The notes under the pieces: model-generated
Database searches by the model: none
Seen by the model: only the letters and a program-made list of their open reading frames with translations
Told to the model about the DNA's origin: nothing
NCBI GenBank assembly: GCA_050178385.1
Contig: JBFXGD010000127.1
Location: forward strand, 1-10,312
DNA from: Calditrichaceae bacterium
Lineage (GTDB): Bacteria; Calditrichota; Calditrichia; Calditrichales; JBFXGD01
DNA: 10,312 nt
Reading direction: 5' to 3'
In this document: positions 1-10,312 of the stretch, in pieces
How the letters are laid out: each line of letters starts with the position of its first letter
Position numbering within the stretch: position 1 is the stretch's first letter
Position numbers and translations under genes: made by a program

Positions 1-100
1 GATGCGTGAGTTGTATGTATTTGGTACGGATTCAGATTTTGAAGACATTTTAGCGGATAGGGAGGAGCGACTTTTGGTTGAAGATCTGAATCTAATATGA
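1..100 (+). CDS. Probable 3' end of an upstream gene (partial, unknown product)
   Basis: Frame starting at base 2 is open to TGA at 98-100 (...MRELYVFGTDSDFEDILADREERLLVEDLNLI*). Acidic, protein-like composition, followed directly by hairpin and repeat DNA. Too short to assign. Confidence 0.6.
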   Translation, partial: MRELYVFGTDSDFEDILADREERLLVEDLNLI

Positions 101-105
101 CATCA

Positions 106-154
106 TGTACTGCCTGAGAGCGCATGAAAGTCCATTCCACGCTAAAGCAGTACA
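106..154. repeat. Imperfect palindrome / REP-like stem-loop
   Basis: TGTACTGC (106-113) is the exact reverse complement of GCAGTACA (147-154); inner arms AGCG (119-122) and CGCT (140-143). Begins 5 nt after the upstream stop codon. Confidence 0.6.
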
Positions 155-163
155 GATTCCAAA

Positions 164-214
164 CCCTTAACTCTTAACGCTCTTAAATTCTTACTTCTTA
201 CTTCCTACTTCCTT
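164..214. repeat. Degenerate heptamer tandem repeat tract
   Basis: Units cccttaa, ctcttaa, (cg)ctcttaa, attctta, cttctta, cttccta, cttcctt. Confidence 0.75.
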
Positions 215-215
215 T

Positions 216-308
216 GTCTGAACTGTGATTCGCCTGATTAAATGAAAACTCTGATTTCCAATTTCTATATTATGCGCATCATCTGATCATTTTGATCCGG
301 GTTCAGAC
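216..308. repeat. 93-bp imperfect palindromic element with perfect 8-bp termini (REP/MITE-like)
   Basis: GTCTGAAC (216-223) and GTTCAGAC (301-308) are perfect inverted termini. Internal arms pair in register: GATT/GATC, TGATT/GATCA, AAATGA/TCATCT. Confidence 0.7.
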
Positions 309-310
309 CG

Positions 311-366
311 TTTTTCATCTTTTCTCTTTTATCTTTTCTCTTTTATCTTTTATCTTTTTTCTTATC
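311..366. repeat. Pyrimidine-rich heptamer tandem repeat (TCTTTT[A/C]), about 8 units
   Basis: tttttca tcttttc tctttta tcttttc tctttta tctttta tcttttt tcttatc, contiguous with period 7. Confidence 0.85.
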
Positions 367-385
367 CTTCCCACTTCCTCCCGCC

Positions 386-424
386 ATTATCAAAATTCTG
401 ATACCCCATCAGAAATCTGATAAT
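386..424. promoter_or_regulatory. Putative upstream activator sequence (two tandem palindromic sites) for a sigma54 enhancer-binding protein
   Basis: ATCAAAATTCTGAT (389-402) and ATCAGAAATCTGAT (408-421) are similar 14-bp palindromes repeated at 19-bp spacing. The whole block is also an inverted repeat. It lies about 90-125 bp upstream of the -24 box. Confidence 0.65.
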
Positions 425-512
425 AAATAATCTCCATAACGAATATGTTTTTCATTATCTAAGTTTAATATTATCATGGTTATAATCCAGTAATAAAACC
501 CGATGGCTAATA

Positions 513-527
513 TGGCATGAAAATTGT
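513..527 (+). promoter_or_regulatory. Putative sigma54 (RpoN) -24/-12 promoter
   Basis: TGGCATG-AAAA-TTGT versus consensus TGGCACG-N4-TTGC, with exact spacing and GT in place of GC at -12. It is 41 bp upstream of the serpin ATG, and a GAFTGA activator is encoded in the same cluster. Confidence 0.7.
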
Positions 528-556
528 CGTATTTACAGACACATACATTTTTACCC

Positions 557-562
557 GGAGGT
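557..562 (+). promoter_or_regulatory. Shine-Dalgarno site of the serpin gene
   Basis: GGAGGT 6 nt upstream of ATG 569. Confidence 0.85.
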
Positions 563-568
563 ATCAAA

Positions 569-1804
569 ATGAAAATAAACAGTGTTTTAATAATTGTCAT
601 CGCCTGTTTATTCTTTGTATCTGCTTGCACGGATTTAAATCTGCCGGCAGATCCGCAGCCGGTCCGCGAACTCAACGATCATGAGAAGCAGCTCGCGGAA
701 GCGGATAATGTATTCAGCTTAAAATTATTCCGTGAAGTAAATAACGTAGAGAGTGAAAAAGATATTTTTATTTCACCCTTAAGTGTTTCATTCGCGCTGG
801 GTATGACCCTAAACGGAGCGGCGGAGGAAACATATCAGGCCATACGGCGGACACTGGAGTTTGATAATCTTGATCCTGATGAGATCAACGCCACCTATAA
901 GAGTCTGATTGAATATCTTACTAAAATCGATCCAAAAGTCGCGGTACAAATCGCTAATTCTATCTGGTACCGTGAGGGGTTTTCCGTTAAAGATGAATTT
1001 CTCAAAACAAATCAGTTCTACTTTAACGCGGAGATCGCCGCGCTTAACTTTGCGGATCCGGATGCGGTTGTCACAATCAATAATTGGGTCGATAATAATA
1101 CCAACGGGAAAATCACCAGGATAGTTGATACAATAAATGATGAAATCGTCATGTTGCTGATCAACGCCGTATATTTTAAAGGTGACTGGATGTATGAATT
1201 TGATCCGGAAGATACATTCGACGGCTCGTTTTATCTGCCCGATGGTTCTACCGAAATCTGCCGCATGATGCCTCAGGAGAATACGTTTGACTATTTCAGT
1301 AACGATTCGTTTCAGGCGGTTGACCTGCCGTATGGAAACAGCGCTTACAGTATGACCGTTTTTCTCCCGGCTGAGGAGGCCGATATAAATCAGATTATCA
1401 AACAAATGGACGGTACAGCATGGGAAAATTGGATAAACGGATTGTCACAAAAAAAGGGGCGTTTGGTTCTGCCGAAATTTAAAAAAGAATATGATATTAA
1501 TCTTAACGATATTCTAAAAACCCTGGGTATGGAAGTCGCGTTCAACGCGGGAGTAGCGGATTTCTCAAATATAAATGAAACGGCAGAGCTGTTCATCAGC
1601 AAAGTTACACATAAGACGTTTATCGAAGTGGATGAGAAAGGTACGGAAGCCGCCGCGGTAACTGCTGTTGAAGTCGGTGTGACGTCAGTTGATCCTGATT
1701 ATTTTGTCATGGAAGTAAACCGGCCGTTCTTTTTTGTAATCAGAGAGAAGCATTCCGGCACAATTCTCTTTATGGGTAAAATTCTTAATCCAAATAATAA
1801 ATAA
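569..1804 (+). CDS. Serpin (serine protease inhibitor, MEROPS I4), lipoprotein, 411 aa
   Basis: Motifs DIFISPLSVSFALGM, INNWVDNNTNGKI, LLINAVYFKGDW, LPKF, hinge EVDEKGTEAAAVT and C-terminal VNRPFFFVIREKHSGTILFMGKILNP. Start moved from 524 to ATG 569 based on the SD and the signal peptide MKINSVLIIVIACLFFVSA-C. Confidence 0.97.
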   Translation: MKINSVLIIVIACLFFVSACTDLNLPADPQPVRELNDHEKQLAEADNVFSLKLFREVNNVESEKDIFISPLSVSFALGMTLNGAAEETYQAIRRTLEFDNLDPDEINATYKSLIEYLTKIDPKVAVQIANSIWYREGFSVKDEFLKTNQFYFNAEIAALNFADPDAVVTINNWVDNNTNGKITRIVDTINDEIVMLLINAVYFKGDWMYEFDPEDTFDGSFYLPDGSTEICRMMPQENTFDYFSNDSFQAVDLPYGNSAYSMTVFLPAEEADINQIIKQMDGTAWENWINGLSQKKGRLVLPKFKKEYDINLNDILKTLGMEVAFNAGVADFSNINETAELFISKVTHKTFIEVDEKGTEAAAVTAVEVGVTSVDPDYFVMEVNRPFFFVIREKHSGTILFMGKILNPNNK

Positions 1805-1819
1805 TCTCTTGGGGTGGAT

Positions 1820-3625
1820 ATGAAAAAAACGATTTTATTCCTTTTGTTTCCCGCGGTTTTACTGGCTCAATACTGGGGTGAGCGCGCAAACGAAAAAAGT
1901 TTTGAACAATCGTCGCTTTACTTCAACAGCAACTATTTAAATACGTTTGGTATTTATCAGTTCAGGGATGTTACCGTGAGTTTGATTGATGATCCATTTC
2001 TGAATTTGCATCTTAATCCGGCCCTGTTCGAATCTGACAGTGTTTCCAATACCATGATGTACATGGATTTCCGGGGAGACCGGGAAGTTATAGAGGCAAC
2101 TCAATATTATCCGTATCCCATGTATTATGAGGATTACTATTACAGGAATTATATTATTGATCCGCGATGGTACACCACCACCCGATCGGAACCGGAGCCC
2201 GTGTTTTCTTTTGGTATAATCACCTTTCCGGTGGGAAAAAATTTGTACTTCGGCGGATCGTATCAATTAATCTATAAAAAAGAGCCGTACTATCAGGTGC
2301 CGACCTGGATCTATAATACAAGATACGGCTATGATGCCTTTGGTGAAAAAATCGATACCGGAACGGATGTACCGGTGATTGACAGGTATGCCGGAGAAGA
2401 TGAGATGCTGACCACCGCTCATTTGCTATCGGGGAGCTTGGGATACCGACTGTCGGACGCGCTAAGACTGGGTGTCAGTGTGAATGCCGTCTCACATGAC
2501 CGGAATGGTGATTATTTAAATATCAATTCGTATGAATATACAAGTTCCGGCGGGAGCGATTGGTTTAACTCATACTCAACAGGACGTGATCAGGAGTATC
2601 GCCATCTCGATTTCAGCGGCGGTTTGGTTTACCAGGTTGCTCCGGCGGTGAATATTGGGATAAAGGTGGGAATTTTGGACGGGAATGTTAAGCAAAGTCT
2701 GAACCGGTCAGACTCTTCACATTATTATTATGACAATACCGATGAAAACAGAACTGATTTTTCAAACAGCTTCAGCCGAGGAATTACCAGTCAGAGTTGG
2801 GAACATGACGGACAGAGCAAATATGGAAATATAAGTCTGAACTATGAAATGACTCCCGGAAATCATCTGAAAATATATTATCAGTACGAAAACAAAGATA
2901 TTGACCTGACAAATCGTTCGGTCATCAATGATACTTCCTTTTATAACAGTTCCTACTCCTGGGATACGACGAGAGTTACCAATATCTACTGGTCATCCTT
3001 AAAGGATATCCGCAACGCGACCGGCAAAAATGATATCACAACAAACCGGGGAATGTTTTCATTCAGCCTGAAGGCAAGCACAAAGAGTACTGTTTCATTC
3101 GGGTTTTATTTTTCAAAGACAGAATCAAGGACAAACACTGTTGAACCGGTTTCTGTGAGCAGAGACTCCGAAAGCAAATATTATTACACCTATCATGAAT
3201 TATTCACTCCCGATACATCACTTTATAATTACAACGTGCAGGAAGATAAACGGCTGACATGGAATTACGAATCCAATCTTAAATCCTTGCAGATACCGGT
3301 GATTCTCAATTATATGATCGCGGAAAACTGGAATTTAATGCTTGGGGTAAACCGGATTTTAAACAGCTGGGAGATAAAAGAAGAAACTATTGCCTATTAT
3401 AATCTTCGGAAGAAGAATGAGAACGGAATCCTTGAAGAAGAATCCGATTTTATCGAACGGTACAGGGAACCGACAAAAACTTATACGGAGAATGAAACGG
3501 ATTTTATGGCCGGATTGAATGTAAAAGTTTCGCCCAGGTTTACAATAAATATTCTTGTGGACCCGGAATCGAAACCGGATTGGCGCATTGCACAATGGTG
3601 GCTGAGTTTTAGCGCAAAATTATAG
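1820..3625 (+). CDS. Exported protein, probable outer-membrane beta-barrel (possibly FadL/PorV-like), about 601 aa
   Basis: Sec signal MKKTILFLLFPAVLLA-Q; N-terminal DDPFLNLHLNPA motif; many amphipathic strands (LYFGGSYQL, LSGSLGYRL, FSGGLVYQV, FMAGLNVKV); ends WWLSFSAKL. Alternative start GTG 1814. Confidence 0.7.
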   Translation: MKKTILFLLFPAVLLAQYWGERANEKSFEQSSLYFNSNYLNTFGIYQFRDVTVSLIDDPFLNLHLNPALFESDSVSNTMMYMDFRGDREVIEATQYYPYPMYYEDYYYRNYIIDPRWYTTTRSEPEPVFSFGIITFPVGKNLYFGGSYQLIYKKEPYYQVPTWIYNTRYGYDAFGEKIDTGTDVPVIDRYAGEDEMLTTAHLLSGSLGYRLSDALRLGVSVNAVSHDRNGDYLNINSYEYTSSGGSDWFNSYSTGRDQEYRHLDFSGGLVYQVAPAVNIGIKVGILDGNVKQSLNRSDSSHYYYDNTDENRTDFSNSFSRGITSQSWEHDGQSKYGNISLNYEMTPGNHLKIYYQYENKDIDLTNRSVINDTSFYNSSYSWDTTRVTNIYWSSLKDIRNATGKNDITTNRGMFSFSLKASTKSTVSFGFYFSKTESRTNTVEPVSVSRDSESKYYYTYHELFTPDTSLYNYNVQEDKRLTWNYESNLKSLQIPVILNYMIAENWNLMLGVNRILNSWEIKEETIAYYNLRKKNENGILEEESDFIERYREPTKTYTENETDFMAGLNVKVSPRFTINILVDPESKPDWRIAQWWLSFSAKL

Positions 3626-3658
3626 CTTATGTTTTTAAATATTCCGGCGGGAACAAAC

Positions 3659-4156
3659 ATGAAGAAACTAATATACACACTATTAATAATCACCCTGACA
3701 ACAGGATGTGAAGATCCGGTTTCACCGGCTCTGGATTACTCGCAGATGGAAATACATTATCAGAAGTCCGGTGGATGGATACCCGTAACATCTCTGTCGG
3801 TGAACGGCGCGGACGCTATGATAACCGGTGTTGAAATCAGTCAACAGGGGCAGTCATCGGATACGCTTTGTGAAGCTGCAAACCAGACGGAATTAAACGT
3901 ATTGGCGGAGATTTTCTATGGTTTTGATCAATACAATGATTATTATGAACCGGTTGATTTTCATACGGACGCGAATTATCATCAGACGGTATTGATTTAT
4001 AAGGGAAAAAGTGATACAGTAACGGTGTATGATCCTGACAGAGTGAATCTGCCGTCGGGTTTGAAGCGTAGCATAGATGAAATGGAAAAAATGTCAGATA
4101 GGTTGTTCAAACTGGTTATTCAGAGAGATCAACTTAAGCGGGAGACAGAAAGTTGA
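3659..4156 (+). CDS. Lipoprotein with a possible emfourin-like (protealysin/M4 inhibitor) domain
   Basis: Signal II MKKLIYTLLIITLTTG-C (start 3659 preferred over 3629). Pattern IHYQKSGGW...D.NY....IYKGKSDTVTVYD....LPSGLKRSIDEM resembles the emfourin family as I recall it; not verified. Confidence 0.6.
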   Translation: MKKLIYTLLIITLTTGCEDPVSPALDYSQMEIHYQKSGGWIPVTSLSVNGADAMITGVEISQQGQSSDTLCEAANQTELNVLAEIFYGFDQYNDYYEPVDFHTDANYHQTVLIYKGKSDTVTVYDPDRVNLPSGLKRSIDEMEKMSDRLFKLVIQRDQLKRETES

Positions 4157-4584
4157 AAAAACTGTCGTTTATTCCGGTTTTGCTCACGGTCATTATTTTT
4201 CTCTGGAATTGCGGTGATGATGATCTGACCGGTACAGGGAAATTGCTGAAAATTGCGGGTGATACGATTGAAGTCGCTTATGGTGATACGGTATTTGCCC
4301 CGGGTGGCTATGACCGCATCACGTTTGATTCCCTGCTCCAGGAAAGCCGCTGTCCTACAGGAGTTGTTTGTTTTTGGGAAGGAAACGGTTCCATTCAATT
4401 ATCCCTGCTCACTGAAACAAAGAAAATCTCATTCATATTAAATACGCATCCGGACTTCACTAACGATACCACTGTGGTTGGTTATTATTTTTCATTAGTT
4501 GAATTAAATCCGTATCCACATATTGACAGCACCTATACGGAAAATGATTACCGGGCGGTTATACTTGTAAGAACTGAGCTTTGA
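4153..4584 (+). CDS. Hypothetical lipoprotein with (D/E)SRCPxxxxCxWxG motif
   Basis: TTG start overlapping the upstream stop (TTGA), SD GGAG at 4141-4144, signal II MKKLSFIPVLLTVIIFLWN-C, motifs ESRCPTGVVCFWEG and LVELNPYP. Confidence 0.8.
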   Translation: MKKLSFIPVLLTVIIFLWNCGDDDLTGTGKLLKIAGDTIEVAYGDTVFAPGGYDRITFDSLLQESRCPTGVVCFWEGNGSIQLSLLTETKKISFILNTHPDFTNDTTVVGYYFSLVELNPYPHIDSTYTENDYRAVILVRTEL

Positions 4585-4621
4585 TAAGTTTGTCGTTATG
4601 AATTGTATTAGGAGAGAAGAG

Positions 4622-5101
4622 ATGAAAACACTATTTTCTATTCTTACTTTAATAATGATTTTTTTGACTGCATGCAGGGAAGATGATCATGTCGCGGATT
4701 ATTCGCTACGCGCGGTATCCGGTCCGGATGTTATAATATTCGGATATATTGACAGTGTGCAGATATACGAAGATCCCGTTTCTCTCGAGGATGTCAGCAT
4801 GAGCGGTGATACTCTGAAGTTAGAAATCTCTTATTCCGGTGGATGCAAGGAGCATGAATTTTTACTTTACGTGTCAAAAGATTTTGCGGAATCCTATCCG
4901 GTGCAGGCATCGGTTTATCTTTCTCATAATTCGAACGATGACCGATGTAAAGCATTGATCAGGAAAGATCTGTGTTTCAATCTATCCTTATTAAAAGAAG
5001 AATACTGGAAATTATATAATGATAACGGACCGATTGATTTGAACCTGTTCGCGCCGGGGACAACAGACGCGCATATGCCCCTAATCAGATATTCATTTTA
5101 A
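4622..5101 (+). CDS. Hypothetical lipoprotein, possibly NigD C-terminal-like beta-sandwich
   Basis: SD AGGAG at 4610-4614, ATG 4622, signal II MKTLFSILTLIMIFLTA-C. Motifs YSGGCKEHEFLL, ESYPVQ, LSHNSNDDRCKAL and FNLSLLK. Confidence 0.75.
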   Translation: MKTLFSILTLIMIFLTACREDDHVADYSLRAVSGPDVIIFGYIDSVQIYEDPVSLEDVSMSGDTLKLEISYSGGCKEHEFLLYVSKDFAESYPVQASVYLSHNSNDDRCKALIRKDLCFNLSLLKEEYWKLYNDNGPIDLNLFAPGTTDAHMPLIRYSF

Positions 5102-5194
5102 GTATGGTGATTTATATTTTTCTTTCGGGAGTACATCTGAAAAGGTATATTGAGTTAAATTTAATGCAGGAAGTATCACTAACCAGATAAAGCA

Positions 5195-5584
5195 ATGGTT
5201 ACAAATATGACTCTTTCATTCATGATACTTTTATTCGCGGGCGGCTGTATTTCCGGTGGACAGGATGATAATTATATTGTCAGTCAGGTATATTCGATCG
5301 ATTCGGTAAAGATTATCAAATCATCCGGACTTGAATATTCGGCGAAAATAAAGGCCGCGGTGCCGAATCCATGTCATGAGTATTCCCACATCGATCTGGT
5401 ACGGGAAGGGAACGATATTCAGGTGCTCGTATATTCGAAGATCAGAAAAGATGTGACGTGCATTCAGGTTCTGGGTTCGATAGAAGCCGAAATATCGTTC
5501 AAAGTTGAATCGGCCGGAGACTATAGGATCCATTTCAAGGGAAGAAGCCGCGTGTTAGATGTTGAGGCGGAAATCAAAGATTAA
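5195..5584 (+). CDS. Small hypothetical lipoprotein, Ig-like fold predicted (PrcB-C/BsuPI-like CxQV motif)
   Basis: Hydrophobic N-terminus ending FAGG-C; PNPC...GNDIQV...TCIQVL...AGDYRIHF pattern with two mature Cys residues. Confidence 0.7.
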   Translation: MVTNMTLSFMILLFAGGCISGGQDDNYIVSQVYSIDSVKIIKSSGLEYSAKIKAAVPNPCHEYSHIDLVREGNDIQVLVYSKIRKDVTCIQVLGSIEAEISFKVESAGDYRIHFKGRSRVLDVEAEIKD

Positions 5585-5683
5585 CCCGAGGTGAAAGTCA
5601 GAATCAATTCAGGTATCCCAACAGGAATATAAACCTGATTTTGCGGTGCGCCCGGGGACTTAAAGGAATATGATCGAGATCGA

Positions 5684-7075
5684 ATGAACCGGATTTTCAA
5701 TATATCATTCAAAACAAGAATCATTCTAATATTCAGCCTGATTACGGTTTTGCTAGTCGGTTTAATGGCCAGGGTCAGCTATGTTTTTGTCCGTGAAATT
5801 TACCAGCGGCAGCTTGAAGAACAGGTATTATTGCTGAACAAGCTTACGGCGGATGACCTTGATCAAAAATATCTGGATTATATCGAACCCGGAACTGATA
5901 ATTTTGCCTACGAATTTTATAAAAATATACTGACGGAAAACGTTAAACGCATGCGGATCAGTAACGCGTTTTTATTTGACGGAAAAATGCGGATTCTGAT
6001 CAGTGTGAATCAGGAAATTTCCGATACAAGACTGCTTCTGAGCCGGAGTGAGATCAGCGAATTGACTTCGGGGGAGGGCGCTATATCCACCCCCTTCAAG
6101 TCACAGGACGGCCAATGGTATCTTTGGGGATTTTACCGGTTAAATGAGCATTATTATCTGGGGATTCAGGAAAGCGCCGCGCGTCTTGCAAAGCTGGATG
6201 ACTTATCCCTCATGTTTCTGATCATCGGTTTGGCCGGAATCGTCGTCGTTATCGGAGGTGCCTGGTTTGGCGCGGGCGCTATTGTCAGTCCAATTAATAA
6301 ACTGGCTAAATTCAGCTCGGACATCGGGAGCGGGCTTTTTAATACAAAAGTCCCGGAAAATATAACAGGTGAATTGATAATATTAAGAGACGCTCTGGTT
6401 AAAATGAAAGACGATCTGGCGCAGATGCAAACGGAAAAAGAGAACATTCTTGCTGAAATCGCCCACGAGATCAGAAACCCGCTCGGGGGGATAGAGCTTC
6501 TTACCGGTCTCGTCAGGGAAGAAACCGACGTATCGAGTAAAAATAACGTCTATCTGAATAAAATCCTTGAAGAAGTCCAGTCCCTGAAATCCCAGATCAC
6601 CGCGTATCTTGATTACAGCCGTCCCCTGATACCTGAGCCTCAGATGATAAATCCGGATCAGTTATGCAGTGAATTGAACGGGCTGTTTCTGAATCAAATG
6701 GCAGGTAAAAAAATAGGATTTGAATACCGGAACCATCTGGAGACCATCAGGTTTGATAAACAGCACCTCAGGCAGATACTGATCAATCTCGTGGCGAATA
6801 GTATTGAGGCGATCGGTCAGGAAGGGACAGTTCTCATAGAGTCTTACCAAAAAAATGATCATTCATATATTACGGTGAGCGACAACGGACATGGAATACA
6901 GGAAGCAGATTTGGTAAATCTGTTTAAACCGTTTTTTACGACAAGAAAAAAAGGCACCGGTCTTGGATTGTCGGTTTGTAAAAAACTTTGCCGTGAAAAC
7001 AATGCTGAAATTTCTGTTCTGAAGAGTGCCGGTAAAGGCTGCACATTTCAAATTTTAGTAAAAAATGAAATATAA
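5684..7075 (+). CDS. Membrane sensor histidine kinase (2 TM, periplasmic sensor, HAMP, HisKA, HATPase)
   Basis: TM1 IILIFSLITVLLVGLMA, TM2 LMFLIIGLAGIVVVIGGAWFGA, H-box AEIAHEIRNPLGGI, N-box NLVANS, G1 DNGHG, F-box LFKPFFTT, G2 GTGLGL. Confidence 0.97.
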   Translation: MNRIFNISFKTRIILIFSLITVLLVGLMARVSYVFVREIYQRQLEEQVLLLNKLTADDLDQKYLDYIEPGTDNFAYEFYKNILTENVKRMRISNAFLFDGKMRILISVNQEISDTRLLLSRSEISELTSGEGAISTPFKSQDGQWYLWGFYRLNEHYYLGIQESAARLAKLDDLSLMFLIIGLAGIVVVIGGAWFGAGAIVSPINKLAKFSSDIGSGLFNTKVPENITGELIILRDALVKMKDDLAQMQTEKENILAEIAHEIRNPLGGIELLTGLVREETDVSSKNNVYLNKILEEVQSLKSQITAYLDYSRPLIPEPQMINPDQLCSELNGLFLNQMAGKKIGFEYRNHLETIRFDKQHLRQILINLVANSIEAIGQEGTVLIESYQKNDHSYITVSDNGHGIQEADLVNLFKPFFTTRKKGTGLGLSVCKKLCRENNAEISVLKSAGKGCTFQILVKNEI

Positions 7076-8462
7076 AATATCGGATAAGATAATGGATACC
7101 GATCAGATTATTATCGTTGAGGATAACGACTCAATGAGAATGGGGATGGCGGAAAGTTTACGGCGTGAAGGGTATACCGTATTTGAGTTTACTGAGGGTT
7201 CTCACGCTTTGGAACATATGCAAACCAATCCGGTGTCACTGGTCATAAGCGATTTGAAGATGGAGCCCATGGACGGTCTCGCTGTATTGAAGAAAGTCAG
7301 GGAAAAACATCCCGACGCGGAGGTTTTAATCGTGTCGGCGTATGGAACTGTGAATGTAGCTGTCGATGCCATGCGCATGGGCGCCGTAGATTTTATGACT
7401 AAACCGTTTTCCAATGACGAGTTACGGATTCGGGTTAAAAACATCATGCAGAAAGTGGAAAAAGACCGCTTAATCAACAGGCTGCAGGATGTGAATGAGT
7501 ACCTTGCGGATGAAATTTCATCAGAATACGAACAAATGATCGGAAACTCGCCTCCCATGCTGGAAATTTTCAGATTGATTGATAAGATAGCCCGGGAGGA
7601 AAGTGTCGTATTGATTGAAGGTGAGAGCGGCACAGGAAAGGAATTGGTGGCGCGGGCGATACACAGGAAAAGTAAACGGGCTGATAAATCATTTGTCAGA
7701 GTAAATTGTGGAGCGTTGAACGATAATCTGCTCGAGAGTGAGTTGTTCGGACACGAAAAAGGCGCGTTCACCGGAGCGGTTCGCCGGAAAAAAGGTAGAT
7801 TTGAACTGGCGGATGGCGGGACGCTTTTTTTGGATGAGATTGGTGATATTTCTCCGAATATGCAGGTTAAATTACTGCGCGCGATTCAGGAGAAGGAATT
7901 TGAAAGGGTTGGCGGTGAAAAAACATTAAAAGTCAATGTCCGGATCATTGCCGCTACAAATAAAAATCTTCAGAAACTAATCGTGGACGATAAATTCAGA
8001 GAAGATCTTTTCTATCGTTTGAGTGTGATTCCGGTAAAGCTTCCCGCGCTAAGACAGCGTAAAAGTGATATCCCGCTCCTGGTCGAATTTTTCTTAGAAA
8101 AACAGGGTAAAAAGGGTGCGCAGAAGAAAACGTTTTCAACGCGTTCACTATCCTTGCTGCAGGATTATTCATGGCCGGGCAATATCCGCGAACTGGAAAA
8201 TCTGATCGAACGGCTCTGTGTGATTTCACCGGAATCTGGGATCGGAGCGGAGACAGTGGCGGCATACACTTCGGGTTTTAACGGTTCAGCTCTGAATCAG
8301 GATAATCTGCCTTTGGAAGAAGCGCTTTATTCATTTGAGAAGAATATGATTCTGCAAGCGATGAAAAAAGCGGATGGTGTAAAAAACCAGGCTGCAAAAC
8401 TCCTGGGAATTAAGACAAGTACGCTTTATTATAAACTTGAAAAATTTGGAATGATCGAATGA
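7065..8462 (+). CDS. Sigma54-dependent response regulator, NtrC/AtoC/ZraR family (REC, AAA+, Fis HTH)
   Basis: Receiver motifs IIVEDN, ISDLKM, SAYG, KPF; Walker A GESGTGKE; intact GAFTGA; Walker B FLDEI; DLFYRL; WPGNIREL; HTH AAKLLGIKTSTLYYKL. Alternative start ATG 7092. Confidence 0.98.
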   Translation: MKYKISDKIMDTDQIIIVEDNDSMRMGMAESLRREGYTVFEFTEGSHALEHMQTNPVSLVISDLKMEPMDGLAVLKKVREKHPDAEVLIVSAYGTVNVAVDAMRMGAVDFMTKPFSNDELRIRVKNIMQKVEKDRLINRLQDVNEYLADEISSEYEQMIGNSPPMLEIFRLIDKIAREESVVLIEGESGTGKELVARAIHRKSKRADKSFVRVNCGALNDNLLESELFGHEKGAFTGAVRRKKGRFELADGGTLFLDEIGDISPNMQVKLLRAIQEKEFERVGGEKTLKVNVRIIAATNKNLQKLIVDDKFREDLFYRLSVIPVKLPALRQRKSDIPLLVEFFLEKQGKKGAQKKTFSTRSLSLLQDYSWPGNIRELENLIERLCVISPESGIGAETVAAYTSGFNGSALNQDNLPLEEALYSFEKNMILQAMKKADGVKNQAAKLLGIKTSTLYYKLEKFGMIE

Positions 8463-9412
8463 GAGTAATAATTCTCGTCATATCACTTTTTTTCTCATCA
8501 CTGTCGGCGCAATTGTTATCCGAAACCGAACAGAAAATGATGGCTCTTGAGAAAAAAGAGCAGCTGCAGAATGTGAAAATTGATTCCTTAAAGAAGAATC
8601 TTGAAACCGCGCTATACAGGATAGATCAAAAAAAATCGGCAAAGGGCGCTGATTCCAAACAAATTGCCGCCATGATGGCCGACGCGTTTGATATCTCAAA
8701 AAAGATCGAAACGGAAGAAGCAGTTTTGAAAAGTATTGTAAATAATCTTCAAACGGTAAAAATAACCATCCATAAAATCTGTACTCAAAAGATAGATTCT
8801 TTGCAGAAAAACCTGAAGAAAACAAATAGTGATTTTGAAAAGAAAAAAATAGAGCAGGAGATTTTTAGGTTTGCCGAAAAAAGAATGCTGGCCTTGCCGG
8901 TTTTTAATGATCTAAAATTCGATCCACGGAAAATAAGAGACATTGACCTGAAAAATGCTTCCGAGGGAATTGAACAGTCCATATTCAAAGATTATCTTAC
9001 TCAGGCGCTGGCTGAAATCGATTCTCACCTGATTGATATCCGGAAAAGGCATGATGAAATCGATGAAATGAAGAGACTTGAGGCAAAGGCAGAGATTTTT
9101 CTGGCTGACGCGCAAGACAGCAGAATTTTTGATTTTTATGCTCAATCCCAGGATGATATATCAACCAGACCGGCTGAAACAACAGATTACCAAACCGACT
9201 ATAATAAAATCGGGCAGATAGACGCGTTCCGGACAATGATCCTGCAGCTTTATGAAGTCGGTCCTGAGATAGGGATCAGCTCTCATAACAAGTTTATATT
9301 TCCAGATGAAAAAACGCTGAGCAGGGATCAGTATCTTGAAGTAATGAACGCGACCCAAAAGTATCTTGAACTTTACCGGAAGCTGATATTGAAAAAATTG
9401 GAACGCCGATAG
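8459..9412 (+). CDS. Exported, predominantly alpha-helical/coiled-coil hypothetical protein
   Basis: ATGA overlap with the regulator stop codon; Sec signal MRVIILVISLFFSSLSA-Q; K/E/Q/L-rich helical segments. Confidence 0.8.
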   Translation: MRVIILVISLFFSSLSAQLLSETEQKMMALEKKEQLQNVKIDSLKKNLETALYRIDQKKSAKGADSKQIAAMMADAFDISKKIETEEAVLKSIVNNLQTVKITIHKICTQKIDSLQKNLKKTNSDFEKKKIEQEIFRFAEKRMLALPVFNDLKFDPRKIRDIDLKNASEGIEQSIFKDYLTQALAEIDSHLIDIRKRHDEIDEMKRLEAKAEIFLADAQDSRIFDFYAQSQDDISTRPAETTDYQTDYNKIGQIDAFRTMILQLYEVGPEIGISSHNKFIFPDEKTLSRDQYLEVMNATQKYLELYRKLILKKLERR

Positions 9413-9443
9413 TGACTGAGGCCGTCCTGAATGAGATTATCCG

Positions 9444-10312
9444 ATGAAAATTCAAATTATCCTCCTTCTGCTTTTCTTATCTGTCGCGTTTATGGAGGCG
9501 GCTGAAAAAATACAGTTTCAACTAGGAGCGGAAGCCGGGGGGTATCGCTCGGAGTACGTGGACGGTAAATTTGTGTCCAGAATTTTTGGTCGTTTTGATT
9601 ATGAGAATCAGTTCAGGAATAATTATGTGCGGTTAAAAGCGCGCGTATTTCCCGAAAGGTACGGTTTTGATAACAGTGTAAACGCGCTGAAATTTTCAGG
9701 AGATCTTACTTTTGGCAGATCTCATCAGGCATTTGACTGGCAGGTACGTCTCTACGATAAGCGCTATTTCTATTTCAGCGATGTTATTGAGGATATTTCT
9801 TTCGATGTGTTTCTTCTTGGCGGGCAGATTTCCAAATTCATAAGTCCGTTGACTATTTTAAGATTCGGAATTGACTACACCTACCGTGACTTGTCGGAAC
9901 AACCCAGGAATCGCCTGGACAGTTTTACGGGTACGCTGGCCCTGTCTCACCGAATTCAGCGGAACAGTATGATCAGTATTGAGATTTATACCGAAAACTA
10001 TGAAATACGATTCGAAAGCACCGGACCGGAACCTGCCCGAAATACGGGATGGAGAATAGGGCCCGGGTTCAGCTATCACCATAAATCCGTTTATTACTTT
10101 AATTTATCCTATCAGTTAATTCTTGAATCGTCTGAATTGTCCGAAGAATTTTCCCGTGAGCATCAGATAAAAATCTTGTGGGGTCGATTTTTGAGTAAAA
10201 AATGGTCTCTGTTCTTTTATGGAGATTACAGATATTATAGTGATAAAGGAAAAGATATACCCGCGGAACTCTCATATACTCCGGTAAATAACGAAAACTG
10301 GTATTATATCAA
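9444..10312 (+). CDS. Probable outer-membrane beta-barrel protein (3'-truncated, absent from the ORF track)
   Basis: Manual translation from ATG 9444 is open for 289 codons to the window end: signal MKIQIILLLLFLSVAFMEA, then amphipathic strands (IQFQLGAEAGGY, LRFGIDYTYRD, WRIGPGFSYHH, WSLFFYGDYRY). Confidence 0.85.
   Translation, partial: MKIQIILLLLFLSVAFMEAAEKIQFQLGAEAGGYRSEYVDGKFVSRIFGRFDYENQFRNNYVRLKARVFPERYGFDNSVNALKFSGDLTFGRSHQAFDWQVRLYDKRYFYFSDVIEDISFDVFLLGGQISKFISPLTILRFGIDYTYRDLSEQPRNRLDSFTGTLALSHRIQRNSMISIEIYTENYEIRFESTGPEPARNTGWRIGPGFSYHHKSVYYFNLSYQLILESSELSEEFSREHQIKILWGRFLSKKWSLFFYGDYRYYSDKGKDIPAELSYTPVNNENWYYI

Follow-up and report, generated by a model that had tools for sequence, protein, structure and literature searches.

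A serpin-carrying envelope module of Calditrichota with a putative sigma-54 autoregulatory circuit

We analyzed a 10,312-nt window (the whole stretch of DNA studied here, which is an entire contig) of a landfill bacterium of the phylum Calditrichota. Its ten genes appear to form an operon, one instance of an envelope module that has not been described before and is conserved in Calditrichota and in neighbouring phyla of the FCB group. The reading that we favor, and that we hold to be reasonably probable as a whole, joins a single self-regulating sigma-54 operon, a module that would remodel or protect the cell surface and a serpin that would inactivate serine proteases. The first-pass annotation of this DNA had proposed a multi-family shield of protease inhibitors; our results point to an envelope module that carries a serpin and regulates itself through sigma-54, and support the multi-family shield only in part. 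The features of the window are:

159..386, no strand: dispersed intergenic repeat (about 100 partial copies scattered over many contigs of this genome, 70-96% identical)
388..403, + strand: predicted upstream activator site 1, 16-bp palindrome TATCAAAATTCTGATA
407..422, + strand: predicted upstream activator site 2, 16-bp palindrome CATCAGAAATCTGATA, 19 bp from site 1 centre to centre
513..528, + strand: sigma-54 type -24/-12 promoter, TGGCATGAAAATTGTC
569..1804, + strand: g1, miropin-like lipoprotein serpin, predicted to be of inhibitory type (Pfam Serpin, 1.2e-116)
1814..3625, + strand: g2 ("OMP603"), predicted tall outer-membrane beta-barrel, 603 aa (AF2 pLDDT 87.3, pTM 0.85)
3659..4156, + strand: g3, lipoprotein with a modelled Mago-nashi-like alpha/beta fold, remote DUF6438 relative (AF2 pLDDT 93.6)
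4153..4584, + strand: g4, lipoprotein of a small undescribed family, motif DSRCPxGxxCxWEGN ... LNTHP ... PYPHIDSTY
4622..5101, + strand: g5, lipoprotein, NigD C-terminal-like beta-sandwich, below cut-off (Pfam NigD_C, 7.2e-4)
5195..5584, + strand: g6, small lipoprotein (lipobox AGGC)
5684..7075, + strand: g7, sensor histidine kinase (HisKA 1.1e-11, HATPase_c 9.4e-23)
7065..8462, + strand: g8, NtrC-type sigma-54 activator (Sigma54_activat 1.2e-73, Response_reg 1.2e-28, HTH_8 3.3e-14)
8459..9412, + strand: g9, exported protein, mainly helical (coiled-coil), family not described before, start overlapping the end of g8
9444..10312, + strand: g10, second exported protein, last ORF of the window, cut by the contig end

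The ten ORFs are separated by gaps of -11 to +99 nt, and no terminator-like intergenic site was found on the + strand within the cluster. The truncated g10 extends by about 43 codons onto contig C181, and the dispersed repeat lies outside the operon and marks its upstream boundary. According to the leaders read from the translations, eight of the ten products are exported (g1-g6, g9 and g10): lipoboxes are present in g1 (VSAC), g3 (TTGC), g4 (LWNC), g5 (LTAC) and g6, and g2, g9 and g10 carry leaders of the signal-peptidase-I type. The likely start codons of g2 and g8 are the ATG at 1820 and position 7092, respectively; a serpin start at TTG 524 was rejected and 569 retained. The layout initially read from this DNA, with ten co-oriented genes, eight exported products and a kinase next to an NtrC-type activator, is borne out by the ORF list, Pfam and the leaders, and the regulatory sites are equally confirmed.

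The promoter presents TTGT as its -12 element, relative to the textbook TTGC. Of the 21 related genome loci, 19 have tandem palindromes followed by GG-N10-TTG ahead of the corresponding operon (19 tandem-site matches in 305 kb on the operon strand, every one followed by the promoter motif); the tandem-site pattern was built from these genome loci before being counted in them. Independent counts are those of the metagenome set and of the host genome. Among the 41 metagenome loci, 29 show the arrangement (32 tandem matches in 409 kb); some of the metagenome contigs duplicate genome contigs (e.g., L067 and L054, whose contigs are equally long). Across the 3.89-Mb host genome, the loose tandem-site pattern occurs at five places and the promoter follows only the copy in the window. 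In 14 related genome loci, the stricter motif TGGCAY-N5-TTG stands 30-105 nt ahead of the gene that opens the operon; in two further loci it lies directly before or within an over-extended ORF. The combination of palindromes and promoter exceeds chance. It is retained in different families of the phylum as well as in metagenomes, which suggests that it represents a real regulatory unit, and the occurrence of only one tandem site with a promoter suggests a regulon of just one operon in the host.

The regulators are probably encoded by the operon itself. In the kinase g7, two membrane segments accompany a periplasmic domain (about 140 aa) that matches no known family, and orthologues of g7 (35-48% identity) were found in 16 of the 21 genome loci. 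The product of g8 combines receiver, AAA+ and Fis-type HTH domains with a GAFTGA motif in its translation, and its orthologues present 55-64% identity. These elements, together with the conserved promoter and palindromes and the presence of rpoN in the genome, uphold the proposal of sigma-54 control by a dedicated two-component system. We propose that g7 responds to a signal in the periplasm or at the surface by phosphorylating g8, which would bind the two palindromes (388-422) and open the -24/-12 promoter (513-528), from which all ten genes, g7 and g8 included, would be transcribed. The inducing signal could be proteolytic damage, by analogy with Bifidobacterium breve.

Directly behind the activator gene, g9 is found in 14 of 15 genome loci and in all nine metagenome loci with room for it. 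The model that the ESM Atlas provides for its product is helical (pTM 0.61), and the nearest Atlas clusters are all hypothetical proteins, most common in Ignavibacteriota and Fidelibacterota. g10 is taken to be an outer-membrane barrel solely from its alternating sequence pattern; no Pfam family was found among 15 relatives and its profile had no match among solved structures. With the AF2 barrel of g2, these assignments agree with the exported envelope set described initially, and g2, g9 and g10 all lack a Pfam family. A signalling role for g9 and g10 is conceivable. The position of the exported, helical g9, the single-operon regulon and the resemblance of g7 and g8 to ZraS and ZraR (1.5e-35 and 1.7e-119, both below cut-off) could also be expected from a regulon for envelope stress or outer-membrane biogenesis, akin to ZraPSR or Cpx, where g9 would be a periplasmic helical chaperone or signal modulator, g2 and g10 replacement outer-membrane proteins and the serpin one stress cargo among several. 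However, g9 matched no family in the Pfam and NCBIfam scans, ZraP, CpxP and Spy included, nothing points to the signal and the cargo is too variable for housekeeping repair, and we consider such a regulon very unlikely.

Core synteny was observed at 18-64% protein identity in five of the eight families of the phylum and also in metagenomes. The conserved core appears to consist of the tall barrel of about 600 aa, the kinase, the activator, the exported coiled-coil protein and the second barrel, and not of a set of inhibitors; its regulatory sites, tandem palindromes and promoter alike, are fixed as well. The cargo beside the tall barrel is variable, ranging from zero to six exported proteins, mostly lipoproteins; in the window, g3-g6 stand between the tall barrel and the kinase. 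Across the related loci, no protease, transporter or enzyme recurs among the cargo that would point to a substrate. Members of the g2 family occur in 37 of the phylum's 86 genomes, and public data contain at least 198 clusters of them. The g2 model presents about 16 strands, the longest of 37 residues, and it matches generic barrels in structure (Z 13 to 18.6); the longest alignments are those with FadL-family chains (333-350 residues), which extend into the N-terminal segment. In the g2 family this segment contains NPA (N68 and P69 invariant, A70 nearly so), which is described as a conserved hatch motif of FadL in the relevant passages of PMC8407342. No Pfam family reached its cut-off for g2, and the 71 relatives searched against Pfam yielded no Toluene_X (FadL) match, just weak NtrZ and generic OMP_b-brl rows. 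Based on its model, g2 most probably represents an undescribed family of outer-membrane barrels.

The NPA motif and the long FadL-family alignments bring to mind a locus for substrate capture and uptake, like the utilisation loci of Bacteroidota: a FadL-like barrel would import a hydrophobic or other nutrient, the lipoproteins would bind at the surface, the two-component system would sense the substrate and the serpin would protect the apparatus from the cell's own secreted proteases. A dedicated regulator and variable lipoproteins beside a barrel fit this logic, as do the many subtilases of the genome. The best-scoring models for g7 and g8 are AtoS and AtoC, below cut-off, but this likeness is generic to the whole class. 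We count the roughly 16 strands of the modelled g2, instead of 14, and its missing Toluene_X match against a FadL-like barrel, and the conserved genes of the locus include neither a transporter of the inner membrane nor a catabolic enzyme. An uptake locus seems unlikely, and inducible remodelling or protection of the cell surface would be the most likely function of the module.

The serpin of this surface module, g1, was correctly recognized as a lipoprotein at first reading, with a full Serpin domain and a lipobox. It is the sole serpin of the genome, and its nearest solved relative is miropin (5ncs, 2.3e-87). The reactive loop contains the hinge EKGTEAAAVT, a canonical P1 Thr and a P2 Val. 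The hinge GTEAAA is found in 15 of 15 aligned serpins, in which the canonical P1 is almost always Thr and P2 varies; three loci contributed both of their paired serpins to the alignment, and in each of them P2 is Arg in one serpin and aliphatic or Thr in the other. These features argue for a serpin of the inhibitory type which, as a lipoprotein probably displayed close to the tall barrel, would inactivate serine proteases by the suicide-substrate mechanism. Miropin-like serpins of this type are the commonest cargo (12 of 21 genome loci and 13 of 41 metagenome loci). The serpin is missing in four of the 15 genome loci that possess the two-component system and in 11 of the 16 kinase-bearing metagenome loci, two of these with little or nothing upstream of the barrel. 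Because the serpin is missing from so many of these loci, the core function appears to be independent of it; the anticipated linkage of serpin and module is conserved in part but is not obligatory. Elsewhere, the genome contains at least eight subtilase genes. With this number of subtilases and a single serpin, the cell's own secreted proteases are at least as likely as foreign ones to be the targets against which the serpin guards.

The small lipoproteins g3-g6 had been considered additional inhibitors, one of them an emfourin. The g3 model aligns with Mago nashi (1hl6_B; Z 11.6, rmsd 3.7, 120 residues aligned) and the best Foldseek match is 1p27_A (E 2.6e-5). Emfourin (6zyg) ranks fifth of 48,161 chains at Z 4.3 over 84 residues, where it ties with unrelated Ig-like rows. 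Among 53 relatives of g3, 22 match DUF6438 and seven weakly match Emfourin (best E 0.0098); g3 itself matches neither in Pfam. The phylum yielded a single canonical protein of the Emfourin family, and comparing the g3-family profile with it gave a probability of 0.2%. An emfourin identity of g3 is not supported by the Pfam result, the two Z scores or the profile comparison, and no gene of the window is demonstrably an emfourin. No M4 peptidase gene was found in the window using Pfam.

The g4 family, which reappears in nine related loci, shows an invariant Cys pair; no Pfam family reached cut-off for g4, none of its 14 relatives has a Pfam domain, and g4 touches Inhibitor_I36 very weakly (E 0.071). 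The fold search called for by the first-pass annotation led to Mago nashi instead of emfourin for g3 and to no match among solved structures for the g4 profile. g5 reaches 20.0 bits with NigD_C of Pfam (cut-off 22.6) and 36.6 bits with NigD1/NigD2 of NCBIfam (4e-9; cut-off 60), and reappears in four related loci. g6 reappears in six and matched nothing in the local Pfam and NCBIfam libraries; it bears the precomputed label PF27154, a model outside the local Pfam library. At least two acidic residues directly follow the lipidated Cys of g3, g4 and g5, which is given as a surface-export rule for Bacteroidota in passages of the BAM paper (PMC12578637). This rule, drawn from another phylum than that of the host, Calditrichota, fits the serpin and g6 less well. 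The lipoproteins may be exposed at the surface and may contact the barrel. Other loci swap them for META-domain, Ig-like, T9SS-tailed and unclassified proteins, suggesting that they represent interchangeable cargo.

An inducible shield against foreign proteases, composed of unrelated inhibitors (the serpin, an emfourin-like protein and disulfide-loop lipoproteins), is distinctly unlikely in this light. The inhibitory-type serpin is real, and the Emfourin touches of g3 relatives, the rank of 6zyg, and the Cys pair and Inhibitor_I36 touch of g4 lean the same way; Tannerella forsythia, moreover, is described in passages of 10.1101/2025.09.05.674453 as pairing a lipoprotein serpin with families of small protein inhibitors, the potempins. 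Yet the Mago score of g3 lies far above that of emfourin, g4 has no solved relative, neither g4 nor g6 has a named family, unrelated proteins take the place of the small lipoproteins at other loci, and the subtilases of the same genome make foreign proteases unneeded as targets. No sign of protease inhibition was found in g3-g6, which should not be called inhibitors.

The autoregulated surface module that we favor shares parts with several known systems. ZraPSR and other NtrC-type envelope systems likewise combine a periplasm-sensing kinase, a sigma-54 activator, their own operon and tandem palindromic upstream sites, but their output genes are unrelated to those of the window and the sensor domain of g7 belongs to no known family. 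The outer loops of the FadL homologues BamG and PorV are reported, in passages of PMC12578637, to hold surface lipoproteins or cargo in Bacteroidota, BamG binding a surface lipoprotein in this way. g2 resembles both in its conserved N-terminal NPA segment and aligns with BamG (9hjm_F and 9hj3_F, Z about 15) and PorV (6h3i_F, Z 14.3), these scores being tied with those of unrelated barrels; it differs from them by about 200 additional residues, its very long strands and the missing Toluene_X match. Emfourin (M4in, MEROPS I104) is, like g3, a small alpha/beta protein with a weak likeness in fold; g3 differs in being a lipoprotein, in the long C-terminal helix of its model and in having Mago nashi as its best fold match. 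In Bifidobacterium breve UCC2003, the serpin gene adjoins a two-component system that induces the serpin and itself upon protease treatment (Alvarez-Martin 2012, as cited in PMC8012564). This operon resembles that of the window in placing a serpin under its own two-component control; unlike the host of the window, B. breve is a monoderm actinobacterium, without outer-membrane components or variable lipoprotein cargo. Its serpin regulator is not known to be an NtrC-type sigma-54 activator. Miropin of T. forsythia is described as a surface lipoprotein with several reactive sites, including the P2-P1 bond, and the passages on it mention no sigma-54 operon, own two-component system or dedicated barrel (10.1101/2025.09.05.674453). 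Its P2 is Lys, relative to Val in g1. Both proteins are lipoproteins, and both present the hinge GTEAAAVTAVE and x-Thr-Ser at the reactive site.

The ten genes of the window all lie on the + strand, with intergenic gaps of -11 to +99 nt. Searches against Pfam and NCBIfam gave family names to three of the ten products only (serpin, kinase and activator). Export signals were read in the translations of eight products, as five lipoboxes and three leaders of the signal-peptidase-I type. The first-pass annotation had described ten co-oriented genes of which eight encode exported proteins, and the ORFs, lipoboxes and leaders show that this layout was correct.

Genes of the window, in order
g1, 569-1804, + strand: serpin (Pfam)
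g2, + strand: exported protein of 603 aa
g3 to g6, + strand: four small lipoproteins (lipoboxes in the translations)
g7, + strand: histidine kinase (named by Pfam/NCBIfam)
g8, + strand: NtrC-type activator (named by Pfam/NCBIfam)
g9, + strand: exported helical protein (signal-peptidase-I type leader)
g10, + strand: exported protein (signal-peptidase-I type leader) that runs onto contig C181

The source metagenome-assembled genome measures 3.89 Mb (94% complete), and the window corresponds to its entire 10,312-bp contig C127. Positions 9967-10312 overlap positions 6572-6917 of L009, the related locus on contig C181 of the same genome, and because these contig ends overlap over 346 bp at 99% identity, the two contigs join inside g10. 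Past g10, C181 continues with two genes that share the strand of the operon once the contig is oriented like the window: a vWA-domain-like one (390 aa) and a MoxR/AAA-like one (503 aa), both named by reading their translations. A matching ORF follows the g10 gene of one relative (L010), and the remaining related loci carry different genes at this place. At the other end, positions 159-386 are occupied by a pyrimidine-rich repeat that is dispersed over many contigs of this genome in about 100 partial copies (70-96% identity). These copies are often clustered and close to contig ends; the repeat could represent a REP- or MITE-like element and a cause of assembly breaks. The closest public relative is a Calditrichaceae genome with the ten genes in identical order and a serpin 83% identical to g1. 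All or part of the window was found in four sequencing runs, all of DNA: two landfill metagenomes from two studies, with near-identical DNA (word shares of 0.95 and 0.37), and two runs with small shares.

We compared the window with related loci from other genomes and from metagenomes. The 603-aa protein g2, a predicted barrel described below, was chosen as the synteny anchor because the serpin, used as a query of genome contigs, found one locus only, in the same genus. The anchor is present in 37 of the 86 genomes of the phylum Calditrichota and in five of its eight families, and 20 of the anchor-bearing genome regions were taken for comparison. Over 21 genome loci and 41 metagenome loci, the parts that stay constant are the 603-aa protein and a block formed by the kinase, the activator, g9 and g10. 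In 14 of 15 genome loci, all but L048, the g9 gene comes after the activator; among the metagenome loci, the activator is followed by g9 and g10 in all nine that have room for them and is the last listed ORF in four others.

The variable set, which we refer to as cargo, comprises zero to six small exported proteins encoded in the interval from barrel to kinase and, in some loci, ahead of the barrel. An all-against-all comparison of 99 candidate cargo ORFs, several of which are likely spurious, returned many small clusters and singletons. Pfam matched only a minority of the 44 plausible cargo proteins that were scanned, and these matches comprised META domains, Ig-like domains, a T9SS-tailed protein, DUF4249 and an inserted IS1595 transposase. 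Another 22 cargo proteins included T9SS-tailed adhesin-like proteins, a small barrel, DUF6174 and a CBM, and none of the 66 scanned proteins (44 + 22) was a protease that could represent co-regulated cargo. A Lon-like protein of cytoplasmic type was seen in L093, on the far side of an unrelated gene. The four lipoprotein families of the window itself are found again among the 62 related loci (g3 in 4, g4 in 9, g5 in 4 and g6 in 6). Several insertions were also observed. META-domain lipoprotein genes lie between kinase and activator in L050 (8572-9000; 4.4e-12) and L051 (4424-4993; 9.8e-15), and an IS1595-type transposase (3e-30) lies between cargo and kinase in L041 (7894-8574). In L042, a 154-aa mobile or foreign ORF (7533-7997) separates kinase and activator; the activator ORF of this locus begins about 60 residues late, and its receiver domain may therefore be damaged.

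We further analyzed the regulation of these loci. Upstream of the first gene of the window, a -24/-12 box (TGGCATGAAAATTGTC, 513-528) presents the correct spacing between the -24 GG and the -12 element, and two 16-bp palindromes are found ahead of it (TATCAAAATTCTGATA at 388-403 and CATCAGAAATCTGATA at 407-422). The sequence TGGCAY-N5-TTG was found 30-105 nt ahead of the first gene of the equivalent operon in 14 genome loci, and just before or inside an over-extended first-gene ORF in two more. A palindrome pair is located upstream of this box in the related loci (consensus TATCAGAwwTCTGATA, 19-20 bp apart). Tandem sites were then counted with a fixed pattern. Exactly one operon-strand tandem site was detected in 19 of the 21 genome loci (19 in 305 kb), with GG-N10-TTG within 300 nt after each, a count that is partly circular because the pattern was derived from those loci. 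The metagenome loci constitute a separate sample, though some are duplicates of genome contigs, and 29 of these 41 present the tandem site with GG-N10-TTG (32 tandem matches in 409 kb). In the 3.89 Mb of the window's own genome, the tandem pattern occurs at five places and the promoter is present at the window's site alone.

This genome contains one match to rpoN (4.1e-58) and 29 matches to activator genes, about 25 of them full-scoring. The activator g8 matches PF00158, the AAA+ sigma-54 interaction domain (1.2e-73), and its translation contains GAFTGA. No intergenic terminator-like site was found within the gene cluster, and neither internal terminators nor sigma-70 promoters inside the cluster exceeded shuffled expectation. 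Judged from sequence, these results indicate with high confidence that the window constitutes a sigma-54 operon switched on by a two-component system of its own, and the regulon of this genome appears to be this single operon. Such a regulation had been proposed in the first-pass annotation; the promoter and tandem palindromes conserved in related loci, together with GAFTGA and rpoN, bear it out. An anti-phage defence was also considered and rejected, as the only PADLOC matches were generic ones to two domains of g8, AAA+ and receiver, with RtcR/PspF-type matches scoring best.

Three paralogous barrel loci of other Calditrichota (L045, L046 and L059, in genomes G067, G068 and G073) have no adjacent kinase and activator and nonetheless carry the tandem palindromes and the sigma-54 promoter. 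Because these loci keep site and promoter without a two-component system, the activator probably also acts in trans elsewhere and would control several loci in each of these genomes. Their cargo is of a different kind and includes a 1582-aa TPR protein, an Rce1-like membrane protease homologue, and T9SS-tailed BNR and adhesin-like proteins. In three other loci, a second TGGCAY-N5-TTG box lies just past the second barrel gene (oriented coordinates 13397 in L041, 11072 in L044 and 10987 in L043), and the gene behind it encodes an exported coiled-coil protein of 497-552 aa. This arrangement points to an adjacent sigma-54 unit within a single family of the phylum.

The serpin is the most common cargo: it was found in 12 of the 21 genome loci and 13 of the 41 metagenome loci; where the two-component system is seen in a genome locus, the serpin accompanies it in 11 of 15. 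It always adjoins the barrel and is present in two copies in some loci, as in the module of the closed genome G007. The linkage of the serpin to this locus recurs across genomes and is missing from the rest of the loci. The serpin call itself was correct. The product of g1 matches positions 2-370 of the 370 of PF00079 (MEROPS I4; 1.2e-116), which corresponds to a full-length domain, and the nearest solved structure is miropin of Tannerella forsythia (2.3e-87). When aligned with miropin, the reactive-centre hinge reads EKGTEAAAVTAVEVGVT-S, with Gly at P15, Thr at P14 and an Ala-rich P12-P9 segment. All 15 of the aligned locus-linked serpins retain the hinge GTEAAA, which is characteristic of the inhibitory class. 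The canonical P1 residue of these serpins is Thr almost throughout, and P2 is variable (Val, Phe, Leu, Thr, Arg, Ile, Ala, Asn, Glu or Tyr). Both members of a serpin pair were aligned for three loci; in each, one presents Arg at P2 and the other an aliphatic residue or Thr. Miropin is a surface lipoprotein whose P2-P1 bond (Lys368-Thr) is a working reactive site (10.1101/2025.09.05.674453). This pattern of residues is consistent with a family of functional inhibitors directed at different targets.

The first-pass annotation had also noted that no protease gene is visible in the window, and it favoured defence against foreign proteases on that basis. The observation stands, since no peptidase family was found among the ten proteins; the deduction does not follow from it. 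The own genome, in which g1 is the sole serpin, encodes at least eight subtilases outside the window, and the absence of a protease inside it is therefore no argument for foreign targets.

The small lipoproteins g3 to g6 had been read as further, unrelated inhibitors beside the serpin, with g3 as a presumed emfourin. Emfourin genes are paired with a gene for an M4 (protealysin-like) peptidase, a pairing that is absent from the window. No match to the Emfourin model (PF20242, MEROPS I104) was found for g3 at E up to 1, nor in the six frames of the own genome at E up to 0.01, and the same model detected a single gene over the 86 genomes of the phylum. Aligning the g3 family with this sole canonical member using hhalign yielded a probability of 0.2%. 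Among the 53 scanned relatives of g3 (out of 62 representative ones), 22 touch DUF6438 (best 2.2e-7) and seven touch Emfourin (best 0.0098); g3 itself touches neither. The AF2 model of g3 (pLDDT 93.6) is closest in fold to Mago nashi (Foldseek E 2.6e-5, TM 0.51; VIA Z 11.6 over 120 residues). Its comparison with emfourin 6zyg gave a Z of 4.3 (rmsd 4.2 over 84 aligned residues), a score shared by unrelated Ig-like chains. As the family model and the profile comparison are negative and the fold is nearer to Mago nashi, g3 falls outside the emfourin family, and only a very remote relation to it is conceivable.

The g4 family comprises 14 proteins, all of which keep one Cys pair and several conspicuous motifs are shared; its profile matched nothing among solved structures at E up to 10, and the protein atlas places it in unnamed Bacteroidota clusters only. 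The g5 protein scored below the cut-offs of NigD_C (20.0 bits; cut-off 22.6) and of NCBIfam NF051862 (36.6 bits; cut-off 60), and its resemblance to NigD is confined to the C-terminal sandwich part. For g6, only two clusters were found, with the precomputed Pfam label PF27154. An inhibitor function of g3 to g6 is not supported by these results, which do not speak against it either. An attractive over-reading is thereby corrected: genomic context alone is insufficient to name small lipoproteins neighbouring a serpin protease inhibitors.

The relatives of g2 form at least 198 clusters, all hypothetical, in Calditrichota, Ignavibacteria, Zixibacteria and others, with no recurring Pfam label among them. 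The AF2 model of g2 is a barrel (pLDDT 87.3, pTM 0.85) of about 16 strands, as counted on the DSSP string of this predicted model. Ten of these strands are 24-37 residues long, and the barrel should therefore rise well above the membrane. Short helices (residues 26-67) precede the first strand, and conservation within the family is highest in this N-terminal segment: N68 and P69 are invariant and A70 is conserved at 90% or more in alignments of 21 and of 71 sequences. The NPA motif is the hallmark of the FadL hatch (PMC8407342), and g2 thus shares with FadL-type proteins an N-terminal hatch with a conserved NPA. It departs from their 14-stranded barrel, and Toluene_X is absent among the 11 families listed for 71 g2 relatives at E up to 1. 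Foldseek TM-scores did not exceed 0.30, and VIA matched generic barrels (Z 13 to 18.6). Members of the FadL family (FadL homologue 3dwo, Z 16.4; FadL 1t16, Z 13.8; TodX 3brz, Z 12.9) were interspersed with PgaA (Z 18.0), PelB (Z 17.1) and porins. The chains of this family (FadL homologue, FadL, TodX, BamG and PorV) gave the longest alignments reaching the N-terminal segment, without being outstanding. Profiles of g2 and of g10 found nothing meaningful among the sequences of solved structures. Because g2 has the NPA motif but neither Toluene_X nor a FadL fold that stands out, we regard it as the type of a new family of barrels whose hatch motif resembles that of FadL, rather than as a member of FadL.

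Two FadL homologues of Bacteroidota grip their partners by outer loops: BamG holds the surface lipoprotein BamH, and PorV holds secretion cargo (PMC12578637). By analogy with these proteins, the lipoproteins encoded alongside g2 may dock on it. A predicted complex of residues 18-603 of g2 and 21-412 of the serpin scored 0.00, which, as a run without controls, gives no verdict.

No family was found for g9 and g10. The atlas clusters nearest to g9 are unnamed and most common in Ignavibacteriota and Fidelibacterota. On sequence grounds, we rejected a Slam/DUF560 translocon for this pair, as 15 relatives of g10 gave no DUF560 match at E up to 1. The leaders of g2 (window 1865-1873) and g9 (8507-8515) both terminate in Ala-Gln, and the Gln is invariant in the alignments (Q19 of g2, Q18 of g9). 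These ends recall the Gln-first rule, with pyroglutamate, of exported Bacteroidota proteins. The fixed place of g9 and g10 after the regulators suggests that both may belong to the sensing apparatus. One could join g7 to g10 as a relay with g2 as a novel type of docking platform into a sigma-54 gated, plug-in cassette of surface armour, a reading that we consider rather unlikely as a whole. In such a cassette, g10 would report surface damage or a ligand through g9, whose helical protein would span the periplasm between outer and inner membrane, to the kinase, and g2 would display exchangeable surface lipoproteins, serpins foremost. The cassette would be common to Calditrichota, Ignavibacteriota, Fidelibacterota and Zixibacteria.

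To our knowledge, bacterial serpins are rare and their regulation and display are known for very few. The locus provides a testable regulatory code: two palindromes and a sigma-54 promoter, a dedicated kinase/activator pair and an apparently single-operon regulon. It also defines three widespread unannotated envelope families (the tall NPA barrel, the exported coiled-coil protein and the second barrel), which always travel with this code in environmental bacteria of the FCB group, important protein degraders in sediments and waste. The interest of the locus rests chiefly on the code and these new families, now well defined and experimentally approachable. In the open-access literature, to which our search was confined, we found no description of a sigma-54 circuit conserved together with three envelope families that lack annotation and a lipoprotein cargo that can be exchanged. 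Three components are of known kinds: lipoprotein serpins such as miropin, serpin operons with a two-component system, and autoregulated operons of NtrC type. Should the tall barrel hold the lipoproteins, this would broaden the theme of barrels with surface lipoproteins recently seen in Bacteroidota. In Bifidobacterium breve, the serpin operon is controlled by a neighbouring, protease-inducible two-component system (PMC8012564). If the inducer of the present locus is proteolytic damage, the locus would represent the diderm counterpart of this Bifidobacterium serpin circuit.
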